From IMG/VR virus record IMGVR_UViG_3300000944_000005, positions 46,039-110,038 of that record: a stretch of DNA of 64,000 bases; one strand, given 5' to 3'. The translations under genes and the position numbers were made by a program. Source of the stretch: a virus. Of the stretch, positions 1 to 64,000 are shown one piece after another. The notes beneath the pieces are model-generated. The model did no database searches and was not told the origin of the DNA. It saw only the letters and a program-made list of their open reading frames with translations. How positions within the stretch are numbered: the stretch's first letter is position 1; each line of letters starts with the position of its first letter.

Positions 1-1136
1 TTCTCTAACTTATCTCCCAATTGGTCAGTTGTAGTACCACAGGTTGGGCACTCAGCTACACCATCAGTGAAAGATGCGAGAAACCCTTCCAACGACTTGC
101 GGTTAGCTGCTAAATCATCTACCCGAGACCGCATCGACTCTGCTGGTTCATAATCAGTAGGTTGTGTAGGTAACGTCAAAGCTTGTTGTTGACGTTGAAG
201 TATCTCCAGACCGTTTGCAGTCGAGATCCGGAGCTCTTGTTGTTGACGTATCTGATCCAGGTTTCCAAGTGTTACACGTGCTTGTTGTGCTGCTTCTTGA
301 TTACCTTCGTGTGCCTTCATGATTGTGGTGATATCCTGTTCGACCTTAGTCTTGGTTTCACTAACCTGGGACTTAAGTGATGAGGCTTCTCGCCGTTGGG
401 TAGACATAGTATCAATACGAGCGACTAATTGTGTACGCTCGTGGTAATCGCGTACACACTGATTGTTACTCTCGCGATTTGATCGGATCTCTTCGAAACC
501 TGGGATACCGCCCAAATTGGTTTGGACTGTTTCGATAGTCTGTGTAGCTTCTGCGGCTCGCCGACGTAGACCATCTGCGTCAGCCGCGACTGCGGGGATC
601 TGTACAGACTTCAATTGCTCACCGATTAACTTGTAAACCACCTCAGCTTGACCCGTGTGGAATAGTTTCTGAAACTGTGCCGCACGTTTAGCTGGTGTGC
701 GATCTAGGAAACCGAAGATTTCGTCCTGTGCCACGATGACAATATCATTGACTGTAGCTTTGTCGATACCGAGGATTTCCTCGATACGGGCCGTGACCTT
801 AGTATCTCCAATAACTTCTTCACCAGTGGTGTGAATAGTTAATTTAGCTGTCGGACTCAATGGTCGTAGGTTACGACGAACAGTTGCTCGTGTACTACCA
901 TGTTCGAAATCAAGTTCGACGTAGGAGTTCTCTGACTTAGGAGCCAGGTCGCAGATGTTTGCTGCTTTTACGCCGACATTGGGGTTCTCTCCTGTCATCG
1001 CCAGACGAATCGCACCTAATAGGTTAGATTTACCAGACCCATTGGTACCGATCACTGCAGTTAACCCGTCGCTGAATTCTACCACCCGGTGTCGATGTTG
1101 GCAGAAGTTCACTACGGTGAGTTTGGTGCACTTCAT
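1..1136 (-). CDS. sbcC: SbcC/Rad50-like SMC-family ATPase (N-terminal part; runs off the left edge, so it is missing from the ORF track)
   Basis: Manual translation from ATG 1136: MKCTKLTVVNFCQHRHRVVEFSDGLTAVIGTNGSGKSNLLGAI (Walker A), then AQDEI Q-loop, coiled coil and CPTCG zinc hook near position 40-55. Lies close to an Mre11-like gene. Confidence 0.9.
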   Translation of the reverse strand, partial: MKCTKLTVVNFCQHRHRVVEFSDGLTAVIGTNGSGKSNLLGAIRLAMTGENPNVGVKAANICDLAPKSENSYVELDFEHGSTRATVRRNLRPLSPTAKLTIHTTGEEVIGDTKVTARIEEILGIDKATVNDIVIVAQDEIFGFLDRTPAKRAAQFQKLFHTGQAEVVYKLIGEQLKSVQIPAVAADADGLRRRAAEATQTIETVQTNLGGIPGFEEIRSNRESNNQCVRDYHERTQLVARIDTMSTQRREASSLKSQVSETKTKVEQDITTIMKAHEGNQEAAQQARVTLGNLDQIRQQQELRISTANGLEILQRQQQALTLPTQPTDYEPAESMRSRVDDLAANRKSLEGFLASFTDGVAECPTCGTTTDQLGDKLE

Positions 1137-2023
1137 TACTTATTATCTCGCAGTTGAATATTACGTTCACGTGACCGCTTCCGATTTGATTTCGACGCAA
1201 TCGTGAGGCCTTCATTACCCCAATCCATGTAGTACGATCGCCAAGCCTGGTCAGGTGCTATCTCAAACTCCCAATCCAACTTGTCTGCGATTTTCAACGA
1301 AATTGGGTAATCTCGTGGGTCTAGTAATTGAGTACATGATGCGAGACTCACACCACAGAAACTACACTCATTTTCACCTAACCCTGCTCCGCAGATCGAG
1401 CAAAACACGTCTATACGGTGCGGGCCGTGACTACTTAGTATTTCAGCAATTTGAAAAGCATTAGCTGTAGTGAAAAATGTAGCTTGTTCAATGCGTTGAA
1501 GTAATGGGTAACAAGTTGAATCTTCAAGTTCTTGGAACGTCGTATCAAGTAACGTCACACCTGTTGCGCGTACGTCTAACTGATTAAAACGGTTCAACGT
1601 TCTAGGGTCAACTACTTTAATCATACAACGACAATTCGACTTATCCCAAATCAAGGACTCGCCCCAGTACGTTTCGGCAAAATTTGCCACACGATCACGA
1701 TAGTCGTAAATCTTAGGTATAAAACTGTTAGGTACCCGGTTGAAAAACGACTCTTTGCGTCGATAGGTACCAGCCCATCGACACCATAGTTTATTGTCTC
1801 GCCATACTAACGCAAACACCTGCTCAGCACCACGAATCTTCAAAGGTGGTCCTATCGCGTAAGTTACGTCACTACGACCAGTGTGCTCAATTAATTGTGT
1901 AAGCTCTGTAAAGTCAAGGTGTGGAAGTAACGCCCCTACTGAAGTTGTAGTAGCTTCACACTGGTACTCATTCTCTTTGAATGCGGTTAAAGCCGCGATA
2001 TAGTGGTTGTGTTGTTCAGACAT
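1136..2023 (-). CDS. hypothetical protein with double zinc ribbon (CSICG...CSFCG)
   Basis: 295-aa ORF; its TAA overlaps the sbcC ATG (TAATG). Confidence 0.7.
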   Translation of the reverse strand: MSEQHNHYIAALTAFKENEYQCEATTTSVGALLPHLDFTELTQLIEHTGRSDVTYAIGPPLKIRGAEQVFALVWRDNKLWCRWAGTYRRKESFFNRVPNSFIPKIYDYRDRVANFAETYWGESLIWDKSNCRCMIKVVDPRTLNRFNQLDVRATGVTLLDTTFQELEDSTCYPLLQRIEQATFFTTANAFQIAEILSSHGPHRIDVFCSICGAGLGENECSFCGVSLASCTQLLDPRDYPISLKIADKLDWEFEIAPDQAWRSYYMDWGNEGLTIASKSNRKRSRERNIQLRDNK

Positions 2024-2678
2024 CAGTTACATCCTCACACGAACGACGAATGAAGTCCATTGTATTCTCAGGTACTGTAATACACCATCTAGTCGTCACT
2101 TTCCTATTTTGTGTGACAGTGAACTTCTTACCCGATTTGATCAACTCCGTAGTTAACGCAGTTACCGTAAGTAGATTATCCAATTGAATCTCGTGTAGCT
2201 CTTCTGGTTCTGGTTGTGGTTCTGCTTTATCCACTACTGTGTTTTTCAGCTCCCACTTACCAAACAGTTCTCGCCACTTTGGTATCTTCTTGTCGAGTAA
2301 CTTTTTGTGTGTATCACTTATCGAGTCCAGTGTTTTAGGTCGATGGGTTGTCATATCTGGCGGATCCCCAAGAGCTGGACCTTGTGACATGAACGTAATG
2401 TAAAGAGGTATATCCGAATAGCACCCAGTACAGTAATCATCATCGAAAGTGATTACCACGTGAGGACCATCTTTAACTAAAAGATTTTCCGAAATGTGTG
2501 AGAACGTTTTGTCCTCAGTTATATTTCGTAACTTCTTGGTGCTCGGATCCACGACCTCAAACGGGCCGTAAGCGTAGGGTTTACTATTAGCAGCCCCTTT
2601 AAGGTAAACCAATTCATTAGGTTTGACCTTTTTCCAGGTCGTTAACTGGTACCCCGGAATCGTTTTGCGTCTGGGCAT
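2016..2678 (-). CDS. hypothetical protein
   Basis: 220-aa ORF overlapping both neighbours in the same strand run. Confidence 0.6.
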   Translation of the reverse strand: MPRRKTIPGYQLTTWKKVKPNELVYLKGAANSKPYAYGPFEVVDPSTKKLRNITEDKTFSHISENLLVKDGPHVVITFDDDYCTGCYSDIPLYITFMSQGPALGDPPDMTTHRPKTLDSISDTHKKLLDKKIPKWRELFGKWELKNTVVDKAEPQPEPEELHEIQLDNLLTVTALTTELIKSGKKFTVTQNRKVTTRWCITVPENTMDFIRRSCEDVTDV

Positions 2679-3756
2679 AATTAACCTTGAACTCTTCGAA
2701 CATTGTAGTGATCTCCGCTTTAGGTTCCGGAGCTTGTAGTAGTCGGCAAGTACCGTTATGGATCGGAGAATCCTTGGTTACCAGTTCACCGACTGCGGAA
2801 ATCAAACTGTCGAAAGCCCCTTCACGAGTAACTGCCTCGTCAATGACTTCAGTTATCTGTTGACGTTGAGGTTCCAAGAACAGATGACAACGATCAGAAA
2901 ATGTCTGGGTAAGACGCTGGTGTGCGTCAGGGATCTCATCAACGAACTTAACTCGAAGGATCGGTTTCTGGATCACCGGATTGTATGGTGTATCAAGACC
3001 ACCAAGTTCGGTACCGGTTACGAAATCTACCAGTTGTTGTTCGTTCTGCAACTCTTTGTAGAAGTAAGGTCGCGTATCGATACTTTCCCAAGTCACGGAT
3101 AGATCGGAGTGAATTACACCGAAACTTTTACGTGGGTCTTCATTCAAAGCTTGCATACAAGTAGAACCTGGTGAGTAGGCTACCACTCTCCCACCATCTG
3201 CGGCCTTACCCTCACAAGTTGTGGTTACGTGATAGTCACCAGTAATCAACGTGATACTAGTAGGTAACATGTCGAATGAACCTTCAGTGATACCAACACC
3301 CTGAATTTCGTCCCAAGATTGGTGCATCACTAACACCAACGGAGATACTTCGGTAAACAAATTGTTGATAGCGTCTTGTAGTTTATCTTTAGGTTGCCAG
3401 TCGATTCCCGCAAACTCAATACCACTAATATTATCTGCACCTAACATGATTACCCAACCATGAAGTTGCGCCCAACTTGGTGTAGCACGATCATGATTAC
3501 CGTCAACTGCGTAGACTCTAAGCGACGCTTGCTGCATCCGATCCATGGCTTTCATGTAACGATCTACTGAAAGCGAATCTGGTCGTACCTTATCGAAAAG
3601 ATCACCAGCTAGAATCAATGGTAGTTGTTCACGTATACAGTACGTTATGATGTAATCCAACGACTCATACGCGTCGTGTTTCAGTTCTGGGTGCTTTGTC
3701 CAGGTTACTGGTCGGAGGTGGAGGTCAGCCGCGAAGGCTGCAATTGGTCGAGCCAT
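2617..3756 (-). CDS. sbcD: SbcD/Mre11-like metallophosphoesterase nuclease
   Basis: Calcineurin-like motifs ADLH, AGDLFD, GNHD, MHQ, GDYH, YSPGS; near the Rad50-like ATPase. Confidence 0.88.
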   Translation of the reverse strand: MARPIAAFAADLHLRPVTWTKHPELKHDAYESLDYIITYCIREQLPLILAGDLFDKVRPDSLSVDRYMKAMDRMQQASLRVYAVDGNHDRATPSWAQLHGWVIMLGADNISGIEFAGIDWQPKDKLQDAINNLFTEVSPLVLVMHQSWDEIQGVGITEGSFDMLPTSITLITGDYHVTTTCEGKAADGGRVVAYSPGSTCMQALNEDPRKSFGVIHSDLSVTWESIDTRPYFYKELQNEQQLVDFVTGTELGGLDTPYNPVIQKPILRVKFVDEIPDAHQRLTQTFSDRCHLFLEPQRQQITEVIDEAVTREGAFDSLISAVGELVTKDSPIHNGTCRLLQAPEPKAEITTMFEEFKVNYAQTQNDSGVPVNDLEKGQT

Positions 3757-3775
3757 TTTGGTTCCTATTTACCGA

Positions 3776-4153
3776 TTACTCTTCATCTTCATGAGGGACT
3801 ACTGTCTCGTCACCAGATGAGATGATGCTAATGTGGATACCGGGACGTATACGAACCACCGCAACCGCATTATCGCAGTAAGGACTTCCGCAGTTAGGGC
3901 AGAGGTACTTCCGTACCGCATTCCGGTAAAACCGTGTGTTTGTATTGACTGCGCGTAATTGATCACGGGCCATTGTATCAATAGCATCAAGGAAATCAGC
4001 TCCCGCATTGTAAAAACTTTTGGCCATTTCTACGCGTTCGAGTGTTTTACCTGAAGTACCTAATCCGCTCTTCAACCTATTAAGTAGTGTAATCAGTGGG
4101 CAATCCAGTCGGAAAGCTTGGTGGTACAGTGTGTGAAACAGTTCAGTCGCCAT
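3776..4153 (-). CDS. hypothetical protein with zinc ribbon (CPNCGSPYC)
   Basis: 125-aa ORF. Confidence 0.6.
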   Translation of the reverse strand: MATELFHTLYHQAFRLDCPLITLLNRLKSGLGTSGKTLERVEMAKSFYNAGADFLDAIDTMARDQLRAVNTNTRFYRNAVRKYLCPNCGSPYCDNAVAVVRIRPGIHISIISSGDETVVPHEDEE

Positions 4154-4222
4154 TGCTATTTGTCTCTTTAACGGATTCTACTAGGATACCAAAGTTACAT
4201 GGTATGAAAAGGAGAACCCATA

Positions 4223-4459
4223 ATGTTAGTGTTATCACGGAAGAAAAACGAAGTCGTCGTCATTGGTGACGAGAAAACTCTCGGTTTCGTTATTAAGGTT
4301 GTTGTTGTTGAAATCCGCGCCGATAAGGTACGATTGGGTATTGACGCACCCAAAGAAGTACCAGTTCACCGACAAGAAGTATTTGACGCAATTATGCGAA
4401 GTGTCCAAGAGAGCGTAGACGCTAACAACTCAGATTTTGTAGAGTCCGAGACTCCTTAA
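4223..4459 (+). CDS. csrA: carbon storage regulator CsrA/RsmA
   Basis: MLVLSRKKNE...VRLGIDAPKEVPVHRQEV is the canonical CsrA signature; AGGAG Shine-Dalgarno upstream. Confidence 0.95.
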   Translation: MLVLSRKKNEVVVIGDEKTLGFVIKVVVVEIRADKVRLGIDAPKEVPVHRQEVFDAIMRSVQESVDANNSDFVESETP

Positions 4460-4487
4460 ACTGGTTCGCGTTCTATTCGTAAATAGA

Positions 4488-4519
4488 AACAGCTCACCGT
4501 GCCGATCCGGTGAGCTGTT
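4488..4519. terminator. 12-bp stem hairpin between convergent csrA and hldE (probable bidirectional terminator)
   Basis: AACAGCTCACCG-8 nt-CGGTGAGCTGTT perfect inverted repeat. Confidence 0.7.
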
Positions 4520-4592
4520 AGGATTGAATGGCGTGAAAGTTGGTAGTTGGCACGCACACGTCTACGAATATTAGACAAGCAGTTTCTTAACG

Positions 4593-6122
4593 TCAACCGG
4601 AAACAACCTGATTATCAGGATTTTCTTTATCGGGTGATTCCAAGTTTTCACGATCAATTGTGATGTAAAACTGGTCAGTATCGCAATATCTCACATGTCC
4701 ACCAATCGAGGCTACAAAATCAGCCCCAGGAAGATTGGTGTACTTTTGCTTCGCATCATCGCCCTTCACAAGTACTTCCGGACGGATACGACGCACCAGT
4801 CTCTCCACATCCCCGTCGAATCTGACCACTGCGTCAACAGACTCCTGTAACGCAATGTGTGAAGCTCTGAAACTATCAGGTACGTGCGGACGTGCCTCAC
4901 CTTTAAGCTCGCGTAATGATGTGTCATCATTGTAAGCGACTACGAGTACATCACCCGATCGCTTCGCGTACCGTAGCGTCTCTAAATGTCCTGCATGGAA
5001 CCCGTCGAAACAACCGTTTGCTAGTACGATACGAACTGAAGGGTTCATACGACGATGCCGATCTAAGAACTCGGTTAGTTTCGTGTCATCCATCAGTTTC
5101 TTTGTCCAATTGGTTCTTTGCCAAATGAACTCTTCAACTTGATCACGATCAGCCAGTTTACTTCCGAAGTACCGAACTACATAACCTGCACACTGCATAG
5201 CAAAATGTACACAGTTAGACCACTCCAACCCTTCAATTAACCCAACAGCTAATGCCGCGATTACTGTATCACCGGCGCCGCAAATATCACGAGCACCGTC
5301 GGCCTCAGTATCCCCAAACGCGTCGTAATAACTGATACCAATGTCGTCTGTGTAAGCACAACCGTAACGACCACCAGTGACTACTACCAATTGTGGTTCG
5401 TAATCAGCTTTAAGTTGCTGACAAGCTACACCTAGTCGATTAACCGTATCCACCCCCTTGGCAAGACCTGGATGTACGTTATGGGAGAGGTCAAGCATCC
5501 TAATAGCGTCGGAGAGGTTAGGTTTTAGTAACGACACACCACGATAAAGGTGTATCTGATCCGCGCGACAATCTACAAAGATGGGAATGTTGAATTTATT
5601 TGCGAATTCACGTACGGCCTGTACGAGTGTCGGTGTCATGGTACCGTTATCGTTGTCACTGATTACGATAACTTTGATTTGCTCACTGTGTTCAGTAAGT
5701 GTGTCGAGGCCAGTAATTAACGCAGTATCCGCAGCCATACCATGTTGTTGAGTATCGACACGACTGATGATCTGATTATCACAAGTGACGCGGTGTTTCA
5801 CTACAGTAGGTTTTTCGACCACATGCGGAAAGTAAGTCTGGATACCTAACGCTTGAGCTAGTTCGATGAGGCGGTAACCTGCGTAATCGTAATCCTCTGG
5901 TGCGTTTGTAGTCTTACAAGCACCGATAGTAGCCATCAACAACACGTTGTGACCTAGAGCTTTAATGTTAGCAGCTACATTACCTGCCCAACCTAAAGAC
6001 TCCACATGAGAAGTTTGATGAATCGTTGGTACCGGCGCTTCACGAGATACGTCAACAGCATCTCCCTCAGTTCGCCGGTCCAATGCGATGTCACCGATTA
6101 CAAGAGCGGTGGGTGTGTTCAT
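4593..6122 (-). CDS. hldE: bifunctional heptose-7-phosphate kinase / heptose-1-phosphate adenylyltransferase (HldE/RfaE-like)
   Basis: N-terminal PfkB domain (GDIALD, GWAGNVA, LLKPN, DICGAGDTV) fused to a cytidylyltransferase domain (ANGCFDGFHAGH, VLVKGDD). Confidence 0.9.
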   Translation of the reverse strand: MNTPTALVIGDIALDRRTEGDAVDVSREAPVPTIHQTSHVESLGWAGNVAANIKALGHNVLLMATIGACKTTNAPEDYDYAGYRLIELAQALGIQTYFPHVVEKPTVVKHRVTCDNQIISRVDTQQHGMAADTALITGLDTLTEHSEQIKVIVISDNDNGTMTPTLVQAVREFANKFNIPIFVDCRADQIHLYRGVSLLKPNLSDAIRMLDLSHNVHPGLAKGVDTVNRLGVACQQLKADYEPQLVVVTGGRYGCAYTDDIGISYYDAFGDTEADGARDICGAGDTVIAALAVGLIEGLEWSNCVHFAMQCAGYVVRYFGSKLADRDQVEEFIWQRTNWTKKLMDDTKLTEFLDRHRRMNPSVRIVLANGCFDGFHAGHLETLRYAKRSGDVLVVAYNDDTSLRELKGEARPHVPDSFRASHIALQESVDAVVRFDGDVERLVRRIRPEVLVKGDDAKQKYTNLPGADFVASIGGHVRYCDTDQFYITIDRENLESPDKENPDNQVVSG

Positions 6123-6123
6123 A

Positions 6124-7422
6124 CTACTCGTTTCCAGAGACTTCCAACACGTAGGTTCCGTGGTCTGCCACGGTGAATGTGTAAGTACCTACGATAGATC
6201 CTGTACGTGGTCGAAGTTCGTCGACCACGTCGTAGTCTTGCCCTGGTTGTGGTTGACCTTCAGATAAGAAGGCGTCCACATAAGGCCGGACGTTACCGTT
6301 ACCAACTTCACCATTGACGACGTTGATGTATGCAGTACGTCCGTCATTAAACTGAAAGTGGTGCTCGTACAGTGTGTCACCAACAGCCACCGTACCAACT
6401 GGTTGGACCAAATCTAACGCCGTCTTAATATTCGCAAATTCGACTTTACGAATCTTCAAATTGGCTGACTGAATCACTGGGAGTGGATCACCTTCCTGGT
6501 TCTCCTGTACTTGAGGTAACGGCGCATCCGTAATCTCTAACGTAACCACACCAATACCTTTGAACTCCTGACCTTCATCAGACTTGAAGTCGGCAAAGAA
6601 CTGTTTCGACTCTTCGTCTTGCCACACCGCTTGGGTCACACCGCGGTATTGTCGGTTACCTGGACCAGTGTAGATGCACCGCTGGTTCTGGCTGTTTGGG
6701 TGTACCTTTTGCTTCTTCTTACTACCCTTTGCTTTCTTCGGCGGCGTGGCTTCTTTGAACGCACCATCGTTGAACTGTTGGATCATGACCTCACTGGTAA
6801 GGAACTGATTCAACGTGCATGGTATCGGTTCATTCGTACGTTCCGCTTCACGAATCATATCAATGAAGACAGCCAAGTAATCCACCACATCCTTGGCTGA
6901 CCATTTCTGGCGACCAGTTGCGTCAGCGGCTTTCTGCGATCGAGGCAGATACTCTTTGATCGCGTCACCCGGGTGCATTAGGTTCTCTTTGTTGAAGTCT
7001 GCTATTGGTGCAAACAACTCCAAGAACTTTTCAAACGGTAGCGTCGGTACTAACTGACGGATCCACAGATATTGGACCAGCAGTTTGACCTTCTCTGCAT
7101 CACCAGAGTAACGACTACACCCAGGATCTTTAGCGAACGTACGCAAACACTCTTGGATCGTAGGTGGTGCGTCGGCCGGTGGTATGACAACTACCTGGGG
7201 TGAAGCTTCTGTAGGTGTTGTCGGCCCGTCTGCCGGGATAAATGTAGTCTGTGTCAACCCGTCTGTACCAGGTTCGTTAACTGCAGGCGTTGCTGCAGTC
7301 GTCGGTGGGATTGTCGGGGTTGGTGGAGCCCCTCCGTGTTGTACTGGTTGAGTTGTTGCTGGACCAGTTGGTTGTACACCCCAACCTTGTGATGGTTGTT
7401 GTTGTGTTGTGTCTTGCGACAT
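6124..7422 (-). CDS. hypothetical protein with Pro/Thr/Gln-rich N-terminus
   Basis: Long ORF; start adjusted to MSQDTT at 7422. Confidence 0.7.
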   Translation of the reverse strand: MSQDTTQQQPSQGWGVQPTGPATTQPVQHGGAPPTPTIPPTTAATPAVNEPGTDGLTQTTFIPADGPTTPTEASPQVVVIPPADAPPTIQECLRTFAKDPGCSRYSGDAEKVKLLVQYLWIRQLVPTLPFEKFLELFAPIADFNKENLMHPGDAIKEYLPRSQKAADATGRQKWSAKDVVDYLAVFIDMIREAERTNEPIPCTLNQFLTSEVMIQQFNDGAFKEATPPKKAKGSKKKQKVHPNSQNQRCIYTGPGNRQYRGVTQAVWQDEESKQFFADFKSDEGQEFKGIGVVTLEITDAPLPQVQENQEGDPLPVIQSANLKIRKVEFANIKTALDLVQPVGTVAVGDTLYEHHFQFNDGRTAYINVVNGEVGNGNVRPYVDAFLSEGQPQPGQDYDVVDELRPRTGSIVGTYTFTVADHGTYVLEVSGNE

Positions 7423-7423
7423 A

Positions 7424-8326
7424 TTAATAACGTCTCCTGCGGAACCCACGGTAACTCATGTGAGTTCTAAATTTCATTGATTTTTTAGTTTCTAGTAATT
7501 GCTTAGTACGTTCCGGGTCACCAGTCATCAAACCGACTGGGTAACGACACGTCTGAGCAACATACCTACAAATAAGTTTACGTGTAGGTCGTTCAATTCT
7601 TTCACATTTACCCACCGCAGTTAACCGCTCAGGTGTAGCGACATCAGCTCTAATTTTGAGCAACTGTCGATTAGTAATAACCCATTTGGTACCTTCGGTG
7701 TTTGGTTCAAATGTAGTATAGAGTAAAGCACCCACAGGGTCTATTAGACGAATGAAACTTGCTCTCGCTGATGTAATTTGTTGCATCAATTTGCGTAATG
7801 CCTCGATGACACCGTTACCGTCAGTTACCTCGCGATTGAACGTATGTTTCCGGAACAACATGTGATAACGAAACTCAGGCTGTCGTTGTGTAGTAGGGGT
7901 GTCATCTGGATCAATCAGTACATTTCGAAACTCTCGCCCGAGTGATTGCTCCTCTTCTGTTAACTCAACAGGATCAGGTGCGGGAAAACATGAATCGATA
8001 CGTTGCCACACCTCTCGTACGCGTCTAGCGTAACAGAAAGGACAAATAGTATAGTTTCTACATGTTCTCGTTATTGGATTTGCTAATGCAAACGTTGGTA
8101 CGCAGTTACGCGCATATAGGACTGAATGACTGGTGTTACCAGAAAGCCAACCTTGATTAGTCAAGTTACCTATACGCGCTCGCCATTGTTCTTGTAATTT
8201 AATCGTCTCTGCCGTAACACTGAAACCTTGGCTCCGTTTACGTAGAGGGTAGAGCACCGCCAGTCGTTGAACGATGTCAACGTACCTTTGAGGTTCTCCA
8301 TGAAAGGTAAATTCATAATCAGCCAT
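7424..8326 (-). CDS. hypothetical protein with CxxxxxCPFC cluster
   Basis: About 300-aa ORF containing RTCRNYTICPFCYARRV; start adjusted to MADYEF. Confidence 0.65.
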   Translation of the reverse strand: MADYEFTFHGEPQRYVDIVQRLAVLYPLRKRSQGFSVTAETIKLQEQWRARIGNLTNQGWLSGNTSHSVLYARNCVPTFALANPITRTCRNYTICPFCYARRVREVWQRIDSCFPAPDPVELTEEEQSLGREFRNVLIDPDDTPTTQRQPEFRYHMLFRKHTFNREVTDGNGVIEALRKLMQQITSARASFIRLIDPVGALLYTTFEPNTEGTKWVITNRQLLKIRADVATPERLTAVGKCERIERPTRKLICRYVAQTCRYPVGLMTGDPERTKQLLETKKSMKFRTHMSYRGFRRRRY

Positions 8327-8975
8327 TGCTGTCGCCTGCGTCAATCCCCCACGATCGTCCAACCGCTGGGTCTGTACTGGTAAATCTCCCTGTTAAGTTA
8401 CGTAAATTTTGAGTACCAGGTTGGTCTGCCGCTATAGCAGAAGCCATTATCCTAGCTTCCAATGCTGCGAAATCCATACCGACTTCAGTAGGGGTATTTA
8501 CCTGAGTTAAATATACCATCTCGTTGCAGAAATCAGTAAACGCAAGTCGAAACTTTTCACATTCCGCTGCGTCAGCAAACTTACGTGAGTGGTGGTAAGA
8601 TGGGTTACCAACAGCTGTGACATTCACGGTCAGGTAATGGTTTTCCCAAGGTTTACCTATGTCACACGCAGTAGTAGTGATGCTGGTTATCGTTTCAAAA
8701 ATCGAAATGTTCCAGGACGTATCCCAAACTGGTCCTAGATCCACAAACTGTTGCCCACGTATCACTTTGTTAAACGTACACCCAAAAGTTCCCAAGTAGA
8801 TCCGATTAACACACCGTTGTCGAATCTTTGGTAACGTGTCCGTTGCGTTTGCGTAACGTAACAACTCTTCATCCGTTGGAGCAATTGCGTATCGGATCTT
8901 ATCATTTGGTACTACCGCCTCCCCGGCATCGAGTTTGATATCTCGTACGTCGCGTACTCTACTTGACTGTGTCAT
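8319..8975 (-). CDS. hypothetical protein (C-terminal PolA-like peptides)
   Basis: 218-aa ORF with GGGAG SD; contains DFAALEARIMA and TGRFTSTDP. Confidence 0.6.
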   Translation of the reverse strand: MTQSSRVRDVRDIKLDAGEAVVPNDKIRYAIAPTDEELLRYANATDTLPKIRQRCVNRIYLGTFGCTFNKVIRGQQFVDLGPVWDTSWNISIFETITSITTTACDIGKPWENHYLTVNVTAVGNPSYHHSRKFADAAECEKFRLAFTDFCNEMVYLTQVNTPTEVGMDFAALEARIMASAIAADQPGTQNLRNLTGRFTSTDPAVGRSWGIDAGDSNG

Positions 8976-8981
8976 GAATAA

Positions 8982-9812
8982 TCACTCCCTTAGTGCATCC
9001 GCGTCACGATTAATTTCCAGCGCTTCGTGCATTGAAATAATATGCGTAGGGGCTGCTTGGTTAACGTCGCTCCAAACTAATAAACGTAACTCTCCTGCAC
9101 GAAACTCCAAAGCTGCCAAAGTACCATTAGGTCGAAAAGAGTTACTATACCCATCAGCTAATAACATAACAGCTAACGAAGTAACCCTAAGCGTGACTAA
9201 CTGCGTTGGTCGTTGTCGTGATCCTGTGGATGCTTCAAAAGCATCTTGATCCTGTAGTGATTGCCTAATCGTAAGGTTGTTATCACTCGTCGCGTTCACT
9301 CGTTGTGGGAGATTGGTTATTGCGACATCGTTATCTACCCAATACACATGGTTACCTGTGAGTTTACAGTACAAATCCACCGCAGCTTCTTTACTAATTA
9401 AGTCTGCGATATGTTGCGCTACTCCTTCAGGTGTGCGGCCGTACAAACCCCACAGCCTCACATCCACACGTCGAATATCGAATGATGTGAACGCACGAGT
9501 TTCGTGGTTGACGTTTGTGGTTGGTGACTCGCCACCTGCGTCAATAATACTAATTTCAGCAAGTGTACGTAGTGACGACTCACTCAACTGACTATTTGCG
9601 TTAATGATACTTAGAGAATACGACTCACCAATTTCGTGTAGTTGTGTAGTGCTCCCACCGAGTTGCTCATTCAAAACAGCGGCGCACTGATTCAGGTACT
9701 GGTAGAGATCAGTTACGGGGCTATCACCAAAAATACGATCACGCCAGGCGTCATACGCACCGCTTGTGGTGATATTGGTGATCACTTCTAAATAGATGTT
9801 GTTGATACTCAT
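8982..9812 (-). CDS. hypothetical protein
   Basis: Long ORF; ATG at 9812 overlaps the upstream TGA (ATGA). Confidence 0.65.
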   Translation of the reverse strand: MSINNIYLEVITNITTSGAYDAWRDRIFGDSPVTDLYQYLNQCAAVLNEQLGGSTTQLHEIGESYSLSIINANSQLSESSLRTLAEISIIDAGGESPTTNVNHETRAFTSFDIRRVDVRLWGLYGRTPEGVAQHIADLISKEAAVDLYCKLTGNHVYWVDNDVAITNLPQRVNATSDNNLTIRQSLQDQDAFEASTGSRQRPTQLVTLRVTSLAVMLLADGYSNSFRPNGTLAALEFRAGELRLLVWSDVNQAAPTHIISMHEALEINRDADALRE

Positions 9813-10924
9813 GATTGCAACTGCACCAATTCTGTTGAGACGTCTTTCCACGCAAAGTTACGACCGAGTCCTGGTACTGCCGGACTACAGCTCGTCTTAT
9901 ACTTGTAAGGACGTTTCTGGTCATTGTACTCAGTACGGAACTGAAGCCTAGCCTCGGCCGCATTATCTGCCTCACAGACAAACTTAATCGGATCCGGTGC
10001 TTTATCGCCTTCAAACTCCTTGAGTCGAGCCGTGACAGTCCAGAAGCGGTCACCTCGGAAATGGTGCCCGTCACGGTAAAGCCGCTCCATCTCAATCGCC
10101 AGTTTGTAGTAATCAGGATCGACCACAGCCAGTCGTTTAATCTCTTGCCGCTTCATTGCTGGGCAGAAGAAACATGCTGACTTAGGTGGAAGTGGTAGAC
10201 CATGCCGTTTGATAATATCGCGACAAGCTTCACGGTCCATACCGTAATCACGCAACGGGTACGCTACGTCGTAGCGGTCTTTGAATTTTGGAAAACCGTC
10301 TTCGTTACAAATGTTAAAGTTACCTACAGCGTAAGTATCCCCACCACCTTTAACCCGATGATCTTCCCCAGCATCGAAACCGATGCACTTTAGGACGCGT
10401 TGTCCGCGAAGCCACGTTTGCCGGAGTGGTTCCGCGCGGAGTCATATCGGCTCCTGTGCTTCGATTTTCCATTTGACCGAGCAACTCTTACGCCCAAAGG
10501 CGATCCCAGGTAATGTGTAGTTTGCGAGCATGTTACCAACAATACCGTCGGACATGCGTACAATGTCCTCTTCTGTGATTGTCCGTAACTGTAAACGGTC
10601 AACAGCTTCGCGGACAGAATCTGCGTACTTTTTCGACGTCTTTGGAAGAGGTTGATACCGACATTCTTGGGGTGTCGGGTAACCGTGCTTATCTAAGTAC
10701 TCAGCGAACACGTCGCCGAACTCGTAGGTACCGATCTCTTCACCCATTGAAGGATCAGGTCGGCGTTTCTCACCGCCATGGTCTGCGCTGGTAATCAAAT
10801 CAATTGGGATACCGCGTTCGATATCGGCCAGTATCATTGCAGTAGAATTCCACCCTTTACCGTGACATACTGCTCTTGCTGGTGTCTCTCTTGGTTTATT
10901 CTGAAACCATGTAGACTCAATCAT
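9809..10924 (-). CDS. PAPS-reductase-like (adenine nucleotide alpha hydrolase family) protein interrupted by one in-frame TGA at 10442-10444
   Basis: ORFs 10442..11011 and 9809..10255 share a frame and are separated only by one TGA. Joined protein (371 aa) has HGKGWNSTAM, ADHGGE, SCSVKWKI, IGFDAGE, YPLRDYGMDREAC and PPKSACFFCP. Confidence 0.75.
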
Positions 10925-11555
10925 TAAATTTCTTTCGAAAATAAGCCAAACGTTTTTCTGCGTAGCTGTGAGATATACCCATAGCGTCTGCCAACGATCG
11001 GGCAGTGACACGTATTTGTTGTTTACTTAACCTTGCGACTGCGTCAGTCAATCGTTTGTCTGCATCAACTTTTTTACGTAACCGTTGGTTCGGTGGTGGT
11101 GTTTTAAACGACAAGTCTGGGTGATCGTGTGGACAGAAACCATAAAACCCAATTGCCTGGTTACAGTTATGGCATAGTACCCTAAAACCGTCAGGGTAAT
11201 CGTGCTTATTTAACCACCGATAAAGATGACCTTTGATCTCTTTACGATGAGTGTTACCGTTACCCTCAATGTGGTCGATTGAAAGAAATTCATAGGTGTC
11301 TTCACCACAACATTCACATACTGGTTTTACAGTACCAGAATAATGTTGTAACACTCGATAACGTAAGCGTTGACGGCTACGTGTATTTGCTTTCGTGGAA
11401 TCGGTCTTCCCGCCACGTTTACGCGAGGCTTGTTCGCATTCCCGGCATTGACTTCGACGATAACCAGGCCCTGATTTGTTAAACGAAATTATAGATCGAC
11501 GTTTTTTGCATTCAGGGCAGACTTTAAAACGACGCCCTGCTTCTTTAAATGGCAT
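10917..11555 (-). CDS. free-standing HNH endonuclease (probable homing endonuclease) with Zn ribbons and C-terminal HTH
   Basis: CECCG, LSIDHIEGNG, RVLCHNCN motifs; next to the RNR gene. Confidence 0.8.
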   Translation of the reverse strand: MPFKEAGRRFKVCPECKKRRSIISFNKSGPGYRRSQCRECEQASRKRGGKTDSTKANTRSRQRLRYRVLQHYSGTVKPVCECCGEDTYEFLSIDHIEGNGNTHRKEIKGHLYRWLNKHDYPDGFRVLCHNCNQAIGFYGFCPHDHPDLSFKTPPPNQRLRKKVDADKRLTDAVARLSKQQIRVTARSLADAMGISHSYAEKRLAYFRKKFND

Positions 11556-11564
11556 TTGTATCCT

Positions 11565-11604
11565 CCGGATGTGTTATTCCATAGTATACAGAAAACACAT
11601 CCGG
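11565..11604 (-). promoter_or_regulatory. 11-bp hairpin overlapping the Shine-Dalgarno of the HNH gene
   Basis: CCGGATGTGTT-18 nt-AACACATCCGG; the 3' arm on the minus strand includes the first GG of GGAGGA, 5 nt before the ATG. Confidence 0.5.
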
Positions 11605-11695
11605 TAAACAAAGACCAAAAGACAGCGGGGTTACAGACCAAGTGTAAATAAAATCCTTGAGTCCTCCCCCGCCGCCAATCTATCAATCGAGTCGC

Positions 11696-13672
11696 TTACT
11701 TCACAGGACATTGACCTGAAGAGCAGTCTTCTAACGCGAAATCATGGATACCGTGTAGTTGGCTCCAGTCAACTGGGCCAAGTTTTGAAACATACTCCCG
11801 GTATGGTTCTTCTGTCGTCACTTCTTGCGGAAGGTAAGCGTAACCTAAATCCTTCGCTGTCTTGGTAGGATCGTTACGCATCAACCATGACACTGCCACG
11901 AAGTCGTTCCAGTTACGGTACAACCACTCGACAATCTCGTCCAATTCAGACCTGTCCCACGACACAGTGATCGAAGTATTGTGATCGGTCCACAGAGTGT
12001 TCCAACGACGATACGTTTCGAGTTGCTTAATCGCAGAATCTTGATTCACTTCCTTACCGTCGACAACGTCAAAGTCACACCCAGAAAACTCTACTGGGAA
12101 ACAGATCAGTTTGTTGTTGGCGTCAGTCGGGTTATCCATGACGGAGTAACCAGCCTTAGCCAACATGTCTACGATAGGATCATCCTTGGAGAAGTTGATG
12201 TTGTTGAAGATATACCGACCAAGTGGTTTGTGGATACCTTCTGTCACATCCAGGATCTTCGACCCCGTTCCCTCAGGTTTGATTGTAGTCACCAGTTTAG
12301 GTTTTGGTAGCCCTAACTCGTCAGCCATGGAGTAAGCGCCCCACATGGCTGCGTTACGCATCTGTTTGATCTGGTAGTCCGTAAACCAGTTCGCTTGCGC
12401 AAGCCCAGTCAACGACATACCACAGAGACGTAAGGCCGCATTCGTCTGATCCCACTCCGGTCGTAATGTACCGTCGACGAGATCCACACAGGTTTGGCGG
12501 TAATTCGCTCGACCCATGATGTGCAACGCCCGCAGTAAACCTGCGAAGTCGTTCTTGAACTTTGGTGCGGCCGTGGTTACTAAGTTACAGAAACCACCTG
12601 CCGGAAGCAGGATCTCTGCACAAGGATTGAGTCCATCAAACCAAGGAGCCCGATTACGTGCTGCCTCTCCGTTGATGAACCCGGGTTCCGAACCACCACA
12701 GTCCCAAATCAACTGCATGATACTACGAATTTCTCGTTTCGTAGGTTTCTGCCAGAACACAACCGAGTTGTTAGATTGTTGACGGTGAGCATTGTCGTGC
12801 TCCCACCATTTGTTCTTAGCCATTGCGAACTGTTTCCATCGCGGATGTTTATAATCCATTACGGCGATCTGCGCTGATCGTCGCGATGATAAGACAGTCC
12901 CTAACCAATTCACTACATCCAACAGATCAATCTCGTCCAGTAGTTCGCCGGCCTTTGCGTTCATGATCTTGAAGATCGCCTTGTAAGCATCGACTAACGG
13001 TTCGGATCCATTACAGATCCAGCCGTAACCTTTAAGTCGCTTACCTGGCCCACGTACGTCGGTGAAATCAATCGTCAGTTTGTTAACCTTCGACTTGGGT
13101 GGGTTGAGTAGTTTACCTGCACTCTTCGCCCAAGCTTCAGCTGAATCACCGATCTTGATGTACCACTCGTAGTTGTTTTCCGCTGTCGGCTTCACCTCTT
13201 TGTTAGCCGGATCTCCTTTATGATCCGGTGGTTGATTAGATGGATGAATCTCCAAGTCTGGAATCTTCTGAAGGAACCCGTGAAGGTTACCTGTCAACGG
13301 TCGAAAACCCACACCGCATCCGTTGAGTAATAACCAGAAAATATCGACGATCTGGTAAACGGAATTCGCGTGGGTGTAAGAGCAATTGAACTGAGAACAG
13401 GCGCGTGACCGAGAGTACTCGGTACCACCTAACCAAAGTGTACGACCAGCTACTAATGCTTTGCGGTCCAACACGAGGTCGTGTAGTTCCTGCAGTTCAT
13501 CAGTGTTTGGTGTTCCTCCGGCTCCCTCCCATAAATCTTTGTGATGATCAATCGTTGATCGTTGTACAGTTTCCTGCCAGGTTTCAAGAACCTTTCCGTC
13601 CTCGTCTTTAGGACGATTGTAAGTGCGTCGCGTAACGGCTTCAGCGCGAGCACTTGGCGCAATTGTAGACAT
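11696..13672 (-). CDS. nrdJ: class II (AdoCbl-dependent) ribonucleotide reductase
   Basis: RTYNRP, GRTLWLGG, FNCS, NGCGVGF, NPCAEI, FCNL, TTIKPEGTGS and C-terminal CxxxxCP; no beta subunit nearby. Confidence 0.92.
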   Translation of the reverse strand: MSTIAPSARAEAVTRRTYNRPKDEDGKVLETWQETVQRSTIDHHKDLWEGAGGTPNTDELQELHDLVLDRKALVAGRTLWLGGTEYSRSRACSQFNCSYTHANSVYQIVDIFWLLLNGCGVGFRPLTGNLHGFLQKIPDLEIHPSNQPPDHKGDPANKEVKPTAENNYEWYIKIGDSAEAWAKSAGKLLNPPKSKVNKLTIDFTDVRGPGKRLKGYGWICNGSEPLVDAYKAIFKIMNAKAGELLDEIDLLDVVNWLGTVLSSRRSAQIAVMDYKHPRWKQFAMAKNKWWEHDNAHRQQSNNSVVFWQKPTKREIRSIMQLIWDCGGSEPGFINGEAARNRAPWFDGLNPCAEILLPAGGFCNLVTTAAPKFKNDFAGLLRALHIMGRANYRQTCVDLVDGTLRPEWDQTNAALRLCGMSLTGLAQANWFTDYQIKQMRNAAMWGAYSMADELGLPKPKLVTTIKPEGTGSKILDVTEGIHKPLGRYIFNNINFSKDDPIVDMLAKAGYSVMDNPTDANNKLICFPVEFSGCDFDVVDGKEVNQDSAIKQLETYRRWNTLWTDHNTSITVSWDRSELDEIVEWLYRNWNDFVAVSWLMRNDPTKTAKDLGYAYLPQEVTTEEPYREYVSKLGPVDWSQLHGIHDFALEDCSSGQCPVK

Positions 13673-13782
13673 AAAAACGTCAATCCTTTCAAGTACCCCA
13701 GAAAATTGGGGTGGTTAAGATATTTCCAACTAACAAGCTGGCCAGTATACTGGGGCTTGGGTGGAAAAGGTAGATCAGGAAA

Positions 13783-13855
13783 TACGGGTGGAGGGACTCG
13801 AACCCCCAACTATTGGCTTTGAAAGCCACTACTCTACCAATTGAGTTACACCCGC
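13783..13855 (-). tRNA. tRNA with anticodon UCA (opal suppressor / tRNA-Trp(UCA)-like)
   Basis: Minus strand GCGGGTG TA ACTC AATTGGTA GAGT A GTGGC TTTCAAA GCCAA TAGTT GGGGG TTCGAGT CCCTC CACCCGT A folds as a standard cloverleaf. Anticodon loop is UU-UCA-AA, variable loop is short, CCA is not encoded. Confidence 0.92.
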
Positions 13856-13983
13856 GTATCAATCCTAATTTTTACAAGGAACAGAAAATGAAAGACACAT
13901 GATCTAATCAACACGAACCAGGTAAAGTTGTACTATCACTCAACCTTCCAGCCCTTGAAAGACTTTTAGGTGGCGATTCTGAA

Positions 13984-14490
13984 TTGGAGGTTGAGTTGCG
14001 ACAACAGGTCGCGAATTCTTTTGCTGGGAAGCATCTGAAATCTTTACTCAACACCAAGATGGTGAAAGACAGTCTCGCTGATGCACAGTCCGATGTCAAC
14101 AAGTTAGTAGAAGCTGGGCGTAAAGAAGCCCGAAAATATCTAGCTAAACAAGTTGGTGAAATCAAAAAACGGAACTGGCGCGAAGAGGTTGAACTTAATG
14201 ATAAGTTCAAAAACAAAATCTGTCAAAAAATGCGTAAAGCTGCTGAAGACGCGATCCCTCTTGATACGATCGTCGAGAAATTAAACGAACGTACTGAGTA
14301 CTTAAAAGATCACTTTGATCAACGGATAAAAAAAGCAGTACGCGCGTACATGGATGATGGTTTTAAGAAAGCAGTAGACGCTGAAGTTCAACGAATCATC
14401 AGTAACGCTTTCGACATCGGACGTGACCGTAACGATAAGTCACGCGTTGTTCTCGTTGACCCACCTACTCCTTCGACAGAGTCAGCGTAA
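13984..14490 (+). CDS. hypothetical helical/coiled-coil protein
   Basis: 168-aa Lys-rich ORF on the minority strand, followed by a hairpin; start uncertain. Confidence 0.6.
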   Translation: MEVELRQQVANSFAGKHLKSLLNTKMVKDSLADAQSDVNKLVEAGRKEARKYLAKQVGEIKKRNWREEVELNDKFKNKICQKMRKAAEDAIPLDTIVEKLNERTEYLKDHFDQRIKKAVRAYMDDGFKKAVDAEVQRIISNAFDIGRDRNDKSRVVLVDPPTPSTESA

Positions 14491-14665
14491 CCGACTCTGG
14501 GAATTCTTTACTCTCAGCTACTTCCCCCAGCAATTGCTGGGGGATGTAGATGTTCAACGCCTCGCCAGTACTTTCACAAGTACCTGCGTAACGTACACCG
14601 CCAGATCCTTTAGGTCGACGGTCCAGGTTTAGTTTCACTTTCTTTTGTGCCACAATTGTCTCCAC
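14465..14665 (-). CDS. hypothetical protein
   Basis: 66-aa ORF. Confidence 0.5.
   Translation of the reverse strand: METIVAQKKVKLNLDRRPKGSGGVRYAGTCESTGEALNIYIPQQLLGEVAESKEFPESVTLTLSKE
14519..14548. terminator. GC-rich hairpin downstream of the plus-strand ORF, inside the convergent minus-strand ORF
   Basis: TACTTCCCCCAGC-AATT-GCTGGGGGATGTA. Confidence 0.45.
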
Positions 14666-14897
14666 AACAAATTTGGAATAGTTGATTTAAAAGTTGCCGA
14701 CCCTCGATAGGATCATGCATTAAGTCGCTCGACTCAGTGTAGAACTGTTGTTGTCCTGCTGCGTCGAAGACACTCAGGTAATCACCTGAAGGTAAAGCAT
14801 CCGGGTCGTCATGATCTAACCACCCAGATCGAATCTCCATCCCGTTCTGTAACACGATGACGTACTCGTTAGTTGTATCATCAAAATGGGATGTCAT
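14610..14897 (-). CDS. hypothetical protein
   Basis: 95-aa ORF. Confidence 0.5.
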   Translation of the reverse strand: MTSHFDDTTNEYVIVLQNGMEIRSGWLDHDDPDALPSGDYLSVFDAAGQQQFYTESSDLMHDPIEGRQLLNQLFQICCGDNCGTKESETKPGPST

Positions 14898-15423
14898 TGG
14901 AGTTCTCTGGTGGATCTACTTGCACCTGCCGTAATGGTCTTGCGTTCACATCGTTTTTGACATCTTCCCACGCACGTATGACGCTGTCGCGACGATCACG
15001 TAGTTCTTGAATAAACTTCTCTGTTGCAGGTACGTCCATCTGATCAGTGTTAAACAAAGATGGAGCGCCAGGAATGTCGTTGAGTGATGCAAGACTACGG
15101 AAAGTAGCTAACCCTGTTTCGAGTTGAGTTATTTGTTCGTCCAACTGTTGGCGGATCAACCACGGAAACCCGAAGTCTTTATGTAAAACATATAATGGTT
15201 TACCGTCAACCAGTTTTGTGACAGTAATGTTGTAATTACCTTCTTCCAGCAATGTCGCGATCTCACCACGACTCGCTTTACAAAATTTTTGGAAGAAATG
15301 TAGGATCAATTGCAGTAATGAATCCGTAGACGTGTAATACGACGTCTTCAACCCCATGTTATAATCACTAGCATAACCGGAGAAGATATAGGTGGTCTCG
15401 TCATTTTTGTTGCTGTTGCTCAT
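14881..15423 (-). CDS. hypothetical protein ending in SSB-like DIPF tail
   Basis: Start adjusted to MSNSNK; C-terminus is PPENSNDIPF. Confidence 0.6.
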   Translation of the reverse strand: MSNSNKNDETTYIFSGYASDYNMGLKTSYYTSTDSLLQLILHFFQKFCKASRGEIATLLEEGNYNITVTKLVDGKPLYVLHKDFGFPWLIRQQLDEQITQLETGLATFRSLASLNDIPGAPSLFNTDQMDVPATEKFIQELRDRRDSVIRAWEDVKNDVNARPLRQVQVDPPENSNDIPF

Positions 15424-15596
15424 ATATTTTGATCTGTCGTTGAACACGATCGTGGTCGTACTGTCCGGTGTCTGGGTCGACCCAACCACGACAGTCCAAA
15501 GTCTCATGCACAACTTGTGCAATTATTGGTTCCAGTTTCACGTGTGGAAGTAACAAAAGTATTATCGCACAAGGATCCACACAACCCCAAGTACCG

Positions 15597-15950
15597 TTAT
15601 TCGTTGTCGGACTTTCGATTGCAGTGGTCCTCCTTAACGGTGTTTCCGTCAATCTCACCTTCGTTGTAGGCATTAGCTGCCTTGTCCAATACTTCCTGTG
15701 TAATCTTCCCCGACGCAAGAGCGATCATGTAAATCGGATTGTTTAGCATCTCTGCAAAAACAGCCGCGTGACCGGGTGTCTTGTGCTCTAACGGAACACC
15801 TTTGAGTACTGTATTTGACCCGTCGTCCAAGTAAAAATCTTGGGGTCGGGTAGTACTACCTTCAACCACAGTCGCGGTCCCGATTCTTTTACCAAGACCG
15901 CGATCGGGTGAATGCAAGTTTGCGGGTAAATCACGACGTTTTGGAATCAT
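15597..15950 (-). CDS. hypothetical protein
   Basis: ORF from MIPKRR. Confidence 0.5.
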   Translation of the reverse strand: MIPKRRDLPANLHSPDRGLGKRIGTATVVEGSTTRPQDFYLDDGSNTVLKGVPLEHKTPGHAAVFAEMLNNPIYMIALASGKITQEVLDKAANAYNEGEIDGNTVKEDHCNRKSDNE

Positions 15951-16785
15951 TTGGTTTTTGCAACAACACCCAGGTGGTTTTGATGTTAGTACCGGACGCT
16001 TTGAACGTCCCTTCCGGAAGGTAACCGTAGTTCTCGCCTCCACGATCGTGTTGCTCACCGTTCTCTTTCACAAAATTACGGAAAGCGTCCGCCTTCTTCG
16101 TACCATAGAATCTCCACCCTGGAGCCATGATAGCGATGAGCTTACCACCAGGTTTGAGAAACTCGAACGCGTGAAGTACGTGGTCGATATCCTGACCCCG
16201 TGTGAATGGTGGATTCATTATGACATAGTCGACTGCGCCGTCTATATCCTCCAACGTAACGTCCAGAAAATCACCTTCATTGACAATATTACAAGTCAAC
16301 TCAGTTTTCAAGTGTTTGACTCGCTTCGGATCCAACTCGACTGCGATGATCTGGAAATTCATACTTTCTGCAGATTCGATATCCATGAGTGGACCAATCA
16401 TATTACCTAACCCGGCTGAAGGCTCCAGGAAACGTAGCGTGAGGTCCTTATCCGACGGGATATCCAACTTCTCGATCAGATCCTCCACAACCAACTCTGG
16501 TGTGTCGAACTGCTGAAACGCTTTCTTGAGATCAATGTACGTACCAGTCTCTCCGGCTGCGATCATCGACGCTTTCGCGTCTTCGTCTTCAAAGATGATG
16601 GCCGCGGCCTTACGATTCCATTTACCACCGCAGGCCTCCATGACCTTCTTGACTTTTTGGTAGAGTTTGGCGTCAAGTTGAGGCATTGTGAAATGTAACC
16701 CTTCCCAACCACCAGACTCGATAGCGTCACGGACTTCTTCTCCAATGGCTTTTGCGCCTACATCTTTTGTTTTTGTTTTTGTCAT
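15931..16785 (-). CDS. N6-adenine DNA methyltransferase
   Basis: Motif I FLEPSAGLG and motif IV IMNPPF; GGAAG SD before MTKTKT. Confidence 0.85.
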   Translation of the reverse strand: MTKTKTKDVGAKAIGEEVRDAIESGGWEGLHFTMPQLDAKLYQKVKKVMEACGGKWNRKAAAIIFEDEDAKASMIAAGETGTYIDLKKAFQQFDTPELVVEDLIEKLDIPSDKDLTLRFLEPSAGLGNMIGPLMDIESAESMNFQIIAVELDPKRVKHLKTELTCNIVNEGDFLDVTLEDIDGAVDYVIMNPPFTRGQDIDHVLHAFEFLKPGGKLIAIMAPGWRFYGTKKADAFRNFVKENGEQHDRGGENYGYLPEGTFKASGTNIKTTWVLLQKPNDSKTS

Positions 16786-16825
16786 GTTACTTCCTTCGTT
16801 AAATTGATTTCTAATAAAATTGTAA

Positions 16826-17629
16826 TTAATCACTGTCTCGCAAACGAATCTGCCGACAATCTTTTTCGTGAGCTGTAACTTTTGGCGAGCAAGGTCCTTG
16901 AATTAAATTACTGTCATCATCAAACACACCACCAATAACATGAGTGAATTTGGGGTGAGAATCACAGAAACCAATGTGCCAAGTACCTTCTTTCCAAAAA
17001 CCGTTGTACCAGCTACCGGAGTACCAGATACCACTTAACCAAGTACCCGACTGCCAAGTACCTGACCTCCAAGTACCTGTTTTCCAGACACCACTTGCCC
17101 AATTACCATGTGACCAGTCACCTTTGTACCAAGTACCTGACCGCCAAATACCTGTTTTCCAAATACCCGTATACCAACTACCGTCTCGCCAATCACCGTT
17201 TAGCCACAAACCACCCCACCAACCACCACCTAACCAGGTACCATTTTTCCACTCACCTACTCGCCAAGTACCGTCGCACCAAGTACCGTTGTACCAAGTA
17301 CCGTTATACCAAGTACCACTTTTCCAAGTACCATTATTCCAAGTACCGTTATTCCAAGTACCTCTGTACCAAGTACCACTCCCCCAAGTGCCACTCTCCC
17401 AAGTACCACTCTCCCAAGTGCCACTCTCCCAAGTACCACTCTTCCAAGTGCCACTTTTCCAAGTACCGTTATTCCAAGTACCTCTGTACCAAGTACCACT
17501 TTTCCAAGTACCCGAATGCCAAGTAACATGGTTAGTACGAGAATTTACAGTAACAACTGCGTCTTCAGTTTCTGCTTCTCTCAACCATACAGGCCACTCA
17601 GACTTTGGTGTTGGTTTAATATCAGACAT
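16826..17629 (-). CDS. Trp-rich pentapeptide-repeat (WxxGT) beta-solenoid protein
   Basis: 37 consecutive W-x-x-G-x units. Confidence 0.8.
   Translation of the reverse strand: MSDIKPTPKSEWPVWLREAETEDAVVTVNSRTNHVTWHSGTWKSGTWYRGTWNNGTWKSGTWKSGTWESGTWESGTWESGTWGSGTWYRGTWNNGTWNNGTWKSGTWYNGTWYNGTWCDGTWRVGEWKNGTWLGGGWWGGLWLNGDWRDGSWYTGIWKTGIWRSGTWYKGDWSHGNWASGVWKTGTWRSGTWQSGTWLSGIWYSGSWYNGFWKEGTWHIGFCDSHPKFTHVIGGVFDDDSNLIQGPCSPKVTAHEKDCRQIRLRDSD
16970..17521 (-). repeat. 15-nt-period coding tandem repeat (CCAAGTACC core on the plus strand)
   Basis: Periodic ccaagtacc; near-identical multi-unit blocks at about 17340 and 17460. Confidence 0.9.
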
Positions 17630-17945
17630 TTTTGATTAATGTTAATGTTGTCATGTCGTACACCTCTAAACAATTTCGACAGTAAAGGTAACTCGGACCA
17701 CAGTGCGACTCCCACGTATTGGTTGTCTCACACTCTGGACATAGTTGTCCATCACCTGGTTTAGGTGACCTGGGTGGTAGGATCCCTTGGTAGCCTGCGT
17801 ATCTAGCAGCGTCAAAACAATCACCTACAGTAAGCCAGGGTGGCATCAAGTGATTTGGGGCGAGTTGTATTGCTCGCGGTAACGATACACCGTTAGCGAG
17901 TTGGTCTTTGAAGTGATCAACGAGGTTTGTTGAATCATTCATCAA
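17622..17945 (-). CDS. hypothetical zinc-ribbon protein
   Basis: CPEC...CRNC. Confidence 0.6.
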   Translation of the reverse strand: MMNDSTNLVDHFKDQLANGVSLPRAIQLAPNHLMPPWLTVGDCFDAARYAGYQGILPPRSPKPGDGQLCPECETTNTWESHCGPSYLYCRNCLEVYDMTTLTLIKNV

Positions 17946-18165
17946 TCATATCCTCTGCGCGTTTACGGCAATCCGTGCACCAACCCTCTGGTAGGTGTGA
18001 CTGCGTACCCCAACTCGTTAACGGTATCTGAGTAGCAAAAACAGTATGCCCACAGAGCGATTTAGTTTTATCGTCAGTATCGCGCAGTTGTAAGTGATAA
18101 TTCCAATAGGCTTCGACACCCTCGACTACGACTAACTGGTCAGCGATTTGTTGTGGGATACTCAC
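17935..18165 (-). CDS. hypothetical protein
   Basis: 76-aa ORF coupled to its neighbours. Confidence 0.5.
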   Translation of the reverse strand: MSIPQQIADQLVVVEGVEAYWNYHLQLRDTDDKTKSLCGHTVFATQIPLTSWGTQSHLPEGWCTDCRKRAEDMIDE

Positions 18166-18333
18166 GTGTTGTACTCTTTTCGTTGACCAGGTCGATACGA
18201 TATCTTGTTGCAGTCATGTTGCGGAATGTCCTCAGTTTGCTTCAACAAAAAGACTTGACCACAACCAGCACAAGGCGCTGGGCTGCGATTTGCGGATTCA
18301 TACCGAGGACTCAACCTGACTGCAGTTTTGATG

Positions 18334-19431
18334 TTACCCTGCATCGTCGTCACCTAAAATAATTCGACGAAACTCTCGTTCGCCTGGACGTCTTGTTGTA
18401 GGTGTTGCCGGGACGGCGTCGCCCCACAAAGCTAAACCATACGCACTGAGACCTGCGCGTAAAGACTCTAACGAGACTGGTCCGAAATTAATCACAGCAA
18501 GTAACTCCTCAGGTGCTACGAGTAGTAGATCCCGTACAGTCCGTGGGTTGTGCTTGTACCCAAGACCTAACGCGGAGAACGTGAAACTCAGCCGCGAGGA
18601 AACTGACTCAAACAATGTTGGCCATGGCATATCCAGAAGTCGTTTATTCTCTATGTCGAGTCGATCTTCCGGATCATCTCCGAACCAACCAGGTACTTCT
18701 GAATGCAGTTCAGTACCAGTTGAATACTTGCGTCGATGGTAGAATTCCAAAACTGCGTGATACGTAAGTTGACGCGCTGACAGATTTTCAAATTCTGGGT
18801 TACGGTTTACGTCAGTTAAACAATCACACCACAACGCCCAGTACTCTCGGAAATTATTTGTGAGTGAGTTCCGATAACGGATTGCGTGTACTAACGCATC
18901 TGCCTTAGCGCGTTTATGTTCTAACGAGTTACGTATGTTATAGTTGCACGAGATCGGAAACACTTCTGAGCGACGTTCACCATCAATGATCACACGCACG
19001 GTCCAACAATGTGGATACTCATAGATGTTCGGACGATACTGATCAACTGTGAAGACCAACTGACGAAAATCTTCTTCGGAAATTATCTCAACGGGTTCTT
19101 CCGGAGGAACGACGATGCCGTAGTGTACTAACGCTTGACGCTGTGCGTCTTCTAGAGCAGTAACTGTGGCGTCCTCTGCACCTTTTCGTAAACCCTCAGC
19201 GTGACCACGTTTGTAACCACGACGCTGAGCGCTGACCTCTAAAGTGGTTATCTGAATATGTGATTGTTTAACAATTTTAACGGCTTCATCACGGGCGTTA
19301 GCAACGATAGTTTGTGCGGTAGTTTCACCTTCCGACTTACCTTTCTCGTAACCGGATTTGTAGCCTGCTCTTGTAGCAGTCTTGACTGACGCATCAGTCA
19401 ACCATGTACGTAACCAACGAAATAACATCAA
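18334..19431 (-). CDS. multidomain protein: FliH-like GYxxG repeats, AP2-like domain and C-terminal RNA polymerase alpha-CTD-like domain
   Basis: TVRDLLLVAPEELLAVINFGPVSLESLRAGLSAYGLAL resembles the alpha-CTD HhH (..[36 protein letters not shown]). WTVRVIIDGERRSEVF...ALVHAIRYRN is AP2-like. Confidence 0.6.
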   Translation of the reverse strand: MMLFRWLRTWLTDASVKTATRAGYKSGYEKGKSEGETTAQTIVANARDEAVKIVKQSHIQITTLEVSAQRRGYKRGHAEGLRKGAEDATVTALEDAQRQALVHYGIVVPPEEPVEIISEEDFRQLVFTVDQYRPNIYEYPHCWTVRVIIDGERRSEVFPISCNYNIRNSLEHKRAKADALVHAIRYRNSLTNNFREYWALWCDCLTDVNRNPEFENLSARQLTYHAVLEFYHRRKYSTGTELHSEVPGWFGDDPEDRLDIENKRLLDMPWPTLFESVSSRLSFTFSALGLGYKHNPRTVRDLLLVAPEELLAVINFGPVSLESLRAGLSAYGLALWGDAVPATPTTRRPGEREFRRIILGDDDAG

Positions 19432-19691
19432 TCACCGTCGAGTTGAATATTACGAAGCTCTCGTTGCGCCAACCGTTCTGACGCCTCTAATTCCTGTATA
19501 CGCTGAGCGTCTTCGTCTGCTAGGCGTTTTCGATAATAGTCCACCTTATCTCGGTAGGCCTTAATTTTAGCAGCGGCCGTGATGGATTTGGAGATCCAGT
19601 TGGTGAGGTTTTTCTCATACCGATTTAACTGCTTCACGACAGAGTCGCGATCGCGAGCACGCTTCATCGGAGTTTTACGTTTCTTTGCCAT
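19428..19691 (-). CDS. hypothetical basic coiled-coil protein
   Basis: Start adjusted to MAKKRK; AGGAA SD. Confidence 0.6.
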   Translation of the reverse strand: MAKKRKTPMKRARDRDSVVKQLNRYEKNLTNWISKSITAAAKIKAYRDKVDYYRKRLADEDAQRIQELEASERLAQRELRNIQLDGD

Positions 19692-19932
19692 TTGGTTCCT
19701 ATTTACCGCGCGACTGATACCCCCGACAGATCGCCGGATAGTCGACGAATGAGGTGTTAAGTTAGGTAAGATATCAAACAGATTTAGGGTCGTGACCAAA
19801 AAACTACGACGATAATATCGTCGGATATACATTGTATGTTATTGTAGGTGGTTGCTAGCAGAGTTAAAAGTCGCCGAATGTGACGTAAACCTCGTATTTG
19901 CAAGGTTTACGTCAAAAATCGTCCGTCAGACC

Positions 19933-21276
19933 CTATAACATACAATGTATGTTATTAACTACTACGTATCTTTCATCATTTATCCTCCGCCGCCTAACGG
20001 CGGGGAGGATGATGAAGGGAGATGCATCGAATACTCTCGCTGCGAGGTCTGTATTATTCTCAGCACGTGTACTTACAACCATCCAGCGACATCTCGCCTC
20101 GTGGTCGTCAGGGAGTCTTACAACGCGTCCTGCAGCCTCAGGGTCCCAGTTCACCTCAATACATGAGAAGAAGGGTGCCAGTGGGTCTGGGACGCTCACA
20201 TAGGTCACACAGCCGTCATATACTCCTAAGTGTAGATTCACACCGTCTGCGATCGCAGCAATCGCTCTGGCGACGCCTGGGCCTTCCACATTGGCGAGTA
20301 ACCGATCGCAGCCATCTGCGTGGGTGTACCGTACGTGCCACCGGCCGGTAGGTGTATGTTGTGTGATCCGGTAATTCCCTGGTTCCTGTGGTTGTAACAG
20401 TTGATCCTCCGGAACTGGTTGTACTGGTACTACCGGTGTGATATGATCACTGGTTGTGTTCAGTCGGACTGGGCGTTGGTACGTTCCGGCCTGGATAGCA
20501 TCCATCGCAGCTTGGCGTGCCGCTTCTTCGCGTTCCTCTTCTTGACGTACGAGACTTGTAGGTGGGGAGACTGGGTTACCGAACACATCACGATAAATTA
20601 CCTCGTTAGTGCGAGTATCTAATTCTTGCGTAACAGTCGCAGAGTTCTCGACCTCATCAGTACTCGCAAAGTAACGGGTCAACCGATCGATGAAAACTCC
20701 GTGGTCTCCATAACACGCACCTAACCACTCGTACAATCCTTCGATTACAAGCATGAATGATCCGTGTATTGACGGTTCTAACGCAGTAGCTACTCTACAC
20801 ACTCTACTCACTAGCGTGTCGGCGTTGAGTTCACCGGCGAGTATGAGTCGACCTAATTCCTCTAGGTGATAACTCATAGACGCTCGTGGTGATGCGTCTT
20901 CAGGTAGTGGTGACGCCTGGGGTAACCTTACAGTTGGTTCAACCCGCCAGTTAATAATGATTGGTTCACCGAAGATACTCCAAGGTACGGTGCCGTGTGA
21001 TTCGTTATTCTCGTTTATCGCATGTAGGATAGTAACTACTAGATCCCCACAGATACCGATGTGCGGGGTCATGACCGCAGCCAACGCCTCTACCGGTAAC
21101 CTGTAAATATCACCTGGTACTAACTCGAACAACGATCGTTGTTCTTCCGTAGGTGTTATTTCGTTCGTAACCCAACCATGTTGCTCGTCGATTTCATTGA
21201 GTGCATCTTGTTCAACGAACTGTAGATAGCTGATCGTAAGTACGTGAGGAGGTGTTGTTGCGTCAGCGGATGTCAT
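19933..21276 (-). CDS. hypothetical protein
   Basis: 447-aa ORF. Confidence 0.7.
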   Translation of the reverse strand: MTSADATTPPHVLTISYLQFVEQDALNEIDEQHGWVTNEITPTEEQRSLFELVPGDIYRLPVEALAAVMTPHIGICGDLVVTILHAINENNESHGTVPWSIFGEPIIINWRVEPTVRLPQASPLPEDASPRASMSYHLEELGRLILAGELNADTLVSRVCRVATALEPSIHGSFMLVIEGLYEWLGACYGDHGVFIDRLTRYFASTDEVENSATVTQELDTRTNEVIYRDVFGNPVSPPTSLVRQEEEREEAARQAAMDAIQAGTYQRPVRLNTTSDHITPVVPVQPVPEDQLLQPQEPGNYRITQHTPTGRWHVRYTHADGCDRLLANVEGPGVARAIAAIADGVNLHLGVYDGCVTYVSVPDPLAPFFSCIEVNWDPEAAGRVVRLPDDHEARCRWMVVSTRAENNTDLAARVFDASPFIILPAVRRRRINDERYVVVNNIHCML

Positions 21277-21547
21277 CGTTCTCGTCCTTTGTTCTGGCTT
21301 TAGTCACTCCTGACGACACCGCAGCCGCCAGGACGCGGCGCCAACATGTAAACGTAATACCATGGAAGCTCCGGTCTATGGCTCCACGCTCGGCTTGTTC
21401 TTCTTCGCCTCTTGCCCATCGCATCAGAGCATGTTCAATGACCATTCGGGTTTTGGGTTCTTCGTAACCACACAGTTTCAGTTCTGCCATTCCTGCTTTA
21501 ACATCAACTGGATCGACGTTGTGGCCTGTTATCAATCCTGTTCGCAT
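21263..21547 (-). CDS. hypothetical protein
   Basis: 94-aa ORF. Confidence 0.6.
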   Translation of the reverse strand: MRTGLITGHNVDPVDVKAGMAELKLCGYEEPKTRMVIEHALMRWARGEEEQAERGAIDRSFHGITFTCWRRVLAAAVSSGVTKARTKDENDDIR

Positions 21548-21568
21548 ATTTCATTCACTTTATTTGTT

Positions 21569-22168
21569 CTAAGGTATTCGACCCACCAGTGCGGATTCGA
21601 GAATGTAAACGGTTTGCCGGAATTGGCTGACGTCGATGTCCTGAATCGGGGTAGCGTCAGAGTCCATCTTGGCTTCGAAGTCACCGCACCCATCGCTGAT
21701 ATTGACGTTGAATGAGTCGGTCGTCGTGAATAACGTGATGTTCCAGATATGCTCGGATAAACATCGCGGGTTACCGTCCTTCCACGTCACGACACATATC
21801 GCCTCGTCGTACAGTGGTCGTTCGTCCATCTCTTCGGCTTTCGTCAACACCTGATGAGTGCCGGCGAACTCTAGATTCGTAAGGTCAGCGTAGGTCGCAA
21901 CTTTCCACCCCTTCGGCGGACCGTCGTACCACTTGTTACCCCACTGCTCAGGTGTTGGTAACATGGTATCAGCAAGGTCTTTCAGGTCTTTCGCCATACG
22001 GGCGACTAATGCGATATCTTTCTTTTTAACGCACACGGTATCGCTATCTCCAGGTCCCTGCTGTTGAAGATTTGAGCAGTGCCGACTTATGCTGTCCGCC
22101 ACATTTCGCATATTTTTTACTCTGGATTCGACACTACCCAGTTCAATCTTTATGTCGTTAATTTTCAT
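21569..22168 (-). CDS. hypothetical protein
   Basis: 199-aa ORF. Confidence 0.65.
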   Translation of the reverse strand: MKINDIKIELGSVESRVKNMRNVADSISRHCSNLQQQGPGDSDTVCVKKKDIALVARMAKDLKDLADTMLPTPEQWGNKWYDGPPKGWKVATYADLTNLEFAGTHQVLTKAEEMDERPLYDEAICVVTWKDGNPRCLSEHIWNITLFTTTDSFNVNISDGCGDFEAKMDSDATPIQDIDVSQFRQTVYILESALVGRIP

Positions 22169-22188
22169 AGTTTTACTTTTTTCGATAG

Positions 22189-22647
22189 TTAACTAGTGGT
22201 CCCGTGAACATCCGGAATCTCGTAATCTTCGCCGTAAACGTCCATGACAATCTCGGGACGTACACGAGAAATCATGTTACAAAACTGTCTAACACCACCG
22301 TGGCGGTTACCACAGTGTTTACCATTGAGTACGACACCCGCATGTCCGTTGGTGTTTACGATCTCAACTTTGATAGAAAGTTCATCGCAAGGCGAAGCAG
22401 TCCAAACGTCACCGATTTTGCTTTGCCAAATATGGTTAATTATTCCTGCGATGATATGCAGGCGTGTCTTTGACGGTCCATTTTCAGGATCCATCTGATG
22501 TAGTACCCAGTCTTGGTAAGATTGCCGGGTACTATCTTCAGCGACTTCATGCCGCCAATCTTGGAGAGGGTAGTTGGGGTGTTGCCACCAGAGATCATTT
22601 TTGAAATGTTCGATGGTGTCTTCGTAACTAATCTGTGTCGCTGACAT
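22189..22647 (-). CDS. hypothetical protein
   Basis: 152-aa ORF. Confidence 0.6.
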   Translation of the reverse strand: MSATQISYEDTIEHFKNDLWWQHPNYPLQDWRHEVAEDSTRQSYQDWVLHQMDPENGPSKTRLHIIAGIINHIWQSKIGDVWTASPCDELSIKVEIVNTNGHAGVVLNGKHCGNRHGGVRQFCNMISRVRPEIVMDVYGEDYEIPDVHGTTS

Positions 22648-22837
22648 AAAAATTTTCTTCGTTTTGGGGACAGTTTCGACGCATCATCACCAGACACCGT
22701 TTGACTGATTTAGCAGATGTGCCGCCGGATTCTTCTGTATGTCCGCATTGCGTACAGGTTGCTTCAACGCCGTCAATAGGACGACCATTGAATTCAACTT
22801 CTACACCACGGACTTCGCAATCAACTTTGTTTCCCAT
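22628..22837 (-). CDS. small Cys-rich hypothetical protein
   Basis: CTQCG ... CL ... CPQ. Confidence 0.6.
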   Translation of the reverse strand: MGNKVDCEVRGVEVEFNGRPIDGVEATCTQCGHTEESGGTSAKSVKRCLVMMRRNCPQNEENFYVSDTD

Positions 22838-23690
22838 CGGGATTTTCCTTTTGTTTCAAGCCTTGCTTACGCAGGCATCTACGGCAGTAATCAACTAAGT
22901 TCTCTGGTCCTACTTTAGGTGGACGAGTGTACGCTATTTTGAATAACCGATTTTTGACTTCGATTCGTGTAATACCAAACTCGGTTGCCAGTTTGTCGTA
23001 GATGTTCTCTGGTTCGACAATCTCACCGTTATCGTTGTAACCGAGGGCCTTGGTGTAGAACTCATGATCATGTTGCATGAGTTTACCTTTTGTTTCCTCC
23101 AAAGCATTTCGATACTTCTCGATCATGGTAGCTTCTTGTGTAACCACTGTGTGATTTAGGTCGACATAGTTAATGGTCTGGGTGTCCAACCATCCGAGTA
23201 ATTCCACATCACAATCATCATCTTCGAACATACTGCCGTAGTGATAACTGAATTGCCACACTGTAATAATATGGAAGTGTCGCTCATCGTGTTTAGATTG
23301 ATTCAATCGATGTTGTTTCGCTTGATTCAATTGTTTCAGTTGTTCCTGTTTATGGAGGAACATCTTTAGTAATTGATCATGGTAAGGTTCGAATACATAT
23401 TCGGCACCGGTGGAATCTATCATCCACTTAACACCACTCATTTCTAGCTCAGAGATTATGCTCCAAGTGAAGACCCAGAACTCTTCGGTAACTTCATGTG
23501 TACCCTTTGGGTGGGGTGTGAAGGTATCAGGTTTTACCTCTGGTGCGACGTGGTCTTTGACCATGTCTTCAATACAATTGTCACCAATAACAATGTCATC
23601 ATTATTTAAAACCGCGTCCAGGAACACTAGTGATCCCACAGGATAATGGGTTGCTTGGATCTCGATTAGACAATCAACGTTATTCGGCAT
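22821..23690 (-). CDS. hypothetical protein
   Basis: 289-aa ORF. Confidence 0.65.
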   Translation of the reverse strand: MPNNVDCLIEIQATHYPVGSLVFLDAVLNNDDIVIGDNCIEDMVKDHVAPEVKPDTFTPHPKGTHEVTEEFWVFTWSIISELEMSGVKWMIDSTGAEYVFEPYHDQLLKMFLHKQEQLKQLNQAKQHRLNQSKHDERHFHIITVWQFSYHYGSMFEDDDCDVELLGWLDTQTINYVDLNHTVVTQEATMIEKYRNALEETKGKLMQHDHEFYTKALGYNDNGEIVEPENIYDKLATEFGITRIEVKNRLFKIAYTRPPKVGPENLVDYCRRCLRKQGLKQKENPDGKQS

Positions 23691-24156
23691 GACGCCTCGC
23701 TCTTTGTTTACGACTATACTCTATGTGTTGGTACTCGCGATTCGATTTCGCTAAGTGACGCTTCCGCCAATTAGTCGCTAGACGGATCGCTTCATCTAGT
23801 CCGTGTTCCTCAACATTCCAGGAACGACGTTCTACCTTTTTTGGATAACGTACTTGAGCACGGATACGCACGTAAGTCCCGTGTTGACGAGGCTCAGTGA
23901 CTTTGATGACACCAGGTGTTTTCAGTCCGCGACTACTTCTTCGATGGCTAATCACTTTGCGAGGGGCGACTAGCTTGGTGAGGTAGCTGTCTCGATATTT
24001 TACAGCCGCAGCTTTGGCTTTTCTTGTACCACCGTACGTGCGGTCACTGAATAGTTTTGTGACATGCTTCCCTGTGCGTGAGCAGAAAAATTGCCACCCA
24101 TGAGTATGACCGACATCTACTCGGCGAATGTTAGGTGAGTTCTTCATGTTCTCCAA
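23680..24156 (-). CDS. AP2-domain DNA-binding protein (two AP2-like repeats, no HNH)
   Basis: IRRVD...GW...KLFSDRTYGG...AKAAAVKYRD and RRSWNVEEHGLDEAIRLATNWR. Confidence 0.7.
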   Translation of the reverse strand: MENMKNSPNIRRVDVGHTHGWQFFCSRTGKHVTKLFSDRTYGGTRKAKAAAVKYRDSYLTKLVAPRKVISHRRSSRGLKTPGVIKVTEPRQHGTYVRIRAQVRYPKKVERRSWNVEEHGLDEAIRLATNWRKRHLAKSNREYQHIEYSRKQRARRHAE

Positions 24157-24503
24157 CCTTCAGACAAAGAAAGTTTTGCGATACGAGTATCCCCACCGTT
24201 ACCGTCATTTGGTGACAGAAAATATGCTTGACAATAATCATCTTCTGGGTCAGAGTCCATCACGAAAACATTCAGACCATGCCATTCGTGATCTGGTTGT
24301 AAACTTGACGGTTGATTAATCCAACACTTTTTTAGGTGAGGAGCTGGTGTAATAATACGTACTGGTTGCTCTTCATCAATTTGCATCGTACGTAAGTTAG
24401 GTAATCGAATTAAGTGTTTACCCATTGCTGGTGGTTTAGTTGTTTGGATAGAGATAGACCACCATTCGTCATCTATTCTACTTACTGTCGCGTTTGTGAT
24501 CAT
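24144..24503 (-). CDS. hypothetical protein
   Basis: 119-aa ORF. Confidence 0.55.
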   Translation of the reverse strand: MITNATVSRIDDEWWSISIQTTKPPAMGKHLIRLPNLRTMQIDEEQPVRIITPAPHLKKCWINQPSSLQPDHEWHGLNVFVMDSDPEDDYCQAYFLSPNDGNGGDTRIAKLSLSEGWRT

Positions 24504-25621
24504 ACATCCTCGCGGAATCGTAACGCCACCGGAAACACTGGTACCGGTGTATCGGTTTCACTGTAGTTCTGGAACTTTACGGTGAGCATCTTACCGATGT
24601 ACTGATCGCGTGAATTCCAGAACGTTTTCTTGTCTTCGTGCGTACCAGGTGCGGTGACGTCGAACACGTGCCCGTCGTCTGTCGTACACCGAAAGATAGC
24701 CATTCCCGCGAACTTGCCTCGACCCTCGGTACAACCGACGACTTCGAATTCAGCGTCCTGGAATGTCTTCATCTTGAGTAGGCCGTGACACCGTTTCCCG
24801 TTGAGGTACTTGTAGTCACCGTGTCGCAACATGGCGCCTTCGTAACCGTTCTCAATGCACTTAGCTTGGAACGCGATAGCGTCAGTTTCTGAAGTAACTT
24901 CTTGAGTCCTTGCTAAGTGTAAATTTGGGAATCTGTCATTACCCCACATTCGCACAGTCGCGAGTAGTTGCCGATACCGATCAGCAAACACACTATCGTA
25001 AGACGGCATGTCGTACATCATGTAACAAAGTTGTTCAGACTCTGGTTGTTGTCGTTTGATGTAAGAGCCAATTGTGTTCAACGGAAGTCCGTGCACATAA
25101 AGCTCGCCGTCGAATACTGAGTTACTAGGCATACAACCTTGTAACTGTTCCACGATGTGATTACACGTAGTGATCTCAACACCTTGACGACTGTAGAGTG
25201 TGATTTCTTGAGCCGCGTTACAGATGGCCAGGCATCTGTGCCCGTCGAATTTAGGTTGTATGCGGATGAAATTTGATTTCTCCCAGTCAACTTTGTTAGC
25301 GTGGTCTTCGTAGACGTGAGCCAACATAGGTGCGGTCTTCATCTTTTCGTCGGACTCTTCGACTGTCAGGCCGTAACGTTCGCGATCGAGTTTCTTCTGC
25401 CACTTTGCCTTTGCTTCTTTTGTAGCCTGTTGTACGGCCGTGGTGGCGTTTTTCTTACCAGTGTTTTTACCTTCGGTAATTCTTTCTGTATCGACCTGTT
25501 TCTGACCGTCAGTAAGTCCATGTGTTACTGTAATCGTTGCGGTGTCATCGAGTTGATGCATCACCTCGATCGACCACTGTTGGATCTTGCCGCCTTTAGT
25601 TCGTTTGTAAAGCGTCTCCAA
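24500..25621 (-). CDS. lig: ATP-dependent DNA ligase
   Basis: KFDGHR (motif I), FDGELY, YDMP, EGAMLR, LLKMK and an OB-fold C-terminus. Confidence 0.92.
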   Translation of the reverse strand: METLYKRTKGGKIQQWSIEVMHQLDDTATITVTHGLTDGQKQVDTERITEGKNTGKKNATTAVQQATKEAKAKWQKKLDRERYGLTVEESDEKMKTAPMLAHVYEDHANKVDWEKSNFIRIQPKFDGHRCLAICNAAQEITLYSRQGVEITTCNHIVEQLQGCMPSNSVFDGELYVHGLPLNTIGSYIKRQQPESEQLCYMMYDMPSYDSVFADRYRQLLATVRMWGNDRFPNLHLARTQEVTSETDAIAFQAKCIENGYEGAMLRHGDYKYLNGKRCHGLLKMKTFQDAEFEVVGCTEGRGKFAGMAIFRCTTDDGHVFDVTAPGTHEDKKTFWNSRDQYIGKMLTVKFQNYSETDTPVPVFPVALRFREDV

Positions 25622-25624
25622 TGT

Positions 25625-26029
25625 TTAGTCCTCCATATTAAGACAATGTTCGCATCCACCATTCTGGACGCATTCAGATTGTTGGGTGATCAGTTCAAAT
25701 GTACAGGTTTCAACCATACCAGTAATCTCGTCGGCTGTTTCTTTAGCGTCAGCGATTACTTGGTCAGGATCATCGGCATCTGCGCTACGAAATGTGAATT
25801 GGAACGCGTCACCGTCTTCGTCAAAACCGCAACCTCGCCAGACTGTTTTACCGCAGCCCCAATAAGCACCTTCATAGTCGTAAGCACCGCACGCGGTCGG
25901 GCACTCATCGGTGATCGGTTCTAGGAACACTTTACCGTGTGGTTGACCTACTAAATGTCGACCCATTTGCGAACCACGACGACCGGAACCGTTTGGTAGT
26001 TTAGGTATCTCGTTTGTTACTTGGTTCAT
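25625..26029 (-). CDS. hypothetical protein
   Basis: 134-aa ORF. Confidence 0.55.
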   Translation of the reverse strand: MNQVTNEIPKLPNGSGRRGSQMGRHLVGQPHGKVFLEPITDECPTACGAYDYEGAYWGCGKTVWRGCGFDEDGDAFQFTFRSADADDPDQVIADAKETADEITGMVETCTFELITQQSECVQNGGCEHCLNMED

Positions 26030-26538
26030 ACTTCCCTCGGATTAGTTACGGATATTCCAAGTAGGTCAAGTCTCTTCGACATAAACCATTTAGCTGTTTC
26101 TGGATCAGCAATTTCACTGACGCGATCGGATAGTTCAGCACACAGACCGTCACGACCTCGCTCGGTCATCTCGTTTTCGAAGTAGGCGTGAGCTTCTTTG
26201 AGTTTGATTGACCAAACATCATCCCAACCTACACGTTGACAGAAGATTTCTAGTACGGTTGGTTCTTCAGTGATGATGATGTCGAACTTATCTTCATCAA
26301 TATGAGCGATCGGTTCGTTCCACGTATTGTCATCAACACATATCATCCACCCATCACCTTCCTGATCACAGATTAGTTTGTGATTCGGGATGGTGCGATA
26401 ATATTTCCGGCCGTACGGTACGTCTTCATAGATGAGTTTGACTTTGACTTGTTTAGGCAATTGTTCCCTCGTTGCGTTAGATCGGTTGGATTTTTGTTGT
26501 ACGTCCTCGGTAATCGATAAAACCGGCTTTGATACCAA
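26026..26538 (-). CDS. hypothetical protein
   Basis: 170-aa ORF. Confidence 0.55.
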   Translation of the reverse strand: MVSKPVLSITEDVQQKSNRSNATREQLPKQVKVKLIYEDVPYGRKYYRTIPNHKLICDQEGDGWMICVDDNTWNEPIAHIDEDKFDIIITEEPTVLEIFCQRVGWDDVWSIKLKEAHAYFENEMTERGRDGLCAELSDRVSEIADPETAKWFMSKRLDLLGISVTNPREV

Positions 26539-26896
26539 GCTTGTTTACGAGATCGAATACCTCGTTACCTACGGTACCGCCGATCAAGACAGGGTTACCG
26601 TTATCGTCGTGACCTTTTAGGTTCTGGACTGAGCACCAACAAAAACAGTTCTTACGTTCTGTGGCGTAATCATCATCACCTTCAACAATAATGACGTTTT
26701 TCTGGTCAAGCCAGATCACACCGTCATCTGTCTCGTCGGGCGTATCACCGCTGTAGTCACATACAGCAATACCTCGCGTACCGTCCAGTTTCGTACCACG
26801 GAACCATTTGTGGCAACGGTCTGACGTGAACAGGTGTGTCCACTGGTAGTCATGTGACGTGTTAACTATTTTTAACAACAGTTGTTCTCCGTACAC
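26477..26896 (-). CDS. hypothetical protein
   Basis: 139-aa ORF. Confidence 0.55.
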   Translation of the reverse strand: MYGEQLLLKIVNTSHDYQWTHLFTSDRCHKWFRGTKLDGTRGIAVCDYSGDTPDETDDGVIWLDQKNVIIVEGDDDYATERKNCFCWCSVQNLKGHDDNGNPVLIGGTVGNEVFDLVNKLGIKAGFIDYRGRTTKIQPI

Positions 26897-27270
26897 TTAC
26901 GCAACCCTGTGACACCTTGCCAGAGCTCTTTATTCGCGTCCCAACCCCAACAGACATGGTCGATGGGTTTGGTCAGGTAACCGTGCACGGTAAGCTTATC
27001 GTTAGCGTAACGGTACTTGTACTCGGCGTTGAACAGAATGTTGTAACGCTCTTCAAGGTTATCGAGATGATCAGCGTCTGCGGCCGTGTACTTCAACGGA
27101 CTGACACCGATCACAGGTAAGAGATTGATGATCTCAAGATGATTCAACCCAATACGATCGAGTGAGTTAATGGTCATTGGTCCGATCCCGAAACGTCCAT
27201 CACGTTCCTGGATTTCAGATAATTGGCGGTTCTCCGGATTCATCCAAGTACGCGAGTTGGTTAACGTCAC
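26872..27270 (-). CDS. hypothetical protein
   Basis: 132-aa ORF. Confidence 0.55.
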   Translation of the reverse strand: MTLTNSRTWMNPENRQLSEIQERDGRFGIGPMTINSLDRIGLNHLEIINLLPVIGVSPLKYTAADADHLDNLEERYNILFNAEYKYRYANDKLTVHGYLTKPIDHVCWGWDANKELWQGVTGLRKCTENNCC

Positions 27271-27488
27271 GGTAACTCCAAGAACATTTTTATTTCATTA
27301 GCCTTGTAACCTTCACGTACTGCCATCTTTCGGAACACGGAAGTTTGCGTACGCTTAGGCGGTACGATTTTGCAGCGATCACCGGATACTGTGTAACCAG
27401 CTCGCGTCCAAATGTCAAGAAGTCGGAACCCACGCTGGATTCCGACTTCTTCTTCAAACGCTCTGTGTGCGTCTTGTTCTGTTACCAT
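27267..27488 (-). CDS. hypothetical protein
   Basis: 73-aa ORF. Confidence 0.5.
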   Translation of the reverse strand: MVTEQDAHRAFEEEVGIQRGFRLLDIWTRAGYTVSGDRCKIVPPKRTQTSVFRKMAVREGYKANEIKMFLELP

Positions 27489-27943
27489 TAGTCTCTCAAG
27501 TCAATTGAACGAAACTCTTTTGTACGCGGAGCTGGGTCCGGCGGTGGTTCTTCGTCCTTGACAATCTTGTTTGCGGCGATCAAGTCACCGATACCTTCGT
27601 AGATGAGAAAATTCCCATCATGTAATGTCACAGCCATAGTTAAAGTCTCCTCGTGATTATTGATAAGTTTTTTCCAGCGATAGTGTGCCTCTAACGGTTC
27701 AAGTCCACTAAACTGTATCGGTATGTCTGGACCGTCTAACTCCGACGGACCAGAGTCTCGTACTAAACGGTTGCGCCCGGAGATAACTACCATACCACAA
27801 TCGTAGCATCGGCAGATTGTAGCTACTTCATCGTGTGTGTGTTGGCGGAAGATAGCTCCAGCGAATGCGTTACCGCATTCATCGTTCAGGTGGTCGTAGA
27901 ACGCATCAAAGTCTACGATGTAGTGAAATTCATCGTTGTCCAT
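27488..27943 (-). CDS. hypothetical protein
   Basis: 151-aa ORF ending KEFRSIDLRD. Confidence 0.6.
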   Translation of the reverse strand: MDNDEFHYIVDFDAFYDHLNDECGNAFAGAIFRQHTHDEVATICRCYDCGMVVISGRNRLVRDSGPSELDGPDIPIQFSGLEPLEAHYRWKKLINNHEETLTMAVTLHDGNFLIYEGIGDLIAANKIVKDEEPPPDPAPRTKEFRSIDLRD

Positions 27944-28299
27944 CCAGGCACATAAGCTCGTACAAAGTTATTACGTAACGTTCTGTAGTCGGTGACTAAA
28001 CCACCAGATAGATTCATGACGCGACCTTTAGGGTCAACACACTCGATGGACCATGAGTAATCAGTGTAGTCATTAATTGCTTCAGTGGCACAAATTGACT
28101 CAAGACCCAAACGTAGTCGTGCACAGATTATTCTGGTGACCGTAGGGATCGTAATGTGCATTCCGGTTACCAGGATCCATTCACGATCTTTATCTTCACG
28201 TGTTGGTGGGTTGTCGGCGTCACCACAATGTACGACGACACCATCAGTGGTGATCCAGTATGCCCCTTTAACCGATAGTTGTTTGACTTCTCCTACCAA
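27913..28299 (-). CDS. hypothetical protein
   Basis: 128-aa ORF. Confidence 0.55.
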   Translation of the reverse strand: MVGEVKQLSVKGAYWITTDGVVVHCGDADNPPTREDKDREWILVTGMHITIPTVTRIICARLRLGLESICATEAINDYTDYSWSIECVDPKGRVMNLSGGLVTDYRTLRNNFVRAYVPGWTTMNFTTS

Positions 28300-28694
28300 A
28301 GTTGCGCTCCGTTAATGTTATAGCGTCTGTTAAGTTCTTCCTGGCTAATTTGCCGCTCTTCTTTCATCGACCGAAATTCAAAGAAGGATGTGTACTGAGG
28401 AAAATAATGAACAACTAATCTTGCGTAAAGTGCAAAGAAATCGTTATTGATCTTAAACGTCGCTGCACCACGTGTAGCGACGAAACGATCCCACCGAATT
28501 TTATTCAGTATTAACCAAATTGAACATCGCTGGATGTTCATTTGTTGTAACTGAAGTATGTACTCAATTATTTCATTGAACACGTTTGGATTTGCCCAAT
28601 GGAATCGTTCAAATCTATCTAGGAGTAAACGATCCGATTCGCTGAACAACCCATCTCGTGGTACGCGGTGGTAGTCGTAGTGTACGTTACTCAT
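28293..28694 (-). CDS. conserved phage hypothetical protein directly downstream of the CRISPR array
   Basis: FERFHWANP...KIRW...FKINNDFFALYAR...FFEFR pattern recalled from uncharacterised phage proteins. Confidence 0.6.
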   Translation of the reverse strand: MSNVHYDYHRVPRDGLFSESDRLLLDRFERFHWANPNVFNEIIEYILQLQQMNIQRCSIWLILNKIRWDRFVATRGAATFKINNDFFALYARLVVHYFPQYTSFFEFRSMKEERQISQEELNRRYNINGAQLW

Positions 28695-28740
28695 CGTTAA
28701 CAACTTTAATTATTTGAGATGGCGTCGAACTGAAACAAAA

Positions 28741-30354
28741 GTCACAATGCACAAAGCCCATTGTAGGCTGTTGAGTGCGAACGCATGCTGTCACAATGTA
28801 CAAAGCCCACTGTAGGCGTTGAAATCACAACGGGTGTCAGATACGCTGTCGTCACAATGTACGAAGCCCACTGTAGGCTGTTGGGATCACCCGCATTCTT
28901 GTCACAATGTACGAAGCCCATCGTAGGCTGTTGAGATCCAACTAATTTGAAGTCACAATGTACGAAGCCCACTGTAGGCTGTTGAGTCTCGGAGTGATGC
29001 TGTTACAAGGGTCACAATGTACGAAGCCCACTGTAGGCGTTGAATCTATTATAGCTTGTCCTTGCCGGTCACAATGAACTAAGCCCATTGTAGGCTGTTG
29101 AGTCACGGAATGGCCACAGTCACAATGTACGAAGCCCACTGTAGGCTGTTGTTGTCGCTCCCTTTCGTCACAATGTACAAAACCCATTGTAGGTGTTGAA
29201 CCTGTTAACTACGAGTCACAATGTACGAAGCCCATTGTAGGCTGTTGTCAATGATGGGGAACCAACTGGTCACATCAAACTAAGCCTGATGTAGGCTGTT
29301 GAGATCATTCGCATTCCGTCACAATGTACGAAGCCCACTGTAGGCTGTTGAGGTAGCGTGAGTCCGCTATCGTTCGACCCACTTTTGACCGAGTCACAAT
29401 GAACTAAGCCCATTGTAGGCTGTTGAGTCGCGGAATGGACGCTGTCACAATGTACGAAGCCCATTGTAGGCAGTTGTGTTAGTTATTTCAGTTTGATGTA
29501 CGAGTCACAATGTACGAAGCCCGTTGTAGGCGTTGAGATAATTGTTTCTTGATGGTCAACGGTCACAATGTACGAAGCCCACTGTAGGCTGTTGGTATCA
29601 GTCCGTCGCACCGGTCACAATGTACGAAGCCCATTGTAAGCTGTTGGCATCACTTAATGGCCGTCACAATGAACGAAGCCCACTGTAGGCTGTTGAGGGT
29701 CAACGCATGCTGTCACAATGTACGAAGCCCACTGTAGGCGTTGGTTTCATTCGGGCCACGTCACAATGTACGAAGCCCACTGTAGGCGTTGGTAGTACTG
29801 AAGTCAAGCATGTCACAATGTACGAAGCCCACTGTAGGCGTTGAGTACTCAATTGCCCAGGTCACAATGTACGAAACCCATTGTAGGTGTTGAATGAATA
29901 GTCACCCCAAAATAGTCACAATGTACGAAGCCCACTGTAGGCGTTGAGATCCAACTAACTCTCGTACTGTCACAATGTACGGAGGCACATTTGAAGTCAC
30001 AATGAACTAAGCCCATTGTAGGCTGTTGAGACTTCAGGTGTAATACTTAATACCAATAACATCTGTCACAATGTACGAAGCCCACTGTAGGCGTTGAATT
30101 TTTGAATTGTTTTCGCCAGTTGGTTACAATGTACTAAGCCCATTGTAGGCTGTTGAGACTTGGTTGAAGATGGCGCCCACAACGTAGTCACAATGTACGA
30201 AGCCCACTGTAGGCGTTGATATTCTGCGACTTGCACAGTCACAATGTACGAAGCCCACTGTAGGCTGTTGACTCAATCGATTCTTTTTGGTGCCCACTCA
30301 ATTACAGGCACACCATCGTCACAATGTACGAAGCCCACTGTAGGCTGTTGAGAC
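28741..30354 (-). CRISPR. CRISPR array: 29 full repeats plus 1 truncated repeat (29969-29981), spacers 15-47 nt
   Basis: Plus-strand core GTCACAATGTACGAAGCCCACTGTAGGC(T)GTTG; likely full minus-strand repeat GTCTCAACAGCCTACAGTGGGCTTCGTACATTGTGAC. Stem AGCCUA/UGGGCU forms only on the minus strand (U.G wobble versus C.A mismatch), which is the same strand as the adjacent cas gene. Confidence 0.95.
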
Positions 30355-30379
30355 CCTACCAGTTCAACCTGGTAGGGTC
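30352..30379. other. perfect 11-bp hairpin abutting the cas-proximal repeat
   Basis: GACCCTACCAG-TTCAAC-CTGGTAGGGTC. Confidence 0.7.
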
Positions 30380-30430
30380 ACACAGTTATAACCATTATTT
30401 ACTAACTTATGTTAACGGTACTTGTCGATT

Positions 30431-32341
30431 TTAGCGACGTTTTGCTTCTGCGAACTCCGTATAAGGAACTGCATCAGGTATCCGCGATAACATAATGTTC
30501 GCGGCGTTGATGTCTTGATCAACTGTGTAGGTACAATGTGAGCAATGATACTCAAGTTTAGCCGAATCCCAATCTTCCGTAACCTGTCCGCAGGTCGAAC
30601 ACGTACGAGTCATGTTGACAGACGTGACAACACTCACATTACTCTGACCGAAAATTTCTACGGCACATTGACGGAGTAAACCGGGAGAAGCGATCCTCGC
30701 TAGTCGCCGTTGGTTAGCCACCAACACAACTTTCTCGTCGTCTTTCTCCTTCTTCCCGAGCGTAGCCCAGTTTGTAGAGTCCACAATCAAATGTGTGTAA
30801 CGACCGGACAACCTGCGTAACCAATCACGGTAAACATGTTTACGATTGCGTATCGCTTTCTTATTGATAGAAGCAGACTCTTGTAAGATATGCCGATCCC
30901 ACGATCGCCAAAATTCCATGATACCAAACACAGTTTGTATGTCGGATGGGTGACGTTTTCTTCTAACTGCAGGGCTATTTAACTTTGACTCTGCCCAAGG
31001 TAGTGAGTTAGTAAAGAACTGCGCTGAAGTTTCAGTATCCATCACAAACCGATTATCTCGCCAGAGTTCTACTGTTCGATATAACGATTCTGGAGATTGG
31101 TGACTAGCTAGTGTCTGAGTACGTTCAACCAACCATTCAGGTACATCGATACTGGCTAACCAGTCAAGGAATTCACCTCTTATGATGTTGAACCGATCGG
31201 CGCGAATTCCTTGTAACGAATCTGGTCTAGAGAATCGGCGAAGTTTATCACTGGATAGAAATAGTTGACTAACTTGCTGCGTAGCATCCATTACTGTGGC
31301 ACACCGTAACTGTTCATCAATCATGCGATGACCCAGGTGTAACACACAGGTATTGGATTTATCAACTGTCGAAACAACATCATCAACTTTGATTGTGAGT
31401 CGTATCTCCCAGTACTCCTTTTTACCCACACGTTTCAGATGTGCGAACCCATCAATGATTTTCGCACTTGCGGGGAAGTCACGATGATGCACATAAGGGA
31501 AAGTAGCAAATACAGGATTACCGTCGTCGTCACGGCACACGAGGAAACGTATTGTACCTTTCGCAACCTCTCCGCGATCTTGACCAATAACAAGTCGTTC
31601 GCTCCCTGGTGGGATGTGGATGTGTAGAATTTCAGAGTTGTTTTCCATTACTGCAGCTACTGGTTTACCTCCTTGAAACCTTACTCCGATAGCTCCACTA
31701 CCTTCCCAACGACGGAACTTAGGCGGTGGACCTTTTTTGTAAGTTTTTTCCGCAATCTGTTCCATGATTCTGGAGGTACCCCAGTAAACACCAGATTGCT
31801 GTCGCGCAATTTTAGCTTCACGTGCGTGGGCTATTTGTCCATCATCTAAACCGGCTTCCTCCACCAGTTCAAAATAACGCACCTTTCGCTGACGCTTTAA
31901 CTGAGACTCAGTTTCATCAGCTAACTGAGTGATCTCCTGGGCAGCTTGATCTTGATAAACCTTATGTGCATCTCGAATCAATTTCTTCGCAACTTTGTAT
32001 GCGGCATCTAGTTGTGCGATCGCTGTTTTTCTTACAGCTTTGGCTTGATTGATTCTAGCTTTTTGTGAATCAGTAGGTTCATGACGACGACGAGCTCGTT
32101 GACGTGAAAGACGTAAATCTTTATAGGCCTCATCAAGTTCGGCAACTGCCCGATCGTAGATTGTTACAGCATCTGCGTAAGCTGGGCACAAAGATGCAGC
32201 TAACGTTTTGTAAGTAGCACGCCGATTATGCTCTAACTCGATTAATTGATTACGGTAGCGGTGGTTGAGTAAGATTTGATTCTTAACCGCTGCAACATTT
32301 GTTGGTTCTTCAGAACGGTACACCCAGTTAATCACTGGCAT
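30431..32341 (-). CDS. cas12m: type V-M (V-U1/C2c4) CRISPR effector Cas12m-like, with non-canonical RuvC
   Basis: 636 aa, adjacent to the array. Motifs match those recalled for Cas12m: long Arg-rich coiled coil, YWGT, RRWEGSGAIGVRFQ, VHHR, RuvC-I VLHLGHR (D to H), RuvC-II IVDST (E to D), SPGLLR, TRTCSTCG...CSHC zinc ribbon and RuvC-III DQDINAA. Confidence 0.85.
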   Translation of the reverse strand: MPVINWVYRSEEPTNVAAVKNQILLNHRYRNQLIELEHNRRATYKTLAASLCPAYADAVTIYDRAVAELDEAYKDLRLSRQRARRRHEPTDSQKARINQAKAVRKTAIAQLDAAYKVAKKLIRDAHKVYQDQAAQEITQLADETESQLKRQRKVRYFELVEEAGLDDGQIAHAREAKIARQQSGVYWGTSRIMEQIAEKTYKKGPPPKFRRWEGSGAIGVRFQGGKPVAAVMENNSEILHIHIPPGSERLVIGQDRGEVAKGTIRFLVCRDDDGNPVFATFPYVHHRDFPASAKIIDGFAHLKRVGKKEYWEIRLTIKVDDVVSTVDKSNTCVLHLGHRMIDEQLRCATVMDATQQVSQLFLSSDKLRRFSRPDSLQGIRADRFNIIRGEFLDWLASIDVPEWLVERTQTLASHQSPESLYRTVELWRDNRFVMDTETSAQFFTNSLPWAESKLNSPAVRRKRHPSDIQTVFGIMEFWRSWDRHILQESASINKKAIRNRKHVYRDWLRRLSGRYTHLIVDSTNWATLGKKEKDDEKVVLVANQRRLARIASPGLLRQCAVEIFGQSNVSVVTSVNMTRTCSTCGQVTEDWDSAKLEYHCSHCTYTVDQDINAANIMLSRIPDAVPYTEFAEAKRR

Positions 32342-32411
32342 ACTTAAACTCCTGTTTGTTTATTTACGTCTTCGTGGTCGTAGGGTTTGGTTAGTGTGTA
32401 ACCATTTTTTT

Positions 32412-33134
32412 TTACCCATATCGATTTCTTGCCCTAAAACCCATAGGTCTCGCCCATTTTAAGACTTTATCGAAAAAGGGTGGGCTAATGGGACGAACCT
32501 TCTGAGTAAATTCTAATACGTTGTTGTCAGTATGTATCAAAACAGGTACTCCGCCACCCGCAGTAATGGCTATGAACTGACCTAATTTAATTTGACCCTC
32601 TTCTGAGAATGGTGATCCGGTTATAGAGTACAACTCAAATTCCAGTACTGACTCTTCTTTAGGTAAAGGTGTATGTGTACACGGGGTAGGTGCCAGCGGC
32701 ATTTTTTCCCGCAAGCTGTAAAAGTTTTTTATGTAAGCTTTTAGGTCAAAGGTTTCGATTGATCTAGCCGGTAAAAGGTCTTTTGTTTTTCCAAGAAGTG
32801 ACAATTCCTCTATCGTTTCAAGTTTAGTAATCCGCTGACTGAGTCGCAATATTTCCTCGTCACGTTGTTTAATCGTGGTGTGGAGTGCTTGGGTACCTTT
32901 TACCTTCTCTGTGGTAATTTTTTCCGCTTGAGTTTGTAGTGATTCTGCTTCTTTAACTTTCACTCTCAACAAGTCGATCGTCTTCTGTGCGTTTTCCAAT
33001 TCTTGTTGAGTTGCTTGATGAGCTTTGTGTTTGGCAGTACACTCCCTAACGACGTCGTCAAGTAGTTTCAAACCCTTTCCGTCTTTATTTAGATAGGTTT
33101 TTAAAACAGCTACCTTTTTCTTCAATTTGTTCAT
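32412..33134 (-). CDS. hypothetical coiled-coil protein upstream of cas12m
   Basis: 240-aa ORF with N-terminal heptads. Confidence 0.65.
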   Translation of the reverse strand: MNKLKKKVAVLKTYLNKDGKGLKLLDDVVRECTAKHKAHQATQQELENAQKTIDLLRVKVKEAESLQTQAEKITTEKVKGTQALHTTIKQRDEEILRLSQRITKLETIEELSLLGKTKDLLPARSIETFDLKAYIKNFYSLREKMPLAPTPCTHTPLPKEESVLEFELYSITGSPFSEEGQIKLGQFIAITAGGGVPVLIHTDNNVLEFTQKVRPISPPFFDKVLKWARPMGFRARNRYG

Positions 33135-33141
33135 TTTGCAA

Positions 33142-34101
33142 TCAACTTTTCTTCTTTTTCAGGTCGTGTAAACCAGCATCAATCTTCTTGGTTAGTTGAA
33201 AGAACTCTTCCACGTGTACGACTGCGTCACCTTTTCGCTGGATATTTTTTATCGCAGTCAACGCTGCCCTGAGCGATCTACGGAGTAAAATGTCGTCAGC
33301 CATCACTGCACCTTTACGCCCTTTGATTCTAGCGACTACTTCAGGGTTATTGTTAAACTGTTCGAATCGTTTACGTAACTTACCGAATGGTTTATTCGTA
33401 TCAGTAATCCCACTAAAGAATTCTTCTACGTAGGGTGTAGCGTCCACGGTAGAAAATTTTCCATCTTTCAATAAACGGAAAAAGTTGGCAACTGGTTCAG
33501 CGCATTTAGCCACAACCGTAGGATTTGTGTTACTCGCAACTACGGCCAATAGGCTGTCAGTCATGGTAGGGCCGTTGATACTTTCGACTAGTTTATGCCA
33601 CTTCAGTACGTTCGCTGTTGTCTTGATCTGACTGACAGACCAACCACCCATACGCGCCACTTCTTTTAGGCTTAATCCTTGATCAAGTACGAGTACCTCA
33701 ACAGCGCGTTTCCGTGTCCACTCAGGTGGTTCTTGTCGTCCTTGTAATCGCGCGTTAGCCAGTACACGGATAGCGGTAACCGTTTTGATTGAGTCACATT
33801 CTACGATGTATCCGGAAAGTTGAGTACTGTCTGCCATACTGGCGGCAACAAGTCGCTGAATACCGTCGAGAACTTCTAACCCTGCGTCAGTTTTCCAAAG
33901 GATAGGTGACGGGGCCGGTGAACCTGCCTGCATCAAACTGTTGTATTCAAATACAGCTTCCTCACGTACCGGTACTGGTCGAGCCATATTGGTTTTATCC
34001 CAATCCTCAACTAGTTTTTCGAATGTGATGCTGTTGGAGTACCGAAATTCGACTCCCATTTGTCTTAGAAAGTTTTCTGTTCTGTTATCTTTCGTAAACA
34101 A
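33142..34101 (-). CDS. ParB/Sulfiredoxin-like protein with HTH
   Basis: ILWKTDAGLEVLDGIQRLVAA (ParB-like DGxxR) and LSLKEVARMGGWSVSQI (HTH). Confidence 0.65.
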   Translation of the reverse strand: MFTKDNRTENFLRQMGVEFRYSNSITFEKLVEDWDKTNMARPVPVREEAVFEYNSLMQAGSPAPSPILWKTDAGLEVLDGIQRLVAASMADSTQLSGYIVECDSIKTVTAIRVLANARLQGRQEPPEWTRKRAVEVLVLDQGLSLKEVARMGGWSVSQIKTTANVLKWHKLVESINGPTMTDSLLAVVASNTNPTVVAKCAEPVANFFRLLKDGKFSTVDATPYVEEFFSGITDTNKPFGKLRKRFEQFNNNPEVVARIKGRKGAVMADDILLRRSLRAALTAIKNIQRKGDAVVHVEEFFQLTKKIDAGLHDLKKKKS

Positions 34102-34130
34102 TGTTTACCTCTAAAATTGAATGTTCTTTG

Positions 34131-34511
34131 TTATCCTCGACCCACTACCTCATGCATCGAACGCCCGACGTCGAGTAACATGTTACGACAAAACTCGAAG
34201 TGTCGAATTGCGTCTTGCATCTTCTTATGTTCGAGTTCGACGAAGTGACCGTCTTCACCAGGAAATTGGTGAGGCCACTCGACAATGTATTTAGTCTTGG
34301 CTGTAGCTTTCGTAGTGATGAAAGCGAGTCGTAACCATGAGTTACGGTCCGTAACGTAGACACAATGTTCTGGGTTCACCTCAATGTTTAGGCGAGAGAA
34401 CACAAAGTCTTCTACTTTGATAGATGGAGCTATCTCCAGAATTGCTCGCTGGATCGATAGCTCGTATTCACCAACTGGTGCGATTGAGTTTTCGGAAGGA
34501 TCTAAAGGCAT
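34131..34511 (-). CDS. hypothetical protein
   Basis: 126-aa ORF. Confidence 0.55.
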   Translation of the reverse strand: MPLDPSENSIAPVGEYELSIQRAILEIAPSIKVEDFVFSRLNIEVNPEHCVYVTDRNSWLRLAFITTKATAKTKYIVEWPHQFPGEDGHFVELEHKKMQDAIRHFEFCRNMLLDVGRSMHEVVGRG

Positions 34512-34532
34512 ATTGTTAAACCATTGTTTGTA

Positions 34533-34784
34533 TCACGGTGAGTACTCAGCGATTGTTTCCAGATAAGCGAGTAGATAATTTCGTCCGGCTGAGTCATCAG
34601 GTGGATTAGGAAACTGGTCCCAAAGCTCCAACCCAATATGTTGTAATCCGAATTCACCAATTTTAGCGCTTCCGATATGTCGAATTCTTTCTGACGCGAA
34701 CAACGCGTCAAACAACTCAGCTTTCCGTTCCGTCGTCATTGCAGATAACGTTTTCTGTAGGTCCTGTCCAGACATCTTCACCAC
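34533..34784 (-). CDS. hypothetical protein
   Basis: 83-aa ORF. Confidence 0.5.
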   Translation of the reverse strand: MVKMSGQDLQKTLSAMTTERKAELFDALFASERIRHIGSAKIGEFGLQHIGLELWDQFPNPPDDSAGRNYLLAYLETIAEYSP

Positions 34785-35250
34785 TCGTTACGATTTGGAT
34801 TAATTTGTATTCGTCTTTCCAGGTGGCACCGCATGCAACGCACTCGACTGGTTGAACGGCTATCCCGTCATCCTGTGCGCGGAAACGACCGGCGTGGATA
34901 TCGGTTGATCGACAGAATGGGCAGTACAACCCACCAGCTTTACAGTATTGACGTATATCTGGTTGAGTGATGAAAGCGTGAGCACCTCGCCCGATCGCGA
35001 ATTGATAGGTGTCATCATTGTTAGTCAATGTGTAAGTCTGATCAATAACTGTACCTGGTATTTCAGCTTTAGCAACTCTGGTGTCCGAACTGTCGAACAA
35101 TGACACATGTATCGAGTCTTTTTGTACAGAGACTTCCATAGAAAAACTGTTATCAAACTCTATGGAGAAAGACTGGGTAACGTTGCTACCATCCCGAGCG
35201 AGTTCGGTTACCCTGTCTCCGGATACGATGAGCGATTGGTAATACCTCAT
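34717..35250 (-). CDS. hypothetical protein with C-terminal zinc ribbon
   Basis: CPFCRS...CVACG. Confidence 0.6.
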   Translation of the reverse strand: MRYYQSLIVSGDRVTELARDGSNVTQSFSIEFDNSFSMEVSVQKDSIHVSLFDSSDTRVAKAEIPGTVIDQTYTLTNNDDTYQFAIGRGAHAFITQPDIRQYCKAGGLYCPFCRSTDIHAGRFRAQDDGIAVQPVECVACGATWKDEYKLIQIVTSGEDVWTGPTENVICNDDGTES

Positions 35251-35618
35251 TAATTACTCCACTGGTCTGATGAGAAATATTTACTCATTCCGCGTAGGTA
35301 CCAAAGTCGTTCGTCTCGATTGACTGGACGCCAACGCACAAGTAAATCATGATGTACGGATTGAATCTCCATTAGGTGATTCTCATAGTACATCAGTACG
35401 TGATTTGTCTCATTGTGTTTGTAAGTAGGTGCCCACCCAAACATGTGAAATCGTTTGAGTAGTGTGTAACCGTGTTCAGATAAATCGGGTACTTTACCTT
35501 TATCTTCTTTTTCACGAGCGTAGAATTTGGTCGGACCTAACTCATGAGTATCTGATTTACCAGTGGCTCGTTTACTGGCGAGATCCCAGATGGTTTTCTC
35601 GTCGATTGTTGACGACAC
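35250..35618 (-). CDS. hypothetical protein
   Basis: 122-aa ORF. Confidence 0.55.
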   Translation of the reverse strand: MSSTIDEKTIWDLASKRATGKSDTHELGPTKFYAREKEDKGKVPDLSEHGYTLLKRFHMFGWAPTYKHNETNHVLMYYENHLMEIQSVHHDLLVRWRPVNRDERLWYLRGMSKYFSSDQWSN

Positions 35619-35740
35619 GTTTAGCTAACCCCATTTTGATCAGTTGTTCTGATGTTCGTAGCAACCCTTTACCGTTGCATAGTCTGACAAGATGGAGACG
35701 TGTCCATGGGTCAAACCGGCCGTAGTCCCAAACGATGTAC

Positions 35741-36397
35741 TTAACTTGCATTATGTGCGTAGGGATCAAGAGGTTGCTCAGTATCCGGATCGAAGAACGT
35801 GAGGTTACCGATCGCGTTAGCTGCTCGAATAGCCGGATCTTTTCCGACTACATAAGACTGATCACCTGCGTTGATTACCTCGCGGCGGGTAAGGCCCGCC
35901 ATCAAATCCGCGGCCCAGTTCAACTCAGTGGTCATACGAGGCGCCCAGTGGAAGTTGCAGTGGTAACCGAGTCGACGATACTCACGCATTGCAGAGAATA
36001 AACCGATGTGCTTACGCGGAAGCTCGCTGTGGCCTTGCATAGCCTTAGTACCCCAACCAGCAATTACCTGAGAGTCCGTAAGGATATGCACTCGCAGCAT
36101 CCCTAGTTGCTTCAACAAGGCTTTCCCGTGGTGTGCGTCGTACCAAGTGATTGCTTGGATGTAAGGCATGGATTCAGCGAAGTTCACTGACCCACAATCC
36201 ATTCCGCCGTAAAAGAATCGACGAGCTTGATGGCGACGACATATTAGGGTTGCCGCCCACCCGCACGCGTGTGCCCAACCGCTACCAGAACCATCTCCTA
36301 CGAGGAGTACATCCCATTGCGGGTTACCCATCTTGTTTAGGAGTAGTTGGAGCGTTTGAGTTTCAGGACGCGTCTCCTGTTTGCTTCTTTGCGACAT
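35741..36397 (-). CDS. RNase H-like protein
   Basis: LVGDGSG, NFAE, ILTDSQ, HWAPR and NWAAD acidic pattern of RNase HI. Confidence 0.7.
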   Translation of the reverse strand: MSQRSKQETRPETQTLQLLLNKMGNPQWDVLLVGDGSGSGWAHACGWAATLICRRHQARRFFYGGMDCGSVNFAESMPYIQAITWYDAHHGKALLKQLGMLRVHILTDSQVIAGWGTKAMQGHSELPRKHIGLFSAMREYRRLGYHCNFHWAPRMTTELNWAADLMAGLTRREVINAGDQSYVVGKDPAIRAANAIGNLTFFDPDTEQPLDPYAHNAS

Positions 36398-36845
36398 TGA
36401 TCTTCGCTTCTAGGGCTACGAGCTCCTGCTGTTTTACTGCGATCTGCTCATTAAGTTCGGTAGTTTGGTTTTGGATGGTTTGTAGTTCGTTCGCCTTCTC
36501 ACCCATCAACTGGTCGAGGCCGCGAATCACTCCAAAACTTTGTTGTGTCACGGCGTGAGTTGTTTTACTCAGCTGAATTAACATGTGTACGAATTCACTA
36601 GGCGTAGTCAGATTTCCCGACTGCCCCATCACTACGGCCGTAGGTAGCTCCTGATTTTCGATACTGTAACCGAATATAATGGCTACGCTTTCAACCAGTG
36701 GTACGTTGTTGAGTATCATACCAGCGTAATTACTTGCACCCGTCTGTAGCTCGTTAGCTATCTGCGTAGGTTCAATTTTTAGTTTACTTTTTTGATCTTC
36801 AGACTGGTCCGTAGGTTGATCTGTGGATTGGTTATTAGAAGTCAC
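36363..36845 (-). CDS. hypothetical protein with C-terminal coiled coil
   Basis: 160-aa ORF. Confidence 0.6.
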   Translation of the reverse strand: MTSNNQSTDQPTDQSEDQKSKLKIEPTQIANELQTGASNYAGMILNNVPLVESVAIIFGYSIENQELPTAVVMGQSGNLTTPSEFVHMLIQLSKTTHAVTQQSFGVIRGLDQLMGEKANELQTIQNQTTELNEQIAVKQQELVALEAKINVAKKQTGDAS

Positions 36846-37290
36846 GATCGTACTTGGCTCCGTTAGGTAAGATTGAATTAATGATGTTACCCATGCGTGT
36901 GACTGCTAGTGAGTATAAAGGTAATTTAAAAAGAAAGGTCCAATGCTCTGATTGAATATCGTAGAGCATTGGACAAAAGAATAGCAGTATCAACACCCAT
37001 GGGTGATACGACAAACAAAATGAACAAAGTAATAAGTCTACCAACCGTTTTGGTAGTAGCCTGTCAGCGACTCGCATTATGATTGGTAAAGGTTCACCAC
37101 CATCTATTTCGTCGAGATCGCTTGAGTCGTCAGACTCAGGTTCCGGTAACTCCAGATCATCTGGTAACACCAGGTCTTCAGTTTTTGCTTGGAGGAAGGC
37201 CCTCCACTCACCGAAGATTGATCCGTTGAACCACACGTCAATGACGGCGCCGGAAGACAGAACTATAATGAAAAAATCAAACAAAGTCAT
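36835..37290 (-). CDS. membrane protein (DUF1360-like CxFCxS motif)
   Basis: Hydrophobic segments and LLLCSFCLSYH. Confidence 0.5.
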   Translation of the reverse strand: MTLFDFFIIVLSSGAVIDVWFNGSIFGEWRAFLQAKTEDLVLPDDLELPEPESDDSSDLDEIDGGEPLPIIMRVADRLLPKRLVDLLLCSFCLSYHPWVLILLFFCPMLYDIQSEHWTFLFKLPLYSLAVTRMGNIINSILPNGAKYDRDF

Positions 37291-37442
37291 TTTTTAGTTA
37301 ACTGATTAGCCAGTAGTAGTACTGAAGACAAGCCACCTAACGCTAACACAGGTACGATCGATTCCGTTACGTAACAGAAAAGACCAACACTGAATATCGA
37401 GAGTAGGCTGAAACTTGAAAATACTTGAGTAGGTTTACTCAT
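37287..37442 (-). CDS. small membrane protein (51 aa)
   Basis: Manual translation MSKPTQVFSSFSLLSIFSVGLFCYVTESIVPVLALGGLSSVLLLANQLTKK; TGA overlaps the next ATG. Confidence 0.5.
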   Translation of the reverse strand: MSKPTQVFSSFSLLSIFSVGLFCYVTESIVPVLALGGLSSVLLLANQLTKK

Positions 37443-37926
37443 ATTAAAACCCCTTGAAGAGATTTAGGTGCCGCATATTTCAAACTCGCCATGTGGCCAA
37501 GCTTTCGTCATGCCGCCATCTGTAGTATGTGTCCCTTGACTGTGTAAAACATCGGGCCACGGGTGCGGTGGATGCAACGGAATTTGATGGACGCGATTCC
37601 GGCAGAGGTTAGATCGGGGAGACGGTAGTCTCCGCGTAACTCGATCCTCTGGGATACGTCGTTCCTGGAATAGTTTCGCGCTCTGACTTAGAGGTGGTGT
37701 ACAACCCTGGTAGAAAGTTAGGGTACAATCACCACGCATAAAAACACAGTTAGCTGTCGTTTAACCGCTAAACGTGTTCACTCGTTAGTCGTCTTGATGT
37801 TGACGATCTTCGAGTTTTGTTGAGAACATTGTAATTGGAAGCGTTAGTAGCGTCCAGATCACAGTGATAAGGTTTACAATGGCATCTTCCAGCCACTGAA
37901 GTTCAGATTCAGGTTTATTATTTGAC

Positions 37927-40900
37927 ATGACGTCGATTCAAACAGTAAGTAAAACATCAGCTATATCGACTGCTGATGTTGGTAAGATCCTCACCGCGAT
38001 CACCGCGGATAAGGTATCAGGGCGTAAACAAAGTAACGTCGACCGAATTGTACAGATCCGGAAACTTGCGCAACAAGGGGGAATGCATACACTGGAACCG
38101 CTTCTCCCGTTGTGTTTAACACTGCAAGGAGAACCGTACGAATTATCGGATCACTTCCCATTCTCACCTGTGTTCCATACGACAATGCCGTCGTCACTGG
38201 TTCTAAAAACTGGCCGGCAGGTTTCGAAATGCGTCCGAAAAAACTCAGTGTTCAACCGTGTCTACGACCAGTACGGTCGACGTAACCGGTTGGAGGATTT
38301 AACACCGGGTCAACTGGTGCAATCTCTGGACATCAAAACTTTTCGATCAGGTAACCGTGAGGTCCTATTTCAACATCGCAACCCGACCAAAACCTGTTAC
38401 TTCATTCGTACCCGTAGGGGTGTCGAAATGGAGTTGGCTGGTACTCATCCGCTGTACACGTACAACGGGTGGACCACAGTGGGTGATCTTGATGTAGGTG
38501 ATCGCATCATTCACGTTCGTCAGGGTGGGAAGTTCGGACGTAAGAAAGTTGATGACCGGCGTATTCGTGTCACAGCCTACATGCTGGGTGATGGGTCTTT
38601 TCGCGGTAGTTACAGTTTTACGGCTAACCGCGAGACAAGCGCCCTTACGGAGATGCGAAGCCTACTTCAAGACTTCAGGGAGTACCCAAAATCAGAGAGT
38701 AAGGCGACTAGTCTTTGCGTTAATCACGACCATGTAATCTACGACTGGTCGCGTGAGGATAACTTACATGGCAAACTATCACACGAGAAATATATTCCGG
38801 ATTGGGTGTTCTTGTTACCACGTGTTAGTACTCGTACGTTTATTGAGCGACTGTGGGCAACCGACGGAATGGTTAAACTGCATAAGTCCAAAGCAACAAT
38901 TTCGTACACGTCTACGTCCCGAGAACTTGTTTACGATCTCAAGTCATTACTTTCAAAGTTCGGTATTCCGACGTCAGTTAAAGAGAGAACTGGTGCTTAC
39001 AAGAAGCCTGACGGGAGGAAAGTTAAATGTCGGCAATACTGGGTACTCCGCGTGGAGACTTTAGCAGGTTGGCGGACGTTTATGTCGGAGTTCAATGTAC
39101 CCGATAAACCAGGATTCGCGTTACCTGAACGAGAACCCAACAACAACCGATACACGACACCGGTTGAAATCGGTGAGCTTATCAGTGATATTGCGGGTGA
39201 GTGTAGAGGTACTAGTAAAACTGCACTCTTACAGTACGGGCTAAGGAAGAAACCAAAGTACCCGCCGTCACGGGCTAAGATGCGACGTTATTTGGATTTC
39301 TTTCAGGCGTATCGTCCAGACCATCCGAGACTAGGTGAGTTTTCGAAATATGTTGACCGATGTGTAGATTGGGACGAGATCGTAGAGATCCGAAATATCG
39401 GTAAACACGAGTGTATCGACATAGAGGTAGCGGATACTCACAACTACTTACTGGACGGCGTAGCCGCACACAATTCGACGTCACTCGCGTCACACGGCGT
39501 GATGCTGGCGAATTGCATCCCCTTTTTTCGAACCCTGTATGTGACTCCACTTTACGAACAGATCCGCCGCTTCTCCAATAATTATGTAAGACCGTTTATT
39601 GATCGCTCACCGATCAAACCTTTATGGTCCGGTACCTCAACAGAGAACTCAGTTCTTCAACGTTCATTCAAGAACTTGTCGATGATGATTTTCTCTTTCG
39701 CATTGATGGATGCGGATCGTGTTCGTGGTATCTCCGCTGATAAAGTTGCGATCGACGAAGTCCAGGACATGGATCCTGATCACCTCCCGATTATTCGTGA
39801 GGTTATGTCACACTCCAAATACGGGTTGTTTCAATTCACCGGGGTCTTGGCCCCGTCCTTTGGTTAGGGCGGGGCCAAGGCCTTGAACATGTAACTCCAA
39901 AATCTTTGGACAACCCTCTCGAAGGTCTCTTCCGTAGATCGTCACAAGCAGAGTGGTTCATCCCATGTCATGCATGTGGTAAGGATAACATCCCGACAAT
40001 CGAGTTTCATATTGATGCGATGATCGGTCCGTATCATGACGAGATTTCAGAGAACTGTCCGGCAACAATTTGTTACAACTGTCGTCGTCCGATCTTTCCT
40101 CGTCAAGGTCGTTGGGTTCATCGTTACCCGCAGCGGCGTTGGAAGATGGCTGGGTATCATGTACCTCAGATCATCATGCCGTTGCACTACAGTTCACCAG
40201 ACAAGTGGGCGACGTTGTTAGCTAAACGGGAGGGTTGGGGTAACACAACTCAAGCGATGTTCTACAACGAAGTCTTGGGTGAGTCTGTCGATGCGGGGCA
40301 GAAGCTTATCTCAGAATCGGAACTACGTGGCGCTGCAAGTCTTCCGTGGAAGAACAACCCAGATGATCCTAGTCGTCTGATGACTGACCGTCTTCAACAT
40401 TACACCAAACGTGTGTTGTCTGTTGACTGGGGTGGTGGCGGTGAAGACGGTACTTCGTTTACAGCACTTTCGTTGTTGGGTATGACACCTACTGGGCAGA
40501 TCCACGTACTTTGGGGTAAACGATTAATCGTCTCACAGGAGCATTTACGTGAAGCTCGTGAAGTGTTTCACTGGTTCCGTGTGTTCAATTGTCACTTGAT
40601 GGCACATGACTATACCGGAGCCGGTACAGTACGTGAGACTGTTATGGTACAGGCCGGTATATCCTTAGACAGTGTGATGGCGATGCGGTTAGTACGATCA
40701 GCATCTGCAGGTTTGGTGACATTCAAACCACCGACTCCGATTCATCCGCGTCAGCACTACAATATTGATAAGACGAGAACGTTACTCTACACATTCCAAG
40801 CGATCAAACTTAAATTGATTCAGACGTTCTCGTACGACTATGTAAATGACGACAACCCAGGCCTTCTCTCCGACTTCCTTGCGTTAGTCGAAGAGAAAGC

Positions 40901-41138
40901 TGAGAGTCGTTTGTCTAGCGACATTTATACGATCACACGTAACCCGATGTTAACTGATGACTTTGCTCAGGCAGTTAACTTAGGTTGTGCGGCGTTGTGG
41001 CACTCTGAAGGTCGTTGGCCGAACTTTGCAGAGGCCGCAGCTATTGGTCGCGTGACCAACAGTCAGATCCTGGCAGCAGGAAATACTGATTATGGCTGGA
41101 ATGAAGATCGCCGAGGCGGGTTCTTCAATATGCCTTAA
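37927..41138 (+). CDS. terL: large terminase subunit (gpA-like), with an intein and split by a 50-nt frame-breaking hairpin at 39844-39893
   Basis: KTGRQVSK|ST Walker A, RVRGISAD, IDEVQD Walker B, FQFTG|TPKS, CHACG/CYNC Zn, FYNEVLG and VDWG nuclease motif. Confidence 0.85.
38230..39474 (+). mobile_element. intein (415 aa) with LAGLIDADG homing endonuclease, inserted in the terminase Walker A
   Basis: Starts at C (K|CVRKNS) and ends HN followed by S (AAHN|STS); HPLYT block B; LAGLIDADG-like YMLGDGS and LWATDGMV. Confidence 0.93.
39844..39893 (+). other. 50-nt GC-rich hairpin coding gap in terL
   Basis: GTCTTGGCCCCGTCCT-TTGGTT-AGGGCGGGGCCAAGGC stem (16+ bp) with an in-frame TAG; removing it joins FQFTG to TPKSLDN. 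Confidence 0.75.
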
Positions 41139-41150
41139 AGGGTACTGTCC

Positions 41151-41462
41151 TTAGCGCATCCTCCTTCGCGTCCCTATGTAGGCTACTAGCATAGAAAGCT
41201 CGCGATCAGTGGCGAAGCGATACCCCCGCCTGTCGTCGTTGAGGTACCTACATAGGGCTTCTTTGCTTTCATAGGAGCCATGAACCAAACCGTCGGTCAT
41301 AGCAATGAGGTGGATCATGCGTGAAGTGGGGTTGTACCCTACTTTCCACAGCACCGAAGCCAAGTAGCTAGTTGAATCATCGCCAGAGACCCGAAGTAGG
41401 TATTGGCCCGAACCTTCGAAGTCTTCTAACCTGAACGATTGCCGGGTGGTTTTACTGTTCAT
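41151..41462 (-). CDS. hypothetical protein
   Basis: 103-aa ORF. Confidence 0.55.
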   Translation of the reverse strand: MNSKTTRQSFRLEDFEGSGQYLLRVSGDDSTSYLASVLWKVGYNPTSRMIHLIAMTDGLVHGSYESKEALCRYLNDDRRGYRFATDRELSMLVAYIGTRRRMR

Positions 41463-41700
41463 CCTCGTAACCTTTCGTTAGTTCAAGTTTGTTTTGGATT
41501 CCTCTTGAAATGATACCGATGATAGTTCTTACGCTCATGAATACAGCCTCGTCGGGGTAATTGTATTCATCTTTCGCCAGTTCTCTTTTCATTTCAATTC
41601 TGTACTCTGCGCATATTCCTACACCGGTTATACCGCTGGCGTCTGGTCTTGTTAGTTGGACGTAATACCATGTACTATCATGTGAACCGAACTGGTCCAT
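41452..41700 (-). CDS. hypothetical protein
   Basis: 82-aa ORF. Confidence 0.5.
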   Translation of the reverse strand: MDQFGSHDSTWYYVQLTRPDASGITGVGICAEYRIEMKRELAKDEYNYPDEAVFMSVRTIIGIISRGIQNKLELTKGYEDEQ

Positions 41701-41908
41701 GACTTTCTTTGTAAGTCAGTTTTCATCATCGGTGACGTCTATCATCATGTCAAAATCTTGATTCATCAACCAGGACCAGATCATAGGCAATGTCAGTATT
41801 TTTGGTATGTGCTTGAACAACTTGAATTCTGTGTTAGTTGCACTCATCGTTTTCCTCTGTTATTGAAATCGTTTCGTTATTACCCGCTGATACCATTGGT
41901 ATCTTTAA

Positions 41909-42193
41909 TCAAAACGGCATACAATCATCACAAGCTCCGCAGTAACGCTGCGCTTTTTCATTGTAAGCGGCAGGTTTACCGCAAGCACAAATACTTGGAT
42001 CTGTTTTACTATAAGGTTGAGATTCCTCGGGTACGAGTTGACGGTTGGTCACACCAATGATTTGAATCTCTTCCTCTTCTTCCGTTTCACCAGACTCAGC
42101 TAATTCTTTAGCTTCGTCTAGTGTTTTGGCTTCGACTGTGTACTGCATACGGTAGTCGCGTGTTTCCCACACATCAATCTTGAACTGGGGCAT
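41909..42193 (-). CDS. hypothetical protein with C-terminal Zn motif
   Basis: From MPQFKIDV; CACG...CGAC. Confidence 0.55.
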   Translation of the reverse strand: MPQFKIDVWETRDYRMQYTVEAKTLDEAKELAESGETEEEEEIQIIGVTNRQLVPEESQPYSKTDPSICACGKPAAYNEKAQRYCGACDDCMPF

Positions 42194-42300
42194 TATCTTT
42201 CGGTTCCATGGGTTTCGGAGGTTCAGGTATGTCAATTAGTATAGTACCGGCCGGTGTTAGCGCGAACGCTGATGTAACAGGTACGAAATCACGAACGTCA

Positions 42301-45015
42301 TCAAGCCATGTTATTGTTGTTGACATATTTTTTCCAATTCTTCAATTTTTTGTTCCACCATTTAAGCGGTAGAAGCCACCCGATCTCATTATCGTTTCGG
42401 GTACCTTCACAAACCATTACGTTGTCGTCTTTCAACTTTTCAGTGATCAACAACACATCTGGTTCGATAGAGCCTTGACTCCGGACAGCGTCGACGAATC
42501 GACCTTGCCCAATCCACATCAGTTTTTCGTCTGTAAGTTGGTAGATTGCAGGAAGCCCAGCGTTACGGTCGTCACGTTCGTCGAACTCACCGTCGCCTCG
42601 GGTTAAGTGCCCTTCTGTGTGTAACTGGAACACCAGGTACGCAAACCAATCACTAGCACGCGTGTGCTTAGGTGTGTAAAGAATCTCGTGCGCAGATTCA
42701 ACTGCATCCGGACTCCCACCGATATGGTGGAACCACTCCTGTAGATCCGATAGGATATCGCGAGCGAGATCCGGGTGTTTCTGTGGGAGTAGTAATTTAC
42801 GCCTGAACAAGTCGCGTAAATAACTGGGTATCAAGTACGGAACTGCGGACTTACACAAACTCAGTGAACCGAGTTTCCGCGACTGCCATACGACATTAAC
42901 GTTATGTTGTATGGCAAGTATCTTTGATGCAACGCCGGTAAGTGGTACTAACAACCGATCGGACCAAGGCCCAGTCAGGTCATCACTATCCGAAACTACA
43001 GTTTTTGGATTCAACACCACAGGCCATTGATGACCTTGGAAGCTTTGTTCGAGTGATTTTAGTTTGTTGGAGACTAAACAACCTAACGCTGTAGCCACGC
43101 CTACCCCGATAGTCTCAGCACCGTCTCCACATAACAGAGTTAATTTTTGGTTCCTATTTACCGCGTCAGCGAGAATGTTGGCGATTACGCACGCGGTTGT
43201 AGCCCAGACGATCTGAGTCTCTTCATTGAACGCACTAAGCGTCTTCAGGTGTTTTGTAGGAAACGCGTCAGGTGGACTTTTTAATTTACACCCAGGTAAC
43301 GACAACTCCGGGAAAAGACTTCGGTAATCTTCGGATAACGTACCGCCTTTCTCAATCACGAAATTCGTAAAGTTGAATCGTTGCTGTTCGTTATCCCACC
43401 CAATGGTCCGTACGCCATCTACAATTTTGGGTGAGTTGAATCGTAATGCTAGATGTACGGCTTTACGATTCCATTTTGGATATATCTGTGGTACTCCGAC
43501 GCCTTGCTGGTCTCGGATGAAACCTACAACCCAGTTCAACAATCCTTTATGCAGTACGTCTTGCAATTCAAGGAACGGATACTCTTTACCTTTGTACTTT
43601 ACAACACCTCGGTAGTAACTCCGATTATTGGTGCGTATAACTAAATCAATGCGTACGCGAGCATCAGATATACACTCTTCGGCTTTTCGATCAGCTTTGA
43701 CAAACCAACCGTCTGCGCGATCATGGACTATACGTCCGTTAAACCTAACAGTGTTGTGCCAACTACGACTCTCTTTGAGTGTCTCTATACGTTTACAGAT
43801 ATGGTCAGGGCACCCGTCAATAAAAGCAGACAAGTCACGACCAAAAATTCCGAGTTCACTAAACACACGATCAATTTCGTTGTCAGGTAACTCAGTGATA
43901 TACTGCTGTAACGCTTGGTGCCAGGGTAAGAACTCATTTTGTAGTCGATTGAGTAACTGGAGCGGTCCAAAATTTTCCAACGCCTTCACGTTTACAGTAC
44001 GTTTTTTTATCACATCACATGCGACGTTGGCGTTCGCGGCCATCGCTTGACTGATTGTTTTAAGCGGGTCAGTACCATGGAATATGAGACGCTTACGATC
44101 AAATAACTCCCACACATAACCAGCGGTGTAACCAGGCGAATCGAATGTACCAATAACAGGTAAAGGTTGACTGGATTCACGTAACTGTGCTATCTGAAAA
44201 CAAGCAGCTAACTCAGGATTCGTGAACACGAAGTTGTATCGGTTTAATTGGTACTTCGCACAGGAGACGATAGCAGGTAAAAAGATAACACCACTTTCCC
44301 GTTCACTCTCAATACTGTCGGGTCGGTGACGGTAAGGTACAAATTGCCAATCGTCAGCTCCAGCATCGCGTCCGACACACAACAATCCTGTCGGACGACC
44401 AGGTAACGCGTATGCGGGAAACACCATCAGGTGGTTCCATTTTTTACCTTTGAATAATTGAGATCGTGTTATTTTGTTGAACTGTTTGGAATTAGCCTCT
44501 ACAACACTATTCACAATATTTCGATGACTCATCCCCATAAGCGGCGTAGTACGCTCCAACCACGTGACATTCGGGTTGTGTTTGAAAAAGTGCCGCTGCA
44601 ACATTTGTGAACTGGTATTTGGTGGGTCAAGCATGTCACGCCGGAGTTCCCGAATCAGTTTTAGGTAATTTTCCCGGTATTCTCCGTAATACTTAACATG
44701 ACTTGCTACCAAGACTGGGTCGACTATTGTTGGGTCGAAATTATGCTCGGTTACAAGTCTTTGTAAGGTCTGCGGGATTGTGAGCTTCCAAGCAGCTGCA
44801 GATAGGGCTATCATATCACCCGCAAACTCACATGCGCGGCAGTAGGCCCATGTTCCCGAATCGATGGGGTCGTCGTACACGTTCAACCGTGTAGCTGCAC
44901 GACAAACCGGGCACCTTGCTGTTGCAGGTAGAGCTTTCGACTTGGTTTTGCAACCATGCAGTTCTAAAATTTGATGACAATCAACTTGTCGATTCAGGGA
45001 GGAATATCTCGTCAT
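42301..45015 (-). CDS. putative primase / replication protein with N-terminal CHC2-like zinc-binding domain
   Basis: CPVC...WAYCRACEFAGDMI pattern of the DnaG Zn domain; IGWD...FNF in the C-terminal half resembles DUF927-type primase-helicases. Confidence 0.6.
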   Translation of the reverse strand: MTRYSSLNRQVDCHQILELHGCKTKSKALPATARCPVCRAATRLNVYDDPIDSGTWAYCRACEFAGDMIALSAAAWKLTIPQTLQRLVTEHNFDPTIVDPVLVASHVKYYGEYRENYLKLIRELRRDMLDPPNTSSQMLQRHFFKHNPNVTWLERTTPLMGMSHRNIVNSVVEANSKQFNKITRSQLFKGKKWNHLMVFPAYALPGRPTGLLCVGRDAGADDWQFVPYRHRPDSIESERESGVIFLPAIVSCAKYQLNRYNFVFTNPELAACFQIAQLRESSQPLPVIGTFDSPGYTAGYVWELFDRKRLIFHGTDPLKTISQAMAANANVACDVIKKRTVNVKALENFGPLQLLNRLQNEFLPWHQALQQYITELPDNEIDRVFSELGIFGRDLSAFIDGCPDHICKRIETLKESRSWHNTVRFNGRIVHDRADGWFVKADRKAEECISDARVRIDLVIRTNNRSYYRGVVKYKGKEYPFLELQDVLHKGLLNWVVGFIRDQQGVGVPQIYPKWNRKAVHLALRFNSPKIVDGVRTIGWDNEQQRFNFTNFVIEKGGTLSEDYRSLFPELSLPGCKLKSPPDAFPTKHLKTLSAFNEETQIVWATTACVIANILADAVNRNQKLTLLCGDGAETIGVGVATALGCLVSNKLKSLEQSFQGHQWPVVLNPKTVVSDSDDLTGPWSDRLLVPLTGVASKILAIQHNVNVVWQSRKLGSLSLCKSAVPYLIPSYLRDLFRRKLLLPQKHPDLARDILSDLQEWFHHIGGSPDAVESAHEILYTPKHTRASDWFAYLVFQLHTEGHLTRGDGEFDERDDRNAGLPAIYQLTDEKLMWIGQGRFVDAVRSQGSIEPDVLLITEKLKDDNVMVCEGTRNDNEIGWLLPLKWWNKKLKNWKKYVNNNNMA

Positions 45016-46207
45016 GAGTCAAGTTATAACCGATCACACGCAGGATCTTACAGGTAGTGAACAATATCGACTGACCCAGCTTTATCAACCACCGGGGTTC
45101 GTGAAGCAAGCCAGTCATGAACAGCTCTGCGGCGGACCTGAACAAATTCCGCAGCATCTCTACGCAGATCCTCGTAACCGTAACTTTCCTTGTCATACCA
45201 AGGCTGCTACGTGGATGTCCGCACTGTTCTTCGGGGATGTACGCAAAAGTCTTGACCCAGAAGTGGCCGAGACTGTTGCAACAAAACTTATCAAGACCGC
45301 AGGATACTGGAAGATCAGCCCCGAGGTAACAGAACTTTGGGAAAAGATGGCACAAGATGAAGCCCAAGGTCAACCGCGTCTGGCGGATTCGGACTTTGCA
45401 TTCGTGTGGCAGGCCGGTGACCAGAAAGAGCGACATTACCCATTACGTAATCCAACTGAGGTAAAAATGGCGTCTCACTGGTTCGGTGAGCACCATGATC
45501 AGTTCAATTTTGAAGACAAGCATACTGTGGCTCGTAAGATCCTAGTCAAAGCTAGTCAGATGGGCGCCGTTGTTGACAACCAGGAGCTCCTGGATCGTTG
45601 TGCTGGTTTTGGTTATTGCTCGTCAGAAGATGCAGCAAAGGCCTGGGACAAGCGAGCACACTTACTTCAATCTAGTCATCCCGAGTACTCTAATGAAGCG
45701 GTGAAAGTTGCAACTTCATTACGTAGTGCTACTTTTGAAGCACGTGATCAAGGTAGGCGGATCAAGATGGCTGGGTTGATGGGTCAATTCGATCAACAAA
45801 CTCATTTGAATCGGTTGTACGATGACGGCCTTGAACGACCAGAAGACGTACTATTTCAGATTACTGAGAAAGTAGCTTCTGAGTTCTTACAAAGTAACGT
45901 CACAACCACCACAGGCGCCATCTACGAAAAGATGGCCCTGGAGCGGTTGGACATTGAAACAGTTCGTTCGTGGCTTGGTGACGACCTTGCTGAAGCCTGT
46001 GGTGGAATCAGTATGGACGTGGAGAAGTTGGCAGAAATTCTACCAACCCTCCCTCGTCCCGACGCCGAGATGTTCGAACGGATGGCACAAGCAGCTGGTA
46101 TCTCAGTTTACGCTCGCGAGAAGTCTGCTGCCGATCGCGGGATGTCACTGGATGAGATGCGGGCAGCAGCTAAGCAGTACAAACCGACAGAACAACCGAC
46201 ACTTTAA
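45014..46207 (+). CDS. hypothetical protein (possibly virion or morphogenesis)
   Basis: 397-aa ORF with GGAGG SD; recurring KxA(S) peptides. Confidence 0.7.
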   Translation: MSQVITDHTQDLTGSEQYRLTQLYQPPGFVKQASHEQLCGGPEQIPQHLYADPRNRNFPCHTKAATWMSALFFGDVRKSLDPEVAETVATKLIKTAGYWKISPEVTELWEKMAQDEAQGQPRLADSDFAFVWQAGDQKERHYPLRNPTEVKMASHWFGEHHDQFNFEDKHTVARKILVKASQMGAVVDNQELLDRCAGFGYCSSEDAAKAWDKRAHLLQSSHPEYSNEAVKVATSLRSATFEARDQGRRIKMAGLMGQFDQQTHLNRLYDDGLERPEDVLFQITEKVASEFLQSNVTTTTGAIYEKMALERLDIETVRSWLGDDLAEACGGISMDVEKLAEILPTLPRPDAEMFERMAQAAGISVYAREKSAADRGMSLDEMRAAAKQYKPTEQPTL

Positions 46208-46557
46208 TTGTCAGTGAAGTCTCCCGGCCGTATCTCTTGAGACTTAGGGATCTCCCCAATGAACTCCCATTGTGGGAGATCCTCTTTGATCTCATCCAGG
46301 TTACGATCGCTATATCGGACACCGTGTACGAGGCAAACAAATTGCTTCCGTTGGCCGCACCATGTTGTGATAGTGAGTTGGTTATCTAACGGTGCGTCTG
46401 GTCCGTGTACGTTTGGCATTCCTTCTACGTTGATTAAACGTAACCCAGGGAACAATGTTGTACCCGGTGGGAAATCGTTATATTTCATTTCGAATAGCCA
46501 AAGCATACCTTTGTGGCAACTGACAGGTAGTTGGAAAACTACTGGTAGGTTATTCAA
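46204..46557 (-). CDS. hypothetical protein
   Basis: 117-aa ORF. Confidence 0.5.
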   Translation of the reverse strand: MNNLPVVFQLPVSCHKGMLWLFEMKYNDFPPGTTLFPGLRLINVEGMPNVHGPDAPLDNQLTITTWCGQRKQFVCLVHGVRYSDRNLDEIKEDLPQWEFIGEIPKSQEIRPGDFTDN

Positions 46558-46804
46558 CTGAGTCTCCGGATGTCGGTGTTGTGACCTTTTGTGGTTTCCC
46601 TAAACCAAGCTCAGCGCGGACGATGCGTACACAACCAGGTGCGTTGGTACCGATACGCACTACTGATCCTTTGATCTTCGCTACTGTAGAAGTAATAATA
46701 GCAGGTTCGCCTGTCTGTTGTACTTCAGCAAGCAACGATTTTAAAGTTGCCTCATCTAGAATATGGTGGATTGATTGATCTACTCTTCTTGAGAGTATGA
46801 GCAT
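46550..46804 (-). CDS. divergent CsrA-like protein with internal helical insertion
   Basis: MLILSRRVDQSI ... VVRIGTNAP..VRIVRAEL matches the CsrA termini, with about 18 extra residues. Confidence 0.75.
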   Translation of the reverse strand: MLILSRRVDQSIHHILDEATLKSLLAEVQQTGEPAIITSTVAKIKGSVVRIGTNAPGCVRIVRAELGLGKPQKVTTPTSGDSVE

Positions 46805-46867
46805 ACTGCTCTCCTTATCTTTTAAAAATTCCCTAGTACTCGGATATTCGTATCAGGTTTACGAACA

Positions 46868-47585
46868 TTAAACAGCCGGTGCGGTAATCTCGTCCGGCGT
46901 GCGTTGGAGGTGTTCGAGTAGTTGTTCTTCCCAACGGGATTTCTTCTGTCTCCAGCAGATCCCGCAAGTAGAACAGGTGGTCTTCCGTTTTTGTGTGATC
47001 CCCATCTCTGTGGGACATACAGGAATACCATTGGCACGTTTCAAGATTGTGGCTTGCCCGTCCCGAAAGACGAGATCACAATCGTTGGGTGCGTTTTGAG
47101 CGTCGATGTCGTTGATAGCCATATAGTAGGGGCTGGTCCAGTCTCGCGGTCGATAGACCACCAGAGTTCCATGTTGGGCAACCCAGCAAGTTTAACTAGC
47201 TCAGGTAGCATGTGATCAACCCGCCACGATCGTGTGTAAGCGAAGAACTGAATACTCCGTGATCGCTCTATGACTTCAATCCATTTGTGAATGTATGGAT
47301 TAGAATAGAAGTCACCAGAGACGTGAATCCTCATGACTCGTACGAAATTCGACTCAAGTGTCGAAACCATCCAGTCAGTAAACTCAGGTTGCTGACTGTA
47401 CTTGAAGTTACGTTTGTGACTCTCTGACACATTAGGCATCAGAAAGAAACCACGTTTCGCATAACATCTTGTTCTACAGAGACAGCTCTCACCTGGACAT
47501 CCCAATCACGGCCGGCCGGTATCGACCAACTGTTGATTAAAGGACCCAGTTTATTGTTGGTGTGAGATATTGCTGCTACTGGCAT
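46868..47585 (-). pseudogene. Gp88-like (radical-SAM-related) gene broken by two -1 frame changes
   Basis: MPVAAISHTNNKLGPLINSWSIPAG | GCPGESCLCRTRCYA...RIHVSGDFY...FAYTRSW...WSIDRETG | YMAIND...DLVFRD...VCP...CSTCGIC. Breaks fall at a GGG run (about 47500) and a CCCC run (about 47130) on the minus strand. Confidence 0.6.
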
Positions 47586-48156
47586 CGGGTTCTTTTATAA
47601 ACTCCAGCTCGTTTTGATTGACACAGATTAGTTGACCAGGTTGTCCGTCACGAAACGGGGTGATCAATTCGACCAGAGTAACCGCGTGGGATTCAGGAAA
47701 CTCATCAGTAACGTCGTGGTGGGCAATGTAGTAACCTTCGAAGACCTTATCGTACACAATCGGATGACCGTATACGTCTTTGTCGGTTGGTAATTCTTCC
47801 GGGCGATCCTTTAAGTATCGGAACCAGACTTTGGAATCACTTCTCCAGATCACTTTACCGTCACGTTCGACACGACTAATACCGACGGTAGGAAGGTAAA
47901 GATGTTCTCCGACAATATCTGATTCACAACAAACACTGCTCTGCTTCCTAGGTCCAATAACTTTCTTAGTCCTAATAACTGCGTAACCCTTACGGGCAGT
48001 ACAGTATCGGAACTCGCTGAACGTGAACTGTCTGTCGCTGCGAGGAAACACCAAGTCACCGGGTTGTATAAGCTCAGTGAACTCAGCTTCACTTCGATCC
48101 ATCTCTTCGAGGATCTCGTTGATTACCTCATCTACTTCGTCTACTTCGTCTGTCAT
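47551..48156 (-). CDS. hypothetical protein
   Basis: 201-aa ORF. Confidence 0.6.
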   Translation of the reverse strand: MTDEVDEVDEVINEILEEMDRSEAEFTELIQPGDLVFPRSDRQFTFSEFRYCTARKGYAVIRTKKVIGPRKQSSVCCESDIVGEHLYLPTVGISRVERDGKVIWRSDSKVWFRYLKDRPEELPTDKDVYGHPIVYDKVFEGYYIAHHDVTDEFPESHAVTLVELITPFRDGQPGQLICVNQNELEFIKEPDASSSNISHQQ

Positions 48157-48611
48157 ACCATCCCTATCTCAGTTTTGAATTCGTCGGTGAAAGTACCATC
48201 GTCTTCGAATACGATAAGTTCACCGCCGTCAGATCCCGCACACACGATGTTGTAAGGGGATTGGCAGTTGAGCATTGAGTAGATACGCAATTCAGTGTCA
48301 CGATACATCTTTCTTTTGTAGTAGAAGAACAGATTCTCACATTCAAGCCCGCCGTCCTCTGGTCTTTGATCGATGATGAACCCAGCAAGACCTTCCCAGT
48401 TACCATATTCGATACGAGTTTCCCACGTTTGATCGAAAACGTACACCAACGGACAGTTTCCGTCTTCGATTAACATCGTAAGACGAGCTAATCCTTTGAG
48501 GAACTTGGCCTCGTTGAAAGCATCTCTTGGTAAGACACGTTTATACACCACCGTACCTTTCGTTAGCTGCTGTAACCACTGCAAGTAAATCATCATCACT
48601 GATGAGTACAT
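48153..48611 (-). CDS. hypothetical protein
   Basis: ORF; true start probably near 48550. Confidence 0.5.
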   Translation of the reverse strand: MYSSVMMIYLQWLQQLTKGTVVYKRVLPRDAFNEAKFLKGLARLTMLIEDGNCPLVYVFDQTWETRIEYGNWEGLAGFIIDQRPEDGGLECENLFFYYKRKMYRDTELRIYSMLNCQSPYNIVCAGSDGGELIVFEDDGTFTDEFKTEIGMV

Positions 48612-48738
48612 CGTCAGGTAGGATGTCTTCTAGTAACATCACCCAGGTAGGTCCCATCCCTACCTCAGGACTAACGTCGTCGTACTTTCTACGCCAGTAT
48701 AACGCGGTCACCCATGCGGTAATTTCTTCAGGTGACAT
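48541..48738 (-). CDS. hypothetical protein
   Basis: 65-aa ORF coupled to upstream gene. Confidence 0.5.
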   Translation of the reverse strand: MSPEEITAWVTALYWRRKYDDVSPEVGMGPTWVMLLEDILPDDVLISDDDLLAVVTAANERYGGV

Positions 48739-49088
48739 TATGGATTTAACTCCTGATTAAGATCATGGATATCTTGTATAGTAAAGTCCTTGTCTTTAAG
48801 GTCATCCTCGAAATCGAAATCTTCGATATTCGCTGAGAGGAAACTGACGGCTAACATGATAATTTGATCACGTTTTGTGGTTTTAGGTAATACTTCCGAG
48901 GGTGCTGGACAAAATTCAGATTTGTACCCAGCAGGTATGAATTCGCGATACTCTGCCAGGACATACCCGACAATTGTATCTACGGGATCTGTAATTCTGT
49001 AACGATCACAACCGTCAGTATTGCGGTTGCAGATACAGCACATGTGAAAATGTCCTGGTTGTTGCCACGTCCAAGTACGTTCAGTCAT
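48738..49088 (-). CDS. hypothetical protein
   Basis: 116-aa ORF. Confidence 0.55.
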   Translation of the reverse strand: MTERTWTWQQPGHFHMCCICNRNTDGCDRYRITDPVDTIVGYVLAEYREFIPAGYKSEFCPAPSEVLPKTTKRDQIIMLAVSFLSANIEDFDFEDDLKDKDFTIQDIHDLNQELNP

Positions 49089-49543
49089 TAGTCAAGCATA
49101 ATCCCTCGAAGCTCACGGCCGTTGAACTTCTCAACGTGCTTTTCAGCTTCACGAATGTTATTGATGGAGACCGTTTCGACCTTCTTGGCTTTACAGTTTT
49201 TGATCTCCATCATGTCTTTTGTATGTTTGCACTGGCGGGGTTTGCCTTTCTTTTTCATGGCCCACCCAGGGCAGTTGCAACTGCATCGCTTGTCTTTAGT
49301 GACAGGATGCTCCCACTTCACAGTGGTGTAGTTGGTGATTCCGTTAGACGACTCCCAATGGATAGCTTCCACAGGTACTTGTTGTGTCCCGTCGACGACC
49401 ATGTTACCGGCCGAGAATACAACACCATCAGTAGATTCTACGGATTTGTAATCAGCATGTACCTGATTAGCAGACATGACGTTTTCGTCCTGCTGCGCTG
49501 TTGTGCGTGATTGTGATTTAGCCATAACGTTTTTCATGTTCAA
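49088..49543 (-). CDS. SWIM-type zinc finger protein
   Basis: CSCNCPGW...CKH. Confidence 0.65.
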   Translation of the reverse strand: MNMKNVMAKSQSRTTAQQDENVMSANQVHADYKSVESTDGVVFSAGNMVVDGTQQVPVEAIHWESSNGITNYTTVKWEHPVTKDKRCSCNCPGWAMKKKGKPRQCKHTKDMMEIKNCKAKKVETVSINNIREAEKHVEKFNGRELRGIMLD

Positions 49544-49564
49544 ATGCTAAACAAAAATCCCATA

Positions 49565-49590
49565 CCCCGTAGGCTATTACACCTACGGGG
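49565..49590 (-). terminator. rho-independent terminator
   Basis: CCCCGTAGG-8 nt-CCTACGGGG followed by a T-rich tract on the minus strand. Confidence 0.65.
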
Positions 49591-49610
49591 CACAGGTCGA
49601 TGCTCAGAGG

Positions 49611-50813
49611 TCAGTCGAGATCGATGGAACGGAACTCTCGCCCAAACCGGCGTGAGTCTGTTGCCGCGCGATCCTCGTCCTGTACCTCGTTCATAAATGC
49701 CGTAATTGCTTCGCTGAAACCGTTGTTCGCCGCCGTGACACTATCAAGTGCCGTTGGCGTTGTTTTATTCAAACGGGTTTCCATGTCCTTGATTTGTTCG
49801 AGTAGTTCATCACTTGCGACGAAATCGAACATACGGACTTTAGCGATTGCATTACGTACGGGGTTAAACGACCGTTGAGTCAGTCGACCATCCCGTTGGA
49901 TCAATTCATGTAACGTGGCCAAGGCTTCAGCAAGTTGCTGACGAGGACCTGAAATCATTTCATCAATAGCTTCCTCAACGCGGCGTTGGCAAGCTTCTTG
50001 TACGATCACCGAGTGTTCATCGAGATCGTCTTGTGTCAACTCTGCTGCGTGTTGACTGGCTAGTTCAACTGGTACAACGTCCAGGTGGAACTTGGATCGC
50101 ATATCAGCGTTTGGTCCCGGAACCTTATGCTCAACTTTGTTGAACATCGTGTTACGGAATTTAATCTGTTTCCGGATACTGACCCAGTTATCGCAAAACT
50201 CACTCGCTGCGTTATGCAGCTGGTAAGCGACCGATTGGTCTTTAATTTTAGTACCCTTCGCGTAGTCGAACACTGGTATGCGATCGGACACAGGAATGGG
50301 TTCACCGTTCTTTCTGTATTTCTGTTCACGGTGAACGATGTCATTGATACGCGTTTGGAGCGTAGCGGCAACTTCAACTTGACCGTCGTCTACAGCACGT
50401 TGATGTTGTCCGCGTAATCGACCTAATGTCAATCCGTACAGTTCGGACATGAACTCTCGCCCACGGGACTTAGGGATGATGCGTACACCCTTGATCGGGA
50501 ACGGTACGGAGAACTTCTCTTTGATCGTAGACAACTTTGAGTTGATTTTTGTGAATCGTTTCTTCCAGGATTTACCTTCAGAATCGACAGGGTAACTGTC
50601 AGTCATCAGTACGGCACACGGTGTTGTGATATCCGTTTTACGCGCGGTCTGTCCGCCTGTAGTGACTTCGGTGTTTTTTCGCGGTAGTTGATACCGTCCA
50701 ACCCACCAACCCAGTGTGGGACTGATGAGGAGTACGCGTTGCTCTAACGCTTCCTGGCGAGTTACCAGTTCTTGTTCTTCTTGCCGTTCTTCTGTCATTT
50801 CTGCAATGGCCAT
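49611..50813 (-). CDS. DUF3150-like helical protein
   Basis: About 400 aa; start adjusted to MAIAEM, downstream of a terminator. Family call from recalled motif layout only. Confidence 0.55.
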   Translation of the reverse strand: MAIAEMTEERQEEQELVTRQEALEQRVLLISPTLGWWVGRYQLPRKNTEVTTGGQTARKTDITTPCAVLMTDSYPVDSEGKSWKKRFTKINSKLSTIKEKFSVPFPIKGVRIIPKSRGREFMSELYGLTLGRLRGQHQRAVDDGQVEVAATLQTRINDIVHREQKYRKNGEPIPVSDRIPVFDYAKGTKIKDQSVAYQLHNAASEFCDNWVSIRKQIKFRNTMFNKVEHKVPGPNADMRSKFHLDVVPVELASQHAAELTQDDLDEHSVIVQEACQRRVEEAIDEMISGPRQQLAEALATLHELIQRDGRLTQRSFNPVRNAIAKVRMFDFVASDELLEQIKDMETRLNKTTPTALDSVTAANNGFSEAITAFMNEVQDEDRAATDSRRFGREFRSIDLD

Positions 50814-50851
50814 ACGGGTCCTTGTAGCAGTTTCATTATAGGTAAAAAGAA

Positions 50852-50879
50852 AACCCGGTGGAATTGCTCCCACCGGGTT
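50852..50879 (-). terminator. rho-independent terminator
   Basis: AACCCGGTGG-8 nt-CCACCGGGTT followed by TTCTTTTT on the minus strand. Confidence 0.8.
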
Positions 50880-50924
50880 ATTGTCTTTTAGCGTTGTGAC
50901 ACGTTAGGTCACTAGGTCACAAAG

Positions 50925-51737
50925 TTACTTCGTCCCACGGATTGGTGCCGTTGCCGGGATTTCGTCGGAACCAGTTGCGACCGTATTAAATGCTTCGGTT
51001 TCTGATTCAGTTACCAAAGGTTGCGGATCCGGTACAGGCACGGGTACAGGTACTGGTGTATCCACCGCGGCCGTATCACTGTCGATTGGTAATTGAAATA
51101 CTTCAGAGGTATCGGAGCTGAGTACATCGGAGCTGAGTACATCGGAGCTGAGTACATCGGAGACGACGGAGACATCATCCCCATATCTGTACACGGCATC
51201 TGCCGAGAAGTAATCCGCCGTATAATCGGTTGAAATTGTAGTCGCGCTGAAGCAACATGGGTCGCTTGTTTGGATCACCGGTGCTGGTGGGTCGACGTAT
51301 TCAATGATGGGTGTACTGTATTCGATCGGTGTTGTAATGCACTGAACCGCTGGCGTACTAAACTGGATAGTCGGCACCTCCGAGACCGATACGTACGAAA
51401 ACGTCTTTGTGGGGCATGCATTAAAGTAGGAAGCTTGTGATTGAATCGCTGACTGTCTTACGACGGTACGTTGATTCGCTCGACACTGTGCGTTTTGCAC
51501 AGCTTGGTTTCTTCGCGTACAATTATTGGTGCGTACTTGTTGAGTAACACTTCTAAAGCGTGCTGCGAGTCGCTGGGTGCCGGCAGTTGCTCTCTGTAGG
51601 CCAGTGATAACTGGTCGGGTCAGTTGGTTACAACAATTGTTGTTTTGCGCATCACACGCGACGGTGGTGAGTGTTGTCAACACGACAAAAATCATGGTAG
51701 TCAAGGACAGCCGAAGGGTACCTGCAAGGGTCTTCAT
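50925..51737 (-). CDS. putative secreted/lipoprotein-like low-complexity protein
   Basis: Hydrophobic N-terminus ending VACD; Ser/Thr/Pro-rich tail. Confidence 0.55.
   Translation of the reverse strand: MKTLAGTLRLSLTTMIFVVLTTLTTVACDAQNNNCCNQLTRPVITGLQRATAGTQRLAARFRSVTQQVRTNNCTRRNQAVQNAQCRANQRTVVRQSAIQSQASYFNACPTKTFSYVSVSEVPTIQFSTPAVQCITTPIEYSTPIIEYVDPPAPVIQTSDPCCFSATTISTDYTADYFSADAVYRYGDDVSVVSDVLSSDVLSSDVLSSDTSEVFQLPIDSDTAAVDTPVPVPVPVPDPQPLVTESETEAFNTVATGSDEIPATAPIRGTK
51111..51162. repeat. 15-nt tandem repeat x3.5 (SDVLS coding)
   Basis: ATCGGAGCTGAGTAC x3 plus ATCGGAG. Confidence 0.9.
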
Positions 51738-51828
51738 AGAGTTTCTCCAAAGTTCTTCAGAAATCGAAATCGAAAATTTGTTTGGGGTTTTAACCCCAGA
51801 TCAAAGAATTACCGTAAGCGATTAATGT

Positions 51829-52284
51829 TTACGAATCAACCACAGTATCTTCTTTTTTCTCGGTACAAGTACCGCATGTTGGAATGTTGTGCTCGTGAAG
51901 CCACTTGACTTCATCAGCTAGGGCCTGATCGCGTTGATCAGGTGGGTATGGTCCTAGTACCACGTCGTGACCTGTTGGAGTCATGTCTGCGAACCAGTGT
52001 GAACTAAATTCAGATTTAATTGAATGTTTTTTACTAGTACTGGTAGCTAGGTTTATCACATCCACTCTTGTTGTCGATAACGCGCGAAACGCTTCTTGAC
52101 TCAACCCGGAGCCTGGTTCAACGTGAGAGGCTCGTTGAGTCTCAGTGGTACCTAGCGCGCCGATGACAGCACTAGTAACAGGGTCGTAGACTGCTCGTGG
52201 GTTATTACTCCCGGTCGCAATCCCCTTCTTTGGAATGATGATCTTGTGCTTCTTTTCGGTCGTCATGTGTCCAAATCTTTCCAC
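51829..52284 (-). CDS. hypothetical protein
   Basis: 151-aa ORF; likely start MTTEKK. Confidence 0.55.
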   Translation of the reverse strand: MERFGHMTTEKKHKIIIPKKGIATGSNNPRAVYDPVTSAVIGALGTTETQRASHVEPGSGLSQEAFRALSTTRVDVINLATSTSKKHSIKSEFSSHWFADMTPTGHDVVLGPYPPDQRDQALADEVKWLHEHNIPTCGTCTEKKEDTVVDS

Positions 52285-52412
52285 AGGTACAAGCTACAAG
52301 GATAGTACGAAACGGACTCCCCAGCGTCCATGTCTCAGCACAGTGCGCTGGGGTATCCAATCGTAACAAGTGCCACATCAAGTGACACCAACGCAAGAAG
52401 CGGGATTTGACT

Positions 52413-52655
52413 TTAATAGCCACCGCCACCGTCGCCGTCACCTTCCCCGCCTTCGCGAAGGAATTCTTGCCGTTCTTCGGTGTCGTAGTATTCGGACTTG
52501 AGTTCTTCTGACTCAACTCCGCCTAATGCGTTTTGGAACGCTTCAGTTGCTGCTTTACAACCGGTACCAGTGAAGCCGTCAGCCTCAAACTTGGTATGTC
52601 GTTTTCCAGTGGAGATCCCATCAAGTGGGACGATCGCGGTAACAGTTTTTGCCAC
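52413..52655 (-). CDS. DUF2997-family protein
   Basis: FEADGFTGTGCKAATEAFQNALG...KSEYY. Confidence 0.75.
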   Translation of the reverse strand: MAKTVTAIVPLDGISTGKRHTKFEADGFTGTGCKAATEAFQNALGGVESEELKSEYYDTEERQEFLREGGEGDGDGGGGY

Positions 52656-52701
52656 GTTAGTTCCTCGTTTGTGTTTGTCGTTAAAATATCATTGTAAATA
52701 A

Positions 52702-52731
52702 AAACGGGCGTAAGTTTAACTACGCCCGTTT
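52702..52731 (-). terminator. rho-independent terminator
   Basis: AAACGGGCGTA-8 nt-TACGCCCGTTT. Confidence 0.75.
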
Positions 52732-52757
52732 AAAGATTTTCAGTTACCAGTCAGGGA

Positions 52758-53135
52758 CTAGTACTGCAGAGAAGTCATCGTCAGTTCGACGTCACCGTTC
52801 TCTTGAACTTCTTCGACAACCGTGTAACCTTGGGCTTCCGCTTCTTTCTGCGTACGGCAGATTGAATACCGCTGGACCAACTTGTCCAACTCAGTCTGCT
52901 TACCCCAAGACCCGTTGTAGTTGTCGTACTTTGCTTCACCTGACTCAGGATTCACGACGACAGGGTAACTCCAACCAGGAAGCTTGAAACCAATACCTTG
53001 TGCTTCCTGACGGTTGTACAAGATGTGTTTCTTGTTCACGCCACCGTCGACCAATTCGAGGCCCAGGTGTTCGATTGCAGCTCGCAATGACTCTTCATCT
53101 TTCATCTCAACTTTGCACTTAACGATGTGCGACAT
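52758..53135 (-). CDS. DUF1257 (Ycf35-like) protein
   Basis: MSHIVKCKVEMKDEESLRAAIEHLG...LVQRY...AEAQGYTVVEE..ENGDVELT. Confidence 0.8.
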   Translation of the reverse strand: MSHIVKCKVEMKDEESLRAAIEHLGLELVDGGVNKKHILYNRQEAQGIGFKLPGWSYPVVVNPESGEAKYDNYNGSWGKQTELDKLVQRYSICRTQKEAEAQGYTVVEEVQENGDVELTMTSLQY

Positions 53136-53227
53136 ACTTCTTCTCCAAAAAGGAATCAATTGATTAATGCCCTCCGTCGAGGGCGACACGCGTCAACTCA
53201 AATTGTAATGGTTCAGGTCAACAAAAG

Positions 53228-54786
53228 CTAGGTTTGGTCAACTTGCACCGAACGTGTACGGTCACGGCTCTTCTTAGATGGTGTGGTCACCGGCTGAGCT
53301 TTACCTTTACAGTACTCGCGAATTTTGTTCATACCTTCCGGATCCCGCCGGGTCATCGGTACAGTACCACCGATTGCCTCACTTAAATGGTCAAACGTCG
53401 GATTACCGTGGATACTGGTACCGGCGTTAACCGATTCTTCCAGAGCCAGGTAACGAGCACTTTTGATGACTTCTTCAAGTTCCGAACCAACGAAACCTTC
53501 AGATTGTTTCACGATCTCTTTCCAGTCACTGGCGTCGAGGTCAAGTGTCGCGGGATCCACACCACGCTTACGCAGGTGGATCTCCATGATTAACTTACGC
53601 TCCACTTCGTTCGGAAGGTCAGTGTAGAACATGGCGTCGAAACGTCCAGCTCGTGTCAGTTCCGGGGGTAGCCCCTCGGTACGGTTCAGTGTCATGATGC
53701 AGAACGTCTTGGACTGGTTCTCAGCCAACCAAGTCAGGATCGTACCAAAGACACGTCGTGTGACCCCGCTGTCACCTTGGGAACTGTGAGCGTTACCTAG
53801 AGCCTTGTCAGCCTCATCGATCACCAGAACACATCCACGCTGGGCGTCGATCTGTTTGAGGACATCACGGGTACGCTGCTCGGACTCACCAACCAGGGAA
53901 CCGAACAATGATCCGATATCCAAGATGTAGGCCGGAAGATTTAGAATTTGGGAAGTTGCCTTAGCGACAACAGATTTACCCGTACCCGGTAGCCCGATGA
54001 TGGTACAACCTTTCGGGTAATCGATGTTGTGCTCACGTGCTTCCGGCATGTACGCCAACTTACGACGGTTAAGCCAGTTACGGTACTGATCCCAACCACC
54101 GATGTCGTCGAGTGACTGCACCGAGTCTTCTGGGATGTAGGTGAGTACCTCTCCCTTCTTCACGATCGCTGCCTTCTCTTCTTTCACTGTGCGTAACATG
54201 TCAGGGTTGAACCCACCATGTCGTACGAGACAACGCGAGAGACAGTTGTCAGCTTCAGTAGCCGTCAACCCGAGAAGGTTAGCAGCTAGGTCTAACCGCA
54301 ACCCATCGTCAAGATTGGTACGGTTCGAATCCTTACTCTTAACTGACGAGCGGATGAAGTCGATCTGCTTGAGCATGTCGTCTTCATCCGGCAAATTGAA
54401 GTCCAGTACGGTGACTGATGATCGTAACTTTGGGTGAATATCCAAAGTCGGCGACAAGATGATTACCGGTCGCGTGTGTCGTTTGTTAACAAGGCGGTTA
54501 CCTTCAGCCAACGAACGGATACGGCGGCGGACCATCGGGTCTTTAGTAAAGTCATCCAGGTCGCGGAACACGAACACGAAATCCTTCTTGTTGAACGCAT
54601 CGTTCACGCGTCAAAGATGTCCCAAGTAATCACACCCATTTTGAGCTTCTTAGCTACAGCGTCAATAGATGCCTCAACGCGGCTTTCTTCGGAAGTCGGG
54701 ATGTACAGGATCTGATATCCTGCTCGTAAGTGCTCGTCAAACGAGTCTTCAAAGGTGGGTTTTGTTACAGTTGTGGCGTTACTCAT
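53228..54786 (-). CDS. Ycf46-like AAA+ ATPase, split into 54604..54786 and 53228..54607
   Basis: N-terminal LRAGYQILYIPTSEESRV...WD fragment in one frame; GLPGTGKS, IDEADK, TLNR and RAGRFD in a second frame; GTGA overlap at the junction. Confidence 0.8.
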
Positions 54787-54799
54787 TCAGTCTTACCTT

Positions 54800-55525
54800 C
54801 TAAATCAGAGAGTCGTTTTTTGATTGACCTAAGGATTGAATCATTTGATTCACAACTCCTTTGGTCTGTCCAATTCGCAGAGGTAGAGCCTCCAGTTGAT
54901 CACCCAGTCGCTGTATATGCGTGCGTATTGCGTTATTGATATCTTCCGTTTTGGAAGCTTCAAAATCGTGCATCGCGTTATACATGATGGGGTCATCGGA
55001 GAACTCGCCAATCGCTTGGCTATTGTCTGTATCCCTGACTGCAATTCTGAGTACGTCAGGAGGATTGATAATCCCCTCGTCGTCCAGAACTTTCCCGATG
55101 TAAGCGACGATCTCTTCTGCAAAGGGTTCGTCGTCGTCATCATCAGGAGGGTTGAGCATTAAGCTTTCAGTAATACCCCACGCACACTCAACAGCGTCCG
55201 CAGGATCGAATGAGCGAGGATCGTACGTGTCTCCGCTCAATATGTTGCAGTAGTTCACAAAGTCCGGTAACGATTTATAAAAATCATCGGACAGTAAAAG
55301 ATTGATACCAGTCATAAGCCGATCAAGATTAGCTCGGGGCATCGTTACATTGAAGTCTTCTTCCAACTCCATCTGTATTGTTTCAGGTGACCATTGGAAA
55401 CCCTCAGTACCGTAAGTCTCGACGAATATCGTGATTAGGACTGTGGTGTAGGTTCCACTACCGGTCAGGGCTTCTGCGAGATTGTTCATCCTTGATTCTC
55501 CTACACATAAGCTTGTTACGCTCAC
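54800..55525 (-). CDS. hypothetical acidic protein
   Basis: ORF; likely start MNNLAE. Confidence 0.65.
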   Translation of the reverse strand: MSVTSLCVGESRMNNLAEALTGSGTYTTVLITIFVETYGTEGFQWSPETIQMELEEDFNVTMPRANLDRLMTGINLLLSDDFYKSLPDFVNYCNILSGDTYDPRSFDPADAVECAWGITESLMLNPPDDDDDEPFAEEIVAYIGKVLDDEGIINPPDVLRIAVRDTDNSQAIGEFSDDPIMYNAMHDFEASKTEDINNAIRTHIQRLGDQLEALPLRIGQTKGVVNQMIQSLGQSKNDSLI

Positions 55526-55809
55526 GAAGTACAGTCAGGTCGTAACCTAATTACCAACATCGGTTGTGCTTTAGACGATACCATCTTATCAAGTGCATCA
55601 CTGAGTTCCTCGAACAGGAGCGATTTCTGCTCAGGGTCGAGGAACTTCAGTTTGTCAATCAACAGGAAAATCCAGAACTGCCAACATACGAGACTGCTTA
55701 ATTCTTCAGTACTCGTTGGTTGTTTGCTGAATCCAATCTGCCTAAAACATGCACGTAACTGTAACGGCGTCAGGCCGGTATTTCGCGTCAAGACGTCGAC
55801 AGTAAACAA
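55522..55809 (-). CDS. hypothetical protein
   Basis: 95-aa ORF. Confidence 0.5.
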   Translation of the reverse strand: MFTVDVLTRNTGLTPLQLRACFRQIGFSKQPTSTEELSSLVCWQFWIFLLIDKLKFLDPEQKSLLFEELSDALDKMVSSKAQPMLVIRLRPDCTS

Positions 55810-56079
55810 TTACAGACCCCCAGTGATCTTGTAATCACAGCGATAGGCTTTAACTGTACCTTGCCCTAAGACCAACGCGTCACTGGTCTCACCGTTCTCA
55901 TCGACAGGGTAAGATGATTCCTGACCACCGACACCAGCACGGGAAATTCCGTTAGCTTGTGCTTCATTGATAGCCAATTGTTTTGCGGCCGCAGACATTA
56001 CTTCTTCTTGCGTGTCAGCCTCGACAGTGACGATACCACCACGATCGTTCAACTCTTTATTTACTACGCGAACTGCCAT
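55810..56079 (-). CDS. hypothetical protein
   Basis: 89-aa ORF with AGGAG SD. Confidence 0.65.
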   Translation of the reverse strand: MAVRVVNKELNDRGGIVTVEADTQEEVMSAAAKQLAINEAQANGISRAGVGGQESSYPVDENGETSDALVLGQGTVKAYRCDYKITGGL

Positions 56080-56103
56080 TTCTGTGTGAACTCCTGAGAG
56101 ATG

Positions 56104-56583
56104 TTAAGAATAACGAATGTAACTTTCGTGCTTTATGATACCTCTAGCAGCGTCCTTAATCAATGGAAGCGGTAAACCCGTTGTTTGATACAGTAGTTTG
56201 CGATTGTTTTCCCAAGTAACCTGGAATTGTATTGATATTATCTTACTCAAATCAGCCTTGGTAAAATCAATAATCAATTCCGTTTTACTGACAATGGGTA
56301 TTGCAGGACCAGGTGGTAGTGGTGGTGGTACCTCAACTGGAATGATAAGATTTTCGAAAAGTTTTGTCGTAATTGGGTGTTGTCGGGTAAAGACCCTTAC
56401 TTTGGACCTCCAAGCAAAGCGTAACTCCCTGACGTCGATATCACAGTTACGAAATCTGGTAGCACGATTGTAATTACTTAACAGGTAATTCATCATACCT
56501 ATATCTGCGTGTATGAGCGCCCCAATATCTCCACCGCTTGGTGGTTGTACACTCTCATTACGTGTACGCGTTAACCAATACAT
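56104..56583 (-). CDS. hypothetical protein
   Basis: 159-aa ORF. Confidence 0.55.
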   Translation of the reverse strand: MYWLTRTRNESVQPPSGGDIGALIHADIGMMNYLLSNYNRATRFRNCDIDVRELRFAWRSKVRVFTRQHPITTKLFENLIIPVEVPPPLPPGPAIPIVSKTELIIDFTKADLSKIISIQFQVTWENNRKLLYQTTGLPLPLIKDAARGIIKHESYIRYS

Positions 56584-56971
56584 ACTGATAGCTAAACAAA
56601 AATGTAGGTAAAAGAGAAATTTAAAGCTTTTTGCGATCCAATATTAGCCATGAAAACGATACTCACAAGTTTGTTTTTCGGAAGTAACGCATTCATGACC
56701 AACATTGGATCACTAAAGCGACGATCACTATTGAGGGATAGTGAACGAACCGTCAGAATTTAGACGGATAGACGACGTGGGTCTCGCGACAACTTCACCG
56801 TTAATGACGGCAAGTGTGTACGAGGGGGTTTGCACAACAGGTGCGACTTTAACTGTATCCGCTTTTCGCGGATTAATAGTTGTTGAATTCATTTCTGACC
56901 TCTGATTTTAAATTTATTCTGTTGAAACTGGTCGCGACGTACGACCTATACGGTTTCAGTGACGTTGTTTT

Positions 56972-57676
56972 TCAACTACCAGGCACTAACGCAGGTTTCT
57001 GTTGTTCAGATTCGTGCGATACTTCGTCGTCAGACAGTATTTGTTGGTCTGACGGGGTAACTGAAAACGTCGGTGAGAGATTCGATGGATCGACAGTCTC
57101 GTCGTGTCCAGTAAATTCGACACTCTCTGGGTTTACATACGGATCTTGCTGATCTTGCTGATCTTGCGGCGACGCAGTGACAGAATCACTTTCGTATTGC
57201 GCAGCCTCGTCTAGTAACATGGCAGTGTGCGACACGATATCGCTCACTTTTAAGTCACCAAGGTGTGGATTTGCACCACGCAGTTCAATCGGTAGACCAT
57301 TAGCGAGTTGTGTTAGCTCATGGAGCGTAACATTATCTAGGTCGATGTACCGTCCTTTTGCTTTAGTTACGAACTGATCAACTAATTCGTAAATTTGGCA
57401 AGAAAGCTGCTGTAATAATTCCGGATTTTTCGACGGTAAACTGAATCCTCCGACTTCGACTGTCACAAATTTGTAACTGTCTCGACGTACATAAGTAGCT
57501 TCCGGAAAACCGATACCACAACTATACCCAGGCTCGGTAACCTTGAGTAATCGCACGCTCCATTTAAAGAAATTAGCTGCATGGGCGAACCCTACAGCTA
57601 CAAACGCAAGTACGATCGCCAACGGGATGACGAACCATTTGTAAGCAGTGCTAATTACCTGTTTGATCGTGTGCAT
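56972..57676 (-). CDS. membrane-anchored hypothetical protein
   Basis: N-terminal TM helix, acidic tail; AGGAG SD. Confidence 0.6.
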   Translation of the reverse strand: MHTIKQVISTAYKWFVIPLAIVLAFVAVGFAHAANFFKWSVRLLKVTEPGYSCGIGFPEATYVRRDSYKFVTVEVGGFSLPSKNPELLQQLSCQIYELVDQFVTKAKGRYIDLDNVTLHELTQLANGLPIELRGANPHLGDLKVSDIVSHTAMLLDEAAQYESDSVTASPQDQQDQQDPYVNPESVEFTGHDETVDPSNLSPTFSVTPSDQQILSDDEVSHESEQQKPALVPGS

Positions 57677-57748
57677 GAGTAACTCCTCTCAGTTAAAAAG
57701 ATGACAACCACGCGACAGAATTACGTATCCTGATAGGTATACGCGTAG

Positions 57749-57763
57749 CTCATTATATATGCC
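57749..57763 (-). promoter_or_regulatory. putative promoter motif GGCATATATAATGAG
   Basis: 14/15 identical to 58290-58304; contains TATAAT; lies upstream of a minus-strand gene. Confidence 0.5.
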
Positions 57764-57800
57764 CCCTTTTTCTCTTTGATTTAGGTACCTTGCGTACGAC

Positions 57801-58229
57801 TTACAGGAGTTGATTCGTTGGCCAATCGTCCGCGATCGGTGGTACGACCGGTGGCGTCTCAAGTTTGACGGAGAGTATAACCTCATCACCAGATCGGTGG
57901 GCTGAGAGTAATTTCAATTGACTTTCCAACCTAAGTGAGTACGCAGTGAAACTGGCCTGTACAAGTTGATTTAACAACTGTTCAATCTCTCTCTCAGCCC
58001 GCCCCGCATGGTCGTTGTTACCCAGTTCATTAAACCAACTGGGTACGTTGAAACTTGCAGTCTCCGGATCCCAAACAACTATTTGCCCAGTACCATCAGG
58101 TTCGACTATGGCAAACTTGTTAGTGTTCACCTGCTCAAAGCGACGTGTCAAATCAGAAAGGCACCAGGACACAAGGAACGCAATCGCAAAGGCGTCAGGG
58201 ATATCGGTGCGTAGTTTGGTGTTAACCAT
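57801..58229 (-). CDS. hypothetical protein
   Basis: 142-aa ORF with GGAG SD. Confidence 0.6.
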   Translation of the reverse strand: MVNTKLRTDIPDAFAIAFLVSWCLSDLTRRFEQVNTNKFAIVEPDGTGQIVVWDPETASFNVPSWFNELGNNDHAGRAEREIEQLLNQLVQASFTAYSLRLESQLKLLSAHRSGDEVILSVKLETPPVVPPIADDWPTNQLL

Positions 58230-58289
58230 TTTAAAAACTCCATTTTAAATTACGACAATTGGTAAAGAGTAAACGATAGTTAAATCGTT

Positions 58290-58304
58290 CTCACTATATA
58301 TGCC
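58290..58304 (-). promoter_or_regulatory. putative promoter motif GGCATATATAGTGAG
   Basis: Second copy of the intergenic motif. Confidence 0.5.
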
Positions 58305-58321
58305 GCAATCCGAGCTTTCAT

Positions 58322-58633
58322 TTAGAAGGTGTACTTCACCCGACGCCCAGCGCTGTTACGTACGATCATTCGTAGTTGTTTCGCACCCAAGGCTTTTTTA
58401 AGATCATCCAGAGCCTTACCGCGTGTGGTAAGGATACAACTCTTGGCTTGTTGCAATGCTGCGTCGTAGATTTTCTTTTTTTTGAAACTACACTTGGCGC
58501 AGTTCTCTCCACCTTTTTTGATGGAATCCAAATCTCGCTTCGGTTGAACTAAGCAGGGAATGATCCTTAGAATATTTGGATCGTTCATCATGCTTTTGAC
58601 GTTCTTATCTTCAATCTTAAGTAGGTTGATCAT
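58322..58633 (-). CDS. small basic hypothetical protein (CAKC)
   Basis: 103-aa ORF. Confidence 0.6.
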   Translation of the reverse strand: MINLLKIEDKNVKSMMNDPNILRIIPCLVQPKRDLDSIKKGGENCAKCSFKKKKIYDAALQQAKSCILTTRGKALDDLKKALGAKQLRMIVRNSAGRRVKYTF

Positions 58634-59772
58634 CCGTGGACCCTATAACAGATTTCGAGTGTAACTGCTCCCAACTCAACTTGCGCATCTGTGTTGTAAA
58701 AATCGTTCCCAACTACGATACCTAATCCGAACGCTCCGTTTTTTAAGTCGCGTACCGTGATCCCTGTGTTACTAAACAAATGATTGTCGTGCGTCAATTC
58801 CTGCCAGTCCTCGGTAAGTACCTCACTAGTAGCTAGATTAGATCCAAGCATGAAGTGTGGATGTTGTAAGGACAAGAAAACTAGACGCGCATGCGGTTCA
58901 CCAGGATCTACTAATGGGACAACCGGTACTTGAAAAGTTGAACCAATTGTCATTGGTGGAATTGTTGGATGCCCTGCGATACCGACTGTAGCGTCATTTA
59001 CTGGATCAGAAGTCGCGGTATCCCTCAAACTGATTCGTGACTTGATTGACTCGACAACTGCGTCATCGGGTAACGCTGAAAAGTCGAACCCGTTTGTAAG
59101 TAATAATTGGCTTGTTTGACCCGCTGCTAACTCTACACGACGCGTTTCCGGATCGTCGCTGGAAAAACTTACATTACTCACACTACTTACTGAGCTGTCA
59201 GAAAGAATGTCATCGTCTAAGGTACTTGTACCCCAAGGGACACCAATCCCACTCAATAGTTCATTTGTAGGTTCGGCCGTGATACAAGTCAAAGGACCTA
59301 GTTCAACCATCTCTGCTGACATAGAACTCATCGGTGGTTCGATTGGTGGGGGTTCTGGGTCGCAGTCAGTACCGCCATTGCAGACGATCAGGGTATCTTC
59401 TGACGCAGTGAAGTTGTCCATGGTACACAACGTATCCATGAGGCGACGAAGATCACCTATCACACACTCAAGGAAATTTTCGGCCTCATGAACAGATCGT
59501 AACAATATGTCTACGTAAGACAATCGGAACCACTCTGGTGAGTCACCTGGACATGGCGCATCTTTTGGCATCTCCGCCAAGTCCACGGGAGACGCGATGT
59601 GATCGAAGTGTCCTTGATTGTTACCATGAGGATCTACTGGCATCATCCGATAAACGAACACACCAGGACAGACACCGCTGGTACAAACAACTTCGATCCG
59701 GATACGGATACCGTCGTGACGACCAATGATGTACGGACTACTCGCGTGACGGATTTTGAGGGAACGGGCCAT
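58630..59772 (-). CDS. hypothetical protein (possibly virion structural)
   Basis: 380-aa ORF with a beta-rich C-terminal domain. Confidence 0.6.
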   Translation of the reverse strand: MARSLKIRHASSPYIIGRHDGIRIRIEVVCTSGVCPGVFVYRMMPVDPHGNNQGHFDHIASPVDLAEMPKDAPCPGDSPEWFRLSYVDILLRSVHEAENFLECVIGDLRRLMDTLCTMDNFTASEDTLIVCNGGTDCDPEPPPIEPPMSSMSAEMVELGPLTCITAEPTNELLSGIGVPWGTSTLDDDILSDSSVSSVSNVSFSSDDPETRRVELAAGQTSQLLLTNGFDFSALPDDAVVESIKSRISLRDTATSDPVNDATVGIAGHPTIPPMTIGSTFQVPVVPLVDPGEPHARLVFLSLQHPHFMLGSNLATSEVLTEDWQELTHDNHLFSNTGITVRDLKNGAFGLGIVVGNDFYNTDAQVELGAVTLEICYRVHG

Positions 59773-59783
59773 CCCTGGTCTCT

Positions 59784-60119
59784 CTAGAATGTAAACGAAC
59801 GGATTCTTCCCTGCTTACTGTCGCGGTAGTATAGCACGACCTCGGAAATGATGTAACCTTTCCTTTTAGACAACCAGGCCTTGATTTTATCAAGTACGGC
59901 AGCATCAACTGATTTTGTTTTCAGGAAAAATGCATCACACACACCTTTCATAAACCTGAACTCTTGATGGCAACGCACACAGTCACGTTGATCAAGAAAC
60001 ATCTGGTAAGCGTCACGCGCTGACTGTCGAAGATACTCGAACTCTGGTACGGCCTGATAGAAATCATCAGCCCGAAGTAGTTGTGAGAGGTGATTACGAT
60101 CTAGGACTAACCGCGTCAT
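59784..60119 (-). CDS. small hypothetical protein (CVRC)
   Basis: 111-aa ORF; similar layout to 58322..58633 (CxxC, C-terminal basic ...F). Confidence 0.6.
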   Translation of the reverse strand: MTRLVLDRNHLSQLLRADDFYQAVPEFEYLRQSARDAYQMFLDQRDCVRCHQEFRFMKGVCDAFFLKTKSVDAAVLDKIKAWLSKRKGYIISEVVLYYRDSKQGRIRSFTF

Positions 60120-61261
60120 GGTAGTTTGACTCTTCTTAGTTTTGGTTCACGCGGTGTTTGTAGTTGTGGTTGCTGCATCCCGGGTTGTGGCGGTGTCAGT
60201 ATCTTTGCGGTAGTAGGGGCAGCTATTTTGTCGATTGTACTACTGGTGACACCGCGTCGCGGTACCGAGGACGTGTTAACGAATTGTTTCTTGGTGTTGA
60301 ACATTTTTATGGTGTAGCCTGCTTGGTAAAGTTGTTCACCGATTTGCCAGTCACCACCGTTATGCGTCAACCCTGTTCCGAGATCAGGAATGTCTGCAGC
60401 AATCATCGCTTCATGTGTAATCGCCCAGAATCCACCACTGACGAATTGAATCTTACTACCATTCGGGCTCGGTTCACCATTGTGTTGCCGCCAAGGTCGA
60501 TTGTGGTACCACGGTCGTGAAGACATTATCTGTCGCTGTTTACTATTGGTAGTCCAAACCATTTTGGTACCAAACATGTGTGCTTCATTATTACGGTGAC
60601 GTTGTGTGATTAGTAACGCAAGATTGTGTAACCACTGAGAGTCAACACAAATTGAATCGTCGTCAAACCAGAGCACCCATTTAGTATCGATAGGGTGATC
60701 AGGATCGTAGAACATCTCTCGCATTACTGGGTACTTGTACGCGTTTTCTGTGTGACGGTAATGTTTTGCGATCACACCAGTGGTTACGAATTGTTCAATC
60801 ATCGCAACTGATTTATCGTTTAACTGATTAGATCCGACACGTAGGTCTACACGATCTCGTGACGTGGAGTCTAGTAAACTGGTTAAGCATTGTTTATGTA
60901 GCTGGTGGTACTCTTCCCCACCGTAGAATAAAATGAACACAGTCACACGTCCACCTACAAGTGGGTGGTCGAGAATCTTGTCATTTTTGAACAGTGGGGC
61001 ATGTTGACCTGGTTTATCTACGATCGGAGAATCCGCGTCCCGTATTACCACATCAGCATCTGGGTTAACCATGATGATCGGTGGTACAATGACAGTACCG
61101 TGTTCAGTGACATTGGTTGTGAGGGGTGGGGTAACTGTACTATCACTTTTATCGATCTTCATTGTGACGATAGCGCCGTCACCACGCTGGTAACGTAACG
61201 ACCCATCGGATTGAATAGGTTGATACGCGGTATCAGTGAATTTGGTAGTATGTTTATCCAT
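60116..61261 (-). CDS. GT-A fold (GT2-like) glycosyltransferase
   Basis: WFDDDS DxD motif, GGFW, GGDWQIG. Confidence 0.7.
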   Translation of the reverse strand: MDKHTTKFTDTAYQPIQSDGSLRYQRGDGAIVTMKIDKSDSTVTPPLTTNVTEHGTVIVPPIIMVNPDADVVIRDADSPIVDKPGQHAPLFKNDKILDHPLVGGRVTVFILFYGGEEYHQLHKQCLTSLLDSTSRDRVDLRVGSNQLNDKSVAMIEQFVTTGVIAKHYRHTENAYKYPVMREMFYDPDHPIDTKWVLWFDDDSICVDSQWLHNLALLITQRHRNNEAHMFGTKMVWTTNSKQRQIMSSRPWYHNRPWRQHNGEPSPNGSKIQFVSGGFWAITHEAMIAADIPDLGTGLTHNGGDWQIGEQLYQAGYTIKMFNTKKQFVNTSSVPRRGVTSSTIDKIAAPTTAKILTPPQPGMQQPQLQTPREPKLRRVKLP

Positions 61262-61267
61262 GCTTAC

Positions 61268-62299
61268 TTAATCAATTTGAGTACGCGTTAAACCAGGTAG
61301 TCCGTCAGTAGATAACGTACCATCGTAATAATACGACGTCACGGCGTTTAAAACCATCGCAGGTTTTATCATCATTAAGCATTCAGCCACTGGAATCTCT
61401 GGTGTTGTGATCGGGCGTTTACACACAGACGTATCAGATCCGATCTTTACAACTTTGTTTTTCCAACAACCCACGTGTCTGCAACAATCTAATAACCCGA
61501 TCGTGTGTAAGTATCGGTGCGGTACAGGGTGGGGTGGGCAACTTGGTCCAAACCCTTTGTTTTCCTGACAGTAAGCCTCCCACCACCAAGCCTCGCGACC
61601 ACCACCAAGAACCACACAAGGTTTGTGCAAAGCTGCAGCTATGTGCATTGCGGCCGTGTTACCACAGATCACACCTTCAGCATGGTAAATCTGGGTGACG
61701 AACTCGCGGAACGTACCCCAACCAACTAGGTCGATAACGTGATCACCTTTGAGTCGTGGGTGCCAGTGGCCTTTACTCACAGCTCCAGTTTGTACGACCC
61801 CCAATCCAAGTTTGTCTAACTCATCAGATACTTCTTGGAAGTAGTCTTGATGCCATACTTTAATAGGAAAATCAGATTTTCCGCCAGTGATCACTAACCA
61901 GTAACGACCGAGGATTGGTGGTGTATTCTTTTCATGATCACTTAAGTGAATGTCCCCATGCGGATAATGTACTGGTACGTGGATACCAGTCTGTCGCTCA
62001 AAGTCACGATGAAAATAAGCAGCAAAGTGGATTGTTTCTTTGTTCTGTTCTTTTAACCCTTTACCATAATCACACTTGATCATTCGCGTATTAGGTACAT
62101 CAATAACTACGTTGTCGCTGTCATGATTCCACAGTCGTGTAATGTACGGGTTGTTTTCCCATATTGGTGTAACTGTAGTATTGAAATCCGTTTCGAACTT
62201 ACCTGGGTACGTCAGGTGAATATCTCGCATCAAAGCGGACAAACACACCAAGTCTCCAGGACTGCGAAAATGGGATAGTATAAATCGTTGCTTACTCAT
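61268..62299 (-). CDS. GT9 (ADP-heptose:LPS heptosyltransferase-like) glycosyltransferase
   Basis: SPGDLVCLSALMRDIH, IWENNPYI, IDLVG, NTAAMHIAAALHKPCVVLGG. Confidence 0.8.
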   Translation of the reverse strand: MSKQRFILSHFRSPGDLVCLSALMRDIHLTYPGKFETDFNTTVTPIWENNPYITRLWNHDSDNVVIDVPNTRMIKCDYGKGLKEQNKETIHFAAYFHRDFERQTGIHVPVHYPHGDIHLSDHEKNTPPILGRYWLVITGGKSDFPIKVWHQDYFQEVSDELDKLGLGVVQTGAVSKGHWHPRLKGDHVIDLVGWGTFREFVTQIYHAEGVICGNTAAMHIAAALHKPCVVLGGGREAWWWEAYCQENKGFGPSCPPHPVPHRYLHTIGLLDCCRHVGCWKNKVVKIGSDTSVCKRPITTPEIPVAECLMMIKPAMVLNAVTSYYYDGTLSTDGLPGLTRTQID

Positions 62300-62309
62300 T
62301 AACCTGATT

Positions 62310-63290
62310 TCATGCGATGTGTTGCTCAGTTTCTTTAAGTAGTTTGTTCGGTTGATCACCCCACGCGTCCTTCAGATTACCGATCCAGTCTGGTTTACGT
62401 TCGGTGATATCTAGGCATTTACGTAAAGCCCATGTTGCACCTAACCAATCTTTTTGTCGATGAAAGAATCTACCGAGTTCGAACCAAAGCTCGCGACAAT
62501 CTGGAAATACGCTAGTGGCTTGAATCAACCAAGAAAGTGCGTTAGTTGAATCGTTTAGGTTGATGTAATTTATACCAAGTAAACGCATAGCATCTGCGCG
62601 TTCGGAAGCCCATGTAGCCGACGGATGCTGTAAGTATTCTGTCAATGTTTGGATAGAATCTCTCGGGCGTCCCTGATAATAATATTCACGGCCAAGGTAG
62701 TACAGTGTTCGGGGGTTACGACACTCACGTACACCTAATTCGAGTAAGTTGATGTAGTTGGGTCGCCCTTTACGCACCATGTAATGGTGGATCTCAAGTT
62801 TATCCGTCGTGACTGGTTTAATCTTCGACATGCAGGTAAGGGCTGAGTGACCTGGGTGACGCCAATGGAATCCGGATCTTGCATGTATGTGGCCAGTCTG
62901 GAAACGCACACCTGGTACTTCACCAAGTTTAATCCAGTTCCACGTATACCAGTACTTGAGCTGATTCGTACCTTTTACCCAGACACGCTCAATTTCTTCT
63001 CGCCACGACGACCCGTCAGTCATGTGAATGATTTCGTCGAGATCCAGTTTCACACAGACATCAACGTCATCAGGTACATTAAACAACGCAGCGTTGGTTC
63101 CATGATCGAAACGCCAAGGGATTATACGTGCGTCCCGTACTTGAACTCCGTGATCACGTAAAGCATCTTGTGTACCGTCATTACTACCGGTGTCGGTAAC
63201 TATGACGACATCAGCTTCTTTTGTTGTCTCAACAAATCGCGTTACATGTGCGACTTCATTTTTAGCCATAGCGTAAACAGCAATTTTCAT
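62310..63290 (-). CDS. GT2 glycosyltransferase with C-terminal TPR repeats
   Basis: AKNE, DTGSNDGT, LDLDE; TPR helices LYYLGREYY, ELWFELG. Confidence 0.85.
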   Translation of the reverse strand: MKIAVYAMAKNEVAHVTRFVETTKEADVVIVTDTGSNDGTQDALRDHGVQVRDARIIPWRFDHGTNAALFNVPDDVDVCVKLDLDEIIHMTDGSSWREEIERVWVKGTNQLKYWYTWNWIKLGEVPGVRFQTGHIHARSGFHWRHPGHSALTCMSKIKPVTTDKLEIHHYMVRKGRPNYINLLELGVRECRNPRTLYYLGREYYYQGRPRDSIQTLTEYLQHPSATWASERADAMRLLGINYINLNDSTNALSWLIQATSVFPDCRELWFELGRFFHRQKDWLGATWALRKCLDITERKPDWIGNLKDAWGDQPNKLLKETEQHIA

Positions 63291-63371
63291 CCTACCCTAC
63301 TCTTCCATTCTTAAATGTTTAATGTAACACCACCAATCATATCAAAATAAAACTCAATCGAAAGTAGAACC

Positions 63372-63932
63372 TTAGGTATCTACATAAACCCACTCGACAG
63401 CGAAAACACGAGGTGAAAAGTTGAGGTCAGGATGCTCAAAACGTACAAACACCCTACCGAAATAATCGTTTACTGATGATGCTGTAGCTGACGCCGTCGC
63501 TGTTTCGGCGTTCCCTGTCTGAGTATTGATATTTACGTTTCCTAATATATTCTGATCTGAGTGAGGTGGGTTGGATACCAATGTTGACCGTATTACGAAC
63601 GTTATATCATCATTAAATTCGTGCGAAATACACTCTTCTAGGCCGATCAGTTCCGCGTTGATTGTGACTTCAACGCTAACACCGTCCTGCTCTATCGTAG
63701 TCGTATGCATGAAGACGGTCGATGGACCTTGCTGGATAACAGGATCCCCATTTACGGGTTCGGATTCCCAAATGACAAACAATCTTCTATCACAGTCGTC
63801 CATACCACCTGTGTCGCCGCCGCCGTCTGTGTCGTCACAGCAGCACGGACCACTGGCGAGAACTAACCGATTTCCGTTACGCAAGAGCTTACCATCGGCA
63901 CCTAGCATTAAAGGACTCACTCGGCACCCCAA
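63372..63932 (-). CDS. hypothetical protein (possibly tail-associated)
   Basis: 186-aa ORF with CCC motif and beta-rich body. Confidence 0.5.
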   Translation of the reverse strand: MGCRVSPLMLGADGKLLRNGNRLVLASGPCCCDDTDGGGDTGGMDDCDRRLFVIWESEPVNGDPVIQQGPSTVFMHTTTIEQDGVSVEVTINAELIGLEECISHEFNDDITFVIRSTLVSNPPHSDQNILGNVNINTQTGNAETATASATASSVNDYFGRVFVRFEHPDLNFSPRVFAVEWVYVDT

Positions 63933-64000
63933 TAACCCTCAGGGCATGATTGTGAAGCCCACGACAATTTATTCGGGAACACCTTTCGGTCGTGCAAGTA

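Follow-up and report, generated by a model that had tools for sequence, protein, structure and literature searches.

A conserved in-frame UGA within a PAPS-reductase-like gene of large phages suggests programmed read-through, with a tRNA(UCA) as a probable later booster

A viral stretch of 64,000 nucleotides (IMGVR_UViG_3300000944_000005:46039-110038, here called the window), itself part of a 155,625-bp IMG/VR viral contig, carries a gene for a protein resembling phosphoadenosine phosphosulfate (PAPS) reductase that is interrupted by an in-frame TGA. A tRNA gene with anticodon UCA lies 3.3 kb upstream of that codon on the same strand. Is the gene broken, or is its stop codon read, and if it is read, does the tRNA control the reading? 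An initial annotation of this DNA had proposed a suppressor-gated switch, in which no enzyme is produced until the phage tRNA has been expressed. The reading we favour, with reasonable though not full confidence, is that the gene is intact and functional, that programmed decoding of its UGA (by read-through or suppression) serves as a throttle on the enzyme, and that the tRNA(UCA) joined later as a booster. The features of the gene are as follows.

Positions 9809 to 10924, minus strand: gene for a PAPS-reductase-like PP-loop enzyme, with 371 sense codons if the internal UGA is read, plus a terminal TGA (translation, PHROG 424, homologues, AlphaFold2 model).
Positions 10445 to 10924, minus strand: codons 1-160, with the PP-loop motif variant C-x-G-x-G-W-N-S-T and the invariant Cys148, ending within helix 147-163 (alignments, AlphaFold2).
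Positions 10442 to 10444, minus strand: the in-frame UGA, codon 161, with CUC next (sequence; TGA also in 18 relatives).
Positions 9812 to 10441, minus strand: codons 162-371, with a core strand bearing an IGFD motif, the invariant K-S-A-C-F-F-C-P and a C-terminal beta domain (alignments, AlphaFold2).

The peptide given in the initial annotation is the exact minus-strand translation of window positions 9809-10924. The frame is open on both sides of the TGA at codon 161, the sole internal stop, and the joined product of 371 amino acids does require that this codon be read through. The gene starts at an ATG (10924-10922) that overlaps the stop of the upstream HNH-like gene and terminates at a TGA (9811-9809) placed in an ATGA overlap with the following gene; behind the internal TGA, 62 codons pass without ATG, GTG or TTG. 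Family motifs were said to flank the stop, and this is borne out by PHROG 424 (‘phosphoadenosine phosphosulfate reductase’), which matches residues 22-302, across the TGA, with an E-value of 2.9e-16. In every database entry examined, gene callers have split the gene into two ORFs or ‘hypothetical proteins’.

A search for homologues returned 732 proteins, and DNA was read for 18 distinct relatives: L002 from an IMG/VR record; L082-L084, L282, L283, L402 and L405 through an exact-protein look-up; and L166-L175 from metagenome contigs. The identical codon is TGA in all 18 (19/19 with the window included). These relatives, at 48-85% amino-acid identity and on contigs of 47-61% GC, use the standard code and come from independent samples, so an assembly error at the TGA is excluded. 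Each holds exactly one internal stop, and frameshifts are absent. Between TGA-bearing genes, pN is 0.12-0.19 against a pS of 0.63-0.80 in the N-terminal half, and 0.20-0.26 against 0.56-0.86 in the C-terminal half; synonymous sites are saturated, and dN/dS is 0.06-0.26 where computable. A phage strain 95-97% identical to the window, from an independent marine metagenome, points the same way: of 16 differences listed downstream of the TGA, 15 are at third codon positions, a count that covers the listed differences only, in a listing that does not itself establish the TGA codon. The initial annotation had named a decaying 3' half among TGA-bearing relatives as the mark of a nonsense pseudogene. 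The 3' half is conserved in these relatives instead, and purifying selection on both halves, together with the conserved TGA, argues from the alignments that a pseudogene is excluded.

The split gene may be common. The protein database holds 21 further N-terminal-only fragments of 97-185 amino acids, some on contigs of 159-227 kb (23 matches, less the window's own fragment and one distant match at 38%), as well as approximately 14 C-terminal-only proteins. The N-terminal-only fragments suggest that the split form is widespread.

AlphaFold2, run on a 72-sequence alignment, models the read-through product as one compact domain (pLDDT 91.8, pTM 0.88). Codon 161 falls within helix 147-163, ahead of the core strand at residues 177-181. 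A stop inside a helix of a single domain indicates, on this model, that the 160-residue N-terminal fragment would not be a domain. Foldseek assigns probabilities of 0.99-1.0 to matches with YcfA, CysH and APS reductase, with TtuA also among the fold matches, and the top 30 AFDB clusters are mostly named PAPS reductase family proteins; TM-scores against the PDB, normalised by query length, are only 0.28-0.30. Neither Pfam (PF01507 included) nor NCBIfam gave a match to the window protein at E ≤ 0.1, and a sequence profile searched against PDB chains matched no solved structure. PF01507 is present on some of the homologues. The fold matches and PHROG 424 thus support the assignment as a PAPS-reductase-like PP-loop enzyme that the initial annotation had made.

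The likeness to the PAPS reductase-like PP-loop ATP pyrophosphatases (CysH, APS reductase, TtuA, DndC, the lambda NinC/IbrA type and YcfA) extends to the fold, a PP-loop-like motif and three invariant cysteines. Unlike in those enzymes, the PP-loop motif begins with Cys, and an extra C-terminal beta domain of about 90 residues is present. The canonical SGGxDS is absent from the ATP-binding motif, which reads C-H-G-K-G-W-N-S-T in the window and C-W-G-A-G-W-D-S-T in relatives; Asn in place of the usual Asp is confined to the subclade of the window, L405 and L402. The cysteines C148, C251 and C254 are invariant in the 72 homologues, a pattern typical of Fe-S-dependent PP-loop enzymes, and the enzyme is probably of the iron-sulfur type. 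Its gene lies next to those of a class II ribonucleotide reductase, an HNH nuclease and a DNA methyltransferase, and in an Arg-bearing relative the neighbours include Mom-like and methylase genes. A likely role is the modification of a nucleotide or nucleic acid. Among the fold matches, YcfA is a PP-loop enzyme of 6-thioguanine synthesis (PMC12494993).

Does the stop belong to a phage that has reassigned UGA throughout? A crude gene call with table 11 gave a coding density of 93% for the contig, and TGA terminates 65 of its 193 genes (34%). The contig was also scanned for split genes by taking all same-frame ORF pairs parted by one stop and scoring their codon usage. Across the 155 kb, the PAPS-reductase-like gene was the only one found to code on both sides of its stop without a nearby restart codon, so the contig-wide search for further TGA-split genes called for by the initial annotation leaves it standing alone. 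This phage has one recoded gene, not a recoded genome. Whole-genome reassignment of UGA (code 4 or 25) was rejected as an explanation, with one gene affected and TGA ending 65/193. TGA is an ordinary terminator in the seven relatives' contigs checked as well. Backup stops behind the TGA-terminated genes of the phage showed no clear difference from those behind genes ending in TAA or TAG. An efficient suppressor would also read past the 65 of 193 genes that TGA terminates. Deposited phage genomes yielded nothing similar when the region was searched against them by megablast, and no relatives of the phage were found in IMG/VR with the class II ribonucleotide reductase as a probe.

The tRNA is described by three features.

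Positions 13783 to 13855, minus strand: tRNA with anticodon UCA, 73 nt, with a short variable loop, G1.U72, A73, G27.A43 and no encoded CCA (ARAGORN, Rfam).
Positions 13820 to 13822, minus strand: the anticodon UCA, whose position 34 is window base 13822 (contig comparison).
Positions 13673 to 14473, minus strand: a segment with the tRNA and a 102-aa ORF, of which about 680 nt have no counterpart in the relative L402 (tblastx).

It scores 67.6 bits against the Rfam tRNA family (gathering score 29) and ARAGORN finds no other tRNA anywhere in the 155,625-bp contig, the window included. Of the E. coli tRNAs it matches tRNA-Trp alone, at 76.5% identity; among phage tRNAs on deposit, tRNA-Gly comes closest, at 80%. 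Contigs from four runs were then compared by alignment to tRNA(UCA). The cellular look-alikes among them all have G at 13822 (plus strand), which gives the anticodon CCA; they are tRNA-Trp genes, 82-90% alike, and in several the sequence continues to G73 followed by an encoded CCA, where the phage tRNA has A73. The second phage strain (95-97% identical, run X2) has A at 13822 and so keeps UCA despite approximately 10 changes in the tRNA body, among which are double, compensatory changes at pairs 10-25, 28-42 and 31-39. The Trp-like body, and an anticodon kept amid compensatory changes, argue that the tRNA is derived from tRNA-Trp and is under selection as a UCA reader. Its G27.A43 mismatch is of a kind reported to raise the efficiency of suppressor tRNAs (PMC13092985). 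The tRNA(UCA) noted earlier near the TGA is thus a genuine tRNA under selection that could decode UGA. The 155-kb contig has no gene of its own for TrpRS/TyrRS, ArgRS or a release factor. When IMG/VR was scanned for patterns akin to the tRNA, the matches were mostly tRNA-Leu(CAA) or non-tRNA DNA, along with three unrelated tRNA(UCA) genes, and no tRNA(UCA) locus was accompanied by the enzyme gene.

Whether the gene is a client of this tRNA is a separate matter, and the proposed suppressor-gated switch, with a tRNA that mainly serves this gene, depends on it. Several observations favour the switch: the tRNA is the only one in the contig and sits close upstream on the same strand, its anticodon is retained in the second strain through the changes elsewhere in its body, a sigma70-like promoter match lies upstream of it, and the PAPS-reductase-like gene is the only convincing gene with an in-frame stop in the contig. 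The relatives tell against it. L402, from a contig of 161.7 kb, is collinear with the window over 16 kb by tblastx (window 19750-4058 corresponding to L402 1846-17386), and it has ‘TGA C’ as in the window, yet ARAGORN finds no tRNA within 10 kb on either side of the gene. The gap between the shared flanking genes measures 816 nt in the window versus 139 nt in L402, which lacks the tRNA-bearing segment. The DNA flanking the other TGA-bearing genes, over 220 kb of it from genomes that are incomplete, showed no tRNA(UCA). The 41-kb G001 record, taken whole, has no tRNA of any kind, and the same holds for 24-30 kb walked by exact-protein look-ups on three other contigs and for several contigs of 5-20 kb. 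In addition, TGA is the terminator of one third of the genes of this phage.

The presence of the TGA in L402 without the tRNA segment indicates that, at this locus, the TGA came well before the tRNA and does not depend on it. A tRNA-gated switch would then not be the general mechanism, the codon being kept where no tRNA(UCA) is seen, and as an account of this gene we consider it unlikely. What holds up of the proposal is narrower: a lineage-specific boost is possible, the gene is probably to some degree a client of tRNA(UCA) in this phage, and the tRNA would be no more than a local booster and would not have given rise to the recoding.

At the position of the TGA, Trp had been expected in homologues, and this proved mistaken: in alignment A1 the column is Arg in 16/16 uninterrupted homologues, within the motif A-Q-E-P-x-R. 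Where homologue DNA was read, the Arg codon is CGA or CGG, and the closest uninterrupted homologue reads CGA ATC CGA against TGA ATC CGN in the TGA-bearing genes. No sense version of the gene with TGG at the column was seen. Codons for Trp, Cys, Gly, Leu and Ser are equally one step from TGA. In distant homologues, at 30-37% identity, the column is variable (C/V/L/A/T); a scan of species genomes yielded only homologues of this distant kind.

On the maximum-likelihood tree, Arg-bearing genes are basal. Within a clade of 14 rows (support 96/87), TGA occupies the three deepest branches and four Arg rows are nested among them. The basal TGA and the nested Arg rows argue for long persistence of TGA, with reversions only to Arg. 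As the tree reads, Arg would be ancestral, with TGA arising on one or two occasions, lasting through long divergence and giving way to Arg again two or three times.

This alternation raises the possibility that UGA and CGA are synonymous at codon 161, with UGA decoded as Arg in a site-specific manner in bacteria that use the standard code. Such decoding could be carried out by a near-cognate tRNA-Arg, through G36 pairing with U at the first codon position, and in this phage the decoder could be tRNA(UCA) itself, in which G73 has become A73 and C35, an ArgRS determinant, is retained. Arg decoding, if true, would explain why TGA alternates with Arg codons only. We regard it as decidedly unlikely. 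A product with Trp161 would be without the Arg that is kept in every sense version, and its function would then not be assured.

A further possibility is that ribosomes terminate at the UGA and re-initiate just downstream, the two halves forming an active heterodimer. Gene callers do annotate two ORFs, an AGGAG (window 10455-10451) stands 9 nt before the codon after the TGA, and a TTG occurs six codons downstream in 8/17 genes. A conserved start, however, is lacking. The codon after UGA is AUC or CUC, and the first in-frame ATG, GTG or TTG comes 3 to 63 codons downstream, varying by phage; the window, L168, L174 and L166 have none for 30-63 codons, past the conserved IGFD strand, and the residues between the TGA and the possible starts are conserved as protein. 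The AGGAG also occurs in CGA genes and is explicable by the Gln-Glu residues that it encodes. The break would moreover lie inside a helix of a single domain in the AlphaFold2 model, the CGA sister genes each make one chain, and the tree shows switches between TGA and CGA. Re-initiation is unlikely as a general mechanism, and an enzyme split in this way is highly improbable here.

We looked next at the RNA around the stop. Every TGA-bearing gene has an NTC codon directly after the TGA and a G at base +8. The naive chance of a constant NTC, from each gene's codon usage, is approximately 1e-5 for rows that are not independent, and the constant NUC and the G at +8 hint at a short selected context. 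A structured element is not apparent: RNAalifold found no consensus pairs in the 60 nt after the UGA, single-sequence folds gave z-scores from +0.8 to -2.7 (mean about -0.65), a hand-drawn helix was 42% paired, no better than a slid control, and a search against Rfam returned the tRNA as its sole match, with no SECIS or stimulatory element. Lacking such an element, the UGA may be read through at very low efficiency.

The same folding and Rfam results weigh against selenocysteine, inserted at the UGA by host SelB with a SECIS element. Its attractions are a conserved in-frame UGA, Cys at the column in many distant homologues (30-37%) and the ‘SeC’ label that ARAGORN gives the tRNA, solely from its anticodon. 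Close homologues, however, have Arg and never Cys; the spread of C/V/L/A/T in the distant ones means that the position is not a catalytic Cys; and the tRNA itself (73 nt, acceptor/T arrangement 7/5, short variable loop) does not have the form of a Sec tRNA. We give selenocysteine almost no weight. A plain nonsense pseudogene or sequencing error is equally hard to credit, for although a single C-to-T change turns CGA into TGA, the codon is common to 19 independent sequences, none of which has a second stop or a frameshift, it is basal in a deep clade, and the downstream half is under strong purifying selection.

Programmed decoding of the UGA is thus the reading that we develop here. In an ancestor of this clade of phage genes, the conserved Arg codon CGA would have changed to UGA and then been kept. 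At this codon most ribosomes probably terminate, which leaves an incomplete fragment of 160 residues, and a minority would insert an amino acid and go on to make the complete enzyme of 371 residues. The UGA would in this way throttle, at translation, the output of a PP-loop enzyme that is probably of the iron-sulfur type and modifies nucleic acids or nucleotides. In the lineage of the window, the tRNA(UCA) derived from tRNA-Trp would have been acquired later, and it probably increases the yield in competition with release factor 2. The enzyme gene was found in no run on record as RNA and in no proteome.

Programmed read-through of stop codons is textbook knowledge in RNA phages and in eukaryotic viruses. 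In the Qbeta coat gene, a leaky UGA is passed by a minority of ribosomes, giving the longer A1 read-through protein, which is required. The two cases have in common a phage gene, a standard-code host and an in-frame UGA kept by selection. The short product of Qbeta is functional as well as the long one, and its extension adds a domain, whereas here the UGA lies within one enzyme domain and only the long product can be the enzyme. The phages here are also large dsDNA phages, and their UGA stands in for a conserved Arg, with some relatives having CGA instead.

A second comparison is with bacterial selenoprotein genes, which likewise have a conserved in-frame UGA within an enzyme gene; here, by contrast, no SECIS was found, Arg rather than Cys stands in the homologues, and the tRNA is of another type than Sec. 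To our knowledge, conserved single-site read-through in an enzyme gene of standard-code large dsDNA phages has not been described, and a literature search for a conserved in-frame UGA of this kind found no description.

Recoded phages with suppressor tRNAs (crAss-like, Lak, Agate and Jade) carry in-frame stops in 26-71% of their genes and are depleted of the recoded stop as a terminator; their in-frame stops have been proposed to act as a translational timer, and standard-code phages with a TGA suppressor tRNA have also been reported (Borges et al., bioRxiv 10.1101/2021.08.26.457843). The present phage resembles the stop-codon-recoded phages in encoding a tRNA that reads UGA in a standard-code host. 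It differs from them in having a single recoded gene, with TGA as the terminator of 34% of genes, and in that the one site is conserved where no suppressor tRNA is seen.

The order of events suggested by this locus, with an in-frame UGA tolerated first and a suppressor tRNA gained later, may be a first step on the way from a standard-code to a recoded phage. For experiment, the locus offers one codon conserved in at least 19 lineages, natural CGA controls within the same clade, and one lineage that has added a dedicated tRNA(UCA). The locus bears on annotation too, the gene being split into two ‘hypothetical proteins’ in the database entries examined.

The tRNA(UCA) gene apparently belongs to a small insertion. 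The relative's locus L402, which carries the same in-frame TGA in its enzyme gene, is otherwise collinear with the window but lacks a stretch of about 680 nt that holds both the tRNA gene and a 102-aa ORF. The features of the window concerned here and below are as follows.

Features in and between the tRNA(UCA) segment and the enzyme gene (window coordinates)
13673-14473: segment bearing tRNA(UCA), with about 680 nt without counterpart in L402
14198-14226, minus strand: strong sigma70-like promoter match (TTGACA-17-TATCAT, 11/12)
13908-14216, minus strand: 102-aa ORF, within the segment absent from L402
11696-13672, minus strand: class II (B12-type) ribonucleotide reductase, 658 aa (phrog_367, E 6e-153)
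10917-11555: HNH/endonuclease VII-like gene, not common to L402
10846-10872, minus strand: PP-loop motif, codons 18-26 of the enzyme gene
10451-10455, minus strand: Gln-Glu codons that spell AGGAG, resembling a Shine-Dalgarno core

The promoter match lies about 340 nt upstream of tRNA(UCA) and on its strand; the count of sigma70-like matches in this region is not above shuffled expectation. The ribonucleotide reductase gene lies in the interval from the tRNA to the enzyme gene.

As to the source of the tRNA, abundant cellular contigs from the same samples (sequencing runs X1, X2, X6 and X7, compared with window 13790-13855) carry tRNA-Trp(CCA) genes that match the phage tRNA at 82-90% and have G73 followed by an encoded CCA. 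The host's own gene, and the gene from which the phage tRNA derives, may be among them.

Around the in-frame UGA, the codon that follows (window 10439-10441 and the equivalent place in 18 relatives) is NTC throughout, ATC in 14 and CTC in five, even in cases where the codon used is among the less frequent synonyms (18-35%). At base +8 the window and all 18 relatives have G. The AGGAG core lies 9 nt ahead of the post-UGA codon; since L251, a relative with CGA in place of UGA, also has AGGAG, the protein sequence may account for it. The base after the stop varies: 'TGA C' occurs in the window and in three relatives' loci (L405, L402 and L283). Of these four, the window, L405 and L402 are the only sequences whose PP-loop reads G-W-N-S, with Asn replacing the usual Asp; the relatives outside the four combine G-W-D-S with 'TGA A'.

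In two relatives the UGA-bearing gene is accompanied, at a distance of 2-3 kb, by another PAPS-reductase-like gene that has no interruption (L282 7368-8228 and L402 6169-7209). The contig of a relative, L279, encodes an intein-containing protein that resembles RNA polymerase beta and beta' fused together (17751-20273, 1896 aa), which suggests that these phages are large and encode an RNA polymerase of their own.

Follow-up and report, generated by a model that had tools for sequence, protein, structure and literature searches.

A phage tRNA(UCA) resembling tRNA-Trp as a putative partial opal suppressor, with a UGA-interrupted PP-loop enzyme gene as candidate client

Results

The tRNA gene and its neighborhood

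The window, i.e., the whole 64-kb stretch of viral DNA that was analyzed, belongs to a 155,625-bp (155.6-kb) record, which is linear according to IMG/VR and about 75% complete according to CheckV. ARAGORN detected one tRNA gene, with the anticodon tca at position 34, as the initial annotation had read it; this was the sole tRNA found by the program both in the window and in the entire record. The tRNA gene is followed, on the same strand and with short gaps, by the nrdJ gene, which begins 110 nt downstream of the tRNA, an HNH endonuclease gene and, 2.9 kb downstream, a PAPS-reductase-like gene interrupted by an in-frame TGA, which we consider as the candidate client (Table 1). No convincing terminator was found between the tRNA and this gene. 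On the other side, a divergent plus-strand ORF (13984-14490), encoding a 168-aa charged and probably coiled-coil protein with no family match, leaves an intergenic region of 128 nt (13856-13983), where the tRNA promoter must lie. A sigma-70-like site at 14226-14198 was not relied on as a promoter, since it is located inside this ORF.

Table 1. Features of the tRNA locus and of the candidate client gene (window coordinates).
Feature	Position	Strand	Details
tRNA gene, anticodon UCA	13783..13855	minus	73 nt; ARAGORN, Rfam RF00005, fold
Anticodon U34-C35-A36	13820..13822	minus	TGA on plus strand; U34 is base 13822
Anticodon arm	13813..13829	minus	G27 (13829) opposite A43 (13813); U32 at 13824
Discriminator A73 (13783) and U72 (13784)	13783..13784	minus	U72 pairs with G1 (13855)
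Class II (B12-dependent) ribonucleotide reductase, nrdJ	11696..13672	minus	phrog_367, E 5.8e-153; Pfam RNR domains
HNH / endonuclease VII-like gene	10917..11555	minus	phrog_2255, E 5.4e-15; between reductase and client
PAPS-reductase-like (PP-loop fold) gene, candidate client	9809..10924	minus	371 codons including one in-frame TGA
In-frame TGA, codon 161, next base C	10442..10444	minus	conserved in related phages
Possible hairpin, starting 4 nt past UGA	10403..10440	minus	RNAfold; weak
GTW-repeat protein, 267 aa	16826..17629	minus	(S/N)GTW repeats; 40 Trp, all TGG

Elsewhere in the window, the large terminase is split into two plus-strand ORFs (37927-39867 and 39906-41138), which are in different frames with about 40 nt between them; the first also encodes a LAGLIDADG-containing intein (Pfam Intein_splicing and LAGLIDADG_3). 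The 636-aa product of a minus-strand gene (30431-32341) contains a Cas12f1-like/TnpB zinc-ribbon domain (PF07282), and the adjoining region (28741-30430) contains only very short ORFs under code 11. The GTW-repeat protein had only a weak match, to phrog_14105, a phage family whose function is not known.

A megablast search against 50,697 phage records for close relatives and a search for the reductase in IMG/VR gave no match, and tblastn with the terminase reached only about 30% identity. Shine-Dalgarno motifs precede 44% of the genes, versus 11% in the background. As to the host, FCB-group MAGs supplied the nearest tRNA-Trp bodies; this contrasts with the frequency of Shine-Dalgarno motifs and with the heptose genes reported in an earlier note, the latter of which would fit a proteobacterial host.

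Structure of the tRNA

The tRNA gene matched the Rfam tRNA model RF00005 over model positions 1-71, with 67.6 bits versus a gathering score of 29 (E 1.4e-12), and its predicted cloverleaf had a free energy of -27.3 kcal/mol (z -3.1). Direct reading of the sequence gave an acceptor stem of 7 bp closed by G1.U72, a T stem of 5 bp, a variable loop of 5 nt, the discriminator A73, and no encoded CCA at the 3' end. The geometry is that of a canonical elongator tRNA (7/4/5/5 stems, 7-nt anticodon loop, U33), the sole irregularity being the G27.A43 mismatch, which reduces the anticodon stem to 4 bp; every other stem is intact. The anticodon loop reads UU-UCA-AA, and an A36-A37-A38 loop is typical of tRNAs for codons beginning with U. 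G1.U72, A73, the G27.A43 mismatch, and the anticodon loop, as well as the D and T arms, are as described in the initial annotation, which had noted a well-formed cloverleaf.

ARAGORN labeled the gene "SeC", a label that derives from the anticodon alone. Bacterial tRNA-Sec is characterized by an 8+5 acceptor/T geometry, a long variable arm, a 6-bp D stem, and G73; the 7-bp acceptor stem, 5-bp T stem, 5-nt variable loop, and A73 of the phage tRNA exclude this class, as had been proposed from the short variable loop, and Rfam retained a match to the tRNA model and none to tRNA-Sec.

Kinship of the tRNA body and charging

A blastn search against deposited phages returned mixed isotypes, with a tRNA-Gly at 80% as the top match, and the comparison was therefore widened to cellular tRNAs. 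A scan of 185,579 species genomes, using a D-loop and T-arm pattern with the first anticodon base left free, matched almost exclusively tRNA-Trp(CCA). The nearest cellular bodies were tRNA-Trp(CCA) from Ignavibacteriae and Cyclobacteriaceae MAGs (62/73), in line with the resemblance to bacterial tRNA-Trp noted at the outset. Both of these matches differ from the phage tRNA at position 73, and one Ignavibacteriae tRNA-Trp has the same acceptor stem save for position 1. The best incidental tRNA-Gly(UCC) reached 59/73, sharing the 5' half of the phage tRNA and not its 3' half.

Of 88 unique tRNA-Trp relatives of cellular origin, all 88 had G73 and a paired 27:43 position, 86 had A1:U72, and 85 had C32. 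The phage tRNA departs from these relatives at U34, A73, G1.U72, U32, and G27.A43. It thus has the body of a bacterial tRNA-Trp, and from the bacterial tRNA-Trp identity set (G73, C34-C35-A36, A1:U72) it keeps C35 and A36 alone; A73, G1.U72, and U34 all move off this set, which counts against charging with Trp.

Two other isotypes were considered and rejected. tRNA-Gly, defined by U73, G1:C72, C2:G71, G3:C70, and C35-C36, and including the tRNA-Gly(UCA) of code 25, fails on A73, G1.U72, and A36, despite the presence of C2:G71, G3:C70, and C35; the C2:G71 pair also occurs in 16 of the 88 tRNA-Trp relatives. The identity set of tRNA-Arg comprises A20, C35, and G36 or U36. This isotype, considered because sense-codon relatives of the client gene carry Arg (see below), fails on U20 and A36, although C35 and the permissive A73 fit.

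G73 is the main acceptor determinant for bacterial TrpRS; in the case of B. subtilis TrpRS, G73A lowers charging about 9-fold, and the E. coli enzyme can do without distinguishing C34 from U34 (PMC12135181). As the cost of G73A is only about 9-fold with that enzyme, Trp charging of the phage tRNA would be weakened, not excluded. Moreover, a phage tRNA(UCA) bearing A73 functions with a phage TrpRS (10.1101/2025.10.30.685624); no TrpRS, RF1, or RF2 gene was found in the 155.6-kb record (about 75% complete). tRNAs with a G27-A43 mismatch or with an anticodon stem of 4 bp are reported to suppress stop codons better, and this extends to UGA readthrough by E. coli tRNA-Trp (PMC13092985). We infer that the phage tRNA is charged, most likely with Trp and probably less efficiently owing to A73, and that it is probably a tRNA-Trp retuned for UGA. 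It falls outside the strict tRNA-Trp identity set and outside the tRNA-Sec and tRNA-Gly classes, yet it is assumed to work like tRNA-Trp(UCA).

Conservation of the anticodon

The initial annotation had considered that the reads might show CCA, i.e., that the UCA anticodon might be an error. Public contigs were aligned over positions 9700-14200, a region found in none of the RNA runs; the source is an "algae metagenome", and two relatives (X2 and X6) come from marine metagenomes of two other studies. The phage-like contigs, about 95% (X2) and about 91% (X6) identical, kept A at 13822, i.e., U34. In each of the three runs X1, X2, and X6, the depth with A at 13822 was that of the run's phage-like contig. 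Nearly all the aligned depth at 13822 in each run was G, originating from abundant cellular tRNAs with C34 that were at least 80% alike. These co-aligned cellular tRNAs carry C34, G10, C25, U31-A39, and G42; all the non-phage-like contigs, from four metagenomes, had C34, and the commonest loose 3' end among the co-aligned contigs was ...GGCCUG-CCA, corresponding to canonical bacterial tRNA-Trp. In the phage's own environment, tRNA-Trp(CCA) is thus also the closest sequence type. Since diverged relatives in other samples keep U34, the UCA anticodon is not an assembly or sequencing error, and it is conserved among diverged phage relatives.

Searches for an orthologous tRNA gave no match with the exact anticodon-arm pattern in IMG/VR, and only two false matches, both tRNA-Leu(CAA), with a D-loop/anticodon-loop/T-loop pattern in the same database. 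The same kind of pattern yielded 38 other tRNA(UCA) in JGI metagenomes, none of them orthologous (best 56/73). A marine tRNA(UCA) recurred in at least 10 metagenome contigs (L012, L016, L023, L024, L030, L032, L036, L040, L051, and L060); in L060, the one contig examined, it is mitochondrial, with a COX3 gene containing 13 in-frame TGA codons (code 4). This recurrent tRNA is unrelated to the phage tRNA.

UGA as a stop codon in the phage

Greedy ORF coverage was 92.3% under code 11 versus 89.7% with TGA as a sense codon, and codes 4, 25, and 15 were rejected on coding coverage, which was best under code 11. TGA is the stop codon of 54 out of 176 ORFs of at least 70 aa (31%), and 17 of these stops lie within ATGA overlaps. 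The features of a code 4 or code 25 phage were absent, as a single gene carries an in-frame TGA and TGA is common as a stop; the GC content is 47%. UGA is therefore a normal stop codon in this phage, which uses the standard code. The comparison of coding densities that had been suggested and the count of stops both bear out the initial statement that UGA is not globally reassigned.

A back-up stop was present within 5 codons after 44% of the TGA stops, versus 28% of the TAA/TAG stops (Fisher p 0.025; Mann-Whitney p 0.047; both uncorrected), which is a weak hint of adaptation. The base following genuine TGA stops was most often T (22 out of 54), and that following the recoded UGA of the client is C; in E. 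coli, UGA followed by C is the leakiest context.

The in-frame UGA of the PAPS-reductase-like gene

A single alignment to phrog_424 (PAPS reductase) runs over residues 22-302 of the client, across the stop, and alignments to homologous database proteins 330-370 aa long extend over 92-95% of the joined protein. No ATG, GTG, or TTG restart occurs for 62 codons past the TGA. In the AlphaFold model, the joined protein forms one globular fold with strands from both halves (pLDDT 89, pTM 0.86), and residue 161 is located inside helix 149-163. The weak fold matches of the model all belonged to the PP-loop enzymes (CysH, YcfA, GMP synthase, and argininosuccinate synthase). Sequence searches in Pfam, NCBIfam, and PDB yielded no match, and the naming of the client is based on PHROGs and these fold matches. 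Either half alone is unlikely to work, according to the model, and the alignments and predicted fold indicate that the full-length PAPS-reductase-like enzyme would need UGA readthrough.

In a genome-wide scan, the TGA at codon 161 was the sole TGA with a strong coding signal on both sides and without a restart, and no further UGA client was found in the 155.6-kb record (about 75% complete). Same-frame neighbors at 8982 and 34533 were rejected as readthrough candidates, as they are ordinary adjacent genes with a start codon 2 and 7 codons past the stop, respectively, the restart at 8982 being preceded by an AGGGAG Shine-Dalgarno motif. All other long extensions lacked a coding signal.

Across 120 homologues, column 161 is variable and often hydrophobic (C23, I20, V17, R16, L14, F4), so Trp would be tolerable there.

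Conservation of the UGA across phage lineages

Many database homologues of the client are C-terminal halves only, of about 209 aa. In every contig fetched for these half-length homologues, a same-frame ORF lies upstream and stops with TGA precisely at the aligned codon. The TGA at codon 161 was found in six lineages, namely this phage and L001, L002, L003/L004, L007/L008, and L194, and single tblastn alignments run across the stop, with 50-60% identity in the halves on either side. The surrounding codons show many synonymous differences between lineages, and the TGA-bearing loci have a GC content of 51-61%, versus 47% here. Sense-codon relatives have Arg at this site, encoded by CGA in the nearest of them and by CGC and CGG in more distant ones, and never Trp. 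In a maximum-likelihood tree, all TGA forms fell into one clade (support 99/96) together with four Arg forms, and all forms outside this clade had Arg. The simplest history that these sequences suggest is that CGA changed to TGA once and that the TGA was then retained for long, with a few reversions. Judged from the aligned loci, the UGA is conserved and is not a private mutation. It has the characteristics of a programmed readthrough site, i.e., a conserved stop, constraint on both flanks, and no downstream start, as far as sequence and predicted fold indicate.

The relatives bearing the client gene are much smaller phages with different gene neighborhoods. The closest in IMG/VR (60% identity; IMGVR_UViG_2939533428_000001, here L194, with the site at 8187) is a record classed as a provirus. 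No tRNA was found in this 41-kb record, which is 77% complete, or in the L002 contig, 97% of which was read. As both keep the UGA without a tRNA on the approximately 40 kb seen, the gate can be maintained in the absence of a phage tRNA, the UGA presumably being read by near-cognate tRNAs of the host, and the tRNA of the phage studied here looks like a lineage-specific addition. In relatives (L007, 7368-8228; L005, 12563-15405), the gated gene adjoins an ordinary second PAPS_reduct gene or Mom-like and DNA methylase genes, which hints that the enzyme may be part of a DNA-modification module.

A possible RNA structure around the UGA, with weak support, was seen at 10370-10459 on the minus strand and at the matching positions of L001, L002, L003, L007, and L194. 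In a consensus of five TGA-bearing sequences, a hairpin lies 3-5 nt past the stop, with a few compensatory pairs and a register that shifts between sequences. In a longer pairing, the QEP codons immediately preceding the UGA are matched with the IGFD codons about 58 nt past it; 6-9 of its 9 pairs are kept in TGA forms, versus 4-6 of 9 in Arg forms.

Discussion

A role in UGA decoding is the best reading of the phage tRNA, given that diverged relatives retain U34 and that one gene in the genome depends on UGA readthrough. On balance, and by a modest measure, we consider it probable that the tRNA is a retuned tRNA-Trp that acts as an opal suppressor with partial readthrough, its one identifiable client being the conserved UGA-gated PP-loop enzyme gene. 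It would be a working elongator derived from a bacterial tRNA-Trp, with its anticodon changed from CCA to UCA, and would pair with UGA in competition with release factor 2 (RF2). The G27.A43 mismatch and U32 may raise UGA decoding, and the tRNA may lift the yield of full-length enzyme above that given by host near-cognate readthrough, with the UGA at codon 161 serving as a putative translational gate that sets the enzyme level. As the phage has 54 TGA-ended genes and uses the standard code, suppression must be partial; with 31% of the genes ending in TGA, strong suppression would extend many proteins, which counts against it. The initial annotation had proposed partial, possibly timed readthrough in competition with RF2: the decoding of UGA stands as the best reading, and timing is a putative feature, the whole basis for which is the gene order. 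The link between the tRNA and the client gene is plausible but inferred from one genome.

More tentatively, the tRNA and the gene could form a dedicated suppressor-and-client pair, in which an old gate (leaky termination) shared among unrelated phages would be opened in this large marine phage by a recruited and retuned host tRNA-Trp; this we regard as possible rather than probable. The retuning would then comprise UCA, the unpinned 27:43 position, U32, and A73, which would limit charging, with the rest of the genome not recoded. The proximity of the tRNA could instead be coincidental, with the conserved UGA read by the host machinery alone. In Q-beta, UGA readthrough by host tRNA-Trp extends the coat protein to the A1 protein, so that short and long products are made in a fixed ratio, and leaky, near-cognate reading of the same kind might suffice here; the tRNA(UCA) would then be a general low-level suppressor or serve clients yet unseen. 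This is rather unlikely. It would account for the two relatives in which the UGA is retained and about 40 kb of sequence contains no tRNA, for the failure of pattern searches to find an orthologous tRNA in IMG/VR or JGI contigs, and for the occurrence of the client in much smaller phages with other gene neighborhoods. However, the records of the tRNA-less relatives are incomplete, the gene is found 2.9 kb from the tRNA on the same strand, no convincing terminator separating the two, and 155.6 kb of sequence contained no other client. The resemblance to Q-beta is that the full product of a phage gene depends on low-level UGA decoding; the Q-beta extension is an added domain, whereas the UGA of the present gene falls inside a single enzyme fold and the phage carries a cognate tRNA of its own.

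A wider code switch, of which the tRNA would be the first step or a part, appears improbable. More genes that carry in-frame TGA codons (e.g., late or lysis genes) might be located in the missing 25% or so of the record (CheckV completeness about 75%), as in the TGA-recoded Agate, Jade, and zeta crAss-like phages (10.1101/2021.08.26.457843; PMC7886860), which likewise carry a phage tRNA cognate to UGA, predicted to insert Trp in competition with RF2 in a host presumed to use the standard code. Suppressor tRNAs occur in both TGA- and TAG-recoded gut phages (Borges et al., 10.1101/2021.08.26.457843). These recoded phages have many in-frame TGAs in late and lysis genes, a low coding density under code 11, few TGA stops, and a low GC content, and they sometimes encode RF1 or TrpRS; here, neither gene was found, nor was RF2, and a single gene has an in-frame TGA. 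A further parallel is a standard-code Agate phage with an acquired TGA suppressor tRNA, read as a possible precursor of recoding after the loss of TGA stops (Borges et al., Fig. 3A; 10.1101/2021.08.26.457843). In that model TGA stops are depleted first (4 out of 146 genes, or 2.7%, in the example) and the GC content is low, whereas the present phage shows no depletion (31% of genes; GC 47%) and one conserved recoded gene, and its structural-looking regions are free of in-frame TGA.

We consider it slightly less probable still that the tRNA has no decoding role, being a decoy or replacement against a host tRNA-targeting defense, a processing signal for the nrdJ transcript, or a decaying gene. 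The altered identity elements (A73, G1.U72) could be understood in this way, but the high Rfam score, the integrity of all stems bar 27:43, the retention of U34 in the relatives of about 91% and 95% identity, and an A36-A37-A38 loop suited to codons starting with U count against it. A shade lower in probability is a main function as an extra tRNA-Trp, reading UGG through U34 wobble for Trp-rich proteins, with UGA reading as a tolerated side effect. The Trp-like body is compatible with this, as is the ability of tRNA-Trp(UCA) to read both UGA and UGG in code-4 organisms, and a gene for a GTW-repeat protein lies 3 kb away; the figure of about 40 Trp codons given for it in the initial annotation is exact (40 Trp in 267 residues). 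Extra supply for this gene is possible and nothing requires it: Trp accounts for only 1.56% of codons, the anticodon CCA would provide Trp and leave the 54 stops unsuppressed, and U34, A73, and the 27:43 mismatch are absent from cellular tRNA-Trp, which points to selection beyond UGG reading. Finally, the UGA at codon 161 could be read as selenocysteine through host SelB and a SECIS-like hairpin, independently of the tRNA. This is highly improbable, even though the hairpin tends to follow the UGA by 3-5 nt in TGA-bearing sequences and distant homologues have Cys more often than any other residue at this column (23 out of 107): the nearest sense-codon relatives have Arg and not Cys, the variability of column 161 argues against a catalytic Cys, the hairpin register is not conserved and its z-scores are weak, and the phage tRNA has no tRNA-Sec features.

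Returning to the retuned tRNA-Trp, its separate features have parallels elsewhere. Like the tRNA-Trp(UCA) of code-4 bacteria and mitochondria, it combines a Trp-type body with UCA; in code-4 genomes UGA is fully a sense codon, RF2 is absent or irrelevant, and the bacterial tRNA has G73, whereas here UGA terminates and position 73 is A. The unpaired 27:43 position is shared with tRNA-Trp variants with a 4-bp stem, which raises readthrough in E. coli (PMC13092985; Komine and Inokuchi 1990, cited there). Those variants had the CCA anticodon or were laboratory CUA constructs, whereas the present mismatch occurs in a phage, together with a cognate UCA and A73.

Most discussion of phage suppressor tRNAs has treated them as drivers of stop-codon recoding across whole genomes, from which this case differs. 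If the tRNA and the gene are indeed linked, a suppressor tRNA can be used to regulate an individual gene, and the dedicated pair, if true, would represent gene-specific control by a private tRNA and not a change of code. The host genome of the L194 provirus could reveal a cellular tRNA that reads the UGA gate. The phage tRNA also offers a natural case in which features linked to suppressor strength and charging in the laboratory (unpinning of 27:43, position 32, and discriminator 73) have all changed together. With one tRNA, one codon, and one enzyme, it would provide a tractable model in which readthrough can be set against damage to the phage's own TGA-ended genes.

Follow-up and report, generated by a model that had tools for sequence, protein, structure and literature searches.

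A marine phage Cas12m locus with a CRISPR array of mostly 15-22-nucleotide spacers

Results

The locus described here lies within a 64,000-nucleotide stretch of DNA (the window) from the 155,625-bp record of a marine phage, which CheckV rates as ~75% complete. Its features are collected in Table 1. The array adjoins the 3′ side of the cas12m gene, and the coordinates bear out the layout proposed in the initial annotation, with the 636-residue protein encoded directly upstream of a 30-repeat array on the same strand. A perfect 11-bp hairpin (30352-30379, GACCCTACCAG / CTGGTAGGGTC) lies in the leader between them, its end one base short of repeat 1, and the related loci L044 and L047 have a hairpin at the matching position before their first repeat; no convincing sigma-70 promoter or terminator could be called in the leader. 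The cas1, cas2 and cas4 genes had been described as absent from the window, and their absence extends beyond it, since the Cas1, Cas2 and Cas4 profiles (PF01867, PF09827 and PF01930) found no match anywhere in the record; adaptation genes could sit in the missing part of this ~75% complete record. Rfam gave no match within 28000-33000. Neither Pfam nor PHROG gave a match for the 240-aa gene upstream of cas12m, which is not conserved beside related cas12m genes, and a host search with the HldE-like protein of the phage found no close genomic relative.

Table 1. Features of the cas12m locus, in window coordinates.
Feature	Position	Strand	Basis or remark
cas12m gene	30431..32341	(-)	636 aa; homology, AF2 model, motif columns
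Leader, cas12m stop codon to first repeat	30351..30430	(-)	read from sequence
CRISPR array, 30 repeats, 28 intact spacers	28741..30350	(-)	repeat-to-repeat units, column conservation, helix pairing
Repeat 20, compensated stem changes	29269..29301	(-)	repeat alignment
Broken unit, spacer 6 and repeat 7	29969..29995	(-)	sequence read directly
Spacers 1-3 and the two repeats between	30156..30317	(-)	spacers of 47, 19 and 31 nt

The protein had been called Cas12m-like, and comparison with Cas12m in both sequence and predicted fold agrees with this. A phmmer search of the PDB matched it to 23vw_A (Cas12m, 7e-37) and 8hhl_A (Cas12m2, 8.4e-16), with further matches to 8pm4_A (GoCas12m, 2.5e-13) and 23vu_A (UnCas12m4a, 5.9e-09). 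Its AlphaFold (AF2) model (pLDDT 90.8, pTM 0.82) has long N-terminal helices (16-137) and combines the elements that define the Cas12m fold, namely WED, a coiled-coil REC1/REC2 and a RuvC with an inserted zinc-finger (TNB) domain. Foldseek placed the model closest to Cas12m structures (TM 0.72/0.77 for 8hhl_A and 0.71/0.74 for 8pm4_A), while the best Cas12f match reached a TMq of 0.34. Clustering with the canonical cutting TnpB/Cas12f proteins, which would have spoken against the annotation, was not seen: a compact TnpB-like fold lacking the REC2 insertion does not describe the model (TMq at most 0.34 for Cas12f/TnpB vs 0.72 for Cas12m2), and the D-E-D triad of the cutting TnpB/Cas12f proteins is not intact, with His in place of the first Asp and Asp in place of Glu. 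NCBIfam TnpB models fall far short of their cut-offs and align with the C-terminal ~50 residues only. Judged by its sequence and predicted structure, the effector is a genuine Cas12m (type V-M).

The non-canonical RuvC motifs listed in the annotation (VLHLGHR, IVDST and DQDINAA) are all present. VLHLGHR (333-339), LIVDST (518-523) and DQDINAA (608-614) align with LHLGWR, LVDDT and DQD of Cas12m2, and the resulting triad H335-D521-D610 aligns with H317/D485/D579 of that enzyme, in which the His-Asp-Asp triad has been tied to loss of dsDNA cleavage (PMC10442227). Binding-only Cas12m proteins have an H-D-D, N-D-D or D-E-D site, and the effector is of the H-D-D type. The prediction that it is DNase-dead thus gains support from a triad like that of the non-cutting MmCas12m2; by homology, the effector should not cleave. 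The four zinc-finger cysteines (C581/C584/C600/C603) are invariant in the clade, R287 is nearly so, and an HR of the effector aligns with the Cas12m2 His-Arg pair that reads C(-1). The listed differences between this cas12m and those of marine strains, 21 synonymous and 5 non-synonymous, indicate that the gene is under purifying selection between strains.

All but one of the repeats are full copies of 32/33 nt with the consensus CAAC(A)GCCTACAGTGGGCTTCGTACATTGTGAC, the exception being truncated at its 5′ end (29969-29987). All 30 end in AC, and conservation reaches 90% or more in almost every column from position -28 to -1 of the repeat. For two proposed crossing helices, pairing holds in 99.3% of cells, and 4 pairs have changed on both sides, as counted in the array's own copies; in repeat 20 the stem reads ACATCA/TGATGT in place of ACAGTG/CATTGT, with both partners of three pairs replaced and the helix kept. 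Compensatory changes thus preserve both helices of a Cas12m-type scaffold pseudoknot in the repeat copies. We predict that the array is transcribed in the direction of cas12m because the 3′ end of the repeat (...GAC) then adjoins the spacer, as do A(-2) and C(-1) in the Cas12m2 crRNA. A search for a tracrRNA found no further repeat copy or anti-repeat on either strand of the phage genome.

If CAAC is taken as the boundary of the repeat, the 28 intact spacers range in length from 15 to 47 nt (median 19.5), 18 of the 28 being of 22 nt or less and six of exactly 16 nt; our recount reproduced the figures first reported. It had also been suggested that the spacers would be 2-4 nt shorter if an eroded AG(AC) belonged to the repeat. 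Partial conservation of a (C/T)T dinucleotide ahead of CAAC is borne out, so the spacers are shorter if this dinucleotide is counted as repeat, the size of the shift being 2-3 nt. A measure that does not depend on this boundary is the repeat-to-repeat unit length, which has a minimum of 48 nt (three units, followed by five of 49 nt), lies at 48-52 nt in 15 of 28 units, and stops sharply at 48 nt with no tail. Erosion affects the 5′ ends of the repeats along with the spacers. Spacer 6 has only 8 nt (29988-29995) and stands next to repeat 7, which has lost its 5′ half (29969-29987), and spacer 26 (28934-28951) reads as spacer 6 fused to the 3′ part of spacer 7; the broken unit and the chimeric spacer look like footprints of deletions across the junction of spacer 3′ and repeat 5′ ends. 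Related spacers occur as families (12~29, 17~23, 19~27 and 6+7~26) in which the spacers differ by 22-25% and the flanking repeats by 3-5%. Spacers 1-5, nearest cas12m (down to 30029), average 31.8 nt vs 20.8 nt for the other 23 (Mann-Whitney p = 0.007, for a split picked post hoc), and the length gradient over the whole array is weak (Spearman rho -0.31, p = 0.11).

A concern about any array in a metagenome assembly, which this record is, is that repeats may have been collapsed or misjoined from short reads, and the array does fall into many small contigs in every run mapped to it. Such collapse, however, would delete whole units and not shorten spacers. Contigs assembled independently from the probable source run, the source sample being algae-associated, span 16-, 17- and 22-nt spacers. 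Spacers 12 and 19 (16 nt each) and spacer 20 (21 nt) recur in marine metagenomes of a second study, in an order different from that found here and together with a 22-nt spacer that this array lacks. Array content thus differs between strains whose cas12m genes are 95-99% identical. Since independent contigs from two studies cross repeat-spacer-repeat for the 16-, 17-, 21- and 22-nt spacers, we regard these as real, contrary to the assembly collapse that the annotation had named as a danger, and consider it most implausible that they are an assembly artefact.

Cas12m loci of the same clade (L002-L005, L007, L011, L044 and L047) come from metagenomes, are phage or phage-like, and have 31-38% identity to the effector. 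Like the locus described here, they have His at RuvC site I and an array that starts directly after the gene, whereas RuvC site II, Asp here, is mostly non-acidic in them; several adjoin phage structural genes (tape measure, capsid, portal). The four related arrays examined have the framework CAA(C/T)GCC...GGCTT...GAGAC or its ends. In the relatives with more than one unit on the contig (L002-L005 and L011), the modal unit is 71-73 nt, corresponding to spacers of 35-38 nt, with no more than one or two short units, all within the distal half of the array, including one 45-nt unit in L005, under the 48-nt floor; towards their distal ends, related arrays show visible degeneration. Given the 35-38-nt spacers of related arrays, the short-spacer state is, on this comparison, derived. 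This bears on the idea that the spacers were already short when they entered the array, through an unusual mode of adaptation such as a host integrase, or a missing phage-encoded one, with a short ruler. A quarter of the genome is missing, and the 22-nt spacer of another strain is absent from this window, as that idea would allow. Against it, the lengths run continuously from 15 to 47 nt with no cluster at one ruler length, the repeat 5′ ends are worn together with the spacers, and relatives of the same repeat family have spacers of ordinary length, so that short acquisition seems very improbable to us.

Other searches for relatives returned little. A related-loci search of IMG/VR with this locus found nothing, a word-index protein search with the effector returned only the query itself, and the 19-nt repeat core had no match in IMG/VR. 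The lone metagenome match of that core lies inside a coding sequence and is attributable to chance; the 19 matches of a degenerate repeat pattern in GTDB genomes are single and non-arrayed, consistent with chance.

The annotation had proposed a short-word BLAST of the spacers against candidate host genomes and co-occurring phages. Neither the phage itself nor any of the phage, plasmid and genome collections searched yielded a protospacer, and no consistent PAM emerged. When the initial 16 nt of each spacer were compared at two mismatches or fewer, they gave five scattered matches with no common flank in the phage's own 155.6 kb, where by our estimate ~2 are expected by chance. Exact 11-13-nt seeds were no commoner in the phage genome than shuffled seeds, with none to the cas12m region, and since these matches are at chance level, self-regulation is not supported. 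BLAST of the whole array gave only noise (E = 2-6) against 50,697 phage records and nothing against 72,556 plasmids; for spacers 1, 18 and 5, which are long, no exact 21-mer match exists in IMG/VR. Against ~1,200 genomes from three bacterial classes, the array gave 4, 2 and 9 matches at E <= 0.02 per genome, when chance would give ~8 per 400 genomes.

Discussion

Our results suggest that this is a phage-borne type V-M Cas12m system in which deletions have eroded a dispensable zone of each unit down to a floor of 48 nt, leaving short guides that would still bind, a reading to which we give a probability of roughly 0.6. The erosion mechanism, the working of the short guides and the biological role are parts that we infer. 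By analogy with its relatives, an effector with an H-D-D site would be guided by crRNA to PAM-flanked dsDNA and bind it uncut, blocking transcription or replication. Each unit would give a crRNA in which a repeat-derived pseudoknot handle, formed by approximately the final 28 nt of the repeat, precedes the spacer. If this Cas12m pairs only ~17 nt of its guide, the 3′ part of an ordinary ~36-nt spacer would be dispensable, as would the first few 5′ bases of the following repeat. Because no adaptation genes are seen, little or no supply of new full-length spacers is expected, and deletions across the dispensable zone would pile up until units of ~72 nt approach the floor, where the remaining 15-18-nt spacers should be long enough to guide binding. 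Unit duplication and reshuffling would also shape the array. Its probable use, to judge from V-M systems elsewhere, is the silencing of competing mobile elements or host genes.

The 48-nt floor fits the published length of the heteroduplex, which in Cas12m2 is only 17 bp even with a 20-nt guide (PMC10442227). The optimum for PmCas12m is likewise 17-nt spacers, with matches needed through ~position 14 (preprint 10.64898/2026.03.26.714355). The position of the floor hinges on where the repeat is taken to start: a 36-nt repeat would make the shortest spacers 12-13 nt, under the ~14 of PmCas12m. The initial annotation had argued that an effector that never cuts allowed the array to shrink. The link is plausible in view of the 17-bp heteroduplex and the 17-nt optimum, but it is not sufficient, since the nearest relatives, whose RuvC is also dead (His at site I), keep 35-38-nt spacers; erosion by deletion, particular to this lineage, appears to be the immediate cause. 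We count against erosion the lack of a protospacer, the weak length gradient and the 45-nt unit of L005. The difference between the spacers of duplicated units also fits drift of unused sequence, and one unit is broken.

Those last observations lead to the possibility that the array is a decaying relic, its short spacers being non-functional debris of random deletions and its Cas12m kept for some other reason or only transiently, with no selection on guide length. The negative target searches, the lack of adaptation genes, the truncated repeat with its 8-nt spacer and the degenerate distal parts of related arrays would all be expected of such a relic. However, positions -28 to -1 are nearly unchanged in 29/29 full repeats and helix changes are compensated, cas12m is under purifying selection between strains, the units stop at 48 nt instead of tailing off, and the same short units persist in other strains. 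We therefore hold a relic to be unlikely.

The annotation went further and proposed a programmable repressor of many targets as a possible use. In its strong form, the spacers would have been selected to be minimal guides for dense multiplex CRISPRi, ~29 guides in 1.6 kb repressing host, defence or competitor genes, and new 16-nt specificities would arise by duplication, recombination and point mutation, not by Cas1-Cas2. A floor near the 17-nt functional guide agrees with this, as do spacer families that diverge far more than their flanking repeats and array content that shifts between strains with nearly identical cas12m. Yet neither a target nor a consistent PAM emerged from the searches, seeds match the phage's own genome no more often than chance predicts, and relatives do with 36-nt spacers. 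Neutral erosion of the dispensable zone, halted by purifying selection on guide and handle, is enough to account for the lengths, with no need to invoke selection for compactness, and we think selection for minimal guides quite doubtful.

The system is thus of a known kind, type V-M Cas12m, and what is unusual is that most of its spacers are down to the ~17 bases that the family pairs with target. This array would be a natural case of spacer length converging on the length that the effector uses (~17 nt); the adaptation machinery would then set spacer length, which would drift down to the requirement of the effector once that machinery is absent. If native 15-18-nt guides work, the array would offer a template for compact multiplex Cas12m arrays at ~48 nt per guide. 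CRISPR finders in common use are often set to a minimum spacer of ~23-25 nt. A minSL of 25 was used, for example, in PMC12607003. An array of this type would probably escape such searches, and phage V-M systems may be under-counted.

Among known systems, MmCas12m2 (8hhl/8hio) and GoCas12m (8pm4), both type V-M, share with this locus the fold (TM 0.71-0.77), the His-Asp-Asp triad, the cysteine-rich zinc finger, a repeat ending in AC with a pseudoknot-plus-stem scaffold, and the lack of adaptation genes. Type V-M Cas12m proteins with an H-D-D site bind DNA without cutting it (PMC10442227, PMC11013384). The locus differs from these two in its low sequence identity (only ~19-20% over the structural alignment), in its carrier, a large marine phage instead of a plasmid or chromosome, in a 32-33-nt repeat core whose 5′ end is eroded, and in having mostly spacers of 15-22 nt vs ~36 nt. 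TnpB and Cas12f have in common with the effector a RuvC with inserted zinc-finger domain (Pfam PF07282), whereas the coiled-coil REC insertion of Cas12m is found here and no long guide-RNA scaffold region is evident. Virus Rctr197k (KX853510.1) also has a Cas12m-type gene beside an array without cas1/cas2/cas4; its protein is 24% identical to the effector and its spacers are 35-40 nt. That protein was deposited only as 'similar to transposase', which shows that phage-borne V-M systems have lain unrecognised in databases. Myxophage MV-1 likewise combines a Cas12m (MvCas12m) with an array without cas1/cas2/cas4, and differs in its D-E-D triad and its 8 spacers (preprint 10.64898/2026.09.14.751636). 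Like Rctr197k, it has not been described as having miniature spacers.

Short guides are used in nature by other systems. Type V-K transposons have a 17-nt delocalised crRNA, and Francisella scaRNA directs binding without cleavage through a short guide. The tracr-L and cr-like regulatory RNAs are further natural cases of short-guide, binding-only use (preprint 10.1101/2023.03.03.530964). In all of these, ~11-17 nt of complementarity directs binding without cleavage, and each relies on one dedicated guide with a known conserved target, which is often the promoter of the system itself or an attachment site; in the phage locus, by contrast, a whole array of ~29 units is short.

The effector and its virus

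The most probable reading of this locus, to which we give a probability of roughly 0.6, is that the system still works by binding alone and that erosion has brought its spacers down to about their functional minimum. Its effector is, by sequence and modelled fold, a Cas12m. The top PDB matches of the 636-aa protein in a sequence search were Cas12m entries (23vw_A, 7e-37; Cas12m2 8hhl, 8e-16; GoCas12m 8pm4, 2.5e-13). Pfam recognized only a zinc-finger (TNB) domain, and the NCBIfam TnpB models matched only ~50 C-terminal residues with scores far under their cut-offs. For an AlphaFold2 model built from 30 homologues (pLDDT 90.8, pTM 0.82), Foldseek ranked Cas12m2 and GoCas12m first (TM 0.71-0.77), the next family, Cas12f, reaching only 0.34. 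The RuvC residues of the phage protein are H335 (VLHLGHR), D521 (LIVDST) and D610 (DQDINAA), and their counterparts in the Cas12m2 alignment are LHLGWR, LVDDT and DQD. In Cas12m2 the His-Asp-Asp triad holds only one magnesium ion, which accounts for the absent dsDNA cleavage (Omura et al., PMC10442227), and no cleavage was found for the D-E-D, H-D-D and N-D-D variants of Cas12m (Bigelyte et al., PMC11013384). Because the triad aligns with that of Cas12m2 and is of a published non-cutting kind, the phage enzyme is predicted by homology to be DNase-dead, in agreement with the Cas12m-like, DNase-dead effector proposed in the initial annotation.

A full HMMER scan returned 2,662 homologues, the closest being just 35% identical. 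Among the 23 closest homologues aligned, RuvC site I (column of residue 335 in alignment A2) is His in 22, and site II (column of residue 521) is mostly non-acidic (Ala, Pro, Gly, Ser or Val); D-E-D occurs in more remote homologues. With a mostly non-acidic site II, these closest homologues stand farther away from a functional triad than do the H-D-D, N-D-D and D-E-D classes already described. Within the phage's own lineage, 21 of the 26 listed between-strain differences in cas12m are synonymous and five non-synonymous, so purifying selection acts on the gene.

The virus record is a single linear contig of 155,625 bp (47% G+C; completeness ~75% by CheckV), for which no DNA-level resemblance to cultured phages was found. 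PHROG profiles matched within the window are, among others, those of DNA ligase, ribonucleotide reductase and the large terminase, whose PHROG 675 match is spread over two adjacent ORFs, so that the gene is split or interrupted. The window contains a single tRNA, which carries the anticodon UCA and is called tRNA-SeC by ARAGORN; the initial annotation saw in it a possible opal suppressor.

Features of the window, and short units in related loci
Feature	Position	Strand	Remarks
tRNA	13783-13855		
CRISPR array	30350 to 28741	minus	starts 80 bases downstream of cas12m
Repeat 7	29969-29987		5' half missing; additional to the full copies
Hairpin ahead of first repeat	30352-30379		perfect 11-bp stem
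cas12m ORF	30431-32341	minus	encodes 636 aa
Terminase piece 1	end of ORF 37927-39867		PHROG 675 profile positions 87-188
Terminase piece 2	ORF 39906-41138		PHROG 675 profile positions 201-551
L002, related metagenome locus			short unit is the last
L005, related metagenome locus			short units are the 5th and 7th of 7
L011, related metagenome locus			short units are the 7th and 8th of 9

The array and its repeat scaffold

The array holds 29 full repeats of 32 or 33 nt, with the consensus CAAC(A)GCCTACAGTGGGCTTCGTACATTGTGAC, and no further repeat copies were found on either strand elsewhere in the 155,625-bp genome. The spacer figures of the initial annotation were reproduced exactly: the 28 intact spacers measure 15-47 nt (median 19.5), 18 being at most 22 nt long and six exactly 16 nt. 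Unit length, taken from repeat end to repeat end, is independent of the chosen repeat start; the shortest unit is 48 nt, with three units of 48 nt, five of 49 nt and 15 of 28 between 48 and 52 nt.

On its sequence, the phage repeat is a predicted Cas12m-type crRNA scaffold under selection. All repeats terminate in AC when read in the cas12m direction; the Cas12m2 repeat also has A(-2) and C(-1), counted back from the 3' end (PMC10442227), and the His-Arg pair of Cas12m2 that reads C(-1) aligns with HR of the phage protein. Two crossing helices can be drawn in the repeat (-28..-26 with -18..-16, and -24..-19 with -9..-4), much like the pseudoknot and the stem that have been reported for Cas12m2 and for PmCas12m. 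Across the array's own repeat copies 99.3% of helix cells are paired, and in four pairs both partners have changed, values reached by no shuffle and no slid register; repeat 20 alone has three altered, compensated stem pairs. The stretch -28 to -1 is strongly conserved; conservation drops 5' of the invariant CAAC, where a one-base indel and variable flanking bases occur.

A strong hairpin stands just ahead of the first repeat, and hairpins like it are found at the corresponding site of two related metagenome loci (L044, ~3428-3462; L047, ~3216-3233). It may serve cas12m as a terminator or attenuator, or else act as a leader or in processing.

Short spacers across strains

We regard collapse of the array during assembly as very unlikely, because contigs built independently from what is probably the source run (an algae-associated metagenome) agree exactly with the window over repeat-spacer-repeat stretches including the 16-, 17- and 22-nt spacers, and because array pieces in the marine metagenomes of a second study again carry spacers 12 and 19, of 16 nt, as well as the 21-nt spacer 20. 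In that study cas12m is 95-99% identical, as are the flanking genes. Its array pieces join the units in other orders and include a 22-nt spacer not in the window, and the trailer-end sequence differs (compared over 28716-29896); this shows that the array undergoes recombination between strains.

Several spacers form families within 28774-29995 (12 with 29, 17 with 23, 19 with 27, and 6+7 with 26), and a marine strain has an additional 16-nt variant of spacer 11. Spacers of duplicated units differ by 22-25% and their repeats by 3-5%. In the first three families length is unchanged between copies, and shortening therefore preceded duplication.

How the spacers may have shortened

Even with a 20-nt guide, no more than 17 nt are paired between Cas12m2 and its target (PMC10442227), and for PmCas12m the best spacer length is 17 nt, matches being required to about position 14 (preprint 10.64898/2026.03.26.714355). 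The stretch that begins near position 18 of a spacer and ends where the next repeat's conserved handle starts would thus be dispensable, and deletions restricted to it could have shortened the spacers. The pattern observed is the one such deletions would give: handles and the 5' portions of spacers are intact, the 5' ends of repeats are eroded, and unit length has a sharp floor at 48 nt. Spacer 6 with truncated repeat 7 would be the single unit where a deletion overshot, and spacer 26, an apparent fusion of spacers 6 and 7, is the kind of product they would yield. Mean spacer length is 31.8 nt for the five spacers closest to cas12m versus 20.8 nt for the others; taken along all spacers, this gradient is weak.

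Searches for spacer targets in the phage's own genome, phage records, plasmids, IMG/VR and ~1,200 genomes of three bacterial classes found none, and no PAM emerged from them. That the array is purely a product of decay is a serious rival explanation, which we consider improbable. It may also be, as first suggested, that the system represses host or defence genes in a programmable way.

Comparison with known systems

The loci of the closest homologues adjoin phage tape-measure, capsid or portal genes, and in most of them an array directly follows the gene. Relatives share the repeat framework CAA(C/T)GCC...GGCTT...GAGAC, and those with several units on the contig have units of 71-73 nt, giving spacers of 35-38 nt; their short units number just one or two per array, all in the distal half. 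The initial annotation held that a never-cutting effector had let the array shrink. The short spacers and the predicted dead RuvC fit that proposal, but relatives keep 35-38-nt spacers despite a RuvC that is dead throughout the clade, and the miniature state is accordingly derived, and extreme in this phage rather than clade-wide.

Virus Rctr197k (KX853510.1), a 197-kb phage record, has at 4914-8330 a Cas12m-like gene labelled only 'similar to transposase' and an adjoining annotated CRISPR with 36-nt repeats, 35-40-nt spacers and a single short unit at the far end; it seems to be a phage V-M-like system that has gone unrecognized. V-M systems are reported to be enriched on plasmids and to occur in some prophages (PMC11656645), and a myxophage Cas12m was described in a 2026 preprint (10.64898/2026.09.14.751636). 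V-M systems, the H-D-D site and the 17-nt effective guide are thus already published; the novelty lies in how far spacer miniaturization has gone in a long array that is otherwise well kept, and in the persistence of this state across separate marine samples.

Follow-up and report, generated by a model that had tools for sequence, protein, structure and literature searches.

Related and fused guides in the miniaturised array of a predicted phage type V-M CRISPR locus

The closest described relatives of the locus analysed here are the type V-M systems of MmCas12m2 (PMC10442227), GoCas12m (PMC11013384) and PmCas12m (bioRxiv 10.64898/2026.03.26.714355). In the PmCas12m crRNA, ~33 nt come from the repeat and 17 nt from the guide, whose first 12-14 nt are mismatch-intolerant (bioRxiv 10.64898/2026.03.26.714355), and MmCas12m2 forms a 17-bp heteroduplex (PMC10442227). 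Type V-M systems work without a tracrRNA and process their own pre-crRNA; their effectors recognise a TTN/YTN PAM and bind DNA without cutting it. A phage-borne V-M locus is present in myxophage MV-1 (bioRxiv 10.64898/2026.09.14.751636); the accessible part of that report describes a Cas12m with a D-E-D triad and an array of eight spacers, without cas1 or cas2 and with no protospacers found, and mentions neither miniaturisation nor guide families. CRISPR arrays are generally read as records of capture, and in ordinary arrays the candidates for duplication, counted where spacers are almost identical, make up about 3% of spacers (PMC11472070). Viral mini-arrays, reviewed together with phage systems directed against host defence (PMC11656645), hold one or two full-length spacers and borrow the effector of the host.

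The stretch of phage DNA analysed here (64,000 nt, hereafter the window) belongs to a record that is one linear sequence of 155,625 nt, ~75% complete; among sequencing data, an algal and a marine metagenome study represent it best. The locus has the effector fold and size of the known V-M systems, their stem-plus-pseudoknot repeat, an array placed right after the effector and a functional unit of ~50 nt, with the H-D-D RuvC triad of MmCas12m2. It differs from these systems in its lytic-type phage context, in units that have the size of a mature crRNA (~72 nt in most relatives), and in that about a third of its guides are related by descent, all of them diverged. Like MV-1, it combines a phage Cas12m with an array for which neither cas1/cas2 nor protospacers were found. 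Like the viral mini-arrays, it would carry virus-borne guides against hosts or competitors, but its 29 short units are accompanied by an effector of its own, and targeting of kin was not detected in two kin phages. Duplication and rearrangement of spacers in ordinary arrays (PMC11472070; PMC4524480) probably share the mechanism at work here, slippage or recombination between repeats; in the window, however, ~34% of the units are related and no two are identical, and one guide joins two spacers into a fused sequence that no target ever contained. The initial annotation had called diversification inside an array unusual, which applies to the high share and to the divergence of every copy, but not to duplication itself. 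Both the misalignment of repeats and the type V-M system are already known; no description of a miniaturised phage array with a third of its guides as diverged or fused relatives was found in the literature searched. The components of the locus are as follows.

28741..30354, minus strand: CRISPR array, 29 whole repeats and one truncated repeat (polarity from relatives L001 and L004)
29269..29301, minus strand: repeat variant; three adjacent base pairs of its stem are changed in a compensatory way
30349..30382, minus strand: leader hairpin, a 14-nt inverted repeat reaching into the 5' end of the first repeat
30431..32341, minus strand: Cas12m-like effector, 636 aa
H335/D521/D610 of the 636-aa effector: putative RuvC triad, from alignment to 8HHL and 23VW
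C581, C584, C600 and C603 of the 636-aa effector: putative C-terminal zinc finger

The effector gene lies upstream of the array on the same minus strand, and the array follows directly. The 636-aa protein matches PDB 23VW (E 7e-37) and 8HHL (E 8e-16) by phmmer, and the top four Foldseek matches of its predicted model (pLDDT 88) are all Cas12m, with TM up to 0.67-0.71. By these two comparisons it is predicted to be a single Cas12 effector of ~600 aa with a Cas12m fold, as in type V-M, and its aligned RuvC residues suggest the non-canonical H-D-D triad. The adjacent stem-plus-pseudoknot repeat is also a feature of type V-M. On sequence and modelled structure, the locus is therefore assigned to phage type V-M (Cas12m, RuvC H-D-D), and its carrier is taken to be a marine phage with a predicted non-cutting Cas12m. 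No close full-length Cas12m relative was found for this effector, the best identity being 31-38%; the single named relative, at 31%, comes from Schlesneria (Planctomycetota), and a planctomycetotal host is a guess based on that protein. The 155.6-kb record yielded no cas1, and in a tracrRNA check neither the repeat nor its complement recurred elsewhere in it (20 nt, up to 4 mismatches allowed).

TIGR-Tas systems feature a Nop-domain Tas protein, alternating edge and loop repeats and two 9-nt spacers; such a system was ruled out here by the Cas12-type effector and the single class of repeat. As a check for a diversity-generating retroelement, which would have a reverse transcriptase, a template repeat and adenine-specific changes, a crude scan for the YxDD motif returned one ORF of 270 aa, and the changes seen between strains (below) are not confined to A.

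The full repeat measures 36-37 nt: the leader-proximal copy at 30318-30354 is intact at 37 nt, and relatives with the same polarity have repeats of 36 nt. The 5' 4 nt of the repeat are eroded in the window array, and comparison with these longer repeats indicates that the final ~4 nt of the apparent spacers are eroded repeat. As parsed, the spacers are 15-47 nt long (median 19.5). Units have a median size of 52 nt, 61% are no longer than 56 nt, and none of those between whole repeats is shorter than 48 nt. The unique spacers of uniform length that typify a canonical adaptive array are thus not seen here, about 10 of 29 being related. A median of 52 nt fits a crRNA of ~33+17 nt, and the array may have shrunk to what the effector uses, its minimum working size.

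The repeat is predicted to form a stem of 7 bp and a pseudoknot of 3 bp, an arrangement known from the Cas12m crRNA. Pairing is kept in 99.6% of 280 cells, with two-sided, compensatory changes in 4 of the 10 base pairs, three of them in the single repeat at 29269 (0 of 500 shuffles are as good); the test took its structure from the consensus, and related repeats have changes in common through shared ancestry. Since the fold appears to be kept by purifying selection, the array is probably still used and its function probably kept. The 93-nt leader region folds at z -4.7, and in part of the strong hairpin at 30349-30382, which is situated between the cas12m stop codon and the first repeat, a repeat-end-like sequence pairs with the 5' end of that repeat.

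Four similarities between spacers had been singled out in the initial annotation, and all are present. Spacers 28774-28789 and 29696-29711 have 10 nt in common, identical at the 5' end; 29101-29118 and 29426-29443 are identical in register at 14 of 18 positions; 28934-28951 has 12 nt in common with 29947-29968, plus 7 nt with 29989-29995; and 28884-28900 and 29302-29317 are identical at 12 of 16 positions, anchored at the 3' end. Because the last ~4 nt of the spacers are eroded repeat ends, shared tails are inflated. In an all-against-all comparison, similarity exceeded three nulls (p 0.001-0.01). Six pairs share a run of at least 8 nt, against 1.2 in shuffles and 1.4 in random phage DNA (p ~0.007), and five remain after a 3-nt trim of the 3' ends, against 0.8-0.9 expected. 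Against a column-permutation null, in which positional bias is preserved, p is 0.0002-0.013, and 0.0014 once the last 7 nt are removed. Shared 7-mers link nine pairs in sense and none in antisense (2.9 expected), and the best local score is 24.5, where shuffled sets average 19-20. Taken singly, no pair is very strong, the fusion described below excepted.

The related spacers fall into three families, A (28774, 29696, 28884 and 29302), B (29101, 29426 and probably 28985) and C (28934 and the block 29947-29995). The general statement that spacers of this array belong to related families holds for about 10 of the 29 units and was too broad as worded, about 19 having no clear relative. The first and fourth of the pairs are real, but they are not separate sets and merge into the four-member, in-register family A.

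28774..28789, minus strand: family A, guide 1; 10-nt 5' identity with 29696-29711
29696..29711, minus strand: family A, guide 2; also in strains X2/X3 and X4
28884..28900, minus strand: family A, guide 3; 7 of 9 positions in register with each other member, last 7 nt removed
29302..29317, minus strand: family A, guide 4; also in strain X4
29068..29152, minus strand: family B duplicate copy; guide 29101-29118 and rare repeat variant 29068-29100
29393..29477, minus strand: family B duplicate copy; guide 29426-29443 and rare repeat variant 29393-29425
28985..29010, minus strand: probable third family B member; guide 28985-29001, score 19.5 with 29426-29443
28934..28951, minus strand: family C fusion guide; 7+12 exact match
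29947..29995, minus strand: family C two-unit block; spacer stub 29989-29995 (7 nt), repeat remnant 29969-29988 (20 nt) and spacer 29947-29968 (22 nt)

Descent within the array is shown for two families, B and C, and family C is the clearest case. The fusion guide consists of the 7 nt of 29989-29995 and the last 11-12 nt of 29947-29968, with the intervening 31 nt missing and a 1-nt microhomology at the junction; its combined match of 19 nt compares with a maximum of 12 in 3000 permutations. The two-unit block 29947-29995 is spanned without differences by a strain contig (X1). The direction could equally be reversed, with the fusion guide as the parent and the longer block as the product of an insertion. 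In family B, the two 85-nt repeat-spacer-repeat copies, 29068-29152 and 29393-29477, are 93% identical, with four differences in the spacer, none in the rare repeat and two in the other repeat; the rare variant occurs in only 3 of the 29 repeats. Beside guide 28985-29001, a 6-nt remnant of a deleted repeat end is preserved at 29002-29007; like the repeat remnant at 29969-29988, it speaks for descent inside the array. Family A is without a descent marker. Over the whole set of similar pairs, linked repeat variants resemble each other no more than average (mean distance 3.1 versus 2.7), and the evidence from linkage therefore comes from one pair here and one in a second phage array (L014, below). 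The guide at 29744-29759 resembles family B (29101) in its 5' part and is in register with family A (29302) in its 3' part, and is a possible mosaic of the two.

The strain comparison used contigs of a second, independent study placed on the locus (depth 2-7x, one study). Five window spacers recur in these contigs, which also show new spacers, a different trailer end and a different apparent order of units, although that order may be chimeric across repeats. Strain X4 has 9 changes in the 29-nt spacer 28822-28850, with 6 differences in 557 nt of cas12m, and strain X2 has 5 changes in the 16-nt spacer 29744-29759, with 37 differences in 1560 nt of cas12m; these two variants were chosen for their high divergence, the greatest seen, and could represent paralogues that the window lacks. 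The remaining shared spacers differ little. Some guides are thus mutated between strains that are 97-99% identical, whereas the repeats retain their fold, and the variants show rapid turnover, not selection.

Among the 19 arrays of the clade that were tested, most have units of ~72 nt and either no related spacers or identical duplicates only, and two are clearly miniaturised. The L012 array contains one diverged pair. A closer parallel is found in L014, which with L013 and L018 represents one phage sequence whose effector is 26% identical to that of the window. In its array 91% of units are short, and three pairs have diverged (p 0.001), one of them with a linked repeat type. The same kind of miniaturised array with diverged pairs is thus present in a distantly related phage. 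This array (L014:5770-7100, IMGVR_UViG_3300024243_000005) belongs to a 180-kb phage and has units of 47-48 nt; its repeats are very variable, with apparent compensatory stem changes, and no self-target was found for it. Another phage Cas12m array (L028:5790-7110) interleaves at least three types of repeat and contains seven consecutive units of 61 nt as well as an exact tandem duplicate. A search with the repeat pattern of the window returned only an unrelated metF-like match from metagenomes and nothing from viral contigs.

The fusion guide, the 85-nt duplicate with its rare repeat, the strain variants and the second phage together support the earlier proposal that guides are duplicated, recombined and diverged inside the array. 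New guides, some related and some fused, seem to arise within it, not solely by capture of foreign DNA. Most probably, this miniaturised type V-M array is a working one, and its guide families have arisen within it by descent. Since Cas12m uses only a ~33-nt stretch of the repeat and a 17-nt guide, the remainder of each unit, comprising the distal half of the spacer and the first 4 nt of the repeat, would be free to erode until units settle at ~50 nt. The traces left in the array show duplication of units or blocks by misaligned repeats, fusion of parts of neighbouring spacers by deletions, and an accumulation of substitutions. Family members differ within their first 14 nt, and under the seed rules of Cas12m such diverged copies would bind different DNA. 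Whether this divergence has been selected, through tracking of host variants, or reflects drift of redundant copies is close to evenly balanced. If the changes are selected, effectors for which 14-17 matching bases suffice would have a second way of gaining new specificities, and diversification within arrays could explain why the spacers of phage Cas12m loci are so often matchless in databases. On a further reading, the array has in some phages become an evolving guide library, largely without spacer capture, whose crRNA-sized units are duplicated, fused and mutated under positive selection, so that a non-cutting effector continues to silence changing host defence genes; such an RNA-guided anti-defence system, with guides that evolve like a gene family, is possible but doubtful.

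It is unlikely that the families instead reflect convergent targeting, in which family members stem from separate acquisitions of, or from selection for a fit to, variants of a single motif (a promoter, operator, gene start or conserved coding motif) repeated in the host or in mobile elements. Such a motif would suit family A, with its in-register 5' core in four guides and no linkage marker, and a clade relative targets one host gene at two sites (below). On the minus strand of 28774-30317, 11 of 28 spacers have a TGA among their final 8 nt (3.6 expected), which would also be compatible with a shared target. This TGA often stands exactly three variable bases ahead of the next repeat core, as it does in three strain variants, and is anchored better to that repeat than to the 5' end of the guide; common ancestry, a processing signal and a target motif are candidate causes. 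Convergence leaves the fusion guide and the shared rare repeat unexplained.

In the target searches, PAM-flanked matches did not exceed expectation. The phage's own record showed no surplus of PAM-flanked near-matches, two related phages (terminase 71% and 60%) gave 4 matches against 5.2 expected, 40 Planctomycetia type I-C cas loci gave 8 against 8.8, and matches in rRNA operons were not above chance. The array had no match in phage and plasmid collections, for two long spacers IMG/VR gave no exact match of 20 nt, and 401 Planctomycetia genomes gave matches at chance level only; all these tests are weak, since the guides are short and the Planctomycetia genomes may not be those of the host. 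A proposed match of guides ending in ATGATC or GTGATC to cas8c start codons failed on 30 loci. The suggestion that guides address a repeated host operator or promoter motif was not borne out: of 301 Planctomycetia genomes, 3 contained the family A core with a TTN PAM (~2 expected), the genes concerned apparently being different ones, and the true host may differ. In the kin phage L121 (near 19634, G403), close to a gene start, 13 nt behind a TTT PAM match the leader-proximal guide 30271-30317; the match goes no further, and an unrelated gene contains this 13-mer with no PAM, so that it is probably due to chance.

Neutral decay shares the descent mechanism with the preferred explanation and differs solely in denying function: an old array without an adaptation module would erode by slippage, with families as by-products and many guides targetless. 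The lack of cas1, the degenerate repeats, the truncated units and the failure to find targets are all compatible with this. In a related phage (L064:1-1237), moreover, the gene that follows the array, 93% identical in DNA, stands behind two other genes with no array, which places the cas12m-array cassette as absent from that site there, and no cas12m match was found in two kin phage records, one of them 31% complete. However, repeat pairing is nearly all kept, with compensatory changes, units between whole repeats never fall below the size that matches a mature crRNA, and the effector is intact in the strains, for which no cas12m indels are listed; decay without function is accordingly judged quite improbable. 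Chance combined with shared eroded repeat ends, or an assembly error, is very improbable, since the signal persists after trimming 3, 4 and 7 nt, a de Bruijn assembler cannot join a 1-nt overlap and five spacers recur in the independent study, even though shared tails are partly repeat-derived, shuffled sets attain local scores of ~20 and the fusion spacer and several others lie outside the coverage of the strain contigs, which is neutral either way.

If the array is indeed a working one, its guides may silence genes of the host or of competing mobile elements, and silencing of host defence is the likeliest job, judging from the Schlesneria relative. The cas12m gene of Schlesneria sp. T3-172 lies 30 kb from a terminase gene, and is therefore probably in a prophage. 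Comparison of its array (L051:6382-6483) with the host chromosome (L136:6300-6330 and L136:6961-6990) showed that two of the six spacers match the type I-C cas5d gene of its own host, one at the cas5d 5' end (14/14, PAM TTA) and the other across the cas5d stop and the cas8c start (27/30, PAM TTC). Both match PAM-proximally, over 14 and ~24 nt, and drift beyond, an intermediate stage expected before miniaturisation. The Schlesneria Cas12m and its two spacers are a candidate RNA-guided anti-CRISPR that would act by silencing. This case supports silencing of host defence for the clade, not for any guide of the window, and since the strain is cultured and has a complete genome, silencing of the host CRISPR operon by a prophage Cas12m is directly testable. 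No target was located for the first spacer of the Schlesneria array (L051:6091-6127), which starts like the T-arm of a tRNA gene.
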